Below, in pieces: positions 1 to 64,000 of a stretch of 64,000 nt of DNA. The notes under the pieces were generated by a model. It worked only from the letters and a program-made list of their open reading frames with translations, had not been told where the DNA came from and did not search any database. This stretch comes from Promethearchaeota archaeon (GTDB taxonomy: Archaea > Asgardarchaeota > Lokiarchaeia > Sigyniarchaeales > SOKP01). The position numbers and the translations under genes were made by a program. The number at the start of each line of letters is the position of its first letter. Position 1 is the stretch's first letter. Where the stretch lies: the NCBI GenBank assembly GCA_019058245.1, contig JAHPZJ010000027.1:1-64000 (forward strand), in the 5' to 3' direction.

Positions 1-272
1 GGTCCCGCTGAGCGAGAATTCATTTCAATCTAATTTTCCTTGCTTTTTATTTTTGATAAAAAAAATTTGTACTCCTCTTATTTAAGTTTTATCTATCTTA
101 TTTTTCATTTAAAAAAATTTAAAAGAAAATATTTAATAATAGTAATAGCATAATTTTATCAAAATAAATTATATATTCTTAAGATAGAAGGAATTTCTCC
201 TAAAATATCTTTGAATTATCACTCAAAACTAATAATTATCATTGTACAACAAAAATATTATGGCATATTGCG

Positions 273-1001
273 ATGAGCTATAGAATTATTGTGGATTTGT
301 CTCATAAGGAAAAGTTAGAGGAGTTTCCAGAATTCGCATTAGGAGAGGATGATTTTGAAGTCGAATATATTGATAAAAATGAAGGGCCTATAGAATTTGA
401 TATGCTTGAAGATTTTGATATCCTTTTCATTGGAAATATTCAACATTCTCAAGATAATAAAAAAGATAAATTAAGCCAAGATGAATTACTTGCTATAAAA
501 AAGTTTGTAGGAGAAGGTGGAGGATTATTATTAACTAGTGGAGATGGGGGAGACAAAGATATACCTATGAAGAATGGTTCTATCAGAGTATTATATAAAA
601 TAAGTGGTGTAAGAAGATTTTGGAATGGAATCATTCAAGAAGCACCATCGAATTATCTTATTAAAAAAAAAAATATTTTAGTAACAGAGTTATTCAATCA
701 TCCAATAACTGAGGGTATAACCGAATTAGTATTACCTAATTGTACTTTTTTTACCCTTACAGAAGAAGAAGTGGAAGACTTAATAGTTACTTCTGAAAAA
801 GCTGAATTTAGGTATTATGTTGATGATGAAATTGGTGCTCTTGGTCCAGTACCAGTTTGTGTTGTTTCTGAATTTTTTAATGGTAGATGCGTTACTATCG
901 GATCAACTGACTGGCTGTTAGAAAATGATTTTGGCTTAGATGCAGGAGATAATCTCAAATTTCTATCTAATATCATTGAATGGTTATCTTTTGAGTCTTA
1001 G
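273..1001 (+). CDS. GIFT-domain (GldG/IFT52-like) protein
   Basis: ELLAIKKFVGEGGGLLLTSGDGG and GRCVTIGS...DNLKFLSNIIEWL resemble the IFT52/GldG GATase-like domain. Confidence 0.6.
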   Translation: MSYRIIVDLSHKEKLEEFPEFALGEDDFEVEYIDKNEGPIEFDMLEDFDILFIGNIQHSQDNKKDKLSQDELLAIKKFVGEGGGLLLTSGDGGDKDIPMKNGSIRVLYKISGVRRFWNGIIQEAPSNYLIKKKNILVTELFNHPITEGITELVLPNCTFFTLTEEEVEDLIVTSEKAEFRYYVDDEIGALGPVPVCVVSEFFNGRCVTIGSTDWLLENDFGLDAGDNLKFLSNIIEWLSFES

Positions 1002-1025
1002 ACAATAATTATAAACATTACTATT

Positions 1026-2138
1026 ATGGTATTTAGGATCCTTCGACCAGACTCTGTTTCTGTATGGCAAAATGAAGAAATTCTTAACCGATTTTCAAAA
1101 TATAGAGCTATTATTGATGGAACGCAATTAGCTCGATACTTAATTGCTAAAAGTATTGAATGTAATTTCAATCCAACTGATCCTATTGAAAACCTTGAAA
1201 ATTTATTAAAAGAAAAATCAAATGAGTTTAATGAACTACTGATTAAAGATCAAGAACAATTAAGAAATAGAGTAGTTCAAGTAAATAACTATATAACACT
1301 TGCAGAAACTATAGCAATCAAATATTTAAAAAGTTGCATATTCTGTGAGCGTCAGTGTGAAGCGAATAGAATTAATGATGAAAAAGGTTTCTGCCTAATT
1401 TCAAAAGATTCGTACGTATCTTCCGCATTCCTCCATATGGGAGAGGAACCCCATTTGATACCATCTGGTACAATTTTTTTCCAAGGGTGTAATTTTGGGT
1501 GTGTTTTTTGTCAAAATTATGATATTTCTCAAGCATGGAAAGGAAGAAAAAATATTGAAGATATTGCTCAAAAAGTTAATCCACAATCACTAGCGGGAAT
1601 TGCAGAAAAATTAGTTGATAAGGGCGCTATAAATATAAATTATGTGGGGGGAGATCCCATTCCTAATATTCATACAATAGTAGGTAGTCTAAACTATCAA
1701 AACTCTAACATATGTCAATTATGGAATTCAAACTTTTTCTTAACAGATAAAGCCTTATCTTTAATCATAGATTTTATGGATTTCTGGTTACCTGATTGGA
1801 AGTATGGAAATAATGAATGTGGTAAAAAATATTCTGGTATTGATAATTACTTCGATGTTATCGCCAGAAATCATAAAAGAATCCATGATGAGGGGAGTGG
1901 AGAAATTTGCATTAGACATTTAGTTATGCCAAACCATATTGAATGTTGTTCTAAACCAATTTTAGACTATGTCGCCAAAGAACTTCCCAATGCTGTAATG
2001 AATATTATGGGACAATTTAGACCAGAGTGGAAAGCCTCTAATTATGAAGAAATAAATAGACGACCCACATTGGATGAAATACGCGAAGTAAAGAGTTATG
2101 CTAAAAAGTTAGGAATAATTTTTGAGCCTGTATCATAA
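1026..2138 (+). CDS. Radical SAM protein, PflX family
   Basis: CxxxCxxC (CNFGCVFC), H-M-G-E-E, GTIFF, RHLVMP motifs typical of PflX-like proteins. Confidence 0.85.
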   Translation: MVFRILRPDSVSVWQNEEILNRFSKYRAIIDGTQLARYLIAKSIECNFNPTDPIENLENLLKEKSNEFNELLIKDQEQLRNRVVQVNNYITLAETIAIKYLKSCIFCERQCEANRINDEKGFCLISKDSYVSSAFLHMGEEPHLIPSGTIFFQGCNFGCVFCQNYDISQAWKGRKNIEDIAQKVNPQSLAGIAEKLVDKGAININYVGGDPIPNIHTIVGSLNYQNSNICQLWNSNFFLTDKALSLIIDFMDFWLPDWKYGNNECGKKYSGIDNYFDVIARNHKRIHDEGSGEICIRHLVMPNHIECCSKPILDYVAKELPNAVMNIMGQFRPEWKASNYEEINRRPTLDEIREVKSYAKKLGIIFEPVS

Positions 2139-2235
2139 GGAATTCTTTATTTTAATAAAATCTATAAGTAATGAAATATTGCTAGACTTAATTTTTTACA
2201 GCATTACTTTTAAAAATAACATTAATCGATCTGAA

Positions 2236-3342
2236 ATGTCTCTTAAATTAGAAGATGTCAAGGGTCTTGGCAAAAAAATTGACACAATAAAAGAAGCTGG
2301 GATAGATACAGTTGAGAAATTGGCAAATTCAAAATTAGAAGAATTGACTGATTTAAAAGGAATTGGGAAAGCAACAGCTGAAAAAATCATTGAAAGCGCA
2401 AAAGAACTGTTAAATAAAGAAACTAAAAAAGACGAAACAGAATTAATTAAAGAAGAAGAGGGCGTTGATGATAAAAAAATCCAAGAAGAAATCAAAAAGT
2501 TAGAGGAGAAGAAAGTAAAACTACAAGGGAAAAAAGTAGAAGAAGGATATTTCGTCATTGTCAAAATTACCGCTCGAACACAGAAAGGTCAAGTTTTTAG
2601 AGTTTCCTCAGAGGAAGACGCAAGAAAAGCAGGAATCTATGAGGAGGATAAAGCTAAACAAGGATTCTATACTCCTGAATTCGTTATTGTAGGCAAACCA
2701 GGATTTTTAAATGAAGGCCTTACTGAAACAATCAAAGAAATGAATTTCTTTGAAAAAAAATCGGTAAGAATACCACCCACTAAAGCCTTTGGAAAGCGTG
2801 ATCCCCAAAAAATCGAAAGAATTGGTATCGCTAAATTTAGAAAAATGAATGAGGGAAAAAATCCTGAAATAGGTCAAGAATTTGTTAAACAATCTCAAGG
2901 ACAAACACGAAGAGGGACTGTAACAAATATTATACAAGGAAGAGTGATTGTAGATTATAATCATCCTTTAGCAGGTCAAAGTATTGATTACAACTTAGAA
3001 ATAATAGATAAAATTGAAGACTTCAATGAAAAAATAGAATATTTTATGATAAATAAGGGAATTCCAAAAGAGAATATTTCAGATTTTCAAGTTAGTTATA
3101 TTCCTAAGAGTAAAACTCTCGAAATTACGATTCCAAAAATGTTTCTTTTCCAAAACTTAACCTATGTTAAATTCGGCTTAGCAATGGATTTGCAAACTCA
3201 TATGACAGATGAGATTGAGGATGTTAAATTTATAGAAATCTTTGAAAAAATTCCTTTACCAGAGACACCATCTGAAAGTGTTATGAAGAAGGTTGAAGAA
3301 TTCAATAAAGAACAAGAAGAAAAGGAAGAAAATAAAGATTAA
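2236..3342 (+). CDS. Long-type archaeal FKBP peptidyl-prolyl isomerase (SlyD-like) with N-terminal helix-hairpin-helix domain
   Basis: IPPTKAFGKRDP and VDYNHPLAGQ motifs; N-terminal KGLG/KGIG HhH repeats; ATG at 2236 preferred over the TTG that overlaps the previous gene. Confidence 0.85.
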   Translation: MSLKLEDVKGLGKKIDTIKEAGIDTVEKLANSKLEELTDLKGIGKATAEKIIESAKELLNKETKKDETELIKEEEGVDDKKIQEEIKKLEEKKVKLQGKKVEEGYFVIVKITARTQKGQVFRVSSEEDARKAGIYEEDKAKQGFYTPEFVIVGKPGFLNEGLTETIKEMNFFEKKSVRIPPTKAFGKRDPQKIERIGIAKFRKMNEGKNPEIGQEFVKQSQGQTRRGTVTNIIQGRVIVDYNHPLAGQSIDYNLEIIDKIEDFNEKIEYFMINKGIPKENISDFQVSYIPKSKTLEITIPKMFLFQNLTYVKFGLAMDLQTHMTDEIEDVKFIEIFEKIPLPETPSESVMKKVEEFNKEQEEKEENKD

Positions 3343-3364
3343 TTAATATAAATTAATTTAGTTT

Positions 3365-4348
3365 CTAAGAAATTTGTATTTTTGTAACTAGTTCCTCATT
3401 TTTTTTATTTTTCTGTTTTTTATATTCTGTCTTTTTCTTCCGATATTCTTTACGTTTTTGTTGGTACTCTTTTCTTTTTTTTGGAGATCTACCTTTCTTT
3501 TTCAAATATTGTTTTTTAGCTTTCTTATACTCCTTTTTAGCTTTCTTATATTCCTTTTTAGTTTTTTTATATTTTTTATATTTTTTCTTTATTTTATGAC
3601 GAAGATCCTTACTTATATTTCCTATTCCCAATTCGTTTAATTTAGCTTTAAATTTCTCAAGAGATTCAAATCTAATCACTATTATTCCTAATTCCCTAGC
3701 GGGTACTAGATTTTGAATCTTATCATCAATAAAGATACATTTTTTAGGTTCTGTATCTAATTTATTCAATACGTATTTATATTTCACCAATTCTGGTTTA
3801 ATAAAGCCAATTTCGTTAGATAAGAATACATTATCAAAAATATCATAGAACCCTCTTAAATAATTTGATTTAGCATGAATATCATGAGTATTCGACATTA
3901 GACTCACTGTATAGTCTGCTTGGTGTAATCGTTCTATTATCTCTTCCATTTTTGAAGATATATTTGTAACTTGTGAGTATAAATCAAACCAAAGCTCAAT
4001 ATAATATTCCGCATTCACCTTTTTAGGAGGTAACGCTCCATTCTTTTTTTGAAATGGATAATAATATTTTTCAAAAATCTGTTCTAAAAATTCTTTACTA
4101 GAAATTCTTCCAGAACTTAATCCTCTTTTAATTTTTCTTATATATGAAGTATCCTCGCGAGGTATAGATATATTCAAATCTGCTTCGATCATATCAAGTA
4201 AATTTTTTAAAACAAACGTCTTTTCGATTAATACACCACCAAAATCGAATATCCAATGTTTGATTTTGTATAATCGAACCTTTTGCTTCTCGATTTTCAG
4301 TTTTTCAATTGCTTTTTGGGAACTCATTACTAATACATTCTTAATCAA
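3365..4348 (-). CDS. HAD-superfamily phosphatase with Lys-rich C-terminal tail
   Basis: IFDFGGVL motif I, MSNT motif II, KP motif III, FIDD motif IV; C-terminal KKEYKKA repeats. Confidence 0.85.
   Translation of the reverse strand: MIKNVLVMSSQKAIEKLKIEKQKVRLYKIKHWIFDFGGVLIEKTFVLKNLLDMIEADLNISIPREDTSYIRKIKRGLSSGRISSKEFLEQIFEKYYYPFQKKNGALPPKKVNAEYYIELWFDLYSQVTNISSKMEEIIERLHQADYTVSLMSNTHDIHAKSNYLRGFYDIFDNVFLSNEIGFIKPELVKYKYVLNKLDTEPKKCIFIDDKIQNLVPARELGIIVIRFESLEKFKAKLNELGIGNISKDLRHKIKKKYKKYKKTKKEYKKAKKEYKKAKKQYLKKKGRSPKKRKEYQQKRKEYRKKKTEYKKQKNKKNEELVTKIQIS
3513..3554. repeat. 21-bp tandem repeat encoding the EYKKAKK heptads
   Basis: tttttagctttcttata(c/t)tcc x2, with degenerate flanking copies. 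Confidence 0.7.
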
Positions 4349-4363
4349 GAATCACTAATAATT

Positions 4364-5164
4364 TTATTTTTTCTTTATATATTCGTATTTCTCTAAAATG
4401 AGCTTACAAATATTTTCTATAGGTGAACCTCTACACTTCCAATTAGTAAATTCTGGAAATGACCCGGGATCAACAACATATAATTTATTATTAGATTCCT
4501 CTCTAACAATGTCTAAATGTCCGAATAATAAATCTCCATTGAAGTAATTTCTCCATTTCGTTATTAAATCTTGGATATCATCAGGAGTTTCAATTAATTT
4601 CATATCAACATGTTCATCTGATAAGGGAGGTTTAATTAAGGTACATATTTCATCACCAATAAAATATACAGTATAATGAATCCCTTTTACAAATTTCTCT
4701 AGGTATAGTATGGTTTTACCTTTTGAATTCAAATCTTTTAATGTTCTAATAATTTTAACGCCTTTACTTCCTGAACCCATAAGTGGTTTTAAAATAAATG
4801 GAAAATCTTCTACGCTAAATTGTTTTTTAAAAGTATCAATGGTCCCAAGATAAATTTCTGGAGTTGTTAAACCTATTTTTTTCATCAAAAAATTAGAATG
4901 TATACGGTGTTTTTGTATAAAAGATATATCTGGTTTTGGAATAACTGGGATACCATTTGCCTCTAAAAAATACCCCGCATAAAGAAAAAATAGGTTTTTC
5001 GATTTCAGAATATAAAAGTCTTGATTTAAGAGGTTCTGATTAATTACTAAATTATCTAAAGTATATATTGAAATATTAAATCCCTTGCTCTCTAAACAAT
5101 TTTTTAGTCTACCAGTGAGCATGGTTGTTCTTTTTGATAAAATTCCGATATTCATATTTCTCAA
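4364..5164 (-). CDS. ATP-grasp enzyme, ITPK1-like/RimK-like
   Basis: PFILKPLMGSGSKGV, GHLDIV, VDPGSFPEF; lies next to MIPS. Confidence 0.7.
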   Translation of the reverse strand: MRNMNIGILSKRTTMLTGRLKNCLESKGFNISIYTLDNLVINQNLLNQDFYILKSKNLFFLYAGYFLEANGIPVIPKPDISFIQKHRIHSNFLMKKIGLTTPEIYLGTIDTFKKQFSVEDFPFILKPLMGSGSKGVKIIRTLKDLNSKGKTILYLEKFVKGIHYTVYFIGDEICTLIKPPLSDEHVDMKLIETPDDIQDLITKWRNYFNGDLLFGHLDIVREESNNKLYVVDPGSFPEFTNWKCRGSPIENICKLILEKYEYIKKK

Positions 5165-5169
5165 AAACG

Positions 5170-5985
5170 TTATTGTTTTGCTTGTTTTAATAAATAATTC
5201 GCGACTATTTTATGACCATCTTTTATATAATTAAAATTTGGAGTACAATTAATGTCTGTTAAATAAAATTGATCTTTTGATTTTAAAAAATCTAAAGAAG
5301 TTAATTTTAAATCCATAACTTCCATTGCTTTATAGCAATATTCTTTTAATTCAGGAATATCGTCAATTTTTTTTCTAGATTCTGTTTTATTAGGATTTAC
5401 TAATATAGGCAACTGCTTATAGAAAAAAACTTCTTCCCCAATACCATAGATTTTATATTCCCATTTGCTTTTTATGAATTTTTGATAATACAGATAATTA
5501 TATTTTGGATCAGTTTTATCAACTTCATTTAAAGCTCTTTCATCAGCTACATTGAGTCTTCCATTTACTTTATTAACTATTGGTTTAAATTTATAATTTT
5601 TCTGATCTATAATATTTTTTATAATAAAATCTCTAAACGGAGGATCGCTTCCTTTAGGATTCAATGAGAATTCAGCAAGAGGAATTCCTGCTTTTTTTAA
5701 AAACACACTATTTAAGAATCTATTAATTGCCAGCCATGTGCCTTTATATGAATTTATAATAGGAATAGAAGATTCTTCTTCAATTAACTTAATAAATGCT
5801 AAAATTAATTCTCCTTTTGCCTTAGTGAAGAATAAATCTTCATCAAAATCAAATTTGGAACTATTAAATAAATAAGATTCCTCAATATAGATTGTTATTT
5901 CAGCTTTGGATTTTATATATTCTAAAAATTCTGTAACTTTATTTTCAAGATGGTATTTATCGATTAGTATTCCTATTTTTATCAC
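5170..5985 (-). CDS. ATP-grasp enzyme, ITPK1-like inositol phosphate kinase
   Basis: YQKFI, EYKIYGIG, SLDFL, DINCTPNF. Confidence 0.7.
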   Translation of the reverse strand: MIKIGILIDKYHLENKVTEFLEYIKSKAEITIYIEESYLFNSSKFDFDEDLFFTKAKGELILAFIKLIEEESSIPIINSYKGTWLAINRFLNSVFLKKAGIPLAEFSLNPKGSDPPFRDFIIKNIIDQKNYKFKPIVNKVNGRLNVADERALNEVDKTDPKYNYLYYQKFIKSKWEYKIYGIGEEVFFYKQLPILVNPNKTESRKKIDDIPELKEYCYKAMEVMDLKLTSLDFLKSKDQFYLTDINCTPNFNYIKDGHKIVANYLLKQAKQ

Positions 5986-6235
5986 AAAATTTACCTTGAA
6001 TACTTTTTTATAATAAAATTGTTAATCTATTTAATATTAAATAAAAAAAATATATAAAATAAACACACTTAATATTAAAATTTAGACTATTTGGTCTGAG
6101 ATTGAACTAGTATTTTTCAAGTAAGTTGAATTTGTATGGAACTTTTACTACTAATGCGTCCAATAACAGGAAATAATCAATATATTTATATATCATAATT
6201 AACTCATAATTTATCAAATTATTAGGGTTTTTTAC

Positions 6236-7144
6236 ATGTCAAATAAGCTTAGTAGAATCTATATAGGCTCTATATGCAACCGAGATCTCGTCGTTTTCGA
6301 AAAAATCAAGAAATTTTGTAGTAAAAACTATAATGTTTCTATAATAAACCTACTTAAAAAGGGATCTGATACATTTAGTATAAAGTATTTAAAGAAACAA
6401 CTTAAAAGATACCCTATTTCATTTATAATTGTTAAATTATTATCTGATGAACATAATCAAGAAATTTACAATGCAATAAGAGAAATAACTCCTAATATAC
6501 TTCTTCTTAATAGTATTAATTCAGTTGAGATTTGCGAAAGCAGGAAAGAAACTTTTAAAAAAATATCACAAAAATGTAAAAACCTAGATATTCCTCAATC
6601 TTATTATTCCTTAATTGAAGCTAAGAAAGCATGTTCTAATGGATCCAAAATCATAATTAAATTAGATAAACATAATATACCAGATCTGCCAAAAAATGAT
6701 AGAATCATCGGAATTGCTGAAAATTTAGAAAATTTCAATAATTTAATAAAAGAATTCAATGAAAATGATTTGTTTTTCCAAGAATATTTGGGAGAATATG
6801 AAATTATATACAAGATTTATATCATCGGTCGCTGGATGGTTTCAATAACTTCTCATAACCGCTTGCAACTAAATGAAAATTTATCTCCTTTAGAATTGAT
6901 TCATATCCGTGTTCCAATAGATAAACAGTTAAAAAGAAGAATATTAAGATTGGGAAGAAAAATGGGATTAACTATTTTTGGAATTGATTATGTATTAACT
7001 AAAAATGGAATTCCAAAGATTATTGATGTTAATGATTTTCCAAGTTTTAGAAGCATTCCTGAAGCAGTGAGTTTAATTTCTGATTATATATACAATCTTG
7101 TAATATTACAGCAACAAGTATATAAGACACCAGTTAAGGTTTGA
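6236..7144 (+). CDS. ATP-grasp enzyme, ITPK1-like inositol phosphate kinase
   Basis: QEYL, YKIYIIG, FGIDYV, IDVNDFPSF match the ITPK1 QEF/KVYVVG/FGxD/IDINxFP signature. Confidence 0.75.
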   Translation: MSNKLSRIYIGSICNRDLVVFEKIKKFCSKNYNVSIINLLKKGSDTFSIKYLKKQLKRYPISFIIVKLLSDEHNQEIYNAIREITPNILLLNSINSVEICESRKETFKKISQKCKNLDIPQSYYSLIEAKKACSNGSKIIIKLDKHNIPDLPKNDRIIGIAENLENFNNLIKEFNENDLFFQEYLGEYEIIYKIYIIGRWMVSITSHNRLQLNENLSPLELIHIRVPIDKQLKRRILRLGRKMGLTIFGIDYVLTKNGIPKIIDVNDFPSFRSIPEAVSLISDYIYNLVILQQQVYKTPVKV

Positions 7145-7183
7145 GAATAAAGTCTAGAAGACTAATCCAACCTTATAGTATAT

Positions 7184-8278
7184 CTACCTTTCTCTCTTGT
7201 TTTCTAAAAATTCTAATAGTCTTTTTTTAGCAATGTAGTCTTCTAACTGTTCTGTAGGATGTTTGGCAAAAAAAGAACAAGCGGAATTAAGAACGCCCCC
7301 AATATTTCTATCTTTAGCAATTTTACTAACCCTAATGCAATCTGTAATAATTCCTGCCGAATTATTTCCATCCTCAACAAACATTGTAATATCTACTCTT
7401 ACTGGGGCACCCCCAAAAATTTGACCTTCTAATCTCATATAAGCCTCTTTCTGATTCTTTAAAAAAGGTATATAATCTACGGCAGAAATTTGGCAATCAA
7501 CGGTATTTTTATTTTGGAGATTAGAAATAACTGCTTCAGTTTTAGATTGACGCTTTCCTTCTTCATATCTTAAAGAACCATTTGGCATTGGTGTTAAAAG
7601 ATTACAAAAATCACTAGATCCTCCCCAATCTAGTTGAATTGTTTTATCCAATATAGCACCTCGCATTGGAAAAAGATTAGCTAATACTCTATGAATAATA
7701 GTAGCTCCTATTTGTGATTTTACGTCATCTCCAATTAAAGAGAGATTCAATTTCTCCGCTTTATCAACGATTTCTGGATCTTTAACTACGTGGGTTGGCA
7801 TCCCATTTACAATACATGATCCGGCATCAAGAGCACTCTTAGCATAAAATTTTACTGCTTTATGAGAACCAGTAGGAAGTAATATTACTGTAACGTCTAT
7901 TTTCCTACTCTTTATTTCATTGGTAATGTTTACTGGTTCTTGAGATTCATCTACGGGTATAATATTTTTAATATTGCTATCTAAACCATCCATAACTGGC
8001 CCTTTAAGCACTGGAGCATTTAAAAATTCAGGCTCAAATAGTATCATATTGCAATTTGGGGGTTCAAAAATTGCTTCACTCAAATCTTTTCCGACTTTAT
8101 TCGAATTTACATCAATTCCTAAAACAAAAGTGATATCATCTATACTATATTGAGTAATTTCTGGAAGTATGCCTATTGTTTTTTCTGGATTTTTCTTATA
8201 ATTTTCGACTCCCTGTACTAGAGCTGATGCTACATCACCTACTCCAACTATGGCAACATTAATAATATTATTAGCCAT
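7184..8278 (-). CDS. ino1: myo-inositol-1-phosphate synthase
   Basis: Rossmann GVGDVASALVQG, GDDVKSQIGATIIHR, SKTEAV, DGNNSAG. Confidence 0.92.
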   Translation of the reverse strand: MANNIINVAIVGVGDVASALVQGVENYKKNPEKTIGILPEITQYSIDDITFVLGIDVNSNKVGKDLSEAIFEPPNCNMILFEPEFLNAPVLKGPVMDGLDSNIKNIIPVDESQEPVNITNEIKSRKIDVTVILLPTGSHKAVKFYAKSALDAGSCIVNGMPTHVVKDPEIVDKAEKLNLSLIGDDVKSQIGATIIHRVLANLFPMRGAILDKTIQLDWGGSSDFCNLLTPMPNGSLRYEEGKRQSKTEAVISNLQNKNTVDCQISAVDYIPFLKNQKEAYMRLEGQIFGGAPVRVDITMFVEDGNNSAGIITDCIRVSKIAKDRNIGGVLNSACSFFAKHPTEQLEDYIAKKRLLEFLENKRER

Positions 8279-8476
8279 AATATTTTGATAAGATAATGAT
8301 TATATTTAAATCATTTTAAAATACCATAAAGATTTAATACTTAGATGTATGAATTATGAAGATAAATAAAGGTGAATGTAATATAATTTGATTCAAGTTT
8401 TAATTTTAATTAAATAATCTTAACCTATAAATGATATTTTAATTATTAAATTATTATTAAATATACTATATGTGGA

Positions 8477-9427
8477 TTGGAAGCCTTAAAATATTATAAC
8501 AATAAATATGGGATAAAAACTATTACCAAATCAATGAAAAAAAAAATTTTTTTCTCAGCAAGACAAGATCATGAAGTTATTACAAAGTTAATTAAGAAAT
8601 TAAAGGAAATTAAAAATATAAAACTGATATTGCATGATCCGACAAAGCAATTCTACTGTCTTTCTGAAATGCCGCCAGAATTATTAGAGACAGACTTAAT
8701 GATAGTAAAAGTCAGGAATGAATGTTCTATAGATTTATTACATTATGCTAAAATCTATGATCTCCCCACACTTCACAATATAGACACTGTATTATTATGT
8801 ATGAATAAAATTGCTCTTGATTATGCTATTAGAAAAATATTCAAAACGTATAAAAGAGATCTTGAAAAGTTTTTACTACCCAATTCTTGGAACCAGTCTT
8901 TGTCTGATCTTGAAAAATTTAAGAAATGGGTATCAAAAAAATTACCTATAGTTATTAAAAGTCATTATCAACATGATAAATATAATAGATTCAACTTTTT
9001 GGTTCAAAAGATGGAGGATATAGATAAATTTTGTGAGAGATATAAAGAATTCCTATCTTATGATGTCTATATTCAAGAATTTATAGAATGTGATGGTATT
9101 GAGAGAAAAATATATGTGATTGGTGATAAGGTATTTGGTATTGAGAGGGAAAATCCTATTTATATTTATTTAAGAGATAAACCAGAAAATATTGATGTAA
9201 GTTTAATTGAGCGAGAAGAGTTTAAAGTAACAGAAGATATTAAGAGATTATCAAAAATCTTATCTAAAGAATTAAATCTCAAGATTTTCGGATTTGATTT
9301 AGTTCGACCAGTTGACCTTGATAAATATTATATTATAGACTTAAATGATTTTCCAAGTTTTAAAGGAATTCCCAATGCAGATTTAGAGTTAAAAAATTTT
9401 ATCGAGAACTTTATAGAAAACCTTTAA
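8477..9427 (+). CDS. ATP-grasp enzyme, ITPK1-like inositol phosphate kinase
   Basis: QEFIECDGIERKIYVIG, FGFDLV, IDLNDFPSFKG; true start may be the ATG at 8534. Confidence 0.78.
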   Translation: MEALKYYNNKYGIKTITKSMKKKIFFSARQDHEVITKLIKKLKEIKNIKLILHDPTKQFYCLSEMPPELLETDLMIVKVRNECSIDLLHYAKIYDLPTLHNIDTVLLCMNKIALDYAIRKIFKTYKRDLEKFLLPNSWNQSLSDLEKFKKWVSKKLPIVIKSHYQHDKYNRFNFLVQKMEDIDKFCERYKEFLSYDVYIQEFIECDGIERKIYVIGDKVFGIERENPIYIYLRDKPENIDVSLIEREEFKVTEDIKRLSKILSKELNLKIFGFDLVRPVDLDKYYIIDLNDFPSFKGIPNADLELKNFIENFIENL

Positions 9428-10269
9428 GATATTATCATAAAAGGAATAATAATCAAACAGGCTATTACACCATACAAAATGCAGAAATAACCAAAACTAA
9501 TCTTTTGAGCTATTTTAAGTAAGATATCTATGGATAAATAGCCAATTATAAAAGAAATCAATACCGTGATAACAATAATAACGGGACTAATTATTCCAAA
9601 TATTGAATTCCCCCCAAAAATTATATCAACTATGATTGAAGCAATAGCAACAGGTGCAGCCATTAAAAAACTTAATCTTAGAGCATTATCCTGGTCATAA
9701 TTTTCTATTAGAATTGATGAAACAGTAACTCCAGAACGGGAGATACCAGGCAATATCGAGAACCCTTGAATAAGCCCAGATAAAAAACTATCTTTTCGTA
9801 TGAATTTTTCTGGCACTTTTTCTATAGAATTTTCCCCATAGATTTTTCTTGATTTCAATAAAATTATACCAGTAATAATCAATAATCCACAAACAAATAG
9901 AGTGATTACGTCCCCTTGGAATGGAGTAAATGCTCCTGAAATGATAAATCTAAAGATAAAATAAAGTGGTAAGGCTGTAATTGCGGTCCCAATTGTAGCA
10001 TATATCAACCAATTTCTCTTTCTAATATCGATTTCATCTACGATAAATGTCTGTGGTATAATACTTTTTATAATCTTAATATAATCTGTTTTAAACTTCA
10101 ATAATACAGCAAAGGTTGTACCTAAATGTAACCATATGCTAAGACTGAATGCTTCATCAGCAGATATACCAAATATATTCATAGAAATAATCATCGTTTG
10201 ACCGCTAGAGGATATTGGAAGCCATTCAAATACACCTTGGAGAATAGCAATTATGATATACTCAATCAT
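9424..10269 (-). CDS. uppP: Undecaprenyl/polyprenyl-diphosphatase (BacA family)
   Basis: QGVFEWLPISSSG and PGISRSG motifs; multi-TM. Confidence 0.9.
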   Translation of the reverse strand: MIEYIIIAILQGVFEWLPISSSGQTMIISMNIFGISADEAFSLSIWLHLGTTFAVLLKFKTDYIKIIKSIIPQTFIVDEIDIRKRNWLIYATIGTAITALPLYFIFRFIISGAFTPFQGDVITLFVCGLLIITGIILLKSRKIYGENSIEKVPEKFIRKDSFLSGLIQGFSILPGISRSGVTVSSILIENYDQDNALRLSFLMAAPVAIASIIVDIIFGGNSIFGIISPVIIVITVLISFIIGYLSIDILLKIAQKISFGYFCILYGVIACLIIIPFMIIS

Positions 10270-10272
10270 GAT

Positions 10273-10749
10273 TTAAAACTCATATTTATTTAATCCTTTC
10301 ATTAGATTATTGATAATTTCATCTCTTACTGTTCGAAAAAGTTCATCATTCATTGAAGGATCGTCAATATCTCCCTTTTCTTCAGCAAATTCTTTTATTG
10401 TTAAAATATCTTTACTATTTATATCAAAAATATTTTGGATATCTTCTTTGTGTTTGTTTGTTAAGGTAAGAATTAAATCAGCATCCTTTATATATTCATG
10501 ATGCCTCTTTAAATCAATTGACAAGGCACTATCTGATAATTTAATTCCAACTTCTTCCATAACTAGTTTTGCATCCATGGAAATTGTCATTCCATCTCTG
10601 GCATTGGGAGCAATACCCCCAGAATTCACTTTAATTTCAAAATTCATTTTTTTGAAAAAATCTCTTAAAAATCCTTCTGCCATTCTTGATCTAGCAGTAT
10701 TTACAGAACATACTACCAAAATAGAGTGATAAGGGAATTTATTAATCAT
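10273..10749 (-). CDS. Low-molecular-weight protein phosphatase/ArsC family
   Basis: P-loop VCSVNTARSRMAE and DIDDP. Confidence 0.85.
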   Translation of the reverse strand: MINKFPYHSILVVCSVNTARSRMAEGFLRDFFKKMNFEIKVNSGGIAPNARDGMTISMDAKLVMEEVGIKLSDSALSIDLKRHHEYIKDADLILTLTNKHKEDIQNIFDINSKDILTIKEFAEEKGDIDDPSMNDELFRTVRDEIINNLMKGLNKYEF

Positions 10750-10788
10750 TATGATGTTAAAAAGAAAGATTAAAAATAACTGTTATTA

Positions 10789-11478
10789 TTATCTGAAACT
10801 ATCAATATCCGCAAATTTGATACCTAATTTCTTCATATTACTAAGAGCATTATTTATATTGCCTTCTGGTAAATCAACTCCCCGTGTTAAACGATCTATG
10901 AAATATACTTCATAACCAAACTCAAGACCGTCCATCGCTGTATAGTAGCAACAGTAATCTAGAGCTAAGCCACATATAAAAATTCGCTGAATATTTTTTG
11001 AGTTTAGATATTTTCTCAGACCTGTTTCAGTTTTCTTATCATTATCCCGAAATCCAGAATAACTATCAACCTTGTGACGTATACCTTTTTGAATAATCTT
11101 ATTTGCTAATTGTGTATTTAGATCTTTATGAAATTTTGCCCCATTAGTACCTTGTACACAGTGATCGGGCCATAAAACTGGACCAATGGCTCCATTTTTC
11201 GATATATATTCATCCCCTGGTTTTTTCCCTTCGTGATTACTAGCAAATGATAAATGATTTTTTGGATGCCAATCTTGAGTTAATACAATGATGGCCTTAT
11301 TATCTTTAAATTTTTTAGCGAGATTATTAATATCATCAATTATTAAGTCTCCCTCATTAACTGCTAATGTTCCTCCGGGAATAAAATCATTTTGAATATC
11401 AATAATTATTAAAGCATCCTTATTATTAATTTGAATATTTTTTTCATACTTGTTTTGCATTTCAATAATCGCTTTCAA
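10789..11478 (-). CDS. pncA: Nicotinamidase/pyrazinamidase
   Basis: IDIQNDFIPGG, TQDWHP, WPDHC, GLALDYC. Confidence 0.92.
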   Translation of the reverse strand: MKAIIEMQNKYEKNIQINNKDALIIIDIQNDFIPGGTLAVNEGDLIIDDINNLAKKFKDNKAIIVLTQDWHPKNHLSFASNHEGKKPGDEYISKNGAIGPVLWPDHCVQGTNGAKFHKDLNTQLANKIIQKGIRHKVDSYSGFRDNDKKTETGLRKYLNSKNIQRIFICGLALDYCCYYTAMDGLEFGYEVYFIDRLTRGVDLPEGNINNALSNMKKLGIKFADIDSFR

Positions 11479-11514
11479 TAATTTAATATAATATGATGTA
11501 TGGGCTAATAGTAA

Positions 11515-12201
11515 TTAAATGCTTTTGTGAAAAAGATAATAAGCATTAACTAAGTACCATAATAAAATGGAAAAAATTACTATCCATTCATAAATCGGCA
11601 TTATTGTGTATATAGCACGACCAAATGAATAACATATCTCTGGAAAATAATTACAAAAATTTGTTATGAAAAATGGTATCAAATAAGAAATAAAAATCCC
11701 AGCAATTATAAAATTAAAATACATAATAGATTTTGAAAATTTAGAATTTTTTAACATTAAATATCCAAAAAGAGTGCAAGTAATAGCCCCACCAATCCAA
11801 CTTAGAAGTGCCAGCGAACCATGTAAGTTACTAATGAACTCGTTTACACCAGTAAAAATTCCGGTTAATGCAGCACTTATTGATGTAAAGATCCCCACTG
11901 CAACTGTTAATTTTCTTAAATTTTCATTAATATTTTCATCTTTCAATACTCTTCCAAGATAAATAATAAAAAGAATGGCAATAATATTAGAGATTATATT
12001 TCCTAATCTCAAAAAAATTCCCCCTGTTCTATGACCTAATACGCTTATTGATTTTTCCCACATTACATAGTCTCCCATTAAACAAGATATTACAAGTGCC
12101 AAAATATCTCCGGTAAACCCAATTATAAATGTTAGGAAACCAAAGTTTTCTCCCGATATTAAATTGTATATTTTGTCAAAAAACTCATTTATTTTCTTCA
12201 T
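11515..12201 (-). CDS. DUF998-like membrane protein
   Basis: Five hydrophobic segments, SISVLG, conserved His (NLHG) and EW; paralog of the next gene. Confidence 0.55.
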   Translation of the reverse strand: MKKINEFFDKIYNLISGENFGFLTFIIGFTGDILALVISCLMGDYVMWEKSISVLGHRTGGIFLRLGNIISNIIAILFIIYLGRVLKDENINENLRKLTVAVGIFTSISAALTGIFTGVNEFISNLHGSLALLSWIGGAITCTLFGYLMLKNSKFSKSIMYFNFIIAGIFISYLIPFFITNFCNYFPEICYSFGRAIYTIMPIYEWIVIFSILLWYLVNAYYLFHKSI

Positions 12202-12286
12202 AATGATCTTTCTCCCTTTATAACTTTAAAATGTTTATCTAATGGCTTAAAAATTATAATAGTAAAAATATCAAGCTAATAAATTT

Positions 12287-12937
12287 TTAAATTTTTTTAT
12301 GAATAACATAAATTGATATAATCAAATACCATAAAATTAGCGATAAAGTATTCAACCATTCCAAACTGGGTAATATAATCATTAAAAATCTCAATACTGG
12401 AAATAAATGTAATATAAAGAAAACTAACATTATACTCAAGGTAAAGGTTGTAAATAGACCACAATATCCTAAGTATTTTGAATAATTTGATGAATCAATT
12501 ATTAAAGAATTATAAAGACTAATATATAATAAACCAGATATCCAAGTGGTTACAGCACTAATTCCATGAATGTATGCAATTATGAGATTAGAACCACAAA
12601 AAACACCTAATATCATAAAACTTGTACAGGAAATTATTCCTGAAATTTTAGCACACATTCTAACATTATCATTGACTTCTTCTTCATTAAATGTTTTTTC
12701 AAGATAAATCAAAAATATAAATGCAAAAAAACCCGAAATTACTGTACCTGATTGAAAAAACAGCCAACCTGGTCCTAAACATAATGAACTTACGGCTCTC
12801 CGTAGTGGATTATATTCAGGATACATTAAATATGCAACTAAATCACCTATCCCTCCAAAAATAATAGATAATAATCCATATACTCCAAATGATATTTTCT
12901 GTAAAGATTTATTGATATTTATTCTGAACTTTACCAT
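12287..12937 (-). CDS. DUF998-like membrane protein
   Basis: YPEYNP..AVSSL, YIHG, LEW; tandem paralog of 11515-12201. Confidence 0.6.
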   Translation of the reverse strand: MVKFRININKSLQKISFGVYGLLSIIFGGIGDLVAYLMYPEYNPLRRAVSSLCLGPGWLFFQSGTVISGFFAFIFLIYLEKTFNEEEVNDNVRMCAKISGIISCTSFMILGVFCGSNLIIAYIHGISAVTTWISGLLYISLYNSLIIDSSNYSKYLGYCGLFTTFTLSIMLVFFILHLFPVLRFLMIILPSLEWLNTLSLILWYLIISIYVIHKKI

Positions 12938-13094
12938 TTCAAAATGCTCCTATATTTACTTAAAAGATAATTCTATAGGTTAATTATAAATATCTTTTTG
13001 TTATTTGGAAATTAATTTAAGACTTTAAAAAGTAAAACTACTTATAAATCCATTTATATTTCAAATTAGAGCTGTTCAGAATATTGAAAACAAG

Positions 13095-14228
13095 TTATTT
13101 AGGTAAACAGACTATAAAAGTTGATCCTTTGTTTATACCTTGAGATTTTACAATTATTTTACCCTTATGCAATTGAACTATTTCTTTCGAAATATATAAA
13201 CCCAAACCTGCACCTTCAGTATTAGTTTCCAAATTATTATCAAATCTATTGATTTTACTAAACTTCTTAAACAATTGTCCTTTCTCTTTGTTTGTTAATC
13301 CAATACCAGTATCCTTGACTGAGATTTCTATGTTTTCTTTTTTAACATTTAAGTTAATAAAAATTGTACCATTAGAGGGCGTAAATTTTAATGCATTAGA
13401 TATCAGATTAATTATAACTTGCTCTAATCTAATTCGATCAATGCTCAAAATACACTTTTGAGGTACATCTACTTTGATATTAATTTTTCTTTTATGTGCT
13501 CTAAGTTTTAAATCATTAACGCAATCTTGTATTAATTCAACAAGATCTTCATCTTTCAAGTCTAATTGCAATTCATCTGATTCTAATTTAGATATATCAA
13601 GCAGATTATCAATCAAAAGGCTTAATTTTTGGCTTCCCCTATATATTATTTCAAGGTAATTTAATTCATTCTCTCTAAATTGTTCTTTGAAATTTTTTAA
13701 GAGAAATTGGGATGCCGCATAAACAGAGTTCAATGGAGTTTTGAGTTCATGAGATGCTTTCATTATCAATTCGCTTTTTATTTGACTTAATTCTTCTAAT
13801 TTTTTATATTCTTCAAGATGAATACTTTCAGACTTCTTACGTTCAGATATATCTCGGGAGATTATAACTGCTTTAGTAATTCCACCTGTATCAATAAATT
13901 TCTTCCCTTTATGTTCAAACCAGATATAATGTCCATCTTTATGCATCAGTCTCATTTCATTTCTACTTTCCCCATATTTAAAAATATTTCTTATTGTTTT
14001 AGTGGCTATTTTCAAATCATCAGGATGTATGTTAAGAAGTGGGTTCTTTCCAATTAACTCTTCTCTTAAATAGCCCAAACTATCAAAAACTGCTTTCTCA
14101 TTAATATATTCATGCTCTAATTTATCATTTAAAATTGTAATTAAGTCATTAGCATTATCTAAAATCATTTTATATTTTTTCTCTGAATTACTTAATAGTT
14201 CTTCATTTGTCATAAATCCATTAAACAC
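13095..14228 (-). CDS. Cytoplasmic PAS-domain histidine kinase
   Basis: PAS (IHPDD), H-box SHELKTPL, N-box NLISNALKF, DTGIG, GAGLGL. Confidence 0.92.
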   Translation of the reverse strand: MFNGFMTNEELLSNSEKKYKMILDNANDLITILNDKLEHEYINEKAVFDSLGYLREELIGKNPLLNIHPDDLKIATKTIRNIFKYGESRNEMRLMHKDGHYIWFEHKGKKFIDTGGITKAVIISRDISERKKSESIHLEEYKKLEELSQIKSELIMKASHELKTPLNSVYAASQFLLKNFKEQFRENELNYLEIIYRGSQKLSLLIDNLLDISKLESDELQLDLKDEDLVELIQDCVNDLKLRAHKRKINIKVDVPQKCILSIDRIRLEQVIINLISNALKFTPSNGTIFINLNVKKENIEISVKDTGIGLTNKEKGQLFKKFSKINRFDNNLETNTEGAGLGLYISKEIVQLHKGKIIVKSQGINKGSTFIVCLPK

Positions 14229-14537
14229 TTTTATTTCCTCATCTTAGCCTTTTCTATTATAGATTTTTTATTTTCATTAAATTTCTGATAAATTTTCTAT
14301 ATTTATCCTGTTAAAGAAAAAATTTCAGGACCTCGTCAAATCAGTATTCATCTAATGTAAATAATATGGAATACAAGGTAACTTATAGTTATATTTTTAT
14401 GGAGATTGTCTATTTGTACTATATACTGATACGAAATAAGTTCTCGGATTAGTTAACAAAAAGATTTAATTTGTTATCTAATTTATGATATTTATAATAA
14501 CAATAATACCCAAAAATTACAGATTCTATTATTATAG

Positions 14538-14639
14538 GCGCTCGTAGTATAGTGGTCAGTATGCTAGGTTCCCAACCTCGCGACCCGGGAAGTCATTTCA
14601 TTTCGAGGTTACTCGGGATTTCAATTCCCGGCGGGCGCA
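14538..14639 (+). tRNA. tRNA-Gly(CCC) with a 30-nt intron at non-canonical position 53/54 (14590-14619)
   Basis: Acceptor stem GCGCTCG/CGGGCGC, anticodon loop TT-CCC-AA; removing 14590-14619 restores CCGGG-TTCAATT-CCCGG; BHB with central helix CCCG/CGGG. Confidence 0.9.
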
Positions 14640-14738
14640 CTCTTTAAACTTTTTGAAAAACTCAATTTCAAATAAAAGTTAAGAATCTATTTTCATTTAT
14701 TGACCTTCTTAAGAAGATATGTAGATTTACGAATAAGC

Positions 14739-14993
14739 TTAGTTACCTAGACTTTTAAGAAAATTAATTGAGGGGAAGGAACTAGTTTCAATTTCCTCAC
14801 ATAAATCAGATACTTTACCGAATAATGATGCTGCTTTTTTAAAACTTCCATCTTTCTTATAATCTTCAGCTTCAGGCATCTTAATCATTTTAATAAGAAG
14901 TGGTTTAAATAATTCAAGTATTTCATATACATTTTCTAATATCTTTTTAGTTAAATATATTTTATTGTTAATTTCATCTTCTTTTATAGACAT
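14739..14993 (-). CDS. Small hypothetical protein
   Basis: 84-aa ORF with ATG start and typical composition. Confidence 0.55.
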   Translation of the reverse strand: MSIKEDEINNKIYLTKKILENVYEILELFKPLLIKMIKMPEAEDYKKDGSFKKAASLFGKVSDLCEEIETSSFPSINFLKSLGN

Positions 14994-15383
14994 ATCGACT
15001 TTTCTCGGTTTTATTTATATCTTTTTAATTAAATAAAATTTAATATGTATCTACTTAAATCTTTTGGTTTTTTTTTTTAAATTTGTATATTTACATACAA
15101 ATAAATCTTAGATTTTTTTTCAAACCTTTTTTGTAGCAAAAAAGATTCATTGATTTTAATTTTTGGGATAAATTTTTGTGATTTTAAGTAAAAATTATAT
15201 TTTACTTATCATGGATTTTTATCACTATTTTTATTATTTGTAAATTTTGTGAGTACAAAATCAAGTAAGATTGAATTACCTCAAAACTTTCTTTATTTAT
15301 AAAAATTCTATAAAATTTATCTTTTCTTCAAATTATAAATCTTAGAATCTAAATTAATGATGAAATGATTCAAATATTTTACT

Positions 15384-16028
15384 TTACTGGATTTTTTTTA
15401 TCTTTTTTAGAAGATCACGCATATGAAGGTTCCCCATCCCAAATTTAACTTGAAAAGCAAACATTAAAACTAAATTAAATTTTTTTCCATCAAAAGCAAT
15501 AATATTTGAGATGAATTTTTCGTTATTTTCTAATTCGAGATACATTTTTTTAACACGAATAAGGTTTTTCTCATTTCGAACTTCAAATTCTCTAATTGTA
15601 TTGAATAATGTTGTTTGAGGCAAAGATGAATATAATACTTTTCCCTCTATTGTAAAAAATCCTGAACCAATAATTTCTTTATCATCGACACATTCTCGTA
15701 ATAATTTGATAATATTTTGGAAAATCGGTGAGGAAGTAAAATCTTCTGTATCATACGTATCATCGCTACTTTCATAGAACTCCATTTTAGAAAACTCAAA
15801 ATCAACAGTTTGATATCCTCTTACTTTAAAATTTTTGTCTACAAAAGCCTGAAAACTATGTTCACAACATAAATTTGAAGGAATTGATATTGTAGTTAAT
15901 TGTTTACTTTGATCAATAACTTTCTTAGGAATCCTCAAATGTTTATTAGTCGAACATTGTGGACATCTAATCATAATTTCCTGTAAATCAATTTTGTTAT
16001 TTTGTTTTATATCCTCTTGAGCACTCAT
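15384..16028 (-). CDS. Zn-ribbon plus roadblock/profilin-like domain protein
   Basis: CPQC...CCEH in the N-terminal half; C-terminal IIGSGFFTIEGKVLYSSL pattern typical of the roadblock/longin fold. Confidence 0.55.
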   Translation of the reverse strand: MSAQEDIKQNNKIDLQEIMIRCPQCSTNKHLRIPKKVIDQSKQLTTISIPSNLCCEHSFQAFVDKNFKVRGYQTVDFEFSKMEFYESSDDTYDTEDFTSSPIFQNIIKLLRECVDDKEIIGSGFFTIEGKVLYSSLPQTTLFNTIREFEVRNEKNLIRVKKMYLELENNEKFISNIIAFDGKKFNLVLMFAFQVKFGMGNLHMRDLLKKIKKIQ

Positions 16029-16514
16029 TTTTTCCCCTAATTATTTTTAAAATAAGTAATTATAATTTTGATTTTAATATTAAAAATATTCTTTCTCCTC
16101 TTTTTAATTATTCATAAAACAACTTTAAAAAAATTATAGAGTTGTATTAAAATTTTTTTAATGTGTAAAATCAATATACTGCATACTTTTTTATATTCAA
16201 AAGTACACATATTATCTATTTTTTTAGAGTTATTTAATTTTTTGTCATACATTATCTTTCCATAAAATTTAATAATCTTGAATATAAAAAAAAAGTTTGA
16301 TTAAGAAGATTTGATTCGGAGGAGTACAACTTTTATTGTAAAAAATAGATTTATATATTCCTTCTAATATATTTTTTTTAGTTCAAAATAAAGTTAGGTA
16401 TATAACAAATAACAGAAATAATTAGTTTTTTACAACAATAATTAGTTCTTCTGATATATATGAAAAGAATTCTCTTAAATAATAACTCTACAAAAATATT
16501 AATATGAATCTAAT

Positions 16515-17333
16515 ATGATCGCTATGAACACCACTCGAAATCCAGATCAATCTAATAAAAAATTGCATATGCTCGGTTATGGGTTATTAAATATTTCAGA
16601 TCTCAAGTCTGGTGGAAAACTTAATGTGACTTTTCAATATGGTATAGGGGTATCGCTAATTCAAAATATTTTCGAATTATATAAAAATGAAATTGTCAGC
16701 AAAAAACAGGGAAATTCTATTGTTCCTTTAGAAGAATTTACAATTTATATTCAGTATTTTAAAAATGGAGAAGAAAACATATCTGTAATAATATATATGG
16801 AAGAAAAGGAACCAAACGTACCTGTAAATTATCCAAAATTATACTTTTTGTCGAAAAAAATCAATAAACAAATTCTTTCTGGGACACCCATACCAAAACT
16901 AAGAGATATTTTTAAATCTGAGATTGAGATTCCAAAATCTGATGGGGTTATAGCAATATTCATTATTGGATCCACTGGAAGTCCATTTGTTTCAAAGATT
17001 AATAAAAGTCGTTCAAGTATAGCTGAGCATGAAGTTCACATAGGTGGATTTATTTCAGCTTTATTATCATTTTCAAATACAATTATCGGTGAGGAAACTG
17101 GCGCCAAGCTTAAAGAGATTAATTTTGGAAACCAACAATTTTACGTCATATCAAAGAGTAATGTTATTTTTGCCTTTTTAGTTGAAAATATGAATTCATT
17201 ACTTCAAAGATATATGTATCTTCTCACGGATGAATTTCTTTTCGATTTCCGCGACTATATAAAGGATTTTAATGGGGATGTTACTCCATTTAATGAATTC
17301 GAAAAGAAAATAAATCAATATTTTATAATTTAA
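16515..17333 (+). CDS. Longin-like domain protein, first gene of the che operon
   Basis: IAIFIIGSTGSP...GGFISAL.SF...LKEINFGN...FNGDV.PF.EF pattern typical of Asgard longin domains. Confidence 0.6.
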   Translation: MIAMNTTRNPDQSNKKLHMLGYGLLNISDLKSGGKLNVTFQYGIGVSLIQNIFELYKNEIVSKKQGNSIVPLEEFTIYIQYFKNGEENISVIIYMEEKEPNVPVNYPKLYFLSKKINKQILSGTPIPKLRDIFKSEIEIPKSDGVIAIFIIGSTGSPFVSKINKSRSSIAEHEVHIGGFISALLSFSNTIIGEETGAKLKEINFGNQQFYVISKSNVIFAFLVENMNSLLQRYMYLLTDEFLFDFRDYIKDFNGDVTPFNEFEKKINQYFII

Positions 17334-17351
17334 AAAAAGGTTATCAAAAAA

Positions 17352-17885
17352 ATGAGTCAAAAACAAGAATATGAAGGAATAAATCAAGTGTCTATCCTCT
17401 CCTTCCAGATTGGATGGGAAGAGTTCTGCATTGATTTGAATGATGTTAAGGAAATAATTCAAGCAGGGTTAGTAAGAAAATTGCCTAAAAGCTTAGATTA
17501 CATAGATGGAATCTATAATTATAGAGGAGAAATTATTCATGTAATTAACTTAAAGAAAAAACTAGAATTGGATCAATCTCTATTATATCAATCTCGAAAT
17601 TCCTCATATAAACAAGATTTGAAATCTACGAAGAAATTCATCATCATCCTAAAGATTGATAACAATTTAATTGGGGTTTATACAGATTCTATCCTTAGTA
17701 TCGATCATATAAACCCTTCTGAGATAATAGGATTAAGTCCAATCTTTCAGACCAGTGTTGCTATTGATTATATTAAAGGAATTATTAAATTCGAAGAAAG
17801 ACCAAGAATTCTGCTTGATTTAAGTAAAATTTTCAATGATATTGATAAATTTAGAATTAAGCAAGATTTATCATCTTTAACATAA
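17352..17885 (+). CDS. cheW: Chemotaxis coupling protein CheW
   Basis: VKEII, LPKS..YIDGIYNYRGEII.VINL, IKGII...ILLDL. Confidence 0.88.
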   Translation: MSQKQEYEGINQVSILSFQIGWEEFCIDLNDVKEIIQAGLVRKLPKSLDYIDGIYNYRGEIIHVINLKKKLELDQSLLYQSRNSSYKQDLKSTKKFIIILKIDNNLIGVYTDSILSIDHINPSEIIGLSPIFQTSVAIDYIKGIIKFEERPRILLDLSKIFNDIDKFRIKQDLSSLT

Positions 17886-17912
17886 AATCAAATAAAAATA
17901 GGAGTTGATAAT

Positions 17913-18299
17913 ATGGTAAAAAATGAAAAAAAGAAGGTTCTAATAGTAGATGATGCTCAGTTTACGCGTAACATGCTTAAAAACATAATTAATAAAATTG
18001 AACAAATTGAAGTTGTAGGTGAAGCTTCAAATGGAGTAGAAGCAATCTCCTTATATAAAAAATTAAATCCAGACTTAGTTACTATGGATTTAGTAATGCC
18101 AGAAAAGGGTGGTATTGAAGCAACAGAGGAGATTCTGAAAATAAACCCAAAAGCAATAATTATTGTGGTTTCTGCACTAGGTCAAGAAGCTTTAGTTCTT
18201 GAAGCAGCAAAAAAAGGGGCAAAAGATTTCATTCAGAAGCCCTTCAAGAATGAGCAAATCTTAGAGGTAATGAACCGAATACTAAAATCTGGCGAGTAA
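17913..18299 (+). CDS. cheY: Chemotaxis response regulator CheY
   Basis: Stand-alone receiver: VDDA, MDLVMP, SA, KPF; lies between cheW and cheA. Confidence 0.92.
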   Translation: MVKNEKKKVLIVDDAQFTRNMLKNIINKIEQIEVVGEASNGVEAISLYKKLNPDLVTMDLVMPEKGGIEATEEILKINPKAIIIVVSALGQEALVLEAAKKGAKDFIQKPFKNEQILEVMNRILKSGE

Positions 18300-18384
18300 A
18301 CTCACCAAGAAGAGTATTATGAATGCAATCATCAAATAAATATAAAAAAAAGGAATTAAAATAATAAGGATATAAGGTGATTAT

Positions 18385-20460
18385 GTGTCATCTAAAGACG
18401 ATATAAAACTTTTTATAAGTGAAGCTGAGGATTTGATTCAGAAGACGGAGGATGAAATTCTAACTCTGGAAGAAAATCCTAATAATTCTAAACCGATTAA
18501 AGAACTCTTCTTCACATTTCATACATTAAAGGGATTAACCGCAATGGTTGGCTTTGACAATTTATCTAAGTTCTGCCATCATTTTGAATCATTTTTAGAT
18601 AATGCTCAGAAGAATAAAGTTTCTAAAACGAAAAGAGATAATTTCATAGACATGCTATTTGAGAGTCTTGATGTGTTAAAAAATGTCTTAAATCAGGTAA
18701 AAAAAGGAGATATGAAAGATATTGATGCAAATTTTGTTGAAGATATAAAAAATAGCTTTGAAAGTTTTGAAACTGAAGAATATGATATCACCTTTATTGA
18801 AGCTTTAAATTTAGAAGAAATTTCTAAATTACTTAATCAGAATCAAAATAAATCATTCAAGATTTATATTCGTCTTGAAGACACCTGTGTTTTTAAAAAA
18901 GTAAGATTATTCATTATCTTTAGAGCATTAAATGAAAATGGTAAAATATGTTGGACTAATCCTGTTCCTGAGGAGTTAGAAAGAGCAACAATCAGAAATG
19001 ATTTTGAAATATACTTTATCACTAAAAATAATAAAGAGAATATTTTCCAGATTTTAGATGAGATCTTAGAAATAGAAAACATTGTTATTACACCAATAAA
19101 ATCTGAAGAATTCAAGAATACAATTGCCGATCTCAAGGGAAAATGGGAACTTCAAAAATCAGCTTCAATAAGTGATGATATAATTATTGAAGATTATGAT
19201 GAAGAAGTTGATGTTGAAGAAATTGAGAGAGTTTCTCATATTACAGAGGGTTATACAGATGGTACTGTTAAAATTATGAGTGTTAAAGTTAATATTGAAT
19301 ATCTAGAGGAACTAATGAATTATTTCGGAGAGTTGGTAATAATGAAAAATCATATTAGTCAACTTTTAAAAGAAAAAGAAGATAGAACACTAGCAAGATT
19401 AATCGATAAAATGGATAAACCCTTTTTAGATATTCAAGAAATTCTTTTTAAATTAAAATTAGTTAGAGTTGAATCAACTTTCAGAAAATATAAACGCTTA
19501 GTTCGTGATGTGGCAAATGAAACAGGGAAAAAAATAAGACTAATTTTAGAAGGAACTAATGTTGAAATCGATAGAAAAATTTTAGAAGAAATTAATTCTC
19601 CTCTAGTTCATTTACTTAGAAATGCAATTTATCATGGTATTGAACCACCAAAAGAACGAATTAAAAAAGGTAAAGATGAATTTGGAATCTTAAAACTAAG
19701 AACATATAGAAGAGCAGGATCAATTTTTATAGAGGTCCAAGATGATGGTGCTGGTATTAATTATGATAAAATAAGAGAACAGGTTGTGAATAAAGGATAT
19801 TATGATATAGATGAGGCCAAAGAATTAACCAAAGAAGATTTAAATCACTTTATTCTTTTACCTGGGTTTTCTACACTCTCGGATGCAGACCTTATTTCAG
19901 GGAGAGGTATGGGGTTGGCTATTGTAGCCGAGAGAATTAAGGAATTGGGTGGTGATTTTAGCATCCATTCAGAAAAAGATATAGGTACGAAATTTACATT
20001 AGACGTACCCTTTACGAGGGCAATATTAAGAGCTCAATTAATCCAAATAGCTGATGATTTATTTGCAATTCCAACTGAAAATATAAAACAAATATATTTT
20101 TACAATCCTAACCAAGTTGAATACATTGAGGGAGAACAATATTATAAAATAGATTCAAAAATAGTACCTTTAATTCATTTAAGTGACCATTTAAATATGG
20201 TAAATGAAAGTGAGACGAATTCTCATAAAAAAATCGCTATATGGTGCCAAAAAGATGAAGAAAATTCAGCAGTATTTGTTGCTGATAAACAACTTCAACA
20301 GTTGGATGTAGTTGTTAAACCTTTTAAATCTAATTTTTCTGACTCTCGTGATATATTAGGTTCTACAATTACAGGTGAAGGAATTATTTGCCTAATAATT
20401 GATGTGTTGAGCATTATTACCTCTAAAACAAATGAAAAAATAATTTCTAATTTAACATAA
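18385..20460 (+). CDS. cheA: Chemotaxis histidine kinase CheA
   Basis: HPt FHTLKG, P2, dimerisation domain, HLLRNA.HG, DDGAG, PGFST, SGRGMG, C-terminal CheW-like P5. Confidence 0.95.
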   Translation: MSSKDDIKLFISEAEDLIQKTEDEILTLEENPNNSKPIKELFFTFHTLKGLTAMVGFDNLSKFCHHFESFLDNAQKNKVSKTKRDNFIDMLFESLDVLKNVLNQVKKGDMKDIDANFVEDIKNSFESFETEEYDITFIEALNLEEISKLLNQNQNKSFKIYIRLEDTCVFKKVRLFIIFRALNENGKICWTNPVPEELERATIRNDFEIYFITKNNKENIFQILDEILEIENIVITPIKSEEFKNTIADLKGKWELQKSASISDDIIIEDYDEEVDVEEIERVSHITEGYTDGTVKIMSVKVNIEYLEELMNYFGELVIMKNHISQLLKEKEDRTLARLIDKMDKPFLDIQEILFKLKLVRVESTFRKYKRLVRDVANETGKKIRLILEGTNVEIDRKILEEINSPLVHLLRNAIYHGIEPPKERIKKGKDEFGILKLRTYRRAGSIFIEVQDDGAGINYDKIREQVVNKGYYDIDEAKELTKEDLNHFILLPGFSTLSDADLISGRGMGLAIVAERIKELGGDFSIHSEKDIGTKFTLDVPFTRAILRAQLIQIADDLFAIPTENIKQIYFYNPNQVEYIEGEQYYKIDSKIVPLIHLSDHLNMVNESETNSHKKIAIWCQKDEENSAVFVADKQLQQLDVVVKPFKSNFSDSRDILGSTITGEGIICLIIDVLSIITSKTNEKIISNLT

Positions 20461-20514
20461 TTTTTTAAGAAGAATTAAAGTATCAAAAGAAGATAAACTT
20501 GGAGGAAACATAAT

Positions 20515-22542
20515 ATGGGTTTTAAAAAAATTGATATTGACGAATTAAAAACAAAAGCAAGCCCAACTTTTCTTGGTATACCTATCAGGGAAGGAGGTAA
20601 ACTTATCCAAAAAAGCTATAGAGAAAAAAAAATTGAATCAAGTTACATGGGAACAAGCTCAGAAGTATTGATATTAAATGAAGAATTTTTGGAATATGAT
20701 TATCAAAACGATGGAACAAGAAAAGGAGTTATAGGTAATGGAAATATTTCAATTTTCAATAATTCTATTAAAGATAGAATCTGGGATGCAAATTTACAAT
20801 TTTCTGGCTCACAGTTTAATAACCAGAAAGCCGAAAATAATCTTAATTTAGGTGTCTTTGAACCTAATTCAAATAAAGTATTGAAATATGAAATTATAAA
20901 TTCTGAGGATTTGCCGGATTTAATAAATGTAACTGAAAGTATTGATAACCTTAATGAAGATATTGGAATCTTTAGAAATAGTTATGAGGATTTAGAATTA
21001 AGTAATCATGAAATCTTGGAAAAAAGTCAGGATAAAAATTATTTATTGTTATGGGGAAAAGAGAATAAGGTAAAATTTACAATTAACATTGCTAACGTAT
21101 CATCATATACACTTGTTAATATTAAGTTTAAAAAATTATTTGCAAATGTTTTTTACGATTTGGAATTTAAGTGCGAAAAAAGTAAGGAATTTAAAGTTAT
21201 TAGAAATTCTATAGAAAGTTCATTAAATAATATTAATCCAGGTGAAAGTATTGATATAGTTATTTATGCAAAAGTATTTCCCAAAAAGAAAGAAAATATC
21301 AAAACAGGAAATATTGAATTAACATTTAACTTATCAAATAGAGTAATTTCCGGAGTAACAATCGATCATTTCTCAGCATATTCTCATGCGATGCATGCCA
21401 TTAAAAAAACGGAAAAGATTCACGAACCTAATAACTGGAAATGTTCTCTTATATTCGAAAACTTAAGTGATTTTTCATTAAAATTGAAATCTATCCAAAT
21501 ATTTGATAAAAATAAAAAAAATAAAATTCTGGATTTAGATTCTAGAACACTAAGAAAACAAGTAGTCAATCCTCATGGTAAATATAAAACAGATTCTTTT
21601 TATTTTGTTGATGAAAAGGAGCCAATATTTTCAAGAAAAGTTGAATATTCTATTGGTTACAAGACTGAAAAGAATTCAATGATTACTTCCAGATATGAAG
21701 ATAATTTCTTTGTCATTGCTCATTCAACAACAAAAAAGAAATTATCAGACGAAGAGATTAAATCATTTGAAGAGGCTTCAGTACATTCCCAAATAACAAT
21801 CAGTAATCAAGGGACGATACCAATCAGGGGTCTACAAATTATAGAAAAAATACCTGAAGATTTTTTACCTACAGGAAATATTTCAGATTATACATTAAGT
21901 AAATCCTCGGGTAAATTAATAATTGATGATCTTGAATTAAAAATAAAGCCTGATGATGAAGATTCTTCTCATGAACACACCATAGAATTAAATATCAATT
22001 TAAAAACCAGTAGTTTAAATTCAGTAATTGATGTGGATAATTTCTTAGAGTTAAAGTATCCTCTTAAAGCAGTAAACCCAGATTATAAAAGAGATTATAA
22101 TTTTCCACTTAGAGTTTATATCTTTTACTCAAAATATAAGGATTCTGATCGAAAAGAGTATTACATGATATCGGAAGATCTTTCTGATATGGATAAATCT
22201 AAAATAAGAATTACTCATAAAAGAAGAAAAGTTACTATTGGAAAACAGATTTATCCAGGAAGGAGCGCTAATGAATTTGCTATTTATATTATCGCAAAAA
22301 ATGGTTCAAATATGAAAATGAATGATATAAATATTACAGATTCTTTTCCAGATTCATTTGAAATGATCTCCTCAAATGCAGAATATAAGCTCACTAAATC
22401 AAAGAAAAATGCTGAACAAAAAATATCCTTTACAGTTGATACTCTTTTACCTTACCAAGAAAAAGAGATAATGTATTATTTAAAAAATATAACTGAAAAA
22501 GAGATAAAATCATCAGAATTAGAGTCATTTTTTGTTGGATAA
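20515..22542 (+). CDS. Large all-beta (Ig-like/mu-homology-like) hypothetical protein
   Basis: 675 aa, repeated beta-sandwich patterns (ITISNQG.IPI....IIEKIP; NITDSFPDSF); no signal peptide or TM. Confidence 0.5.
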   Translation: MGFKKIDIDELKTKASPTFLGIPIREGGKLIQKSYREKKIESSYMGTSSEVLILNEEFLEYDYQNDGTRKGVIGNGNISIFNNSIKDRIWDANLQFSGSQFNNQKAENNLNLGVFEPNSNKVLKYEIINSEDLPDLINVTESIDNLNEDIGIFRNSYEDLELSNHEILEKSQDKNYLLLWGKENKVKFTINIANVSSYTLVNIKFKKLFANVFYDLEFKCEKSKEFKVIRNSIESSLNNINPGESIDIVIYAKVFPKKKENIKTGNIELTFNLSNRVISGVTIDHFSAYSHAMHAIKKTEKIHEPNNWKCSLIFENLSDFSLKLKSIQIFDKNKKNKILDLDSRTLRKQVVNPHGKYKTDSFYFVDEKEPIFSRKVEYSIGYKTEKNSMITSRYEDNFFVIAHSTTKKKLSDEEIKSFEEASVHSQITISNQGTIPIRGLQIIEKIPEDFLPTGNISDYTLSKSSGKLIIDDLELKIKPDDEDSSHEHTIELNINLKTSSLNSVIDVDNFLELKYPLKAVNPDYKRDYNFPLRVYIFYSKYKDSDRKEYYMISEDLSDMDKSKIRITHKRRKVTIGKQIYPGRSANEFAIYIIAKNGSNMKMNDINITDSFPDSFEMISSNAEYKLTKSKKNAEQKISFTVDTLLPYQEKEIMYYLKNITEKEIKSSELESFFVG

Positions 22543-22580
22543 TAAAAAAATAATTAAGATAAAAATTAGGAGGAAGAAAT

Positions 22581-23423
22581 ATGAAACTACAATATTATGA
22601 AATGATGGATGATAAATCTAAAAAATATTTATTATATCTCATCGAACAAGTCTTGCCCCAATTCACTGTAAGTGAACTTAAACTTTTTTTGGAAGATTTT
22701 TCTAATAACCTTAAAAATGGAAAAAAGTCTTCAAAATCAGCTAAAAATTATGTTGAAATAGGAAATGATGCAGGAAAATTAGCTGATTTATCAAACTTAA
22801 CCATAGAAGAGTTAAAATTAATGTTCCAAATTTATATAAGCCGAGAAAAAAATGATAAATTTAGTATTAAGTGGCGGTTTTATCAATATCTTAAATACAT
22901 GTTAGATTTAGACCTAAAATCAGTTAAAGTTAACCAAGATCTTAATCCAGACTCATTAATTGATTTGATTGTTGAAACCGTAGAAAAAGAAGTAATTCTT
23001 ATATTATGTTATGATGTTTTAAGTATAGACATTTATAATAAAGCTATAATTAAGATAAATGAATTTGCAAAGGAAGAAAATTTAATTCCTGATAGAATTA
23101 TTTTTGCTGTGGGTAAATCATTTCGTAATATACCAATTGATATACCTATAAAAATTATCAACAAGGAGCTTATACCTGAATTATGGATTGAATGGATTGA
23201 AGAGAACTGTCCCTTCAATAGAGAAGATTTAATTATTGTAAATGATAGAGAACTAAAACTCGCGGGTTTTAACTTTACTAATATAGAGGATATGCTGAAT
23301 TATATATTTAGATATTCCAATGGTGGGCAAATTACCATATATAGACAGGTCGATTTTTTTACAGAAGTTGATGAGGATGAACCCGAATTGGAATTAATTT
23401 GGAAAGGAATTATGTTAAAATAA
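22581..23423 (+). CDS. Hypothetical protein (possible inactive restriction-endonuclease-like fold)
   Basis: 280-aa ORF with GGAGG SD; IDLIVE...ILILC pattern. Confidence 0.45.
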   Translation: MKLQYYEMMDDKSKKYLLYLIEQVLPQFTVSELKLFLEDFSNNLKNGKKSSKSAKNYVEIGNDAGKLADLSNLTIEELKLMFQIYISREKNDKFSIKWRFYQYLKYMLDLDLKSVKVNQDLNPDSLIDLIVETVEKEVILILCYDVLSIDIYNKAIIKINEFAKEENLIPDRIIFAVGKSFRNIPIDIPIKIINKELIPELWIEWIEENCPFNREDLIIVNDRELKLAGFNFTNIEDMLNYIFRYSNGGQITIYRQVDFFTEVDEDEPELELIWKGIMLK

Positions 23424-23464
23424 AAATTAAACAGAAAAAATAGGAGAAAAAAGAGGTCAACAAT

Positions 23465-25456
23465 ATGTTAGAAACTGAATTTCAAAATAACGAATTTAAA
23501 GATACAATAAACGTAGTAATTATTCAAGTTCTTGATGAAAGATATCTTATAGAAGTTAAAAATATAAAGGAAATTTATGTTCCAGGGGATAATATCATTC
23601 CCGTTCCTTTAACAGATAAATCCATACTTGGTATTATTAATATAAGAGGAGAAATTTATTCAATTATCTCATTAAGACATAATATATCTGATGATAATGA
23701 TATTGATTATGGTTTATCTAACACATCACGGATTTTACTATTAGAATATGAAGACTTAAAAATAGCTTTATTAGTAGATTCCGTAATTGGCGTTAAAAAT
23801 ATTCCCCTTTCAATCTTCAAAAAACAAGGTACTATTGTAAAAACAAGTATTGATTTCAGATTGATAAAATTAACTGGAATTTTTCAGGATGAAGCACTTA
23901 TATTATTAGACCTACAAGCTTTAATTCAACCTTATTTGAAATCTCAGGTTAAGAAAGTAGAGAAAAAGATAGAACAAAAACCTAAAGTCCTTGAACGTGC
24001 TAAAATCCACCCTAAAGTGAAGCCAAAAACAACACCAGAACCTAGCAGCATTGAATCAGCTGTTATAATCCCTCAAAAAACACCATCTGAAATGCAGCTG
24101 ACTAAGATTCCAGTAGAAAAAAAACGAAAACAAGTATCATTATCGAATGAACAGCAAGATATTCTTAGAGAGATTGGTAATATAGGAACTGGAAACGCTG
24201 TTACAGCTTTATCACGACTAGTTAAAAAGAAAATAGATGTTACTCTCACAGATGTAGGTATTATACCTTTAAATGAATTACCAAAACAATTTGGTGGTGC
24301 TAAAGAGAAAGTATGCGGGATTTTTTGTCATATAGATAAACCATCTCAAGCAACTATTTTAAATATTTTTGAAATGCAACCACTAATGAAATTGATAGCA
24401 CAATTAGCGGGGCCTCAATCTAAGATAGATCCTAAAAAGGTGAAATCTAAAAAAGATCTTGATGATTTTGCTATTTCCACTATTGTAGAGATGGGTAATA
24501 TTATGGCAGGGCATTATGCCTCTGCATTAGCTGATTTATTAGAAACAAAAATGCTGATTGATATTCCGGAATTTACAATGAGTAAAGCTGGAGAAATTGG
24601 AGAATTTCTTTCTAAAGAATTAGAATCTATTGCGGAGTATTTTATTATAATAAAAACTTCAGTAAACGTAGCGGATTTGAAACTGACAGGTATGTTCTTC
24701 TTTATCCCTGATCTTGAAACGTTAAAGACATTTTTCAATAAATTAGGTATTGAACATGATATACCTGTCAAGATAATGACAACTAAAAGAGCAACTGAAA
24801 TCCCAAGTATCGATAAGATAAAGCTTTCAGAAGTGCAAAGAGATGCGTTACAAGAAGTCGGAAATATTGGTGCTGGAAATGCCGCTAACGCCTTAGCTCA
24901 AATGATTAACAAAAGAGTAGATATAAATATTCCATCAGTAGAGATGGTTGAATTGGATGAGTATGCAAATACTATGAGTAATAAAAATGAGACCCTTTTG
25001 GTCGCTTGGAGTAATGTTACTGGTAAAACTCGAGCTACTGTCCTGACATTGTTTAATATAAAAGATGCTATTGATATAACCTCAATAATAGTAGATGATA
25101 GAGATAAAAAACAAATCGATCTTAGAAAAAAAATTAGTAAAGCGTCTGATTTTCCTGAGCTTTATCATAGTGCAATATCTGAACTAGGGCATATATTAGG
25201 TAGCCATTATGTAAGTGCAATTGGGGATTTATTAGGTATAAGATTAATGACAGAACCTCCAGATATGAGCGTGGACACGGGACGTCAATTATTTAAAATT
25301 TTAAAAGAGGAAATTGGATTACTAAAAAAATTATCACTGGTTATTACTACAAATGTGATTATCACAGACATTAAAGTTACTGGTACTTTCTTGTTCATTC
25401 CCAACTTAGAAACATTACAAGAATTATTGGAGGCACTTTTAAAGTTTTATTCTTAA
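23465..25456 (+). CDS. CheW-CheC-CheC fusion protein
   Basis: N-terminal CheW (GIINIRGEI, ALLVDSV), Pro/Lys linker, two full CheC units (EIGN/EMGN and EVGN/ELGH). Confidence 0.85.
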   Translation: MLETEFQNNEFKDTINVVIIQVLDERYLIEVKNIKEIYVPGDNIIPVPLTDKSILGIINIRGEIYSIISLRHNISDDNDIDYGLSNTSRILLLEYEDLKIALLVDSVIGVKNIPLSIFKKQGTIVKTSIDFRLIKLTGIFQDEALILLDLQALIQPYLKSQVKKVEKKIEQKPKVLERAKIHPKVKPKTTPEPSSIESAVIIPQKTPSEMQLTKIPVEKKRKQVSLSNEQQDILREIGNIGTGNAVTALSRLVKKKIDVTLTDVGIIPLNELPKQFGGAKEKVCGIFCHIDKPSQATILNIFEMQPLMKLIAQLAGPQSKIDPKKVKSKKDLDDFAISTIVEMGNIMAGHYASALADLLETKMLIDIPEFTMSKAGEIGEFLSKELESIAEYFIIIKTSVNVADLKLTGMFFFIPDLETLKTFFNKLGIEHDIPVKIMTTKRATEIPSIDKIKLSEVQRDALQEVGNIGAGNAANALAQMINKRVDINIPSVEMVELDEYANTMSNKNETLLVAWSNVTGKTRATVLTLFNIKDAIDITSIIVDDRDKKQIDLRKKISKASDFPELYHSAISELGHILGSHYVSAIGDLLGIRLMTEPPDMSVDTGRQLFKILKEEIGLLKKLSLVITTNVIITDIKVTGTFLFIPNLETLQELLEALLKFYS

Positions 25457-25577
25457 ATTAATCATTAAGAATTATTTTTATCTCAATTTTATTCTAAAAT
25501 TTCAAAATCGAATGAAGAAGATTTATATTTAAAATAAATCTAAATAGAATATTAAAAATTATAGATAGGGATTAAAT

Positions 25578-26132
25578 ATGTTAAAAAGCGGTTATTACGA
25601 CTTTATTTATGAAGTACAAGGTGAAACACTTAAACTAAGGCCCGAGAAGATGTTTGATCCCAATTGCGTGTATTTAATAGTAGATAAGGAGTTAAAACTT
25701 ATTTGGATCTGGGCGGGTAGTCATTCTCGATTATTTCATCGATATATGGCAGCTAATTTTGCAGGAAAACTCAAGACAAAAAAGAAATTTTATAATTTTA
25801 AATATGAAGTCGTTAAAGAAGGTATTGAACCTCCTGAATTTCATATAATATACAAAGAGATTAAAGAACAAAATTCTACTATAACCTATCCTGGGCAATC
25901 TAGATATATTGTTAAACAAACTCAAGCCCCAAGTAGTTATGGGGGAACTTCATCTTTAGATACAAGTTTAGAATCTAAAATAATTCTAGATGGTCGAGAA
26001 TTATCAAAATCTGTCAAATCTCGTATTAAAAAAATTTTATCTGAGATAAAAGAAATTCAATCACATATAACTTATTCAATTAATCATATCCAACAACGTT
26101 TTGCCGAAATTGAAAAATTATTAGAAAATTAG
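25578..26132 (+). CDS. Single gelsolin-domain protein with C-terminal coiled coil
   Basis: FDPNCVYLIVD...IWIWAG..S...A...A...VVKEGIEPPEF is the gelsolin-repeat signature. Confidence 0.8.
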   Translation: MLKSGYYDFIYEVQGETLKLRPEKMFDPNCVYLIVDKELKLIWIWAGSHSRLFHRYMAANFAGKLKTKKKFYNFKYEVVKEGIEPPEFHIIYKEIKEQNSTITYPGQSRYIVKQTQAPSSYGGTSSLDTSLESKIILDGRELSKSVKSRIKKILSEIKEIQSHITYSINHIQQRFAEIEKLLEN

Positions 26133-26134
26133 AG

Positions 26135-26275
26135 TGTTTAGAAACGATAAGAATTAAGGATATTAGATTTGATTCGAATTATTTAAAACTGCTAACGTAC
26201 CTATTAATTAATAATATTGAATTTACTTCTGATTATAATAGAAGAAATATTGTCAAAAGAAGAATCAGTTATTGA
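26135..26275 (+). pseudogene. Possible remnant of a CheR N-terminal domain
   Basis: Open frame without a start codon: DSNYLKLLTYLLINNIEFTSDYNRRNIVKRRISY*, resembling the CheR N-terminal helices (..sdY....l.RRi..); directly upstream of cheB. Confidence 0.35.
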
Positions 26276-26405
26276 ATTATTGAAAGGAGGTAAAAGTCAA
26301 GAGAATTGTTAATTTTAGGAAAAATAGAGTAAAAAATTTAATCAGAATATAATTAAAAACTTAAAGTTTGTTATAATCATATGTAATTGAAAAAAGAGGG
26401 CTCAA

Positions 26406-27548
26406 ATGTCGATTAAGGTTCTTTTAGCGGAAGATTCAAGCTATCAGAGAAAGCTAATAACTGATATGCTATTATCAAGCAAGGAGATTTCTAAAGTAGA
26501 AGTTGCTAAAAATGGAAAAGAAGCTATTAAAAAAATTGAGTCAGTAAATCCAGATGTTTTAATTTTAGATTTAATAATGCCTAAAATAGACGGAATAACG
26601 GTGTTCAAATTCCTTTCAGAACATTATCCAATACCTACAATAATATTTACAGCTAAATCTCCAGAAACATTAGATGATTCTGTTCAAGCTTTACTTTTAG
26701 GAGCATTTGATTTTATTGTAAAACCAAAAGGACTATGGAAAGAAGAACTCCCCAAATTAAAAGAAAAATTAATTTTTAGTACGCTTTATGCGAGTAAAAT
26801 AAAAAAGACCTATGAAAAACGAAATTTATTAATAAAGAAATCTTTCGAGAAACCTCTTAATTTGATAACTGAACAATATCAAATAATTAAAAAGCCTAAA
26901 CCAAAGATTGAAAAAGCTCTGAAAATAACACCCTTACTTGAAGGTAAATTAACACCCAATGCAATAGTTATAGGAACTAGTACTGGTGGTCCTAGAACCT
27001 TAAAAACAATATTAAAAGATATTCCAAAAGATTTTTCATCACCAATTTTAATGGTTCAACATTTAGATGAATTCTTTATGAAAGAATTCTCAAAATCATT
27101 AAATCAGGTCAGTAAAATTGAAGTTAAAATTCCTGTTAATGGGGAAAAAATTCTTCCAGGAATTGCTTATCTTAGTCCAGGAGAAAAACATATGGAAGTT
27201 GCCCAAAGAAACAAGATACAATACATTAAAATACTTGATGGGGAGCCTGTTAATTTTTGTAAGCCTTCGGTGGATGTTTTATTCCTTTCAGCAGCAAAAG
27301 TATATAAGGATCGAATTTTGGGGATCTTACTAACAGGTTTAGGACAAGATGGTGCAGCTGGTTTAGAAGCAATTAAAAAAGGAGGAGGCCAAACAATTGC
27401 AGAATCAGAACAAACATGTGTGGTATATGGTATGCCTAAAGCGGCGGTAAAGAGAGGAGCTGCAAATTTAATCTTACCTAATTACCAAATTAAAGAACAT
27501 ATGTTAAAATTTGCTAGAAAAAATAAGGGTAATCCAATATATTCATAA
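26406..27548 (+). CDS. cheB: Chemotaxis methylesterase CheB (receiver plus esterase)
   Basis: Receiver DLIMP; catalytic STGG, QH, GLGQDG; VVYGMP. Confidence 0.92.
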   Translation: MSIKVLLAEDSSYQRKLITDMLLSSKEISKVEVAKNGKEAIKKIESVNPDVLILDLIMPKIDGITVFKFLSEHYPIPTIIFTAKSPETLDDSVQALLLGAFDFIVKPKGLWKEELPKLKEKLIFSTLYASKIKKTYEKRNLLIKKSFEKPLNLITEQYQIIKKPKPKIEKALKITPLLEGKLTPNAIVIGTSTGGPRTLKTILKDIPKDFSSPILMVQHLDEFFMKEFSKSLNQVSKIEVKIPVNGEKILPGIAYLSPGEKHMEVAQRNKIQYIKILDGEPVNFCKPSVDVLFLSAAKVYKDRILGILLTGLGQDGAAGLEAIKKGGGQTIAESEQTCVVYGMPKAAVKRGAANLILPNYQIKEHMLKFARKNKGNPIYS

Positions 27549-27569
27549 GGTTATAACCAAAACTTTAAG

Positions 27570-28118
27570 GTGAAAAAGATAAAACCCCATGGATGTATTG
27601 AAAAACCAAACACTGATGGAAAAATTATCTTACCAATAGGGCATTATGCTATTGTAAATTGTAGAAATAAACCAAATAATATTTATACAAAAATATCAAT
27701 TTATGGATTAGGGTCTTGTATTGCTCTGATACTTTTTGATAGTAAAAATAAAGTAAGTGGAATGTCTCATATATTACTTCCAAAATGTCAACTAAACAAA
27801 AAAATTGAATATCCTCACAAATATGCTGATCTCTCAGCAAATCTGTTACTTCAAGAATTATTAAACCGTGGAGCAATTAAGAAAAATATAAAAGCTGTGA
27901 TTGTTGGGGGTTCAAAGATTTTTGAATTAGATGAAAATGGTATAGGGATTAATAATATCAAAGCAATTAAAAATGAATTAAAAAAATTAGAAATTAAGAT
28001 TATAGGAGAAAATACAGGAGGATCTGAAGGAAGAGTTGTCATATTTGACACTAAAGATTTCTCAGTCTATGTTAGATTAACAAGAGAATCAAATCTTCAA
28101 AAAATAAAGTATTCATGA
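27570..28118 (+). CDS. cheD: Chemoreceptor glutamine deamidase CheD
   Basis: GLGSCIA, GMSHILLP, KYAD, GGSKIF, TGG..GR. Confidence 0.92.
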   Translation: MKKIKPHGCIEKPNTDGKIILPIGHYAIVNCRNKPNNIYTKISIYGLGSCIALILFDSKNKVSGMSHILLPKCQLNKKIEYPHKYADLSANLLLQELLNRGAIKKNIKAVIVGGSKIFELDENGIGINNIKAIKNELKKLEIKIIGENTGGSEGRVVIFDTKDFSVYVRLTRESNLQKIKYS

Positions 28119-28159
28119 TATAATAATTTTAAAAAGATTTAAAATTGAGAGGATTAAAA

Positions 28160-28813
28160 ATGAAAAAGCCAATTGATATAAAATTAACACAAGAACAATT
28201 AGACATTTTAAAAGAATTAGGTAATATCGGTTCTGGGCATGCAATAACAGCACTTTCCAAATTACTTAATATTAAAATCGATGTTTCATTGACATCCATA
28301 GATATTGTTCCTTTTTGGAAAGTTCCCGAACTATTTAATAAGTCTGCAATTGATATGGTTGGAATCTATTCTAAGATTCCCTTTAAATCAGATTTAGCAA
28401 TTATCCAATTATTTACAAAAGTATCGATAGTAAGTCTAATCAATATTTTATCTGATAATGACAAAATTATGGTTGATGATATAAAAACTATTGATGATTT
28501 GGATGATTTTTCAGTAAGTATTATAAGTGAAATTGGAAATATCTTATCTGGTCATTATACTAATGCTTTAGCTGATATGCTATCAATTAAACTGGTACCA
28601 AATGTTCCAAAAATCGCATTAGATTCTTTGAATGCTATTTTAGAAACCTTAATTGCTAAATTTTCTCAATTGTCAGATTATATGATTTTAATAAATACAA
28701 AATTAATAGTTTTAGATGTAAATATAGAAGGTATAATCTGTCTTATCCCTTCAATCAATATCTTAAAAAATCTATTTAATATTCTAAACTTAAAATACGA
28801 TCTAAATCTCTAG
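28160..28813 (+). CDS. cheC: CheY-P phosphatase CheC
   Basis: D.LKELGNIG.G.A.TALS and S.ISEIGNI motifs; GAGG SD before ATG 28160. Confidence 0.9.
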   Translation: MKKPIDIKLTQEQLDILKELGNIGSGHAITALSKLLNIKIDVSLTSIDIVPFWKVPELFNKSAIDMVGIYSKIPFKSDLAIIQLFTKVSIVSLINILSDNDKIMVDDIKTIDDLDDFSVSIISEIGNILSGHYTNALADMLSIKLVPNVPKIALDSLNAILETLIAKFSQLSDYMILINTKLIVLDVNIEGIICLIPSINILKNLFNILNLKYDLNL

Positions 28814-28954
28814 GAAAGATATTTGATGATATGTACAAATAAACAAGCTTAATTTATTTTCAGTGAAATTTTATTTTTGGGTTTTAGTAACATATATATT
28901 TTCTAACTTTACTATTTATTAGAATAATTAATTAAATATAATTAGGAGAGTTAT

Positions 28955-30313
28955 TTGACGATTGATGTGGTTATTGCTGATGACAGCGCATTTTTAAGAA
29001 AAAATATAGCAAATATTCTAAAAGAACATGATTCAATTGATATTACTGGATTTGCGAAGGATGGAGAAGAAGCTGTTAAACTTGTTAAAGAAATTAGCCC
29101 AGATGTCTTAGTTTTAGATTTAGTAATGCCTAAAATGAATGGATTGGATGCATTCAAACTAATAATGGAGGAAAATCCCACGCCTACTGTTGTCCTTTCA
29201 GCTATTAGTCCAAAAAAACTGGACTCTTCCATTCAAGCTCTTTTAATGGGTGCTTTTGATTATATCATAAAACCAGGGGGTATTGGAGCAAAACCATTGC
29301 CAAGATTTCGTGAAGAATTACTCGCTAAAGTATTGTTAGCGTCTCAATCACAAATTAAAAAAATATTCAGAAAAGGAGAAATTATATTAAAAAAAGGAAG
29401 ATCTCTCCGCCAGGAGATGGTTAATCGAATTTTTGATTTTGGACAATATCTTAACAGATTAGAACCTATTCAAGAAATTGAGGAAGAACAAAAATACGAT
29501 TCTTTCGAAATTATGAAGGTTAAGGCAATCCTCAAGGATGAAACTAAGGGTAAATTAGCAGAGTCAGCATCGAGTGAAGAAATTAATAAGGCAATAATAA
29601 GTACATCAGAAACAAGTGAAGAAAGGATAGAACAGATATCAAGAAAATCAGCATTACTAAAAAAATCAACAAATGCACAATTTAAAAAGAGTAAAACAGT
29701 AAATATTCCTGATCTCTCCCCTATTAAAGGAACTACAATAAGTTCAAATATAATTGTTATAGGTGCTAGCGTTGGAGGACCTAGAACAATAACAACAATA
29801 TTAAAAGAAATTCCAAGAAATTTTAAGGCACCAATCTTAATCGTTCAGCATTTATCTTCTCATTTTACAGATGCTTTTGCAGATAATTTAGATATGGAAT
29901 GTGAACTCAAAATAAAAGTAGCTAATAATGGAGATTATATTAAACCTGGTTATGTTTATCTTGCCCCTGGAGATGTGCATATGGAAATCTCTGTTGAAAA
30001 TAATACACCTCTAATCAAAGTTTATAAAGGAAGTCCTGTTAACTTTTGCATGCCTTCTATAGATGTATTATTTTTTTCAGCAGCAAAAGTTTATAGAAAT
30101 CATGCTATGGGAATAATTCTAACTGGAATGGGCTCAGATGGTGTAGAAGGTCTGGGAGCAATTAAAAGAGTGGGTGGAAAGACAATAGCAGAAGATAAAA
30201 GTACTTCTATACTTTATGCTATGCCAAAATTTGCCTCTGAGAAAGGATATGCTAAACTTGTATTACCAAATTATAATATAAAAGATGAAATGATAAAATT
30301 CATTGGAAATTAG
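28955..30313 (+). CDS. cheB: Second CheB methylesterase with a long inter-domain linker
   Basis: Receiver DDS/DLVMP; ASVGG, QH, GMGSDG; ~130-aa charged linker. Confidence 0.9.
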   Translation: MTIDVVIADDSAFLRKNIANILKEHDSIDITGFAKDGEEAVKLVKEISPDVLVLDLVMPKMNGLDAFKLIMEENPTPTVVLSAISPKKLDSSIQALLMGAFDYIIKPGGIGAKPLPRFREELLAKVLLASQSQIKKIFRKGEIILKKGRSLRQEMVNRIFDFGQYLNRLEPIQEIEEEQKYDSFEIMKVKAILKDETKGKLAESASSEEINKAIISTSETSEERIEQISRKSALLKKSTNAQFKKSKTVNIPDLSPIKGTTISSNIIVIGASVGGPRTITTILKEIPRNFKAPILIVQHLSSHFTDAFADNLDMECELKIKVANNGDYIKPGYVYLAPGDVHMEISVENNTPLIKVYKGSPVNFCMPSIDVLFFSAAKVYRNHAMGIILTGMGSDGVEGLGAIKRVGGKTIAEDKSTSILYAMPKFASEKGYAKLVLPNYNIKDEMIKFIGN

Positions 30314-30342
30314 AAAAAAATAATAATAGTTAATTTTTAGTT

Positions 30343-32526
30343 TTACCACGAAATGCCCTTTAAAAATTTGATATCCTGGATCAATCTTTGAGATTCATGT
30401 TTTGGAACCTCCATATACGCAAAAAATTCATTTTGCCAAAATGCTCTTCCAGAAGAAATACTACGTATCTCTTCAGTAAATTTTATAGAATTTCTAACTG
30501 ATAATAATATTTCAATTATTGCTTGATATTCATTATCTTGATCAATAGTTTTAATTTTAGCCGAATATTTTGATAGTAGGGAAATTACATTTTTAATATA
30601 ATTTGGGGGAAGTTGGATAATTGTGTGATATATTGGTTCCAATAAAATTAGTTCTGCTTCAGTCAAACCTCTTTTTATAGCATCATAAAACATAGCAGAT
30701 ATTTCAGTAAACAAACTCTCATGGGCGATATTTTCAAAACTTAAACTTTCAATTATTAATTTAATTTCTGTGAGTTTTTCTGAACATATTGGACCATTTA
30801 AATGAATATTTTCAAATATCTCAAGAATCATATTTTTGAAAAAATCATCTGATTCTCCCTTATAAATTATTATATTTTGATCAAAATCACATTTCCAGAA
30901 ATATTCAATTTCTTCCTCACTAAGTAAAGTTTTTTCCTTCAATATTTCTTTTAATTTGCTAATAGGTTTAATTGTTTTATAATCAATATTTCGAAAAAAC
31001 CTTAAAGTCTTGTTATCTAATCTTTCAATCTTTATTTTAAGGGAACCTTTACCATTTGGCGAAGTAACAGAAATTAAGGAAGAATTCAAACGACAAGATT
31101 CTTTAAAAACTGCTCGAGGTTCTGATATTGAAAGATTTACACCCTTCTTACCTATTTCATTAGCAGAAACTTCAAGATGTAGTGGTCCCATTCCACTCAA
31201 TAAAAATTCACCATTTTCCTCATTTACTTCAAATTTTAAATTTGGATCCTCTACTAATAGATTTTCAATTAATTCTTTCATTTTATCTAAATCTCTTAAA
31301 TACTCTGGTTCAATAGAAACCGTCATTACAGGATTAGTAATATATTTCACACTTTCGAATGGCACCATTTCGTCAATACTGTTGCTATCTATTATGGTTT
31401 CACTACTCTTTATATTTTTAAGACCTTCTATAGCTACTATATTACCAACAGGTACTTTTTCTGCTTGTTCCCTTCTTTGACCCATAAAAATAGCAATTCG
31501 TTGAATTCTCTCATATCTATTTTCATTTAAAAGAAAAATTTCCTTTCTATTCGTACAGCTACCTGAAAATATTCTTCCAGTGGATATTAAACCATGTTTG
31601 TCTACTTGAACTTTACTTAAATATACAATTAATGGACCATTAGGATCACAATTAACCATTGCCTTTCCTAATTTAGAATTAATATCTCCATCCCATATTT
31701 TTTTAATTCTATATTTTTGTGCTTCTATAGGATTTGGTAAATGATCAACAACCATTTCCAATATGGCTTTATGAATTGGAAAAAATGTGGCCAAATCCGC
31801 GTAAGTTTTTTTAGAATAGGTCTCTTTCTTATATCTTTCTCTAATATCTTTAAATTTTAAGCTACTTTTTTCTAGAATACTTAATGTAAAACCCCATTTA
31901 TGAAGTGCCGACCCAAAAGCAACATTACCACCAAGAGGCGAAACTTTCCATCTTTTATTAAAAGGATGTGTAGCATATCTTTCTATAAGATCGTTGAATG
32001 ATTTGATAATTCTTACATATTTCTTTCTTATATCCTCATCGGAAAGTTTCAATTCTCTTATTAAACGATCAACTTTATTAATAAATAGTATAGGCTTAAC
32101 ACCCTCTTGTAAAGCTTGTTTAATGACTGTTTCAGATTGACTAATTACTTCTTCAACGGCATCAACCACCACCACTACGCCATCTACCAATCTAAGAGCT
32201 CTAGTTACTTTTCCACTGAAGTCTAAATGACCTGGAGTATCTACTAAATTAACAAGAAAAGGATCATACCCTTCTAATGATTTCTCATAGTATAAAGATA
32301 TGTTTGCAGACTTCATAGTTATGCCTCGTCTTTGTTCTTCATCAAGAAAATCTAAAGCACGGGCTTCTCCTGCTAAATCTGAGGATAGAAAACCCGCTTC
32401 GCTTAGTAGAGAATCAGAGAGTGTTGTTTTTCCATGATCTATATGACCAACTAAACCAAAATTTCTAATATTTTGAGTTTTTTCCATAAGATTCAGTATT
32501 TCCGCAATTTCTTTTCTGCGAGGCAT
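30343..32526 (-). CDS. Elongation factor 2 paralog (aEF-2p type, no diphthamide motif)
   Basis: GHIDHGKT, RGIT, DTPGH, NKVD intact; the domain IV loop lacks HRG (ENIAHESLF). Confidence 0.85.
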   Translation of the reverse strand: MPRRKEIAEILNLMEKTQNIRNFGLVGHIDHGKTTLSDSLLSEAGFLSSDLAGEARALDFLDEEQRRGITMKSANISLYYEKSLEGYDPFLVNLVDTPGHLDFSGKVTRALRLVDGVVVVVDAVEEVISQSETVIKQALQEGVKPILFINKVDRLIRELKLSDEDIRKKYVRIIKSFNDLIERYATHPFNKRWKVSPLGGNVAFGSALHKWGFTLSILEKSSLKFKDIRERYKKETYSKKTYADLATFFPIHKAILEMVVDHLPNPIEAQKYRIKKIWDGDINSKLGKAMVNCDPNGPLIVYLSKVQVDKHGLISTGRIFSGSCTNRKEIFLLNENRYERIQRIAIFMGQRREQAEKVPVGNIVAIEGLKNIKSSETIIDSNSIDEMVPFESVKYITNPVMTVSIEPEYLRDLDKMKELIENLLVEDPNLKFEVNEENGEFLLSGMGPLHLEVSANEIGKKGVNLSISEPRAVFKESCRLNSSLISVTSPNGKGSLKIKIERLDNKTLRFFRNIDYKTIKPISKLKEILKEKTLLSEEEIEYFWKCDFDQNIIIYKGESDDFFKNMILEIFENIHLNGPICSEKLTEIKLIIESLSFENIAHESLFTEISAMFYDAIKRGLTEAELILLEPIYHTIIQLPPNYIKNVISLLSKYSAKIKTIDQDNEYQAIIEILLSVRNSIKFTEEIRSISSGRAFWQNEFFAYMEVPKHESQRLIQDIKFLKGISW

Positions 32527-32734
32527 GGTTCAACTAATTTATTATCTATAATTGTATTTAAAATTATAATTATTCTGATTAAAATTTTAGGATTTCCAAG
32601 AAATTAAATTAGCGGGAAATGATTTTTCTCACTACTCAAGATCTTCTTCATTTAATTGATTTTTTCATAATCAATCTCAGTTGGGTCAGATAGGTCAATG
32701 AAAAACTCATTTCCCTAAGTTAATAAAGTAAGAG

Positions 32735-33367
32735 TTATAATTTAACTTCTCCATCAATTCTGACTATTCTTCCGGCAATGCTCAATTTCCCATCACAGAA
32801 TAGTTCTATAGCTTTTGGAAATACTTTATGTTCCCATTTTAATATTCTAGGCCCTAATGTTTCTTTTGTATCTGTATCATAAACAGGTACACATTTCTGC
32901 ATTATAATCGGACCATGATCTTCATGATTGTCAACAAAATGGACAGTTACTCCAGAAACTTTAACTCCATAGGCTAAAGTATCTTCGTGGGCATGCATAC
33001 CTTTGAAACTTGGAAGTAGAGCAGGGTGAATATTCATTATATTCCCTTTATAATGATTTATGAACATTTCACTGACAAAACGCATGTAACCAACTAGTAC
33101 AATAAGCTCACATTTGTAATTATCTATTACATTGATCATTTTCTGGTCATATTCTTCTCTAGATCCTCGATCTTTATCTGATTCAATCAAAACATATGGA
33201 ATCTTATGGTTTTTAGCTCTTTCTATACAATAGGCTCCTGCTTTATTGCAAATAAGTACTTCTACTGTGGCCTTATCTTTTAAAATCCCGGTTTCACATG
33301 CATTAACTATTGCTTCAAAATTAGAACCTGAACCAGAAGCAATAGCACCTACTTTAATTTTTCTCAT
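32735..33367 (-). CDS. purN: Phosphoribosylglycinamide formyltransferase
   Basis: ASGSGSNFEAI, NIHPALLP.F.G, GVTVHFVD...D.GPII. Confidence 0.95.
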   Translation of the reverse strand: MRKIKVGAIASGSGSNFEAIVNACETGILKDKATVEVLICNKAGAYCIERAKNHKIPYVLIESDKDRGSREEYDQKMINVIDNYKCELIVLVGYMRFVSEMFINHYKGNIMNIHPALLPSFKGMHAHEDTLAYGVKVSGVTVHFVDNHEDHGPIIMQKCVPVYDTDTKETLGPRILKWEHKVFPKAIELFCDGKLSIAGRIVRIDGEVKL

Positions 33368-33795
33368 AATTCAATTTAGTCTATCTTCACAAAAAAATAT
33401 ATCCAAATAATTAAAAATTATCAAATGGAAAAAAGATACAATATAATAATACAATAATTATTTTAGTTTTATTATAATGATAATGTTTTTATTTGATTGC
33501 ACCATATCTATCCTAGAAATTTAGTAATATTTCATTCTAAAAATTATTCTCTTTCGAAAAAAATATTATTCCGTGAGAGAATACGATACTATTTATTTAA
33601 AATAAGCATTTACAAATAACAAAACCATATCTATATAAAAATTAAATTTCAATTGTTATTATTGAACACGTAACTACATAATTATATTTAAATCAAAAAC
33701 CCCAAAAAATATGGATAAAAATCTAAATCTTACGATTTAACCATACTATTAAAAACGTATTTAGAAATATTAATTAACTAGCGTATTGAAGATTT

Positions 33796-35706
33796 ATGAG
33801 TTTTGAAAGTGAATTGAAACGAATCAAGGATGAAATTGTCCAGAACCTTCCACCAGAAATAAGAGTCAAGAAGATTGAGTTTGAAGGACCTGAGATAGCT
33901 GTTTATTCTGAAAATTCAGACGTAGATGCAATTGAAAGCTCAACTATTTTAAAAGATTTAGCAAAAACAATGCGAAAAAGAGTTGTTTTTCGATGGAATG
34001 TTGATAAACGCAAAGATCCTGTTGAAACAGAAAGTTATATTAGAAATTTAGTAGCTGAAGATGCAGAAATTTCTAATATTGAATTTGATCATACCAGAGG
34101 AGAAGTAATAATAGAATCTGGGAAACCTGGACTCGTTATTGGTAAAAAAGGAGTTAATCTAAAAGAAATCAGGACTAACACATATTGGCAACCTAAAACT
34201 ATAAGAACACCACCATTAACCTCAAGAACAATTCAATTAATAAGAGGAATGCTTTCAAAAGAACGTCAAACTCAAAAGGATATTCTTTTAAGAATCGGTA
34301 AAAGAATTCATAGACCTGCTCTTTTTAAAAACTTAAACATTAGGTTAAGTGCCTTAGGTGGTTTTAGAGAAGTAGGGAGATCTTGCATATTAATGCAAAC
34401 AAGGGATAGTAATGTACTACTAGATTGTGGATTGAATGTTGGGAATATCAATGATAGATTTCCATACTTTGATGTTCCTGAATTTTCATTAAGAGATCTT
34501 GATGCTGTTATTATATCACATGCTCATATGGATCATTGTGGCCTTGTTCCATTTCTATACAAATATGGTTATCGTGGACCTATTTATTCCACATTACCAA
34601 CACGAAATCTATCAACAATGCATCAATTAGATTTCATTCAAGTTTGTGAAAAGGAAGGCGTTCCATCACCGTATTCGAAAAGGGATGTAAAATCAACAGT
34701 CCTTCATACAATCCCACTTTCATGGGGGAAAGTAACCGATATTGCACCAGATATAAAATTAACACTTCACAATTCTGGGCATATATTAGGATCATCAATG
34801 GTACATTTGCATTTTGGAAAAGGGGACTATAATTTTGTTTATACAGGAGATTTTAAATTTCAAAAAACAAGATTATTAGAGAAAGCTGCTGTGAAATTCC
34901 CTAGAGTAGAAAGCCTATTAATTGAAGCCACTTATGGTGGTCCTCAAGATAGAATTCCTAGTAGACAAGAATCTGAAAAAGAACTCAAACAAATATTAAA
35001 CTCTACCCTTAAAAGAGGTGGAAAAATTTTAGTTCCAGTTTTAGCTGTAGGTAGAGCTCAAGAATTGTTAATAGTCTTGGAAGAATATATTTCGAAAGGC
35101 TTTATTGATAAAGTACCAATCTTTATAGATGGATTGATAAGTGAAGCAACCGCAATTCATACTGCTAATCCTGATTTTCTTAGTAGCGATTTAAGAGAAA
35201 AAATCTTACATCAAGGAAAGAATCCATTTCTAAGTGATTACTTTGAAACAGTTTCAGCTCAAGAGGAAAGATTAGATATTATAAAAGGTGGACCATGTAT
35301 AATCATGGCAACTAGTGGAATGCTTATTGGAGGGCCATCTGTGCAATATTTAAAAGGATTAGCTAATGATGCAAAAAATTCATTGGTTTTTGTATCCTAT
35401 CAAGTTTCAGGTACACTAGGGAGTCGAATTCAGCGTGGATTTCGAGAATTTCAGTATGTTGATGCTAAAGGACGAACCCAACTCGTAAGATTGAACTTAA
35501 AAGTATTTACTCTTGAAGGTTTCAGTGGTCATTCATCTCGTAGTCAAATATCTCAATTTTTGAGAAGAATTCAACCACGACCTAAAACAATTATAGTAAA
35601 CCATGGGGAAGAAAGTAAGTGTATCAGTCTATCGACAATGATACATAAGAAACTCAGAAAGAGTACAAAGAGCCCGAAGAATCTTGAAACTGTATTCTTA
35701 AAATAA
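33796..35706 (+). CDS. fttA: aCPSF1/FttA beta-CASP ribonuclease, transcription termination factor
   Basis: N-terminal KH domains (EFEGPE, KPGLVIGK), GGFREVGRS, SHAHMDH, GHILGS, FSGHS. Confidence 0.95.
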   Translation: MSFESELKRIKDEIVQNLPPEIRVKKIEFEGPEIAVYSENSDVDAIESSTILKDLAKTMRKRVVFRWNVDKRKDPVETESYIRNLVAEDAEISNIEFDHTRGEVIIESGKPGLVIGKKGVNLKEIRTNTYWQPKTIRTPPLTSRTIQLIRGMLSKERQTQKDILLRIGKRIHRPALFKNLNIRLSALGGFREVGRSCILMQTRDSNVLLDCGLNVGNINDRFPYFDVPEFSLRDLDAVIISHAHMDHCGLVPFLYKYGYRGPIYSTLPTRNLSTMHQLDFIQVCEKEGVPSPYSKRDVKSTVLHTIPLSWGKVTDIAPDIKLTLHNSGHILGSSMVHLHFGKGDYNFVYTGDFKFQKTRLLEKAAVKFPRVESLLIEATYGGPQDRIPSRQESEKELKQILNSTLKRGGKILVPVLAVGRAQELLIVLEEYISKGFIDKVPIFIDGLISEATAIHTANPDFLSSDLREKILHQGKNPFLSDYFETVSAQEERLDIIKGGPCIIMATSGMLIGGPSVQYLKGLANDAKNSLVFVSYQVSGTLGSRIQRGFREFQYVDAKGRTQLVRLNLKVFTLEGFSGHSSRSQISQFLRRIQPRPKTIIVNHGEESKCISLSTMIHKKLRKSTKSPKNLETVFLK

Positions 35707-35902
35707 GCGTGATTAGTGAACTGGAAAAATTGATGCCCTAAAATTAATCGATTGTTTATTTACATAAAAATATCGAATAATCAGGACATTAAAAATAATA
35801 AACTCATAATCTATTATTATTCTTTTGTCAATTTTTCGGAGAAAAAATAATTTTTTTAAATAGCATTAATTACTCTTTTTAAATAGTATTTTGTGGTAAT
35901 CT

Positions 35903-36844
35903 TTGAATTTAAAAGACATTCATATTAAAAATCATTTGGTAACTATTTTTAGACATATTATACAAATTATCGCTTTTATTCTTATTAATTATCTGATTTT
36001 GGAATTTATCTTTAAAATTAATTTAAAGGCTTTAGAGAACTTTTTTAGAATACTACCAATTTTGAATTCTCCCCGAAATCCACTTTCAAAGGGCGCTGGA
36101 ATTACAGAATATATTTTCTTTTCATTTACAGAAGGGATTATACCAGTCTTTTTAATTGGAATTTTTATCCTAATCATTCTATTTACAAACAGATTCTTTT
36201 GTGGGTGGATTTGCCCCATAGGTACCATTCAAGACGCGTGTGCTGCGATACCAACTAATAAAAAGACTTTAAAGATTAGTACTCATAATTCTTTACTAAA
36301 ACTTAAATATATAGTTATAATCATTTTAGTGATTCTTCTTATTCCATTAGCTCTTACTAAAGAGACGAATATAACCTACTATTTAGAATTTAGAGCCAGT
36401 ATAGGAGATTTTGGGGATAAACCATTATCTTATTTCTCACTTTCTGAATATATTTTTTATTTCTTTCCAAATATAGCAATAAATGTCTTTCAAACTGCCA
36501 GTTTAGGACCTCTTTTTAAAAATTTTTTAGTTTTCTTTCTGACAATCTTCTATTTAATTATTATAGTTTTATCAGTTTGGTATCCACGAATATACTGTAG
36601 ATATATTTGTCCATTTGCAGCATTATCTTCTACTATTAGTTCTTATTCATTCCTTAAATTGTCAAGAAGCCCTGTAAGATGTTTAGGAAGAACAGAGTGT
36701 GGTGTTTGTGAAAAAGTTTGCCCAAAACAAATAAGGATACTAGATGAACCCTTTGAATTCTTTACAGGAAAAGGCGAGTGTAATTATTGTCTAAAATGCA
36801 AAGAAGTGTGTCCACATGATGCGATAAATATTAAATTTGGATGA
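35903..36844 (+). CDS. NapH/MauN-type membrane polyferredoxin
   Basis: FCGWICP.G and YCRYICP motifs; two C-terminal 4Fe-4S motifs; TM helices. Confidence 0.8.
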   Translation: MNLKDIHIKNHLVTIFRHIIQIIAFILINYLILEFIFKINLKALENFFRILPILNSPRNPLSKGAGITEYIFFSFTEGIIPVFLIGIFILIILFTNRFFCGWICPIGTIQDACAAIPTNKKTLKISTHNSLLKLKYIVIIILVILLIPLALTKETNITYYLEFRASIGDFGDKPLSYFSLSEYIFYFFPNIAINVFQTASLGPLFKNFLVFFLTIFYLIIIVLSVWYPRIYCRYICPFAALSSTISSYSFLKLSRSPVRCLGRTECGVCEKVCPKQIRILDEPFEFFTGKGECNYCLKCKEVCPHDAINIKFG

Positions 36845-36940
36845 AAAATGCGATAAATTTTAATATTGAAGTGATATAATCTTCTTAAGATTCAATTCTT
36901 TCATATATCACTCTTATTTTTAATATAAATACATAATCAT

Positions 36941-38158
36941 ATGGTTTTTAAAGTCATGGATAAACGAACAATTAAACTTTTGCAGACACGAATGAAAAGG
37001 GATGTGAATGTAGGAATTCATGGTATATTAGATTCAGAAGCTAGCAGATATTATAAAGAAGAAAGTGAAGAAATAAGACCTCCATTCTTTAGAGATGTTG
37101 ATAGAATAGTTCATTCCAAAGCTTATGCCCGTTATATTGATAAATCTCAAGTATTTTTCGATATTAATAATGCAAACATCACTCATCGCTCATTACATGT
37201 TCATATTGTTTCAAGGATTGCTCGTCAGATAGGAAGAGTTTTAAGATTAAATACCGATCTAATAGAAGCAATTTCATTGGGGCATGATATTGGACATGCC
37301 CCATTTGGACATCTGGGTGAAGATATTTTAAATGAAATAAGCAAAAACTATAAAATTGGGTCTTTTACTCATAATGCACAGGGAATTAGATGGCTTTCAT
37401 ATCTTGAAAAAAGAAATCCAGAACGTCCTGCTAATGGACTTAATTTAACATTGCAGGTTCTCGATGGGATATTATGTCATGATGGTGAAGTTAATGAGCA
37501 AAAATTAAAACCTATAAAAAGAAATGGAAAGTCTTGGGAAGATCATTTCAAAGAATATGAGGACTGTTTTAATGAGAATAAAATTAAGAGAATACCTATG
37601 ACTTATGAAGCTATAGTAACTCGGTTCAGTGATACTATCAGCTATATAGGCAGAGATATTGAAGATGCAATTTTATTGAAATTAGTTTCTCGAGACCAAA
37701 TTCCTAAATATTGCAAAAAAATTCTCGGAGATACAAATGCAAAAATAATAGATACTTTAATAACTGATTTACTGAACTTTAGTTTAGATAATGATATAAT
37801 CGGTTATAGTGATGAAATTTTTCAAGCGCTAAAAGACCTGAAAACATTTAATTATGAAAATATATATATTAGAAGAGATTTAGAAGAGACATCCTCTACA
37901 AGGACATACTTAGATGAATTAAAAGAAAAATTTTTCCTTATTTTCGAAAGATCATTAATAGATTTAGAGGAGGGAAATTATGAAGCACCCATCTTTAAAG
38001 ACCATATTGAATATATTGATGATAAAAATTATTCTACATATTATTTTCCACTTAAAGATGATAAAAAGCTAACTCTAATAACAAGAGATTATATTGCAGG
38101 GATGTCTGATAAATACTTTAATGAGATATTTAGCCAGTTTCATAAAAAAGTAATTTAA
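36941..38158 (+). CDS. HD-domain dGTP triphosphohydrolase-like protein
   Basis: F.RD.DRI.HSKA, GHDIGHAPFGH.GE, DYIAGMSD. Confidence 0.85.
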   Translation: MVFKVMDKRTIKLLQTRMKRDVNVGIHGILDSEASRYYKEESEEIRPPFFRDVDRIVHSKAYARYIDKSQVFFDINNANITHRSLHVHIVSRIARQIGRVLRLNTDLIEAISLGHDIGHAPFGHLGEDILNEISKNYKIGSFTHNAQGIRWLSYLEKRNPERPANGLNLTLQVLDGILCHDGEVNEQKLKPIKRNGKSWEDHFKEYEDCFNENKIKRIPMTYEAIVTRFSDTISYIGRDIEDAILLKLVSRDQIPKYCKKILGDTNAKIIDTLITDLLNFSLDNDIIGYSDEIFQALKDLKTFNYENIYIRRDLEETSSTRTYLDELKEKFFLIFERSLIDLEEGNYEAPIFKDHIEYIDDKNYSTYYFPLKDDKKLTLITRDYIAGMSDKYFNEIFSQFHKKVI

Positions 38159-38267
38159 TTAATTTTACTTTTTTAATTCATATTTTCCCCATATACATCC
38201 CAATTTTTCTTTTATTCAAATTTGATTATATTATACTTATATCATAATGTATTTAATAATAAAAGGG

Positions 38268-38410
38268 TGGATTACACTAGGAGGATTATTGTAAAAAAGT
38301 ATTTTCAGTTTATACGGGGTTTTTTTTTTCAGTCACACGGGGTTTTAAAAACTAGTTTTTTTTAAACTGATCTCTTTTTAAAATCCTCCAAAACAAGTGT
38401 GTGTAATCCA
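38268..38410. ncRNA. Candidate structured non-coding RNA (long interrupted hairpin)
   Basis: Three nested perfect helices (10, 8 and 8 bp) enclosing two ACGGGGTTTT direct repeats in an otherwise very AT-rich intergenic region. Confidence 0.45.
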
Positions 38411-38640
38411 AGTAAATTAATATTGATCTTAATAAATAAATCTATCTTATTTGACAAAAAAATAAAAATAAAAAAATAGTTATAATTTACAAGCTTTTTA
38501 ATAATATTCTTATGAATTAAGATGTTGCTATCATGATATTAATTCGATTCATAAGTTATTTTACCAAATTTTAATTGTTAGATAAATAATTAGGATCCTT
38601 TAGATTTCTAAATAATTCATATTAAAGATTTTATTTTACT

Positions 38641-39732
38641 TTATATCATTAAATTTCTGACTTTTAAACATTTTCGGAATATATAAATATAAATTAATAC
38701 GAAAATTATATCTGTAATTAAATTACCTATTCGATATATAAGCAATGAATTATTGATGTATCTCAAAAAATCAATAGTATTACTAATAAATTCAGATATT
38801 GTATTTAGAAAGCTAATTATTCCCAATATCGACATAACATATAAAACACAAGCGGAAGATGTATTTATCTTAAAATCAAACCATTTCACTCCATCTGTCG
38901 TATTGTTCAAATGAGATTTTCTAAATTTTAGACAACAAACTAATGAATATAAATAAAACCCTAAAACAATCGATGGTATCAGGAAAAACAGTAAAATTGA
39001 AAAAATATCAGAGGGAATAATAGTTAAAGTAAAATCGAAAATATAGATAAATATTATAGAGCAGATACTTATAATACCAATCGTGGTTCTAATAAATATA
39101 ATTAAAGTAGAGGTGCTATTTAATTCAAATCTAAAAAATTTTGTTTTATTACTATTCTCATCTGTAAGAGGCTCCATCTTCTTTCTATCTCTTTTTGAGA
39201 ATAATAAGCATTTATATATTGTATATCCATCAATCAGAGCAAAAAAGATTGCTTCAATTAAAATCAATATAATTGGCATAAGAAAAATAAATATTCCCGG
39301 TAAATCTATGAACCTATTCAAGCTAAAAATTATTATATAAATTGTTCCATAAATCCCTGCAAAAAAACTAATTAATCCAAATAATGACATAAAGAAAAGA
39401 ACAGTGGCAGAAGTTCTGTTCATACTAAATCCAAACCAATCTATAGAATTATTTTAATCAATTAAATACTTATCTCTCGTTATTAAACAAGAAAATAAAG
39501 TATAAACCATTATTGATAGTTGTATCAAATAGAGGATACTACCAATTAAAGTAATTATTAAATCGTTGATTGGAGGTATTGGTTGCATGTCGATAAAATC
39601 AAGGATATAATTATAACCGGTTGATATTGAAGAAATTAGAAATGCTATAACTAAATAAAAGAGAATTACTGTAGAAGTCTGGTCTAAACTAAATCCAAAA
39701 AACTTTAACTCTTCATTTCTCTGATCATCCAC
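38641..39732 (-). pseudogene. Four-repeat membrane protein interrupted by one in-frame TAA (39454-39456)
   Basis: ORFs 39454-39783 and 38641-39423 share a frame, joined by *NNSIDWFGFS; repeat (W/F)FxFx(L/M/I)(N/D)x(T/S)S occurs four times; likely GTG start at 39732 after AGGTGA. Confidence 0.65.
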
Positions 39733-39847
39733 GGATATCACCTTATCTATGAAAAGTAAATATATGTATTTAAAATTAATCAATATAGGTTTAGATTTAA
39801 AAATTGAGAAAGTTTTTTAGAATTATCAACTTATTAATAATTAAATC

Positions 39848-39949
39848 AGCCCAGTGGTGTAGCGGTCAAGCATCGGGGGCCCTGATAAGTCTAAACGTCT
39901 AGGATCTTGGAGATACCCCTGAACCACGGTTCGAATCCGTGCTGGGCTA
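39848..39949 (+). tRNA. tRNA-Gln(CTG) with a 29-nt canonical intron (39886-39914); C at position 33
   Basis: Acceptor AGCCCAG/CTGGGCT, T-arm CACGG-TTCGAAT-CCGTG, anticodon stem GGGGG/CCCCT, BHB at 37/38. Confidence 0.85.
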
Positions 39950-40028
39950 TTTTTATACTGGTATTCTTTGTTATCTACTTATATTTATATAATTGAATTT
40001 TCTTATTCTTAATTACAAACTAAGGAAA

Positions 40029-40754
40029 ATGATAGAAATGTTAATTGATCCAAAAGTAAATAAATTGATAATCTTTAATGGTGGCGGTGGTATTGTTGAA
40101 AGACAGATTAAACTATCCTTAAATCAAGGTTTAAATAAATTTGAGATTGCCAATGTACCCGCTTCATTTGATCCTAATTCTGCAGATATCCAATTAGAAT
40201 TTATTAATCCAGGAGATAAAGATTCAATCACCTTACAGCAAACAATTGTATCACTTCCAGATAGAAATACTTCTCAGCAGATTATAGACCGAGAAAAATC
40301 CGCAGCAACCAGTATTATTTCATATGCTATTGATTTTACGCGTGAATTAAGAGAAAAAGTTTCTAATATATGTGAAGCAAGTTCTTATAGAACATTTGCG
40401 GATATGAAGGGTGTATTTGATTTTATAATAAGTGCTTCAAAAGTGGGTGAAATAATTGTAAAGATAATATATTTCATTGCAGATCTCCGTATTAAATGGC
40501 AAACTACATTGCAAGTTGATATAAAAAATGATGGCAAAAATGCTCAAATCGAAGGATTTCTCGTTGTGGATAATCAAACAGGATTTTCTTATGAAAATGT
40601 AGAACTTGGTTTTGCAATTTTCGAGTTACCGAGTACTGACATGGAGATACAATATGATAATTTTGGTGAAGCCGAAGAAGAAATGGCTCAACAGGCGATT
40701 TCGAGCCTATCAAAACAAAAAAGAACTCAACGAATGAGGAATTTAATGCTCTGA
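40029..40754 (+). CDS. DUF4140/DUF4139-like protein (N-terminal part)
   Basis: KLIIFNGGGGIVERQI.L.L..G.N......VPASFDPNS and V.NQTG..YENVEL patterns; start at 40029 or 40038. Confidence 0.6.
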   Translation: MIEMLIDPKVNKLIIFNGGGGIVERQIKLSLNQGLNKFEIANVPASFDPNSADIQLEFINPGDKDSITLQQTIVSLPDRNTSQQIIDREKSAATSIISYAIDFTRELREKVSNICEASSYRTFADMKGVFDFIISASKVGEIIVKIIYFIADLRIKWQTTLQVDIKNDGKNAQIEGFLVVDNQTGFSYENVELGFAIFELPSTDMEIQYDNFGEAEEEMAQQAISSLSKQKRTQRMRNLML

Positions 40755-40755
40755 G

Positions 40756-41445
40756 GTGAAAAAAGTGAAAGCTAATGTACCTACTCGTAAAAAAATAAAG
40801 CTTAATTGGTTTAAATCGAATTGTGCATTGAATATTGAGCGCAAGATTGCAATTGAATATAATACCAATTCAGTAACTTATAATAAAATAACTTGGGATG
40901 TTTTAGTTCAATATGTTCTCACAAAAGAGGGAGATCCTAAAGAAATTCCTGCAAATTCCCCAATGACGCTCTACAAGGGAGGCTTACCTTTCCTTTTCTT
41001 ATCAACTTCAGTAACAATTGGGAATAAAATAATCTCAGAGGAACTGATTGATTCAGATATTACTGTTGACGATGATATTATAAATGTTGATGAAGGAGAA
41101 GATAAAGTCACCTACGAAGATGCTCGGGATCCTAAAGAGCATATTGAGGTAAGAACTCGACTTGATAAAATTACAAGGAAAATTACTATTGAAAACAAAC
41201 TAGACAATGAAATAGATTTAGAACTTAATTTCAAACAAACAAAAGATGTTTCTTTTATAAAATCACAACCTGAACCATCAAAAGTCGAAGAACCTAATTA
41301 TAATTATAATATAAAAATACCTTCAGAGCAAAAAGGCAGTGTAATCTTAGATCTTCAAGCAAAAATTGTGAAAAGAGTTACAAGAATTAAACCAGAATAT
41401 TTAAAATTAGAAGAAAATAGAATTAATAGGTTTAAAGATAAATAA
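40756..41445 (+). CDS. Beta-rich partner of the DUF4139-like protein
   Basis: Coupled to the previous gene; RKITIENK...I.LEL pattern similar to the DUF4139 C-terminus. Confidence 0.5.
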   Translation: MKKVKANVPTRKKIKLNWFKSNCALNIERKIAIEYNTNSVTYNKITWDVLVQYVLTKEGDPKEIPANSPMTLYKGGLPFLFLSTSVTIGNKIISEELIDSDITVDDDIINVDEGEDKVTYEDARDPKEHIEVRTRLDKITRKITIENKLDNEIDLELNFKQTKDVSFIKSQPEPSKVEEPNYNYNIKIPSEQKGSVILDLQAKIVKRVTRIKPEYLKLEENRINRFKDK

Positions 41446-41628
41446 CTAATTTTTTTTATTTTAAGCAAAAAAATTTTGATATTTTAGGTTGTCCCTAGTA
41501 CATTGGGATTTTTTTTCTATATTTGATATCTATTAAAATTCAAAAGTATAGGTATAAAACATTTAAAATTACAAATGTATTTTTATTACATAATTAAAAC
41601 TTAAATTAATATAAAAAGTAGAAGTCCA

Positions 41629-41880
41629 ATGAAACTGGAACGTATTAAAATTGAAAAAAAAAGATTTCTTACCCTTACGGTTATCTTCATAATAGCAGGG
41701 TCAATTCTTCTTGTTTTATCTGGTATTTGGGTTGTATCATGAGGTGAAATCGTGTATTCTTACGAATATTTAATGATTCCCGCAATAATATGCTATGTGG
41801 GGGCAATTGCTTTTTTTATAGTATATTTAATAGTAGTTATAATGCAATTTCGAATGAAAAGAATAAATCAAGCAAATTAA
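41629..41880 (+). CDS. Candidate small two-TM selenoprotein A (83 aa, Sec38 at TGA 41740-41742)
   Basis: MKLERIKIEKKRFLTLTVIFIIAGSILLVLSGIWVVS-U-GEIVYSYEYLMIPAIICYVGAIAFFIVYLIVVIMQFRMKRINQAN; homology to the paralog continues across the TGA; downstream SECIS. Confidence 0.75.
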
Positions 41881-41915
41881 AAATTATATCGAGAAAATGA
41901 GTATATATAAGATCT

Positions 41916-41986
41916 AACTTGAGAAAAATGATTTCTATAAAAAAATTTTAGTTATAGGATGATTATCCCCGCAAGGGACTCAAGTT
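41916..41986 (+). promoter_or_regulatory. Eukaryote-type SECIS element 1 (3' UTR)
   Basis: Helix I AACTTGAG/CTCAAGTT, core ATGAT...TGAT, helix II TTCTATAA/TTATAGGA, apical loop starting AAAAA, extra CCC-GCAA-GGG hairpin. Confidence 0.78.
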
Positions 41987-42117
41987 TTTTTATTTATATT
42001 TATAATGAATCATAAAAAAATAATCAAGAATTTCACACACTAATATTAAAAAGAAAAAACTGATTTATATAGAATAATTATATAATAAATTAATCAACAT
42101 TTAAAGGGAAAGATTCA

Positions 42118-42333
42118 ATGAAATATAGCACAAGTAGAGAAATATTTTCTGGATTTACGGTTTTCTTTGTAATTATCGGTATATGTCTTCTTTTATTATC
42201 TGGTCTTATGGCTTGAGGAACACAAGTATTTCCATACGCGTGGGTTCCAGCAATTATATGTTTTGTTGGTGCGATAATTTCCTATGATTCATATAAAAAA
42301 GTAGTAAAACAAGATTCTCGAAATAAAAAATAA
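42118..42333 (+). CDS. Candidate small two-TM selenoprotein B (71 aa, Sec33 at TGA 42214-42216)
   Basis: MKYSTSREIFSGFTVFFVIIGICLLLLSGLMA-U-GTQVFPYAWVPAIICFVGAIISYDSYKKVVKQDSRNKK; paralog of 41629-41880; downstream SECIS. Confidence 0.75.
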
Positions 42334-42382
42334 ATTATGTTCCTAAAGAATATACTGATAAACTCTGTTTAATTGTCATCAT

Positions 42383-42454
42383 TAATCCAAAAAAATGATT
42401 CCTATAAAAAAATCTTAGTTGTAGGATGATTATCCCCGCAAGGGATTTGGATTA
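42383..42454 (+). promoter_or_regulatory. Eukaryote-type SECIS element 2 (3' UTR)
   Basis: Helix I TAATCCAAA/TTTGGATTA, core ATGAT...TGAT, helix II TCCTATAA/TTGTAGGA, AAAAA loop, the same CCC-GCAA-GGG hairpin. Confidence 0.78.
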
Positions 42455-42463
42455 CATATTTTT

Positions 42464-42823
42464 TTAACCAGTTCTTTTGATTATATGATATCCAAATTTG
42501 GACTTTACTGGTTGTGAAATCTCACCTATCTTCAAATTCGTGCATGCATTCCAGAACTCCGGAACCATATCTCCTTTAGCAAATTCACCTAAATTACCAC
42601 CTCTTTTCTTACTCGAACATGTGGAATATTGGTTTGCCAATTGCTCAAATTTTTCACCTGCCTTTAAATCCTCATAAATCTCTTGAGCTTTAGTAAATTT
42701 TTCTACTAAGATGTGACTTGCTTTAATTTTTCCTCCACGAATGGGATTCCCTCCTGTTTTTGAGCCTCCTCCTTTTGATTGTGATCCTTTTTGAAATCCC
42801 TTTCCATATTTATTTTTTCCCAT
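42464..42823 (-). CDS. Parvulin-type peptidyl-prolyl isomerase with Gly/Lys-rich N-terminal extension
   Basis: ASHILV, FEQLA.QYS.C.S...GG.LG.F..G.MVPEF, FGYHII. Confidence 0.92.
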   Translation of the reverse strand: MGKNKYGKGFQKGSQSKGGGSKTGGNPIRGGKIKASHILVEKFTKAQEIYEDLKAGEKFEQLANQYSTCSSKKRGGNLGEFAKGDMVPEFWNACTNLKIGEISQPVKSKFGYHIIKRTG

Positions 42824-42902
42824 ATAAATTCACTATAATTGAATAAATTTAGTTAAAAATTTCTGATATACTTTTTATAAGTCAAAAAATAAGTTAAATA
42901 GA

Positions 42903-43319
42903 TTAATTGATTATGAGATACCTGAAATTCTTAATCTCTTCAATGCTGTTTATTTCGACAACAAGTCTTTGGAATCCTTGAAGAGTTCCATCATAAACCA
43001 TGAATGTGATAAAATTATTATTAACAAAATTTTGGTTTTTACTTACTATTTCTTCTTTATACTCATTTTCAATTCGGTTTAGTTTCTTTTGAACATAATG
43101 ATCATTTGGAGCAACTATAATCATATTACCAATTATATTTTTTGTGATTGGGAGTAACTCGCTAGATGAATCGAGACTAGAGGATATATCCTCTGTTGAC
43201 ATTAAGCGTAATAAAGCATCTCGGATTAATTTAGACTTATTATCATAATGATTTTTTGAAACAAGCTTATTTATGAACTTTTTAAGACTCTCGTTAATAC
43301 TAATACTTATAATGGGCAA
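42903..43319 (-). CDS. Ribbon-helix-helix regulator with NikR-like architecture
   Basis: IISISI...L...I..L.....Y.NKS.LIRDAL RHH followed by an ACT-like domain; NikR Ni-binding His/Cys not evident. Confidence 0.7.
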   Translation of the reverse strand: MPIISISINESLKKFINKLVSKNHYDNKSKLIRDALLRLMSTEDISSSLDSSSELLPITKNIIGNMIIVAPNDHYVQKKLNRIENEYKEEIVSKNQNFVNNNFITFMVYDGTLQGFQRLVVEINSIEEIKNFRYLIIN

Positions 43320-43394
43320 GTTTTTTCCTCTTTATTTCCTATTTAATATTAATACTAGATAAACAGATTTATAAATTTTTTTTACAAAATAGTC

Positions 43395-45767
43395 TTATAA
43401 TTTAATAGATCTCGCAATAACAGTTCTGAAATTTTCGACATCATTAACTAATTTATCAGCGTCTTCATCGTTAATCTTATCATCTTTACCGTATTTATTC
43501 AATTGAGTAAGCCAAAACTCAATTCTACCAAGAATAGCTTCTTTTTCACCTAGTACTTTTCGCAGTCGTACAAAAGTATCATGTAATTTGTTTCTTATAT
43601 TTTGAGCTTTCCATCTCAACATACAATAATCAGAAATTTCTGCCAAATTTTGGGTTATCGCCATTACATCAATAGTTTTTTCTCGTTCCTCTGATTTAAT
43701 CTTCCGTATTATATTTATTTCCTCAAATAAAAGCTCTATTATCTTAGCAAGGAAGCCAGTAAGTTGACCTGAATGGTTACACCAAACTCTAACCTCTAAA
43801 GACTGATTTACCTCAGATACATAAACTCGTGTTACAATTCTTCCACCACCAACCTTTGCTTCGGAACAATGCCAACTTTCTGCTTCATATTTTCCTTTCG
43901 CATCACTACCTTCATGAGAAGTGACTGTACTTACTTCAAAACGCTTTATTGTTCTTACTGCCGCTCTAAATGCTAAGCGGGGGTCTAAATCAGCAATTAA
44001 AAATGCTCGAGCATCATTAGGAAGATCTGCAATAGCTATTTGGATATCTTCAATTGTAGCTAAACAAGAAACTACCAAAGGACATTTTATTTGCACTTCT
44101 TTTTTTCTTATATGGACAGTTTTTTTGTCTCCTGATGCCGTTTTGTAGATTACATCACCACCAATATTCGATATCCCACATTCTTTTGGTTCTAAATAGA
44201 AATCAACACCTCTAGAATTTTTAGCTTCGATAACTGGTATATTTATTAGATGATCCTTCGCTTTATAACTAGTTGGTACATCTAAGAGTACTTTAACTGA
44301 ATTAATTGTCATACTACCTTGATTACGGATGACTACTTTAAAGTGTAATTGACCTCCAATAAAATCATATTCACGAACTACTTCAATTTTCCCACCATCA
44401 GTAGGTTCTTTAGTAATTTTCTGTGTTGATTGATCTTTTACTTCCATTGGTACACTATAAGCCACAAATGTTCTCTTTGACATATCAATATATCCATCAA
44501 TATCACCGCGAGCAATAATCTGAGCTAAATTTTCTTCAATGCTTGATTCAGTTACTCCTAATCTATTAGCTAATTCTCTTAAAGGCATAGTTCTATATGC
44601 TCTTGCAAGTTCTTTTATTTTCTTCTCCATATATTTATTTGTCATAAATTCTCTTCTTTGTGTAAAGATTCCTTTGATAGAACCTGTTTTTATAAGTTCA
44701 TGAAGGCTTTTTCTTGCTAATTCTACAGCAATTTTTAATTTTGTGGCTAGTTTTGAAAGCTCAAATAATCCTGTCTCTTTAGAATAGTTTTTAATATCTT
44801 GATAAATTTGATCTGCTGTAATGATTTCATTTCCACGATCTGCAAAAAATCCGTTAATGGATTTTGTTCTCATTATGTTTACACAAAATGACTTTACAAG
44901 TTCCGTTGGAATGTGAAAATTATTTGCAAGTTGTTTTAAGGAGACCCTACCTTTAGATTTTACTTCTTTTATCAAATTATCTAGGATATATTTTTGAGTA
45001 TAATACGTCTCTTTATCTAATGAGAAAGATCCTTTTATTTGGAATTGATTAATTAATTTATAAATTACTTTTATAGCTATATCAGAACTCATATCAAGCA
45101 TTATTCCTAAATCTGCTACCTTAACTGAACCTTCACTCTGAAACTTTGCTAATACTTTTTTCCGTATTTCGGTAGAGATATAATAAAACATCTGATTTTT
45201 TTGATCAATAATTCCATAGATTCTTTCTTCTTCTATATATTTATTGATGAATTTAACCATCTGTTCGGCTGAGATATTAAATGAATTCATAATTGTTGAA
45301 AAGTTAATTATCGGGGCTCTTTTTAATAGATCCAAGAAACATTTAGGACATACTTCCCTTCCTATAATATGTCTTAATTTCTTACTACATAATGTCATTT
45401 TACTTCCTTTCATAAGGCCATATCTTATCGCTTCTCTTGCTAATTTCTCTTTTGATGGAAAAAATAAACCTGGGGTTTTTAGATATGAATTCCAAGCTTC
45501 TGGACAATCAGTATTAGTACATTCTAAATAATATTGACCTGAAGATAACCTTTCCAATCTTAAAAGATGCTTACAAACAGGACATTCACTATTATCTACA
45601 ACGGTACATTTATAGTTTCTTTCTATTGCCTTTACTTTTGAATAGAAGAGATTGTGTTTTCGACACTCATGAGTTTCTGTGGTTGCTATATGATTAATAC
45701 AGAAACTGGAATTACATTTTTCACACGTAAAGTCGATTCTTTCGCTTTCACAAAATAAACATTTCAT
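43395..45767 (-). CDS. Multidomain protein: Zn fingers, tandem winged-helix (PCI/UFL1-like) repeats, Ig-like ear/platform domain
   Basis: N-terminal Cys/His clusters; ~5 repeats of ..L..LA....I........L...G.I.G.F; C-terminal FKVVIRN...V.F.L.P..C beta-sandwich. Confidence 0.6.
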   Translation of the reverse strand: MKCLFCESERIDFTCEKCNSSFCINHIATTETHECRKHNLFYSKVKAIERNYKCTVVDNSECPVCKHLLRLERLSSGQYYLECTNTDCPEAWNSYLKTPGLFFPSKEKLAREAIRYGLMKGSKMTLCSKKLRHIIGREVCPKCFLDLLKRAPIINFSTIMNSFNISAEQMVKFINKYIEEERIYGIIDQKNQMFYYISTEIRKKVLAKFQSEGSVKVADLGIMLDMSSDIAIKVIYKLINQFQIKGSFSLDKETYYTQKYILDNLIKEVKSKGRVSLKQLANNFHIPTELVKSFCVNIMRTKSINGFFADRGNEIITADQIYQDIKNYSKETGLFELSKLATKLKIAVELARKSLHELIKTGSIKGIFTQRREFMTNKYMEKKIKELARAYRTMPLRELANRLGVTESSIEENLAQIIARGDIDGYIDMSKRTFVAYSVPMEVKDQSTQKITKEPTDGGKIEVVREYDFIGGQLHFKVVIRNQGSMTINSVKVLLDVPTSYKAKDHLINIPVIEAKNSRGVDFYLEPKECGISNIGGDVIYKTASGDKKTVHIRKKEVQIKCPLVVSCLATIEDIQIAIADLPNDARAFLIADLDPRLAFRAAVRTIKRFEVSTVTSHEGSDAKGKYEAESWHCSEAKVGGGRIVTRVYVSEVNQSLEVRVWCNHSGQLTGFLAKIIELLFEEINIIRKIKSEEREKTIDVMAITQNLAEISDYCMLRWKAQNIRNKLHDTFVRLRKVLGEKEAILGRIEFWLTQLNKYGKDDKINDEDADKLVNDVENFRTVIARSIKL

Positions 45768-45927
45768 AGTTTGAAATATAATTTTAATTTTTGAATCTAT
45801 ATTATATTTAAAAAAATTCTAATTTAATATTTTATTGGGAGACCAATTTTATTTTTTTAATATCATTGGAATTTTATATAGGATTTTAATTTTTGCATTA
45901 TAATGTGAGAATTATTTCTGAAATAAA

Positions 45928-46659
45928 CTAAAAAGAAGATTCTGGGAATATATAAACCCCTAAAAATGATAAGATCATAATTATAGTATTAACTAATATT
46001 ATAATAATTAACATAGTTAATATTATCCAATTCCTTTTGGATGGAGCAGATTTCATAATTTGAGATGTTCCATGCTTAGCTAAAGCTAAGGGAAATAATC
46101 CGATAAATGTACCTAATGAAAAATAAAACACAGTAAAAATTCCATCAATAAACCCCAACCAACCACTTAACGAAAATGCTAAACATTGAGAATAAATGAA
46201 AAGCTCAAAAATACATGGAGCAAATCCTGCTAATATCCCAAATAAATAAGGAGTCTTGTTTTTTTCCCAATTAAATTCAAATATTTCATCTTTTCTTTTT
46301 GAATGAGGCATATAACCCTTGCTTGCATAAATAAATAACAAAATAAATCCTGCAAACATGGATGTTAATGCTCCAAAAAAATAGATTACATTTTTTGGTA
46401 TTTCATGTATTCCTGGTATCAAGAGACGAGGAATAAAACTAATTAAAATAGTAATGCTGGCAATTAACATATTAGAGGTCATTAATCCTAAGCCATAAAG
46501 TACTAAGATAATGAGACTTTTTTTAGGAGTTTTCGAGATCCCAAATGACCAAAAGAAAAATATTGCTTTATCTTCACAAGGCATTAAAGTATGGAATATT
46601 CCTATAATAAAAGCGGGAGCAAAAATTAGTAATAATGGCTGAGGATTAAATTCTAACAT
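45928..46659 (-). CDS. NicO/RcnA/UreH-like metal transporter (DsbD_2-like)
   Basis: GIFHTLMPCEDK and GILAGFAPC motifs; about six TM. Confidence 0.6.
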   Translation of the reverse strand: MLEFNPQPLLLIFAPAFIIGIFHTLMPCEDKAIFFFWSFGISKTPKKSLIILVLYGLGLMTSNMLIASITILISFIPRLLIPGIHEIPKNVIYFFGALTSMFAGFILLFIYASKGYMPHSKRKDEIFEFNWEKNKTPYLFGILAGFAPCIFELFIYSQCLAFSLSGWLGFIDGIFTVFYFSLGTFIGLFPLALAKHGTSQIMKSAPSKRNWIILTMLIIIILVNTIIMILSFLGVYIFPESSF

Positions 46660-46733
46660 TTTTGTTTTAAATTTTAATTTAATGATAAAATATCGGATTT
46701 TTTTATCTGTTTATATATCTTCAATTATTATAT

Positions 46734-48029
46734 TTAGAATTTATTATTAATTTTAGGCGTATTTCTTATTAAACAAGATTTACAAATGCTATAAAAAATT
46801 AATAACAAAAAAACAGTACTCGCAAAATTAAAAGGAAACCATCTTTGTGTAAGAACCCATATTCCAAAAAATGCTAAATCAAAGAAATTCAAGAAGAAAA
46901 AACTAGGTTTATTAAATTTTCTAGTTAAATCTGAATTTTTAGGTAAATTAAATATGATGATTATCAAAAGTGGTGTTAGGATCAGAATGTGATGATCCCA
47001 AGAATCGAAATATCCCAAAAGCATAATTAAAATACCAAAAGTATATCCATAAATTAAATCATTATCCTCAAATCTTCTAACCAAATAAGTTATAAATCCT
47101 ATTCCACCTAAAATAAAAAGAATAACTAGAAAAATTGGTAATTGAAAACTTAATAACTGTTCTTGTGAAAAACCTATAACTATAAGAAAGTTTTGAATTA
47201 ATTTAGTTATACTAAATGAATGATTCACAATAACAGTATCCTCTCCAGTAAGATTTACATTTAAAAACCCATGCAATAATTCAGGATGTATGAAAAATAT
47301 GAAGAAATTTAACGATACTGGAATTAGAAAACCAACCAAACGAATAATTGACTTAATAAATTTAATTTCAAATTTCTTTTGCTCTAAGTCAAAATGAACC
47401 AACATTAAAAAGGGGAGCAAAAAGATAGTAATAGGTTTAAATAATATGCTAATCCCTAAAATAATACTTGCTATAAAATTATGTTTAGTATCTTCATATT
47501 TTAGGAAGAGAAAAAGCGATATTAAAATTAAGAGTGTAATATATAAATTAATTTGTCCCAAAATGTAATTAAATAGGTTAGGTAATCCAATTAGGAACAA
47601 ACTAACATATAATACAATTCTTTTATCCCCTTGTTCATGGTCTTCTCTTCTAATAAGAACAATTAATTTATAGAGAACTAAAAAGATTAAAATATTTAAT
47701 ATTAGATTAATGAGTGTGAATACTATGAATCCTAAATCAAAACCCATTAAATAAAAAGGGACAAAAAAAAGAGCAGATATTGGAAAATATCTAAATGGCC
47801 AACGACTATAATTATTTTTGTTGTATAATTCATTCACATTGTTAATAAAAACTTTCCCTCCTTCATAATAAACTAAAAAATCATTTTGATCTCTCAAAAA
47901 AACCAGAGTTAAAATTAGCGCTAATATAAAGTAAAAAATGTGAATTATTACAGCATATCGAAAGATCTTGAATTCCCATAATTCCCTAAATCTTCTTTTT
48001 ATTATACTCATATGAGTTTTCATAATCAA
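46734..48029 (-). CDS. GT87-family (GT-C fold) glycosyltransferase
   Basis: DF.VYY, FRY.P, GQIN, KP, SWDHH; polytopic membrane protein. Confidence 0.8.
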   Translation of the reverse strand: MIMKTHMSIIKRRFRELWEFKIFRYAVIIHIFYFILALILTLVFLRDQNDFLVYYEGGKVFINNVNELYNKNNYSRWPFRYFPISALFFVPFYLMGFDLGFIVFTLINLILNILIFLVLYKLIVLIRREDHEQGDKRIVLYVSLFLIGLPNLFNYILGQINLYITLLILISLFLFLKYEDTKHNFIASIILGISILFKPITIFLLPFLMLVHFDLEQKKFEIKFIKSIIRLVGFLIPVSLNFFIFFIHPELLHGFLNVNLTGEDTVIVNHSFSITKLIQNFLIVIGFSQEQLLSFQLPIFLVILFILGGIGFITYLVRRFEDNDLIYGYTFGILIMLLGYFDSWDHHILILTPLLIIIIFNLPKNSDLTRKFNKPSFFFLNFFDLAFFGIWVLTQRWFPFNFASTVFLLLIFYSICKSCLIRNTPKINNKF

Positions 48030-48039
48030 TCTCTATTAT

Positions 48040-48798
48040 TTATTCTCTATTTCTAGAAAATACCCATTTTTTCTTTTTTATTATAATTATTGTTAATGCT
48101 AAAAGGAATAAAAAAACCAATCCAATCAATGTAGGTACGACATAAACAGGTAAATAATCTAAATTAATATCTAAAATTACATGATAATCCCCTATATAAA
48201 GTTTATAAGAATCTAGTATTCCTTGATCATTATAGATAGCGATAATTTTAATATCTTTTGAGGGAACTCCATTTGATATTGCATTTTCTCTAATCTCAAC
48301 ATTTAAAGTAGGTAAAACTCTATTATCTACATCATACCAATTATTAAGACTTAATTCTCCCATGTATTCTCCTACAGGAATAGGAAACCAAAATGGTACA
48401 AGAGAAGAATACTCAGAAAAATTCAATATTTGAGAGTAATCATTAGGATTGGAATAATAGGTTATTTCAGAATCATTATCTTTTACACCCCAATTGTCCT
48501 TATTATTCCATCTCCATATACTAAAATTTAAACTTATGAATACCTCATCAGATTCAATATTATTAATTCTCCATTTCATACTTTTACCTTGACTCATGTT
48601 TTCGAAAATTCCTGAATCATCCCATCCTTCACCAAAAATACTAGTTATTTGCCTTTCATTACATACTTTACATTTCCATATTAATTCTTGATCGTTTTGT
48701 ATCCCTATACTATAAGCAGCAACACTAATATGCAAAATTCCAATATATAATAGTAATAAAATGAGAGTAAAGTTCAATAGAATAACCTTCCTCTTCAA
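48040..48798 (-). CDS. Secreted protein with C-terminal TM anchor and basic tail
   Basis: N-terminal signal peptide; C-terminal hydrophobic helix followed by KKKK. Confidence 0.65.
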   Translation of the reverse strand: MKRKVILLNFTLILLLLYIGILHISVAAYSIGIQNDQELIWKCKVCNERQITSIFGEGWDDSGIFENMSQGKSMKWRINNIESDEVFISLNFSIWRWNNKDNWGVKDNDSEITYYSNPNDYSQILNFSEYSSLVPFWFPIPVGEYMGELSLNNWYDVDNRVLPTLNVEIRENAISNGVPSKDIKIIAIYNDQGILDSYKLYIGDYHVILDINLDYLPVYVVPTLIGLVFLFLLALTIIIIKKKKWVFSRNRE

Positions 48799-50069
48799 TA
48801 TTTTTCAACTCCCATTCTTTTTTTTCCTTTATACTTTCGTAAACAGTATTTACATATTCCATAGAATGATAAAATCAAAAAGAACGTAGCTGCAATATTA
48901 TATGGAAATAATGGATATATAAGGTACCAAACACCTACAAAAGCAAGATCAAAAAAACTAAAGAAAAATAGACTTAATTTTATTGAACCAGTTATTTCAG
49001 AGTAACGAGGCATGTTAAAAATAATTAATATTAAGATAGGTGTTAAATTAAGTAAATGGTGATCCCATGAATCAAAATAAGTTAGCAACATAATTATAAT
49101 TCCAAAAGCATAACCATATATAATAGAATCCTTTTCTAATCGATTTATTATAAAAACGATGAATCCTAATCCTCCAACTATGCTAATTACAACTAAAAAT
49201 ATAAAAATTTGATTAAATGGAATATTGTAAAAATAACAGAAGTTAATAATTATTTTAGTTATACTGAAAGAAAAGTTTAGAGCAATTGGATTATTACCTG
49301 TAAAATTAGTATTTAGGAATCCTTCCCATATACCAGGGACTAGCAAAAATATAATGAAATTAAATAAAACAGGTATAATAACTCCTATTATTCGAATTGC
49401 ACTTTTAAAAAAGTCGAATTTTAACCTTTTATTCTCTAAATCAATATTAAATATGATTAAAAATGGTATCAAGAAAAAAGCAGTTGGTTTAATAATAATA
49501 CTTATTCCTAGAATAATGCTTCCAATCAATTGCCATTTAAAATCTTTATATTTGAGAAAAATATAGAGAGATAATAGGATAAGAAGGGTGATATACAAGT
49601 TTATTTGACCATATATATAATTTAATACATGTGGTAGGCCCATCAAGTAAATAGAGATATATAAAATGACTCTTTTATCGTCCTTTTCATGATCTTCATT
49701 TCTGATTAACAAAATTATTTTGAAAAGAAAAATACAAATCAGAAAGTTAAGGAATAAATTACAAATATTAAAAAATATAAATCCAACTTGAAAATTCAAA
49801 AGAGAAAATGGAATAAAAAATAATGCAGATAATGGTAGATATCTAAAATCCCATAAATAATATGTTTGATTGTAAAGATTCTCAATATCATTGAGAAATA
49901 TCTTACCTACATTATAAAATATTATAAAATCATTTTTTTCTTGATTAAAGGCAAAAAAAAGTATGATTGAAAGAATAAAATAAAAACTATGAAGTATTAA
50001 GGCATATCTAAATACTTTGTGTTCCCAAAGTTCTTTAATTCTATGGATGCTTCTGAAAATTAAATTCAT
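48795..50069 (-). CDS. GT87-family (GT-C fold) glycosyltransferase, paralog
   Basis: DFIIFY, FRYLP, GQIN, KP, SWDHH; similar to 46734-48029 along its length. Confidence 0.8.
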   Translation of the reverse strand: MNLIFRSIHRIKELWEHKVFRYALILHSFYFILSIILFFAFNQEKNDFIIFYNVGKIFLNDIENLYNQTYYLWDFRYLPLSALFFIPFSLLNFQVGFIFFNICNLFLNFLICIFLFKIILLIRNEDHEKDDKRVILYISIYLMGLPHVLNYIYGQINLYITLLILLSLYIFLKYKDFKWQLIGSIILGISIIIKPTAFFLIPFLIIFNIDLENKRLKFDFFKSAIRIIGVIIPVLFNFIIFLLVPGIWEGFLNTNFTGNNPIALNFSFSITKIIINFCYFYNIPFNQIFIFLVVISIVGGLGFIVFIINRLEKDSIIYGYAFGIIIMLLTYFDSWDHHLLNLTPILILIIFNMPRYSEITGSIKLSLFFFSFFDLAFVGVWYLIYPLFPYNIAATFFLILSFYGICKYCLRKYKGKKRMGVEKY

Positions 50070-50217
50070 TGAGCTATTTTCAAATATTTATTTTTATTTT
50101 AAATTGTTAAATTAAATTACTTTAATTATAAATTAAAATATTTAATATTTTATATTAAAAAGCTCTTTCAATATATCTTGGTTATAAAAATAGTTTTCAT
50201 AATAAAGGAAAGTATCC

Positions 50218-51312
50218 TCATTTTTTTCTATTTATCGAGAATTCTTTCTGAAAAAAACCTGATTCAATAATTTTCTTTTTCTTTTCACTGAAATCTGAAA
50301 GGATTTCAAATGGATAATAAATATTTTTTTCTTCTTGATATTTTAATATCCTTTTTCTAGTTAAATATATCGAGTATTTGGAAATATCACACCCTATCCA
50401 TCTCCTCTTTAATTTTTCAGCTATTAATAATGTCGTACCAGAACCACAAAAAAAATCAGCAACTAAGTCTCCTTCATTGGAGCCTATTTTAATGATTCTT
50501 TCAAGTAATTTATGATGTTTTTGAGTAGGAAAACCAGTATATTCTTTTGAAGCAGGTTGTAAACAAGGAATTTTCCACACGTCATCCATCTTTTTGTCTG
50601 TAACAATTCTGTAGATTACATGTCCATTCTCATCTTTCGCATTTTTTAAAACACCATTTACCATCTTTCTTTTTAATTGTTTTTGAGGTTTTTTTCGAGC
50701 TATTCTAATTTGATTAAAAGTATAGTTATTAGATTTTGAATATACTAAAATTGTATCATAAGCTCTTGGTAGGTTTTTTTTTCCAGCAGAATATTTGTTA
50801 TAATAATACCAAATAATATTATTGATAAATCTATTCTTACCAAAAATATCATCTAATATTAATCGAATATAGTGATTCGCATGCCAGTCTGAATGGATAA
50901 AAATTAAACCCGTTTTTGATAAAATTTTCTTGAATAAAATTATTCTATCATACAGCATTTGTAAATAAGAATCTAAATCTCTATCCCAATGGTCATAATA
51001 TGCAATAGAATCATAATGATTATCTTTTTCTTTTATTTTAATGTGGTAATTAGTACCAGAGAAGAAAGGGGGATCAATGTAAATTAAATCTATTTTTTCT
51101 TTGAAATTGTTTAATAAATAATATAAAACCTTTAAGTTGTCTCCCCAAAAAATCTTATTTATCCAGATTTTAGAGCGGTTAAAATTCTCTCTATTTTCAT
51201 TAAAATTAGCTCTATGATATTCAAAATATTTAAAAAAATCAGGATGAAATTCTTTTTGCTCTCCTAATTTAAAATTATTAACTTTTTTATTTTCCCAAAT
51301 TAATTTTACCAT
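50218..51312 (-). CDS. N6-adenine DNA methyltransferase (beta class, Mod-like), orphan
   Basis: IYIDPPF precedes FPTQK and DFFCGSGTT. Confidence 0.9.
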   Translation of the reverse strand: MVKLIWENKKVNNFKLGEQKEFHPDFFKYFEYHRANFNENRENFNRSKIWINKIFWGDNLKVLYYLLNNFKEKIDLIYIDPPFFSGTNYHIKIKEKDNHYDSIAYYDHWDRDLDSYLQMLYDRIILFKKILSKTGLIFIHSDWHANHYIRLILDDIFGKNRFINNIIWYYYNKYSAGKKNLPRAYDTILVYSKSNNYTFNQIRIARKKPQKQLKRKMVNGVLKNAKDENGHVIYRIVTDKKMDDVWKIPCLQPASKEYTGFPTQKHHKLLERIIKIGSNEGDLVADFFCGSGTTLLIAEKLKRRWIGCDISKYSIYLTRKRILKYQEEKNIYYPFEILSDFSEKKKKIIESGFFQKEFSINRKK

Positions 51313-51346
51313 TCTTATAATAAAAAGAAGTTATCTTATTAATCTC

Positions 51347-52075
51347 CTATTTGTTTTGTTCTAAGAGATTATCAAATTCTCTATCTGAAAGAAATCCTTT
51401 ATGGATCATAATCTCTTTTACTTTTTCAATAAGTTGAGGTGCTACTTTAGCTTCTGCGATTGTTTCCTCAAGTGAAGCAATATTTTGCTTTAGATCTTTA
51501 ATTTCTTTTTCTTTAGTTTCTCGTTCCTCTTTTAGACTTTCAGTTTCTACATATTTATCTGAAACTGATTTTTGTAATTCCTTTTTAATACTCTCAATCT
51601 CATTTTCTCGTTGTATCAGATCTGCTTTAATATCTTCATTTTCTTTTTCTAATTTAGATTTAGTTTTATTTTCCTCCTTTTCTAAAACTTCAATCTTTAT
51701 ATTAGCCTCTTTTAATTTATTTTCCAATTCTTCAACTTTAGAATTAGTTTCAGTTACTTTCTTTTCTAAATCCACTTTTGACGATTTCAATTTATTAATT
51801 TCAGCATCACCATAAAGCTTCTCTTCTTTTGCTCTTTCATAATTTTTATTTATCTCCATAAATTTATTATTTAATTCTTCAAGTTTTTTACTTGTTTCAG
51901 TTAAATCTTCTTTAGTCCTCTTAAACTCACTTGAAATTTTTTCTAAATCTTTTGTTTTTTGAGTTAATTGCTTTTCTAAACTATTAATCTTTGCTCTAAG
52001 ATCTAGCAAAATTTTGCCCTCAATAGCAAGCTTCTTTTCTGGTTTTTCTTCTGCTTTTGCCCAATCAATTGAAAT
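51347..52075 (-). CDS. Coiled-coil protein, probable AUU start
   Basis: Frame extends upstream of the track's TTG to ATT-SIDWAKAEEKPEKK, 7 nt after AAGGTGG; C-terminal KGFLSD motif. Confidence 0.7.
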   Translation of the reverse strand: MSIDWAKAEEKPEKKLAIEGKILLDLRAKINSLEKQLTQKTKDLEKISSEFKRTKEDLTETSKKLEELNNKFMEINKNYERAKEEKLYGDAEINKLKSSKVDLEKKVTETNSKVEELENKLKEANIKIEVLEKEENKTKSKLEKENEDIKADLIQRENEIESIKKELQKSVSDKYVETESLKEERETKEKEIKDLKQNIASLEETIAEAKVAPQLIEKVKEIMIHKGFLSDREFDNLLEQNK

Positions 52076-52230
52076 TTCTCTTCCACCTTTACAATTTTTT
52101 GATAATTTTTATTTTTTTGATAATTGTAATTTTGTATTATAATATATTTGTTTACTTAAAATTGATTATATATAAGATATACATCACAATATTTAATATA
52201 AATTTGAGAAAATGAAGTATAAATAATTTT

Positions 52231-52959
52231 TTAATCTTCAATTTCTTCTAATAATGGTTCAAGCTCTTTATCAGATAAAAATCCTTTTATCTCTAATATA
52301 TTTTTAATTTTAGTTATTATTTTTGATGCATTTATGATTTTTGATACTTTAATTTTATAATCTTGCAGTTTTTGAATCTGCTCTTCCATATTTTTTTTTT
52401 CCAAATTTAATTTTGTTTTTAGATTTTCAATATCTTTGTTTTTATTATCTATCTCACTCTTAAATTCTTGAATTTGTTTATCCTTGCTTAGAAGCTCTTT
52501 TGTTTTATTTAATATCTCTTCTTCCTTAATTTGAATTTCTCTATCCTTATTTAGGATTTTTTGTTCGTGATTAGTTGAACTTTCTACCAGGTAATTTAAT
52601 TGATCCTCAAGATTTGAAACTTTTGCTAACGTATCAGTAAATTTCTCATTCAAATTTGACTTTTCCTCTTTCAATTTAGCAAATTTGATATCTAAGAGTA
52701 GCTTTTCTTCCTTGACTTGGTCCAAAGATTTTCTAGCAGAAGATCTTCTTTCCGTTAGTTCTGTCAGACTAATTTCTCGACCACTTAATTTTTCTTTAGT
52801 TATTTTTAATTCATTTTGAGTTTTTTCTAGTTTTTTTTTATTTTTCTCCAATTCTATCTCTAATTCCTTTATGTTCGCTCTGAGTTCTAGTAAAAATTTT
52901 CCTTCAATGGAGAATTTCTTTTCCGGTTTTTCCTCAGCTTTAACCCAGTCGATTGAAAT
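52231..52959 (-). CDS. Coiled-coil protein paralog, probable AUU start
   Basis: Frame extends to ATT-SIDWVKAEEKPEKK, 7 nt after AAGGTGA; C-terminal KGFLSD motif. Confidence 0.7.
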   Translation of the reverse strand: MSIDWVKAEEKPEKKFSIEGKFLLELRANIKELEIELEKNKKKLEKTQNELKITKEKLSGREISLTELTERRSSARKSLDQVKEEKLLLDIKFAKLKEEKSNLNEKFTDTLAKVSNLEDQLNYLVESSTNHEQKILNKDREIQIKEEEILNKTKELLSKDKQIQEFKSEIDNKNKDIENLKTKLNLEKKNMEEQIQKLQDYKIKVSKIINASKIITKIKNILEIKGFLSDKELEPLLEEIED

Positions 52960-53085
52960 TTTTATATCACCTTTTAAACCTAATTTTTGAGAATATTTAA
53001 ACTATCTATAATCTTTTATAAAAAACAATTTTTTTAATTTAAAAAAATTGAATCATTTAAAGAATAGTGTTTAATCTTAAATTTA

Positions 53086-53886
53086 ATGGTTAAAATAACG
53101 TTTGGGACTGCTGGCTTTTTCTATCAAGACTGGATAGGTTCATTTTATCCTAAAAGATTAGACAATTCACAATTTTTAAGATATTTATCAAAATACTTCA
53201 ATATTGTCGAAATTAATTCAACATTTTATAATTTACCATCTGCAGAAATGTTAATTAACTGGTATAATCTTGTGCCAGAAAGATTTCGTTTTATAATCAA
53301 AATATGGCAAAAAATAACTCATAATCTTAATGATCCCGAAATTGATTATAGAATCAATGAATTTTTCAGTAGATTAAGCCTTTTAAAGGGAAAAATTTTT
53401 GGTTTCCTTTTACAATTTCCTCCCTGGTTTAAATATACTCCCACTCACTTTAATCAATTAATATCTTTAATCAAAAATGTTCCACCTCAATATAAATACA
53501 TAATCGAATTAAGACATAATTCTTGGTTTGATAAGGATTATCTACTTGAAATTATTGATGGTCATAATATAATACTTGGAACTACATACATGCCAGAAAT
53601 TTTGCCCTACTATATGCAAAATCAAAAATTCTATTATATTAGGTTGATAGGAGATAGAACTCTTACAAAATTTAATCGAATTCAAAGAAGCCAAAAAGAT
53701 AGTTATAAAGACTTGTTCAAGAATATTCAAAACATATTAAAAGATAAAAATATATATGAAATATTTATCATTGTCAATAACCACTTCCAAGGACATGCTC
53801 CTGAGTCAATTAATTTAATACAACAAAAGCTTGGTTTATCTTATCATAATTTTAATAACCAAAAGAATATATTTGACTTCATCTAA
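53086..53886 (+). CDS. DUF72 (YecE) family protein
   Basis: GTAGF.Y.DW.G.FYP, VEINSTFY, LLQFPP, IELRH.SW, YIRL.G. Confidence 0.9.
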   Translation: MVKITFGTAGFFYQDWIGSFYPKRLDNSQFLRYLSKYFNIVEINSTFYNLPSAEMLINWYNLVPERFRFIIKIWQKITHNLNDPEIDYRINEFFSRLSLLKGKIFGFLLQFPPWFKYTPTHFNQLISLIKNVPPQYKYIIELRHNSWFDKDYLLEIIDGHNIILGTTYMPEILPYYMQNQKFYYIRLIGDRTLTKFNRIQRSQKDSYKDLFKNIQNILKDKNIYEIFIIVNNHFQGHAPESINLIQQKLGLSYHNFNNQKNIFDFI

Positions 53887-53953
53887 TAATATTCTTTTAA
53901 TTCTTAATCTTGAATAAGAAACCTTTAAATATATTTGATTTAACTATTTTTTT

Positions 53954-55216
53954 ATGGAATTTATTGATAATTTAAAGAAATTAGGTAAGGACTGGAGATT
54001 ATTAGTCATAGTAATTTGGATGCTAGTCGGAATTGCTTTAATTCCCATTCGCGATCCTCCTATTGTTTCTTTAATCGGTATAATAATATATTTCCCTTTT
54101 TTAGTTTTTTTGATGTATTTATTTTTACTTTCACTGGTTTCTAAGAAAAACATATTTGAATACCCCACTTGGAAAATAATATTACTTTTAGTATTATCAT
54201 TACCGATTATGTTGCTAATTTCAATAATACTAATAGCATTATTTTTAATTTCAGTTATAACTTATTTCTTTTTTACATCTTGGTTTATTTTATATGGGTG
54301 TTTTTTAACAGGGAAGAGTGTCGACAATCAGTTATCTAAGACTCCCAAAGCAAAACCATTTATAAGAACACTTATTTTTATTGGAGGTTTAGGTGGATCT
54401 CTAGCGTTATTATATTTTTTTCAAATTATACCTACAATAATAGATCTCTCGGTAATAACGGACATCTCTATTGATTTTCCCTGGTATTTAGATGGTGTTT
54501 TTATACTTATTGGAGCAATATTAGTTGGATTCGGGATTACTGTTATCATTTACAAATTTAAAAAGGTTTTTAATGGCTGGTTTGGAATATTTGCACTCCT
54601 AGTTACATTTTATACATTATTTCTCGCACTTAAGATCCATCTTTATGGTGCTGAAACAGAACCTAAAGGATATGAAGATATTTGGGCGTATTTTACATTA
54701 ATAATTCCAGATATGATTATTATCTTTTATTCTTTGAGCATGCTTATGGGATCTCAAGCAGAATTATTAAGCAAGAGACTTAAAAGATTTGGACTTGATA
54801 CCGTGATAATCTGGTTAATATTATCAAAAGTTACTTATGAATTTATACATTATTTTCCATATGATGAATTAAGTATTTTTAAGATTCCTTTAATTCAATG
54901 GTTTGCTGAGAATATAGATAATGATTTTATTAACTATATTAAGAATATTGCAGTTTTGGCCTTTTTTGTATTATTATTGATTATTATAGGAATCTATGAA
55001 ATTCGAAAATATTCTATAGAACAATTAAATCTATCAAAATTACCTGAAGACGAAATTAAAGAAACTTTACCTTTACTACCTACTACTGAAGACCAGACTT
55101 CTCCTTATGAAGAATCTGATCAAATTTCAGAGGAGCGTAAAATAAGTGAGAATAATGAAACATTAAGTAATGCTAGAGAAGACTCTGAAAATGACTATAC
55201 TGATGAAATTGGATAA
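53954..55216 (+). CDS. Polytopic membrane protein with acidic C-terminal tail
   Basis: About 9-10 hydrophobic segments. Confidence 0.6.
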   Translation: MEFIDNLKKLGKDWRLLVIVIWMLVGIALIPIRDPPIVSLIGIIIYFPFLVFLMYLFLLSLVSKKNIFEYPTWKIILLLVLSLPIMLLISIILIALFLISVITYFFFTSWFILYGCFLTGKSVDNQLSKTPKAKPFIRTLIFIGGLGGSLALLYFFQIIPTIIDLSVITDISIDFPWYLDGVFILIGAILVGFGITVIIYKFKKVFNGWFGIFALLVTFYTLFLALKIHLYGAETEPKGYEDIWAYFTLIIPDMIIIFYSLSMLMGSQAELLSKRLKRFGLDTVIIWLILSKVTYEFIHYFPYDELSIFKIPLIQWFAENIDNDFINYIKNIAVLAFFVLLLIIIGIYEIRKYSIEQLNLSKLPEDEIKETLPLLPTTEDQTSPYEESDQISEERKISENNETLSNAREDSENDYTDEIG

Positions 55217-55373
55217 ATTTTTTTAAACTATAAGTTATTTTTTATTTCTAAAAGTTCTTTTTTCCTTTATATCGCTAATTCAGAATAAATCAAAAATCTC
55301 TCATAGATTAATAGTTTAATAAATAGTTTTATTAAAGACTAATTCAAAAATTATCATACGTAATCTATAATCC

Positions 55374-55901
55374 GTGTTTGATATGAGTGATTTTGAAACT
55401 AATTCTGAGGAAATCTTTCTTAAGAAATTTGAAAAGTTAGCTTTAAATATTGAAAAATTGACAGATGAAATTTCAAATATGAAGAGAAAATTAGATAAGA
55501 ATTATAAAATTAATAGAACTTTCGGTTTAAAATCTGTCAGAAATTCTGAACCCTTAAATTTTGCAAGAGATGTCATGGGAATTGGAAGTCCTACTAAAAG
55601 ATATCTTCTCTCATTGAGAGCAATAACTGAAGAATGGAAAGGGAGAAAGAATGACATTCTGATTACAATTAGACAGCAAGAGAAAGAAACTCATATGGAT
55701 TTGAAAGCTCTTGGGATTAGAATTTCAATAAGTGATGTTAAAAATATTCGTGTCTTATCGAAACAAATTCTCTCATTATTGTATATCTCATGTGAATTAC
55801 AGGGACTCGCCATTAACGAGATTTTAAGAGAAATCCTAACAGAAATAAATGAAGAAGGAACAAAAATGCTTCAAGAAATTAGACAAAAAATGTTATTTTA
55901 A
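55374..55901 (+). CDS. Hypothetical protein
   Basis: 175-aa ORF with N-terminal coiled coil. Confidence 0.55.
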   Translation: MFDMSDFETNSEEIFLKKFEKLALNIEKLTDEISNMKRKLDKNYKINRTFGLKSVRNSEPLNFARDVMGIGSPTKRYLLSLRAITEEWKGRKNDILITIRQQEKETHMDLKALGIRISISDVKNIRVLSKQILSLLYISCELQGLAINEILREILTEINEEGTKMLQEIRQKMLF

Positions 55902-55983
55902 GATTTCCTCAAATCATACAGAGATTAATCCTCTCCTCTCTGAGAAAACTTAGTAATTATATTTACATTTTACTTAAAAAGGT

Positions 55984-56005
55984 TCGTGAAACAAGAATTT
56001 CACGA
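55984..56005. promoter_or_regulatory. Perfect 8-bp inverted repeat upstream of menB (possible operator or hairpin)
   Basis: TCGTGAAA-N6-TTTCACGA. Confidence 0.3.
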
Positions 56006-56124
56006 TCAAAAATTAGCAACTCTATTATTATTGTATCTTTAAAAAGCATAAATATTATATTTTGTTCAAATCAAGGATTATTCATTAGAATTTAAATAAA
56101 ATAAAAAAAAAGAGGGAGTATAAT

Positions 56125-56922
56125 ATGGAATATAAAGAAATTATTTTTCAAAAAAAGAATAGAATTGCCTCTATAACCATTAATCGACCTCAGCGATATA
56201 ATGCTTGCAATCTCCGCACTGTTTATGAGTTAATCGATGCATTCGACCAATGCTGGGATAATGAAATTGGTGTTATTATTTTTACTGGAATAGGAGAAAA
56301 AGCCTTTTGTACTGGTGGAGATCAAACAACACGCGAGAAGGGTGGGTATGAGGGGGAATTACTATTACCACTTGAAGTTGGTTGGCAACGTGTAACAAAT
56401 TTAATCCGTACCTTACCTAAACCTGTTATTGCTCGAGTTAATGGTTATGCGATTGGCGGTGGTCATGTTTGGCATGTAAATTGTGATCTCAGTATTGCAG
56501 CTGAGCATGCACAATTTGGACAAGCAGGACCACGTGTGGGGTCATTTGATCCAGGATATGGAACGGGAGATTTAATGCGTGCAGTAGGGATAAAACGTGC
56601 AAAAGAGATTTGGTATTTATGTCGCCGTTATACAGCACACCAAGCTTTACAAATGGGGCTTGTGAATTCTGTTGTTCCTTATGAAAAATTAGATGAAGAA
56701 ATAGATCAATGGTGTCAAGAATTATTGGAAAAAAGTCCTATAGCTTTAAAAATGTTAAAATATGCCTTTTTAGCTGAAACTGATGGAGTAACAGGTATTA
56801 CTCAACTGGGTGTTGGCGGGCTTTCTCTATATTATGGTACTGATGAAGCTGTAGAAGGAAAGAATGCTTTTATAGAAAAACGAAAAGCCGATTTTAATCA
56901 ATTTAGAAAGAAACAGTCATAA
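56125..56922 (+). CDS. menB: 1,4-dihydroxy-2-naphthoyl-CoA synthase-type crotonase
   Basis: AFCTGGDQ, GYAIGGGHV, GPRVGSFD.GYG, KRAKEIWYLCR.Y; could be the closely related ring-opening hydrolase (BadI-like). Confidence 0.8.
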   Translation: MEYKEIIFQKKNRIASITINRPQRYNACNLRTVYELIDAFDQCWDNEIGVIIFTGIGEKAFCTGGDQTTREKGGYEGELLLPLEVGWQRVTNLIRTLPKPVIARVNGYAIGGGHVWHVNCDLSIAAEHAQFGQAGPRVGSFDPGYGTGDLMRAVGIKRAKEIWYLCRRYTAHQALQMGLVNSVVPYEKLDEEIDQWCQELLEKSPIALKMLKYAFLAETDGVTGITQLGVGGLSLYYGTDEAVEGKNAFIEKRKADFNQFRKKQS

Positions 56923-56929
56923 TTGAGAA

Positions 56930-58678
56930 TTATTTCTCTATTAGGATAAGCTTATTTTCATCCAATATAATTTTATTCTTATTTAAGGGACTAAGGTTAT
57001 AAGTATTTTTCATTGTATTAACAATTAGATTTCCAATAAACCTAAGCTTAAGTGTATTAAATAAATCATTAATCATTTGTAGATCTTGGGGAATTGAGAC
57101 TCCAAAAAAGGGATTTAAAAATAAGTATATACTTGCACAAATTATCATCCCTATGATCAAACTTATCGTACCATCAAATGGAAAGATTAATAGAATGAAG
57201 AATAAAATCAATAAATTAGGAATCAATCTATATAATTGAAAGTTATATTTAATTTCTAATTTTTTTTTGAGTTGAAATAAAATATAAGGTAATAAAAAAA
57301 GTGAAGAAATAATCATAACAATCCCTATTCCTAGTATCTTAAAAAGGAAAATAAAAAACGGAGTAGTTGCAATTATTATTAATAAAGTTATTCCAAAACC
57401 TTTAGCAGCTACGTCGGCATTTCCCGAGCCTATTAGAGCATTTCCAAATAATGTTGCATATCCATAGATAAATTGCCCTGAAATAATAAGAATGAATAAA
57501 GTTTGAGCCATATTGAATTGATCTTTATTAAAAACCCCATTTTCTATAAAAAAGCCTCTATGTAAGTAAAATAATATTTCCCCAGAAAGAGCAATCATTG
57601 CAGTCATAAAACCTAATGCTAAAATACTCGAGATTCGTGTAGAAGCATTTATAGACTCCTCTATGGTCTCATGATTATCTTTTACATTTGCTTCAGCTAT
57701 TTCAATATTTAATGGAGCAGAATAATAAAGAATTACCGATTTTACAGCACCATAAGTTAACAAAACAGTCAATAAACTCAAACCAAATCCTTGTGTTGAA
57801 GGATCGGTAAAAACTGCTAGGTAGATTGCAGCAAAAAAAAATAAAATATCTTCAAAAAATCTAGAGTTTTGAATATTCGTTATCATAGAATACACCGAAT
57901 TTTTCATATAATCCCATATTTGATGTTTTTTAATCAAATTTCTGTATTTTGAGGGTGCTTTCTTTCTCATAGCTTGAGATGTTAGATGCGACTTCAAAAT
58001 CTCAAATATAGAATAAGGTGCTAATCGTATAAAAAAATAAATTAAGAGAATTAAGGTAATTATATTGAAACATGGATAAAATGCAAATAAAGAAGGATTC
58101 AGATTAAATGATATGAAAATATATGCAAATATTAATAAAAATATTCCATTAAATATTGATGTAAAAGCAATTATATCATATCTATTTCTAATTTCAATTC
58201 CAATTTGAAACATTAATGTACCATAAATCAAAAAAGTAGAGAAACCAGAAGCAAAGATACATTCTCTTAATAATATATTTGTTAAAAAAAACCAAAAAAT
58301 AAAAGGAATAATTATCATAATTAATCCTAATCCTAATCCAATTAATAATAATAGCTTGGAGTAAGTAGTAGCTTTCAATCGTCCAAATTCCTCATCAATA
58401 ACAAATGCAGCTTTAATTTCCGCGATAAAATATCTAGAAATCCCAATTCCAATTAAACTAACAATCCCATTAATAGCTGTTGTTAATCCAAAATATTGTA
58501 ACCCATCCCAACCTGTACCTAATATTACAAAAATCCAAATACAAGCTGCATTAATTAATGAAAAGAACATATTAAGAGATCCAGAAGTGACTGCTCGCGA
58601 ACTACCTTCTTTTGCAAAAAAATTATGTTCTCTTATGAATTCAATTTGGAATTTTTCTTTTTCTGGTTTTTTTTCCAT
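56930..58678 (-). CDS. MATE/oligosaccharide flippase-like membrane protein
   Basis: About 14 TM; G...LQYFG and G..GIG patterns of the MOP superfamily. Confidence 0.6.
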   Translation of the reverse strand: MEKKPEKEKFQIEFIREHNFFAKEGSSRAVTSGSLNMFFSLINAACIWIFVILGTGWDGLQYFGLTTAINGIVSLIGIGISRYFIAEIKAAFVIDEEFGRLKATTYSKLLLLIGLGLGLIMIIIPFIFWFFLTNILLRECIFASGFSTFLIYGTLMFQIGIEIRNRYDIIAFTSIFNGIFLLIFAYIFISFNLNPSLFAFYPCFNIITLILLIYFFIRLAPYSIFEILKSHLTSQAMRKKAPSKYRNLIKKHQIWDYMKNSVYSMITNIQNSRFFEDILFFFAAIYLAVFTDPSTQGFGLSLLTVLLTYGAVKSVILYYSAPLNIEIAEANVKDNHETIEESINASTRISSILALGFMTAMIALSGEILFYLHRGFFIENGVFNKDQFNMAQTLFILIISGQFIYGYATLFGNALIGSGNADVAAKGFGITLLIIIATTPFFIFLFKILGIGIVMIISSLFLLPYILFQLKKKLEIKYNFQLYRLIPNLLILFFILLIFPFDGTISLIIGMIICASIYLFLNPFFGVSIPQDLQMINDLFNTLKLRFIGNLIVNTMKNTYNLSPLNKNKIILDENKLILIEK

Positions 58679-58862
58679 ATATGGAGTATACTCTAAACTA
58701 ATTATTGATATTGAATTAAAGGGATGTAAAAAAGTTTTAGAAATTAAAAAACTAAAGAGTAAATCTCATATTAAAAATTTTTATTCATCGAATAATAAAA
58801 CATATTTTTATGAAAGCTTTTTTAATCAGCATAATTAAAATTCAAAAATTTATATCATAAAA

Positions 58863-59036
58863 ATGAATAAAGAAGAAATCATATGTGCGAATTGTGGAGA
58901 AAATACATCCAATGAATTATATGAATGTATCGAATGTTATAATCAAATATGTGAAGAATGTGCTAATATCTGCAAGAAATGTGGAAATTATTTATGTGAT
59001 GGTTGTTATCATGAACATAAGAAGAATTGTAGATAA
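58863..59036 (+). CDS. Small Cys-rich zinc-finger protein (57 aa; below the ORF-track cutoff)
   Basis: MNKEEIICANC...CIEC...CEEC...CKKC...CDGC..EH...C; stop codon abuts the next ATG. Confidence 0.7.
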   Translation: MNKEEIICANCGENTSNELYECIECYNQICEECANICKKCGNYLCDGCYHEHKKNCR

Positions 59037-59441
59037 ATGAAAGGCTCTTATATCTTAGTTATATTTTTTGGAACAGGAAAAGAGATTAGAATTGGTGCTC
59101 TTGGAAAGATTTTTTTTTCTAATGGGTATTATTGTTATATAGGATCTGGTATGGGGAATATTGGATCTTCTACATTATTGAACAGAGTAAAAAGACATAT
59201 TCTAAACCAGAGTGAAAAAAAAATCCATTGGCATATAGATTATATGTTAGCAGATACAGCTTCCATAATAACTAAAATCTACTTAATCCCTTCAATTGAA
59301 CGATTAGAATGCATTATTGCTCAAGAACTATCTAATTATTCTGATGATTTTATAAAAAATTTTGGCTCTTCTGACTGTAACTGTGAAAGTCATTTGTTCT
59401 ATTTTAAGAACTTCACAAAATTAAGTAAATTATTGCGATAA
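59037..59441 (+). CDS. GIY-YIG/DUF123 endonuclease-like protein
   Basis: KGSYIL, YCYIGS, RVKRH, HWHIDY, FGSSDC.C.SHL. Confidence 0.88.
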   Translation: MKGSYILVIFFGTGKEIRIGALGKIFFSNGYYCYIGSGMGNIGSSTLLNRVKRHILNQSEKKIHWHIDYMLADTASIITKIYLIPSIERLECIIAQELSNYSDDFIKNFGSSDCNCESHLFYFKNFTKLSKLLR

Positions 59442-59687
59442 ATATGGAAAAAAAAATAATATCAAAATTGCTCCTGAGCTATAAACAAGTATATACCAGT
59501 AAAGCCAAAATATATCTCCTTTTTGGGGTTCAGTTGGATGATATGTAATAAGGATGAAAGCATCATTAATAAAGTGAGATAAAAAAGCAAATAAAATGGT
59601 AAATATAATATTAATCGGAAATATAAAAATCTTAAAACAAAAGATCTGGATTAATTTACCAGTTAGAACATGAGTAGGTAAATTTAT
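59430..59687 (-). pseudogene. Truncated membrane metal-dependent hydrolase-like frame (ATA start)
   Basis: INLPTHVLTG...FAFLSHFINDA...YHP: THxxxG and SHxxxD motifs; no canonical start, ends early. Confidence 0.4.
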
Positions 59688-59839
59688 TATCTTCTGCTTT
59701 AGATAAAAAGATCATAATCCAGATAAAAATAATGATAATAAAAATTCTTAAGTTTAGAAATAATTTTTTATTAGTACATATTATTTAAAACAAAAGAAGA
59801 TAACTCAAATAATGAAAAATAGAGAGTGTGAAAATTATT

Positions 59840-60775
59840 ATGGGAATGTTAGATGGAAAAGTAGCAATTATTACAGGTGCTGGTAGGGGATTAGGTCGTG
59901 AAGAAGCTTTACTTTTTGCCAAAGAAGGGTGTAATTTAGTTGTTAACGATTTAGGTGCAGGTTTTGATGGTAGTGGGGCTGAAACAAAGGTTGCTGATGA
60001 GATAGTAAAAGATTGCGAGAATTTGGGAGCAAAAGCTATAGCAAATTATGATTCCGTAACAGATTTCAATAAAGCTAAAGCCATGATCGACCAAGCAGTT
60101 TCTGAATTTGGGAAATTGGACATTCTTGTAAACAATGCAGGTATTCTTAGAGATCGAATGCTTTTTAATATGACAGAGCAAGAATTTGATGATGTTGTTG
60201 CTGTACATCTAAAAGGTACTTTTAATATGACTCGTCATGCTGCTGCTTATTTTAGAACCACTGTTAAGGCAAATGAGTCACTTGGAAATTTCGGAAGAGT
60301 TATTAATACAGCATCTGATGCAGGTCTAACCGGGAATTTGGGGCAAACTAATTATGGAGCAGCAAAAGCCGGTATTGCAGCATTTACTATGAATGCTTCG
60401 ATGGAACTAAAAAAGTATGCTACAGTTAATTGTATCGTTCCATTAGCAAGAACTCGTTTAACTGTTGATGCAACTCCACAAACTGCTGAATTTATGAAGA
60501 AACTCGATAAATCAGGCTATGATATTTTTAATCCTGTTAATGTAGCACCTATGGTTGCATTTCTAGCATCAGATAAAGCTTCAAAAATCAATGGTGAAGT
60601 ATTTAGAGTTGTAGGAGATCGTATTATGTTATTCCAAGGATGGCATACTGTTCATCAAATTAACAATGATCATAAGCCATTTACCCCTCAATTGATAGCG
60701 GAAAGAATTAACGAATTAATAAAAGCAGCACCCAAAAAAGAAAATTTATTTGGTCTTTTAGGAGATCTGGTTTAG
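59840..60775 (+). CDS. SDR oxidoreductase (HSD17B4/MFE-2 dehydrogenase-like)
   Basis: [31 protein letters not shown]. Confidence 0.9.
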
Positions 60776-60841
60776 CAATATTTTAAATTTCTTTTTTTCT
60801 TTAATTTTTTTTTTTTTCTATAAGTGATTTGTGTGAAATAT

Positions 60842-61120
60842 TTATTCCAAATTATGAGTTATTTCTCTGAAAATATGATAAATAAGCATAATAATTCTAT
60901 CAAAATCTTTTTCAGATATATTAGAGTTATTGTTTTCCAGTTTGTTTAACAAAAACTCTAATTTATCTAATCCATTTTTGAGATATGAAATTTCTTGTTT
61001 ATTTCTTGTTCTTTCAAATCGAGTTTTTAAAAAAATTATCTCACTTAAAAGCATTTTTACCATCTTTACTTTTCTTAGTTGAATAATATTATCATACGAC
61101 CACAAAACTATTTTACTCAT
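60842..61120 (-). CDS. Small hypothetical protein
   Basis: 92-aa ORF preceded by a GAGG SD. Confidence 0.5.
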   Translation of the reverse strand: MSKIVLWSYDNIIQLRKVKMVKMLLSEIIFLKTRFERTRNKQEISYLKNGLDKLEFLLNKLENNNSNISEKDFDRIIMLIYHIFREITHNLE

Positions 61121-61346
61121 TTTTAAACCTCTAAAGTGATATTTTTCCTAAATTATAATAAATAAAAAGTGAATAAATGTCTTAAAGAGACCAATATTTA
61201 AGATTCAATTTATTATTAAAATTTTAAATAATCTTAAACTTACATTTAAAAAAAATTTAAGAATTTGGATTTAGTATTAAATGAAAAGAAAGCGCTATGA
61301 TTATATGTAATCTAATTTATTTCTCTCTTTGTTTACACTCTTTTAA

Positions 61347-61817
61347 TCATTTTTCCTCAATTAAATCTTTATAGAAGTCATCACTATACATATCTTCATC
61401 ATCTTTTTCTCTTTTCATATCCAGATACATATAGTAAGCACTTATTAAAGCCCCTCCAAGTAATCCAACAGGAATTCCTGTTAAGACGACATTTAAAAAC
61501 CAAACTAAAAAAAAAACAATGTTAGGATAATAGATTAATGTATCCAATAAAGAGATTAGGAACGCTGACATAATACCTCCAAATATTCCTACTATTATAC
61601 CACATGATAATATTTTTTGATTCTTAGATCTATTTCTTAACGCATAAAACACTCCAATAACAGTACCAATTAAAAATTGAAGATCATAAATAAGATATAA
61701 ACGTACAAAAAAAGTATGAGTAGTTAAATAAGCTATAGCTGAGACTATAACATTAAAACTTAAACCTAATTTAACATTGCGTTCTTGAAAATATTCAATA
61801 AAATTCAAAATATCCAC
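61347..61817 (-). CDS. Four-TM membrane protein
   Basis: Gly-rich TM helices, acidic tail. Confidence 0.55.
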   Translation of the reverse strand: MDILNFIEYFQERNVKLGLSFNVIVSAIAYLTTHTFFVRLYLIYDLQFLIGTVIGVFYALRNRSKNQKILSCGIIVGIFGGIMSAFLISLLDTLIYYPNIVFFLVWFLNVVLTGIPVGLLGGALISAYYMYLDMKREKDDEDMYSDDFYKDLIEEK

Positions 61818-61895
61818 TGAAATATTGATTTTTCAAAATAATGGAATTAAGAAAATGAAAAAACAATAATATAAGAAACTTTTCAAAATAAATTG

Positions 61896-62687
61896 TTATC
61901 TGTCAGCACCAGGTATGTCCTTACCTTTTGTTATTGCCTTTGTTATTCCTTTTTTTACTATTTTTGTAGGATCCACCAGATTTTTTAGACCCTGTACTGC
62001 GGCATCTCCTGCCTGTCCAAGAACATCACCACTAATTGTGCCTCCACCAATCAATTCTTCCGCAATAACTCCTACAGCTGGAGTTAATGCGGCAGATACA
62101 ATTGTGGTAACTGCTGCTATGGCTACAAACTTTGCAATTTTTAGGGCAATTGGACTATCATTTCCTTTTTTAGCCTTTTCATCATCTCCTACAGCTTCTA
62201 AGGATCTTGTAAGCCCCTTTATTAATCTATTTAAAGCATCTTCCTTCTTCAATTTATTACCTTTATAATAAATACCATCCTTATAAGCAACCTCTAAGAA
62301 TTTTGTTAAAGATTTATATTTTACAACTTTTTTATATCCATTCCAGCCCTCTTCTTGGAAATTTGTCAATATAGAAGTGCATGGTTTACCATTCTTTACA
62401 TTGAATACATAGATTTTTGGCTCTTTTTTATCACTAAGATAAATAGCTTCATAAATAAAATCTCCAATTTCTTCTTTATTACCTATTAATATCCTAAAAT
62501 TAATTTTATCAGTATTACCTATCAAACCCTTAGAAAATTTTGCTAAAGCTACTTTTCCTTTTTTCGCTTTTTTTTCTTCCTCCATAACTGTGTCAGAACG
62601 TTTTTCTTCAAAATAATCATTTAGAACATCAAAAGCATCTTTAAATACCTTTTTAGCCTTATCAATCTCCTTTCCCATAAATTTCAC
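61896..62687 (-). CDS. Hypothetical protein with C-terminal hydrophobic/Gly-rich helices
   Basis: 263-aa ORF. Confidence 0.55.
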   Translation of the reverse strand: MKFMGKEIDKAKKVFKDAFDVLNDYFEEKRSDTVMEEEKKAKKGKVALAKFSKGLIGNTDKINFRILIGNKEEIGDFIYEAIYLSDKKEPKIYVFNVKNGKPCTSILTNFQEEGWNGYKKVVKYKSLTKFLEVAYKDGIYYKGNKLKKEDALNRLIKGLTRSLEAVGDDEKAKKGNDSPIALKIAKFVAIAAVTTIVSAALTPAVGVIAEELIGGGTISGDVLGQAGDAAVQGLKNLVDPTKIVKKGITKAITKGKDIPGADR

Positions 62688-62976
62688 TTCACTTTAATAG
62701 ATTTGGGTTACATTAAATATTAAAATCAAAATATTTATGTTTATTTCTTTTGAAAAGCTTTATTAAGCAAAATAGTTAATGAAATCTAGTCATTTATATT
62801 GTAATTACTATATAAAATATTTTTATTTTCTGGAATTCATTCTTTTAAGATTTTTCTCATCAGATATTAAGAAAAATTTGATTTTTAAACAAGATTCCTA
62901 TACTTAAATAATAATAAATCTTAAATAATAATTATAGAATTAATCTTCTCAATAACATAAATGTAAATTGAGTTAA

Positions 62977-63330
62977 ATGAGTGAAAGAATAACTGAAATA
63001 CTCGATAGTTTAAAGTCAATAAAAGGGGTACATGGTGCTGCTTTAATTGAGAAATTTGGCCTAATAAAAGGGAGTGCTCTGCCTGGTTGGGTTGATCCTG
63101 AAGCCGTTGCCGCAATGGTGACATTGATATTAAAGGCGAGCCAGAGAGCAACGAAAGAATTGGAACAGGGTCAATTTTTTAGTGCTATTATAGAATCTGA
63201 AAAAGGCAAAATCCTTTTTAGCGAAATTAAAGGAAATATTTTGACTATAATTACCACTCGTGAAGCAAAATTAGGTATAATTAATTTAAAACTAGATGCT
63301 GCTAGTTCAGCATTAGGTGAATTGATTTAA
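62977..63330 (+). CDS. Roadblock/LC7 domain protein
   Basis: GVHGAALI...GL....LP...D...VAAM......A......EL..G......IE...G; AKLG.I. Confidence 0.9.
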   Translation: MSERITEILDSLKSIKGVHGAALIEKFGLIKGSALPGWVDPEAVAAMVTLILKASQRATKELEQGQFFSAIIESEKGKILFSEIKGNILTIITTREAKLGIINLKLDAASSALGELI

Positions 63331-63456
63331 TTTTTTTATTCTTTTTTTTTAAATAAGATATTAAAAAGTTTATTATCTTCTTCTCAAAATTCATTACTTA
63401 AGATTTAAAACTTAATAAAAATAAATATATTACAGTATAATAGAGAGGTGATTTAT

Positions 63457-64000
63457 CTGGTATTTATAAATTTAGAAGGTAAATTTGATAATAATTATTA
63501 TTTATTAGATGGTATGACTATGGGAACGCAGAAGTATCTTTCAATTTATATCATAGAACATAATGGAATGCGATTAATGATTGATGTTGGAGAATCTTTC
63601 AAAATTCGTAAAATTTTAAAAAAACTCAAAGATATGGGATTATATCCAATCCATAAAATCTTATTAACTCATTCTCATTGGGATCATGCTCAAGGGCTTT
63701 CAAAAATAATTAGTTCTATGAAGGATTTGGATATTGAAATATTAGCTTCTGAAAATGCTATTGAGAATTTAAAGCATCCTGAAAATATGATTAAAGGATT
63801 TGAAAATATGGGTGATTTATATCCTTTTGATGAAGAGATTACTCCTTTGAAGGAAGGAGACATTATTGATATAAATGGATTAGAATTAGAAATAGTCAAC
63901 TTATTTGGGCATACTAAGGATTCTATAGGGATTATTGATAAAATCAATAAAAATATATTCGTGGGAGATGCAATTTTAGAGAGATTAGATCAAAATGCTT
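63457..64000 (+). CDS. Metallo-beta-lactamase-fold hydrolase (runs off the window end; probable CTG start)
   Basis: MIDVG, THSHWDH, GHT, FVGDA; GAGGTGA SD 5 nt before CTG at 63457 (first ATG at 63514). Confidence 0.85.
   Translation, partial: MVFINLEGKFDNNYYLLDGMTMGTQKYLSIYIIEHNGMRLMIDVGESFKIRKILKKLKDMGLYPIHKILLTHSHWDHAQGLSKIISSMKDLDIEILASENAIENLKHPENMIKGFENMGDLYPFDEEITPLKEGDIIDINGLELEIVNLFGHTKDSIGIIDKINKNIFVGDAILERLDQNA

Follow-up and report, generated by a model that had tools for sequence, protein, structure and literature searches.

Candidate two-helix membrane selenoprotein genes with lokiSECIS elements in a Promethearchaeota archaeon

The window analysed here, a 64,000-nucleotide stretch of the genome of a Promethearchaeota archaeon, carries two short genes, A and B, that are very probably genuine selenoprotein genes whose internal UGA is read as selenocysteine (Sec). 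The comparative evidence for this is strong, and there is no experimental demonstration. A and B belong to the class of lokiSECIS-dependent selenoproteins and to none of the named protein families tested. Their identity and architecture as small membrane proteins are likely to be as proposed, a rating from which function is excluded. An earlier, sequence-only reading had claimed that A and B encode small paralogous selenoproteins with two membrane helices, each with its own SECIS, and form an Asgard family not yet catalogued; this core was supported in every test run. Its description of a tandem pair had to be amended, as the two genes are only a fraction of a larger family that evolves by birth and death and has arrays in which SECIS elements are shared. 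That reading would have been refuted by a genome without Sec machinery, by homologues without TGA at the Sec position, or by restart of translation behind the TGA as a general feature; none of these was met.

Table 1 Features of the cassette site in the window
Feature	Position	Strand	Description
tRNA-like gene with intron, probably tRNA-Gln	39848..39949	+	Conserved 5' landmark of cassette site; identity read by eye from sequence
Gene A	41629..41880	+	83-aa two-helix membrane selenoprotein candidate, Sec38, Cys55 in helix 2
Gene A in-frame TGA (Sec38)	41740..41742	+	Homologues with TGA at same column
lokiSECIS of gene A	41916..41986	+	Lower stem; AUGA/GA core 41928-41963; extra 3' hairpin 41966-41978
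Gene B	42118..42333	+	71-aa two-helix membrane selenoprotein candidate, Sec33, Cys48 in helix 2
Gene B in-frame TGA (Sec33)	42214..42216	+	
lokiSECIS of gene B	42385..42452	+	Core 42395-42430; extra 3' hairpin 42433-42445
Parvulin gene	42464..42823	-	Pfam Rotamase; conserved convergent 3' landmark of cassette site

Evidence for recoding of UGA in genes A and B

Under the standard code, the gap at 41445-42464 contains no open reading frame (ORF) of 50 aa or more. When TGA is read as Sec, the same gap holds two frames, A and B (Table 1), each with Gly directly after the internal TGA and with TAA as the terminal stop. The two products are 34% identical before the TGA and 45% identical after it. 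The sequence-only reading had described these two read-through ORFs, had stated that similarity after the TGA was at least as strong as before it, and had placed a separate SECIS within about 50 nt of each TAA. The first two claims held exactly as described; the third held with a small correction of the distance, the SECIS cores starting 47 nt (A) and 61 nt (B) past the TAA. Genome-wide, seven read-through ORFs with two helices and a single UGA were detected, and only A and B have a lokiSECIS within 150 nt.

Homologues were collected by iterated protein searches and SECIS-pattern searches. The Sec column is UGA in all the 43 aligned Sec-type genes and never TAA or TAG. It is the only near-invariant column of an alignment whose mean column identity is 22-25%. 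The pooled dN/dS for eight orthologue pairs was 0.29 before the UGA and 0.25 after it. Gene B has a 76% identical orthologue in a relative (G102), its nearest; this pair gave a dN of 0.14 and a dS of 0.105, and the neighbouring genes a dN of 0.02 and a dS of 0.2. Relaxed or positive selection is the likely inference for this pair; purifying selection is not shown for it, and the changes are few. The related genomes in these family comparisons are not independent. All the fully read Sec genes (N = 42) terminate with TAA or TAG, and terminal TGA is frequent in the Sec-less paralogues, where it overlaps AUGA.

Copies without Sec provide further evidence. An orthologue at the exact position of the window's genes has Ala for Sec, and its SECIS, the decayed copy in GCA_964515085.1, lacks AUGA and GA, the rest of the element being still recognisable. 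This joint loss of Sec and SECIS core marks the bases that matter. In a copy with Gly for Sec, the SECIS loop is one base shorter. In about nine copies Sec has given way to Ala, Gly or Ser or is missing through deletion, and such changes are commoner than replacement by Cys. Cys homologues are the usual validating sign for selenoproteins, and no broad class of them was found. The cases detected are a second site in helix 2, which is TGT (Cys) in one genome (G029) and TGA in another (G007) and in two metagenome copies, and four distant array paralogues with two Cys in the loop, the first of which aligns to the Sec column; the linkage of these four to the family is weak, and no cases were found elsewhere. 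Sec-less paralogues persist with open frames; therefore, Sec is not required for the role of every member.

Separate translation of the downstream half had been raised as a worry, since gene A contains GAGGTGA and an in-frame GTG at 41752. This is not general: an in-frame restart codon within six codons past the UGA was found in seven of the 43 genes. We note that recoding in this family, although very probable, is supported by comparison only, without proteomic or labelling data.

lokiSECIS elements and selenocysteine machinery of the host

The SECIS elements of A and B share one build: AUGA, a 9-bp stem, an 11-nt loop that opens with five A and closes with AG, and then GA. Both fit the published lokiSECIS model exactly (PMC4989117). 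They are identical to each other at 52 of 55 nt, and no other close copies of them were found in the genome. A strict SECIS pattern matched eight times in the real genome against 0, 0, 0, 1 and 0 times in five locally shuffled genomes. Other lokiSECIS copies in the genome sit behind MvhD selenoprotein genes, and the build behind HdrA-MvhD is the same as in the A/B family. On the minus strand of another contig (G000:C10), two further lokiSECIS are located at 58290 and 60085, one of them behind a Cys-Sec-Sec frame. The SECIS stems covary within the family, with 96.8% of cells paired and two-sided changes in nine of the 12 pairs; slid controls gave 32-54%. These counts are inflated by sequence kinship and were taken as support, not as a probability. 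An Rfam search of the window gave no SECIS match, because Rfam has no Loki model.

An additional hairpin of four covarying pairs with a 5-base loop lies 3' of both cores (Table 1). The same hairpin is present behind HdrA-MvhD genes and is therefore a lineage feature, and it is retained in the Ala orthologue whose SECIS core is gone. A word search of Huang et al. revealed no mention of it. The function of lokiSECIS has never been demonstrated, and a Loki element tried in Methanococcus maripaludis showed no activity (PMC11881835), so that a reporter in this species is no valid test. The family offers natural experiments on this untested element, in its covarying copies and in single elements that serve two to four short cistrons.

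The host genome encodes SepSecS, PSTK, SelB/EFSec and tRNA-Sec. The SelB/EFSec gene, which scored slightly below the cut-off of the bacterial model, adjoins the SepSecS gene. The tRNA-Sec gene was located by BLAST outside the window, just upstream of SepSecS (G000:C14:82523-82680, plus strand). It is split by two non-canonical introns, of about 34 nt in the D arm and about 30 nt in the T arm, that are partly complementary to each other, and for this reason both the Rfam tRNA-Sec model and ARAGORN missed it. In three relatives (G029, G003 and G094) the tRNA-Sec gene is intronless. SelD was not found in the host assembly, which is 76% complete; the genes that flank SelD in a relative are absent from it too. 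Sec-containing SelD was found in all of the five family-bearing relatives tested, and SepSecS in five more. Tandem pairs of Sec-containing selD genes were observed in four of the five relatives tested for SelD (L147-L151). Huang et al. required at least three components of the Sec machinery together with a known selenoprotein (PMC11227280), and the host meets this requirement by SepSecS, PSTK, SelB and tRNA-Sec plus its MvhD selenoproteins. TGA serves as the terminal stop of 205 of the 1,459 long ORFs of the host (14%).

A separate hidden selenoprotein candidate was seen on the minus strand of contig G000:C13, with its own lokiSECIS at 146168 (L162:2669). It encodes 86 aa with a GG-U-GC motif and one membrane helix; similar one-helix genes occur in G027, G118 and G140.

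Extent of the family and its cassette sites

We counted 54 intact UGA-bearing family genes, 36 in 22 GTDB genomes and 18 in metagenome contigs. The relatives that share the SECIS element are Promethearchaeota/Lokiarchaeia MAGs. Members occur in 20 of the 54 genomes of the window's genus and in two of the 42 genomes of a sister genus, which additionally has two frameshifted copies; both genera belong to Lokiarchaeia. The family was not found in many genomes of the genus that are more than 95% complete, nor were members found in other families among the 400 Asgard genomes searched, the query being short and divergent. When 50 sequences were clustered, 46 formed one cluster at E<1e-4, a level that reversed sequences never reached. 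The family tree is based on 72 columns only, its deep branching is unresolved, and no order of events was inferred from it. Subfamilies are retained across species.

Most copies are located at two variable sites. One of them, the site seen in the window, is flanked by a tRNA gene and the parvulin gene, and the other by genes for a RadB-like ATPase and RadA. The latter site holds arrays of nine genes in G007, five in G029 and eleven in a JGI contig. The JGI array comprises nine genes with UGA and has five SECIS, and the public gene calls of this contig end at the TGA or skip the gene. In such arrays one SECIS serves as the 3' element behind two to four genes. Frameshifted copies and swaps between promoter and coding region occur in the family. 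Cassette shuffling is evident in G024, where gene A is reduced to its final 17 codons and its SECIS (L043:8674-8790), and in G102, where the upstream sequence of gene A is fused to a B-type coding region (L045:80-123). Family members are accessory genes. Each gene with its SECIS behaves as a cassette, and at a small number of variable sites such cassettes undergo duplication, shuffling, divergence and decay.

The usual neighbours of the cassettes are housekeeping genes. The parvulin gene is a neighbour also in G024, G009, G102, G006, G094, G103 and L163. In a single case, a member sits among genes for OsmC, CoA-disulfide reductase/rhodanese, rubrerythrin and superoxide reductase. ARAGORN, which finds only six tRNAs in the host genome, missed the tRNA-like gene of Table 1; in the relative G024, the matching gene has an additional intron. 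The window also encodes a two-gene pair with a weak DUF4140 match (39993-41445, plus strand), whose presence at the site is independent of the Sec cassettes and which is located on one side of them or the other, depending on the genome. A NikR-like ribbon-helix-helix regulator (42903-43319, minus strand) is conserved beside parvulin at the cassette site, and no evidence was seen that it controls the Sec cassettes. A 790-aa protein (43395-45767, minus strand) matched PCI, UFL1 and DDRGK winged-helix domains and, weakly and at its C-terminus, VPS28; it is a candidate eukaryotic signature protein.

Topology, possible function and comparison with known systems

Two hydrophobic segments are present in all members, and Sec lies 0-15 residues past the first one. 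The mean number of Lys and Arg residues is 2.5 in the N-terminal part, 0.8 in the loop and 2.7 in the C-terminal part; by the positive-inside rule, this bias places the loop outside. The products are likely to be helical hairpins of 60-90 residues whose basic termini are both cytoplasmic and whose single Sec, immediately behind helix 1, lies at the outer face of the membrane, an inference from sequence alone. The basic cytoplasmic termini and outward Sec loop of the sequence-only reading are consistent with the charge bias, from which topology is inferred without measurement. For a natural UGA-free paralogue, helices were predicted at residues 2-26 and 37-64, with a pLDDT of 71 and a shallow alignment; such paralogues, not A or B themselves, were the input for folding and for the large protein search described below.

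The residue before Sec is Ala, Ser, Thr or Gly in 37 of the 43 members, and Gly follows Sec in 28. Cys or Sec occurs in helix 2 in 11 of the 43 and is conserved within the window's subclade, and 21 members are Cys-free. A conserved Cys, Ser or Thr partner of Sec thus exists in the subclade of A and B and does not exist family-wide, so that the earlier proposal of a conserved Cys in the second helix as a resolving or relay residue held only in part. One member has a loop with three UGA codons (L135:3489-3704 in G143), and another genome (G145, L074) contains a frameshifted copy of the three-Sec gene and a paralogue without the entire loop.

In the mechanism we propose, the ribosome would read the internal UGA as selenocysteine, with the lokiSECIS in each 3' UTR and tRNA-Sec/SelB directing the decoding. 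The hairpin would act as a carrier that holds an exposed selenol at the cell surface, where it may take up oxidants or soft metals and metalloids (peroxide, polysulfide, Hg, Cu or As). The selenol may then be recycled by outside reductants, or the protein may simply be turned over, and a Cys or second Sec in helix 2 may be an optional relay in some subfamilies. A carrier of one exposed selenol is preferred to an enzyme with a built active site because Sec is the sole conserved residue and there is no general resolving Cys. Rapid reaction with peroxides and tight binding of soft metals are established chemistry of selenols, and for this reason surface redox or soft-metal scavenging is the role that we rank first. 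It is an inference without experimental data, which we hold tentatively and would not quite expect to be confirmed. The hints toward it, each a single case, are the three-Sec loop and the copy in the OsmC/CoA-disulfide reductase/rubrerythrin/superoxide reductase cluster.

Other explanations leave Sec recoding intact and differ in what the product is or does. One possibility is a processed precursor, in which helix 1 is a signal peptide cut beside Sec, leaving a short tail-anchored peptide with N-terminal Sec, maybe lipid-modified. Of 31 non-redundant members, 25 conform to the (-3,-1) small-residue rule before Sec, the highest count for any offset from -6 to +7, and a basic n-region and hydrophobic core lie upstream of the small residue at -1. 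However, the pattern fits a cut two residues later nearly as often (23 of 31), and small residues are known to flank exposed Sec in many selenoproteins. Furthermore, the strict lipobox [LVI][ASTVI][GAS] is present in only 13 of the 43 members, fitted by A (V-V-S) and not by B (L-M-A); in some members, position -1 is Leu, Val or Pro and helix 1 is separated from Sec by 10-15 residues; few lipoproteins are known from Asgard (PMC12462473); and a lipobox Cys was found in only two of 78 proteins of the host genome with a single N-terminal helix. It is also possible that the genes are conflict cassettes encoding hypervariable immunity or virus-exclusion proteins, in which Sec would form a diselenide cross-link between subunits that survives sulfidic sediment, or would attack disulfides of incoming particles. 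The patchy presence of the family, its arrays of 5-11 divergent paralogues, the frameshifted copies, the promoter/coding swaps, the tRNA-adjacent site and a dN of gene B about six times that of its neighbours agree with this idea. Against it, PHROGs gave no match, the SECIS pattern had no match in IMG/VR, no toxin, integrase or defence gene was seen beside any cassette, and dN/dS is well below 1 in most orthologue pairs. A selenium sink or sensor, in which cheap peptides absorb surplus Sec or the balance of read-through and truncation reports selenium status, is unlikely. The loss of Sec to Ala, Gly, Ser or deletion more than to Cys, the many copies and the three-Sec member speak for it, but a peptide with one Sec in 70 residues stores selenium poorly, purifying selection acts on the helix sequences, subfamilies persist from species to species, and no link to Sec-machinery genes was found.

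The remaining alternatives deny selenium altogether. If the TGA were a real stop, the genes would be pseudogenes or would yield two short peptides, the second from an internal GTG. This reading could draw on the restart signals in gene A, the use of TGA at the end of 14% of long ORFs and the broken copies of the family. We consider it very unlikely, since restart codons are found in only a few genes, frame and selection run past the TGA, a covarying SECIS lies downstream and decays where the TGA is lost, and the column never shows the drift to TAA or TAG expected of a stop. Reassignment of TGA to Trp or Cys throughout the genome is all but excluded; nothing beyond the open frame supports it, whereas 205 long ORFs end in TGA, Sec-less paralogues stop at TGA, and the tRNA with a UCA anticodon is the tRNA-Sec adjoining SepSecS. 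A bolder reading, which is possible, sees hypervariable cell-surface selenopeptide cassettes whose near-identical SECIS are both recoding signals and repeats for duplication and swapping. It is likewise conceivable that their Sec is non-enzymatic (cleaved to an N-terminal position, lipid-bearing or in a diselenide cross-link) and serves in surface defence or cell-cell interaction. If true, this would be a use of selenocysteine undescribed in any domain of life. The uncleaved membrane hairpin with an exposed selenol remains the reading that we prefer.

This hairpin family was compared with known families and systems. Pfam, NCBIfam (June 2026) and PHROGs gave no family match at cut-off. Weak Pfam/NCBIfam matches (DUF2269, holin and MAG0110) were far below cut-off and were rejected, and matches in proteins of 1,300-1,900 aa and in ORFs resembling sugar transporters were discarded as unspecific similarity between helices. 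A profile of UGA-free paralogues gave seven matches among 1.84 billion proteins, all of them family-like. An ESM Atlas search with the natural Ala homologue produced only leads below 0.9 and no family, and a word-index protein search with the Gly homologue found nothing. A sigma-70 promoter scan, which is unsuited to archaea, was at chance level and was discarded. No family of this type is among the 119 prokaryotic selenoprotein families in a 2026 review, and no description of the family was found in the literature searched, most subscription journals being outside the search.

Seven Asgard selenoprotein families, namely SelD, FrhA/VhuU, HdrA, FrhD/VhuD, PrxL, AhpF-N and DsbA-like, were catalogued by homology and a check for Cys homologues (Huang, Xiao & Zhang 2024; PMC11227280). 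Mariotti et al. 2016 (PMC4989117) reported no further candidates in their Loki data. The A/B family did not meet the criterion for homology to the seven catalogued soluble folds. It shares with the lokiarchaeial selenoprotein genes (HdrA-VhuD, VhuU/FrhA, PrxL and SelD; PMC4989117, PMC11227280) an identical recoding signal close behind the stop and the avoidance of UGA as terminal stop by upstream genes, and with HdrA-VhuD the use of one SECIS for more than one cistron. However, the catalogued families are soluble enzymes or thioredoxin-fold proteins, whereas the A/B family is integral to the membrane, shorter than 90 aa, without a broad Cys class and arranged in variable arrays. The A/B family reveals a systematic undercount of the Asgard selenoproteome: short genes without Cys homologues escape searches for Sec/Cys pairs, and gene callers split them in two.

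Bacterial membrane selenoproteins, including MerT (putative mercuric transport, PF02411, C/SxxU), YeeE/YedE (PF04143), the SaoP permease and SO_0444 efflux proteins (PMC13188914), likewise have Sec in or beside membrane helices and a plausible soft-metal or sulfur chemistry, and by analogy the helix-2 Cys or Sec of some A/B subfamilies may recall a metal relay. Unlike them, the A/B family has only two helices, no CxxU/UxxC and a SECIS in the 3' UTR, the bacterial SECIS being located after the UGA. No HMM of the MerT/MerF or YeeE type in Pfam or NCBIfam matched, and a C/SxxU or paired-Cys motif is absent from the family alignments. Selenobacteriocin (TIGR04081, SGUG; PMC13188914) is also a small peptide with a small residue before U-G and several copies per genome, but the A/B family has a second membrane helix after Sec; TIGR04081 gave no match, and no radical SAM or other maturase gene was seen beside any cassette. 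The basic n-region, hydrophobic helix, small residues, chalcogen residue and following Gly resemble prokaryotic lipoproteins, although the strict lipobox is a minority feature as given above and no soluble domain follows. The archaeal lipidation enzymes AliA/AliB were reported from Euryarchaeota and DPANN, not Asgard (PMC12462473).

Eukaryotic SELENOK and SELENOS are small proteins with one helix, a cytosolic Sec near the C-terminus and an AUGA/GA SECIS in the 3' UTR. The A/B family resembles them as small membrane-anchored selenoproteins with AUGA/GA 3' UTR SECIS, and differs in its Sec mid-chain between two helices, predicted to lie outside, and in the lack of a Pfam sequence match. While lokiSECIS decoding was known, the protein family, its architecture and its array behaviour are probably new. 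As far as we found, no selenoprotein family integral to the membrane had been reported from archaea before, so that this one would be the first, and it occurs in the group closest to eukaryotes, which themselves have several small membrane selenoproteins.

Follow-up and report, generated by a model that had tools for sequence, protein, structure and literature searches.

The SECIS elements of Asgard archaea are the main evidence for an origin of the eukaryotic selenocysteine system from an archaeal one. In eukaryotes, SECIS consists of two helices around an open internal loop and is read by SBP2. We know of no SECIS-binding factor in archaea. The k-turns of archaeal box C/D and H/ACA sRNAs are bound by L7Ae (PMC5061560). 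SBP2 itself has not been reported in archaea (PMC9723677). The lokiSECIS element was described as an AUGA motif, a 9-bp stem with an 11-nt apical loop, and then GA or AA (Mariotti et al. 2016, PMC4989117). The first five nucleotides of its loop are mostly A, and the last one is an ultraconserved G, usually after A (PMC4989117). It is missed by standard SECIS tools (Mariotti et al. 2016, PMC4989117), and it is also referred to as the Asgard "eSECIS-like type I" element (Huang, Xiao & Zhang 2024, PMC11227280). The euryarchaeal element (eaSECIS) is characterized by a GAA_A bulge between two stems and by a run of three G/C pairs in its upper stem (PMC11227280).

The published descriptions of the Asgard element stop at two helices. 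On lokiSECIS, the main text of PMC4989117 covers the core, the upper stem and the apical loop only. The model of PMC11227280 comprises two helices and an internal loop without conserved nucleotides, and a review from 2026 (PMC13188914) likewise presents two-helix types I and II. The first-pass annotation of the DNA studied here had proposed a three-way junction absent from the eukaryotic model. This feature is absent from the published Asgard models as well: a covarying hairpin on the 3' side, a stem of 2-3 bp and a three-way junction are unmentioned in the main text of PMC4989117, in PMC11227280 and in PMC13188914. A literature search, with the supplement of PMC4989117 outside its scope, returned nothing joining SECIS, three-way junction and Asgard.

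The window analyzed here is a stretch of 64,000 nucleotides from a Promethearchaeota archaeon (contig JAHPZJ010000027.1). It carries two SECIS-like elements on the forward strand, copy 1 at 41916-41986 and copy 2 at 42383-42454, the latter scoring 84.6 bits with the covariance model R1 (see below). Taking the comparative evidence as a whole, we consider it highly probable that both are functional Lokiarchaeia-type SECIS elements with a three-way junction below a k-turn, and that this is a general Asgard design.

Both copies display the same order from 5' to 3': helix I, three or four A, AUGA, U, helix II, an 11-nt loop (AAAAA..AG), U, GA, UUAUC, the hairpin CCC-GCAA-GGG (hereafter P3), A, and the 3' arm of helix I. 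In copy 1, the 5' arm of helix I (AACUUGAG, 41916-41923) pairs perfectly over 8 bp with its 3' arm (CUCAAGUU, 41979-41986), which overlaps a run of seven T (41985-41991). The 5' side of the core, as read from the sequence (41924-41932), holds the strand of a short stem, called here the C stem (A41925-U41964 and A41926-U41963), a 3-nt A-A-U bulge (A41927-A41928-U41929), the 5' side of the tandem G.A pairs (G41930 and A41931) and U41932, opposite U41960; AUGA thus spans 41928-41931. Helix II and the apical loop occupy 41933-41959, with 41933-41940 paired to 41952-41959 around the loop AAAAAUUUUAG (41941-41951). The 3' side of the core (41960-41966) is composed of U41960, GA (41961-41962) and the spacer UUAU, the first two U of which close the C stem. 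The third arm P3 (41967-41978) reads C, CCC-GCAA-GGG, A. In copy 2, a perfectly paired helix I of 9 bp (UAAUCCAAA/UUUGGAUUA, 42383-42391 with 42446-42454) encloses AAA (42392-42394), AUGA (42395-42398), U42399, helix II (42400-42407 with 42419-42426), the apical loop AAAAAUCUUAG (42408-42418), U42427, GA (42428-42429), UUAUC (42430-42434), P3 (CCC-GCAA-GGG, 42435-42444) and A42445. A second run of seven T (42459-42465, forward strand) lies 5 nt after copy 2. The run overlapping the end of copy 1 is probably an archaeal oligo-T terminator, and the one after copy 2 probably also terminates transcription.

The features listed by the first-pass annotation (AUGAU ... UGAU flanking an 8-bp helix II, the 11-nt loop, the details of helix I and of the hairpin) are thus all present in the sequence. 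Helix II (UUCUAUAA/UUAUAGGA) differs between the copies by two changes that retain pairing (U-G to C-G and U-A to U-G). Helix I is almost wholly different in sequence, and the rest of the untranslated region has likewise diverged. By contrast, a block of 21 nt that takes in the 3' core and the hairpin (GAUGAUUAUCCCCGCAAGGGA) shows 100% identity between the copies; these are its only two occurrences in the window, and it appeared in none of 100 shuffles. Between recent paralogs such identity is not in itself evidence for selection, which comes instead from the family-wide covariation described below. In both copies, RNAfold recovered the hairpin along with helices I and II. The z-scores of single-sequence folding are modest (-2.1 and -1.9), as is to be expected of an RNA with 30% GC, and the evidence for structure rests mainly on comparison between elements, not on the folding of single sequences.

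The upper part of both copies corresponds to lokiSECIS. AUGA stands directly 5' of the stem and GA directly 3' of it; the U.U pair and the 8 bp of helix II make up a 9-position stem; the 11-nt loop starts with AAAAA and ends with AG; and each copy is found shortly past the stop codon of a gene with an in-frame UGA. Both copies also fall within the looser Asgard type I description of PMC11227280. This match, together with the covariation reported below, bears out the initial reading as a SECIS whose core has tandem G.A pairs and whose stems covary. The further claim of a distinct Asgard subtype does not hold for the upper part, which is ordinary lokiSECIS. The expectation that standard finders would miss the elements was correct: the Rfam SECIS models gave no match at the gathering score in the window, and none at E<=10 in 41880-42480. 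The euryarchaeal eaSECIS was ruled out as an assignment, since there is no GAA_A bulge and helix II is as given above.

Similarities to the eukaryotic type I element (Rfam SECIS_1) include the location in the 3' UTR, the AUGA..GA core with tandem G.A pairs, helix I, and unpaired adenines in the apical loop. However, helix II is shorter in the Asgard element (9 positions), and a third arm on the 3' side replaces the open internal loop. Moreover, the nucleotide following GA pairs with the one located 4 positions before the G of AUGA, leaving a 3-nt bulge instead of a U.U-containing quartet.

The two elements stand behind tandem genes on the forward strand. ORF 1 (41629-41880) encodes an 83-aa protein, with an in-frame TGA (U38) at 41740-41742 and a TAA stop at 41878-41880. 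ORF 2 (42118-42333) encodes a 71-aa paralog, with its TGA (U33) at 42214-42216 and TAA at 42331-42333. Each protein has two predicted TM segments, and both frames stay open only if TGA is read through. Copy 1 starts 35 nt past the stop of ORF 1 and copy 2 starts 49 nt past that of ORF 2, and each in-frame UGA lies about 180 nt upstream of its SECIS.

To compare the elements, we built the covariance model R1 (71 positions, with helix I, helix II and a 3-bp P3) from four well-aligned elements. One element (C17), in which helix I starts with AUG, was misaligned by MAFFT and left out. R1 aligned 62 distinct elements; these are related and hence not independent observations. In this alignment, 91.5% of the cells are paired and 22/22 modelled pairs vary on both sides, including 7/7 in helix I and 9/9 in helix II. 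P3 is 97.5% paired and its three pairs covary, alternating between C-G, U-A, U-G and G-C; the third one is C-G in 24 elements, U-A in 14 and U-G in 8, with others in the remainder. Elements that R1 misaligned show other P3 stems (GGG/CCC, AGGA/UCCU, UGG/CCA and ACC/GGU). None of 500 shuffles reached any of these measures, and sliding the partners by 1-3 columns lowered pairing to 32-54%. RNAalifold, the check suggested at the outset, was run on the same alignment without imposed structure and predicted helix I, helix II and P3, with 16/16 pairs compensated.

The third arm had been described as a GNRA hairpin. As a conserved feature, GNRA was not confirmed: the length of the P3 loop varies between 3 and about 11 nt (GCA, AGC, UGCGA, AUAGCAA, GUAAGCG), and what is kept instead is a central G-C (52/59). 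What P3 conserves is a stem that covaries and the G-C at the centre of its loop, GNRA being one instance.

The comparison also revealed pairing within the core. The three nucleotides ahead of the 3-nt bulge can pair with the three nucleotides after the 3' GA, as in UAG/CUA, UUG/CAA, AAG/CUU, CGG/CUG and UCG/CGA; in the window copies, this C stem is AA/UU, i.e. two A-U pairs only. R1 contains no C-stem pairs, and the alignment was therefore not fitted to them. In the R1 alignment, the first pair is G-C in 52 elements, A-U in 6 and other in 1; the second is A-U in 35, U-A in 6, G-U in 1 and other in 11. When elements were anchored on the core, the first pair was found in 59/60 elements of the family, 5/5 from other Lokiarchaeia and 17/17 from other classes, and shifted controls were far lower. 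The corresponding counts for the second pair (A-U, U-A, G-U or C-G) were 47/60, 2/5 and 14/17. The third pair was near chance (33/60). All A-U variants of the first pair, six or seven in number, come from the same gene family, and one event may account for them.

The bulge ahead of the tandem G.A/A.G pairs comprises three nucleotides (R-A-U). At the level of sequence and covariation, the bulge, the tandem G.A/A.G pairs and the Watson-Crick C stem together form a standard k-turn signature, which in the window copies (AUGAU / UGAU) takes the box C/D form. Shared with standard k-turns are the 3-nt bulge, the G.A and A.G pairs, a Watson-Crick pair that closes the stem on the C side and, for the two copies in the window, U.U as the position that follows. 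Unlike in sRNA k-turns, the C stem is only 2-3 bp long and opens into a three-way junction, and the element is located in the 3' UTR of an mRNA, with no guide sequences. The C stem prolongs helix I on the 5' strand, and P3 branches off below it, from the non-bulged strand.

A k-turn whose non-bulged strand carries an additional helix, so that three arms meet, recalls the k-junctions of the TPP riboswitch and DUF-3268 (PMC4005666, PMC10573300). By definition, the third helix of a k-junction lies directly opposite the bulge (PMC10573300). Here, P3 starts 4-5 nt after GA, past 2-3 covarying pairs and 1-2 nt, and a k-junction in the strict sense was rejected. The Asgard element is thus better described, as far as covariation can tell, as a standard k-turn stacked on a junction. 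That true k-junctions are not folded by L7Ae (PMC10573300) calls for caution in assuming that this protein binds here.

A comparable arrangement exists in the VhuD SECIS of Methanococcales and Methanopyrus, described as having a "short extra stem", AUGA and GAC/AAC (Mariotti 2016, PMC4989117). As in the Asgard element, AUGA faces GA-C between two stems, and the conserved C after GA is the counterpart of the first C-stem pair. By the same description, these elements keep the GAA_A bulge design, and no third hairpin is reported for them.

The distribution of the three-armed layout was then examined. A regular-expression scan combined with R1 identified nine SECIS in this genome. They follow three HdrA-VhuD loci, three small TM ORFs and one ORF with two adjacent TGA; at the remaining two loci no ORF was found. 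In all nine, a hairpin is found a few nucleotides after GA and is followed by the closing helix I, and the P3 stems include CCC/GGG, ACC/GGU, UGG/CCA and AGGA/UCCU. Full-length R1 matches were obtained in every genome of the genus (36/36) and of the family (126/126), the latter with 13 genera and about 740 matches in all. Four other Lokiarchaeia genomes also have R1 matches with this layout. The genes ahead of them are two VhuD-like genes, one HdrA-like gene, one gene carrying two adjacent TGA and a small ORF that is doubtful, and the P3 stems are different again (CUCUU/AAGAG, CCUA/UAGG, CCCG/CGGG, CUCC/GGAG and UCUU/AAGA).

As R1 includes P3, a second model limited to the core from AUGA to GA (R2) was built against circularity. 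In 39/40 elements that R2 retrieved from 5 other genera, GA is followed by a short spacer, a hairpin and helix I; the fortieth (L150) is a spurious core site, and the real element is not covered by the count. Outside the family, R2 gave no match at E<=1e-3. This reflects the specificity of the model, not an absence of elements, because VhuD-anchored loci of other families show the layout. Indeed, an anchor independent of the RNA models was provided by a six-frame search for VhuD proteins in 150 genomes across the phylum, from which 18 matches with an internal TGA were taken, belonging to three Asgard families (f24, f21 and f13). The layout was found behind 16 of these 18 genes: AUGA or GUGA, a helix II of 9-12 bp (8 bp in L191), GA, a 3-nt spacer that can pair with the 5' side, and a hairpin, for example CCUC-GUAAGCG-GAGG, GGCCC...GGGCC, CCCUU-AGAAUGCA-AAGGG or CCCC-UGCGA-GGGG. 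The two remaining loci follow this layout too, except that a stem is mismatched or GA is replaced by UA. The closing helix I is clear in the f24 elements and in one f21 element; in most f13 and the other f21 elements it was not clearly identified. Two further searches added little, as the VhuD-seeded search for related loci gave close relatives only, and most of what an unpaired IUPAC pattern returned from five non-family genomes was noise.

The core, the C-stem spacer and the third arm are thus a general property of the Asgard SECIS elements sampled, and the P3 arrangement is the general design of these elements rather than a local variant. A subtype distinguished by its third arm, as first proposed, is not consistent with the presence of this arm in 9/9 SECIS here, throughout the family (126/126 genomes), elsewhere in the Lokiarchaeia and in three further Asgard families. 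What had been called a variant is apparently the normal, so far undescribed full architecture of the Asgard SECIS, of which the upper part (lokiSECIS) was known already and the third arm, the C stem and the three-way junction are apparently new. The third arm and the box-C/D-like geometry of the k-turn alter the model used for comparing archaea with eukaryotes.

The association with UGA recoding was assessed across the family by counting ORFs of at least 50 aa that are terminated by TAA or TAG, contain TGA and end between -30 and +120 nt of the element. Such an ORF was found behind 49 of 62 elements (79%), compared to 13.8% of 4000 random positions in this genome. The use of a covariance model as bait, which had been anticipated, thus proved fruitful, and the ORFs recovered include several unannotated small ones. 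The proteins served include VhuD, HdrA, several kinds of small membrane proteins (single-pass or two-pass) in which U neighbours C or G, and proteins in which two U are adjacent. For the other 13 elements, no UGA ORF of at least 50 aa was recognized within the allowed distance. As for the host machinery, SepSecS is present, above the cut-off (472.7 bits). Just upstream of it lies a tRNA-Sec-like match, which is weak (27.9 bits, below the Rfam cut-off, no ARAGORN call); ARAGORN, run without intron mode, reported 6 tRNAs only, none of them tRNA-Sec. SelD was not found in this assembly, which is 76% complete.

Could the hairpin be a functionless passenger, inherited in a recent tandem duplication, with the SECIS limited to AUGA-stem-loop-GA? 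The two copies are indeed paralogs, whose identity does not demonstrate selection, and in the published models the upper part alone suffices (PMC11227280, PMC4989117). However, helix I and the untranslated region diverged between the copies while the block of core and P3 remained 100% identical, and P3 is found at the same place, with different covarying stems, behind unrelated gene families in 13 genera and in other Asgard families. In addition, a hairpin finder detected a P3-type hairpin in at least 59/68 elements, compared to 16.5% of shuffled tails; this count is a lower bound, as the script misplaced the core in 9/68. A passenger hairpin is therefore very improbable. We give still less credence to a role other than recoding, be it as a terminator, as a mobile or repeat element, or as a general L7Ae k-turn regulator or box C/D-like sRNA. 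Each copy is followed by a run of seven T, and the core resembles the box C/D consensus (RUGAU / UGA); the weak C/D snoRNA matches in the vicinity, however, are on the other strand and no better than chance. A terminator or a mobile repeat had been named at the outset as the outcome that would overturn the SECIS reading, and neither was found. No intrinsic terminator (a G+C-rich hairpin directly followed by a T run) is present in 41500-42600, P3 precedes the arm of helix I and not the T run, and a T run (T>=5) 20-75 nt after the core accompanies only 26/68 related elements. The elements occur in about 9 copies per genome, without shared flanks and with differing helix I sequences, which does not fit a mobile repeat. 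Neither boxes D' / C' nor a guide region are evident, as would be expected of a box C/D sRNA. Finally, the elements directly behind ORFs that need UGA read-through, in the proportion given above, include those of the classical HdrA and VhuD.

On the favored reading as SECIS elements, the two copies in the 3' UTRs of the tandem paralogous genes would direct the insertion of selenocysteine at the in-frame UGA. From 5' to 3', the RNA would form helix I, a C stem of 2-3 bp, an A-A-U bulge, tandem sheared G.A/A.G pairs, U.U, helix II and an A-rich loop. The returning strand would complete the C stem, and P3 would then branch off before the 3' arm of helix I, giving the three-way junction. The k-turn may be a docking site for an L7Ae-type protein, for the Sec-specific elongation factor, or for both. 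P3 and the G-C of its loop might either fix the kinked geometry or offer a second recognition point that sets SECIS apart from other k-turns. In a more far-reaching version of the latter, which we consider less likely than not, P3, via the G-C of its loop, would be the specificity determinant for the archaeal SECIS reader (the Sec elongation factor, with or without ribosomal L7Ae), and the eukaryotic open loop would be a remnant left after loss of the arm and takeover by SBP2. A purely architectural role, in which P3 is real and selected and its loop docks on helix II or the junction to hold the kink without protein, seems rather unlikely to us but deserves consideration. The GCAA loop of the window copies and of several others is of the GNRA type, the k-turns of riboswitches are architectural, and k-junctions fold with metal ions alone (PMC10573300). 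A search for an extra L7Ae/SBP2-like paralog found two PF01248 genes in Sec-using and non-using relatives alike. Because this count is equal in both groups, there is no sign of a dedicated SBP2-like reader, and the lack of an extra L7Ae-family gene separating them is consistent with an architectural arm. On the other hand, loops of 3 to about 11 nt are hard to fit to one fixed receptor contact, and a central G-C kept across such diverse loops looks more like a base-specific contact.

Models of the R1 type are a far more specific search tool and pick out unannotated genes for small membrane selenoproteins, including the pair in the window. Such genes were left out by homology-based surveys with seven Asgard families; indeed, the small two-TM proteins served here are absent from the seven selenoprotein families listed in the Asgard survey of 2024 (PMC11227280). 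In Pfam, no family was above the cut-off for these proteins. ORF 1 and ORF 2 probably represent a new selenoprotein family. A six-frame search of 100 genomes of the family identified homologs in three other genomes, each with one internal TGA. In an alignment of 5 homologs, the TGA, the Gly that follows it and a later Cys are invariant, and a full-length R1 match lies 50-60 nt downstream of each homolog.

The two small two-TM ORFs of the window have relatives that are clustered in genome G007. There, 3 kb (L046, G007:C17:12431-15499) hold four SECIS elements, and each of the four follows a small two-TM ORF that is a relative of the two in the window; a covariance-model scan brought the count at this cluster to five SECIS elements within 5.4 kb. 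One of these ORFs carries a second U at the position of the invariant Cys of the window proteins; in another, the SECIS is kept and the TGA is absent.

A second family of tiny membrane selenoproteins is a candidate from the genome under study and other genera. An 86-aa single-TM ORF containing GGUGC (L008:1572-1829, contig C13, minus strand) lies directly upstream of the SECIS at C13:146110-146180. In other genera, too, SECIS elements follow similar small ORFs with an N-terminal TM and a U near a C (GGGGUTSC, QUPSAC, CLPUG, GGGULC, GEUPCS).

Upstream of the SECIS at C10:60027-60096, a 154-aa ORF with no Pfam match (L012:1577-2041, contig C10, minus strand) displays two adjacent in-frame TGA codons (HADUUADV). 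Two other genomes (L162, L131) have homologs with CUU that are followed by SECIS elements. The ORF is a candidate for a selenoprotein in which two Sec residues stand in tandem. Two further well-formed SECIS elements of the same assembly, both on the minus strand, were found at C10:58236-58301 (L013:1501-1566) and C13:323889-323957 (L011:1501-1569). Neither has an ORF of at least 50 aa with a UGA within 120 nt upstream; they may serve very short genes, or they may be orphan elements. In another Asgard family, a VhuD SECIS (L181, G123:C108:10870-11170, minus strand) has UA in place of the 3' GA in a three-armed layout that is otherwise intact, and possibly represents a core variant.

The L7Ae genes of 61 relatives were also compared. 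The best PF01248 scores were 85-107 bits in other families of the class and consistently lower, about 73-80 bits, in this genus, suggesting that its L7Ae is more divergent. Since scores are high in other Sec-using genomes (G056 and G060), there is no clear link between PF01248 score and Sec use.

SepSecS was identified with 472.7 bits (L171, G000:C14:81258-85559). The 87-nt tRNA-Sec match located 113 nt upstream of it is weak (27.9 bits, below Rfam's cut-off) and was not called by ARAGORN; a divergent Asgard form of tRNA-Sec is a possible reading. Without intron mode, ARAGORN's count for the entire 3.09-Mb assembly is only 6 tRNAs. Within the window, an Rfam tRNA match at 14538-14639 (plus strand) spans 102 nt, a length sufficient for an intron.
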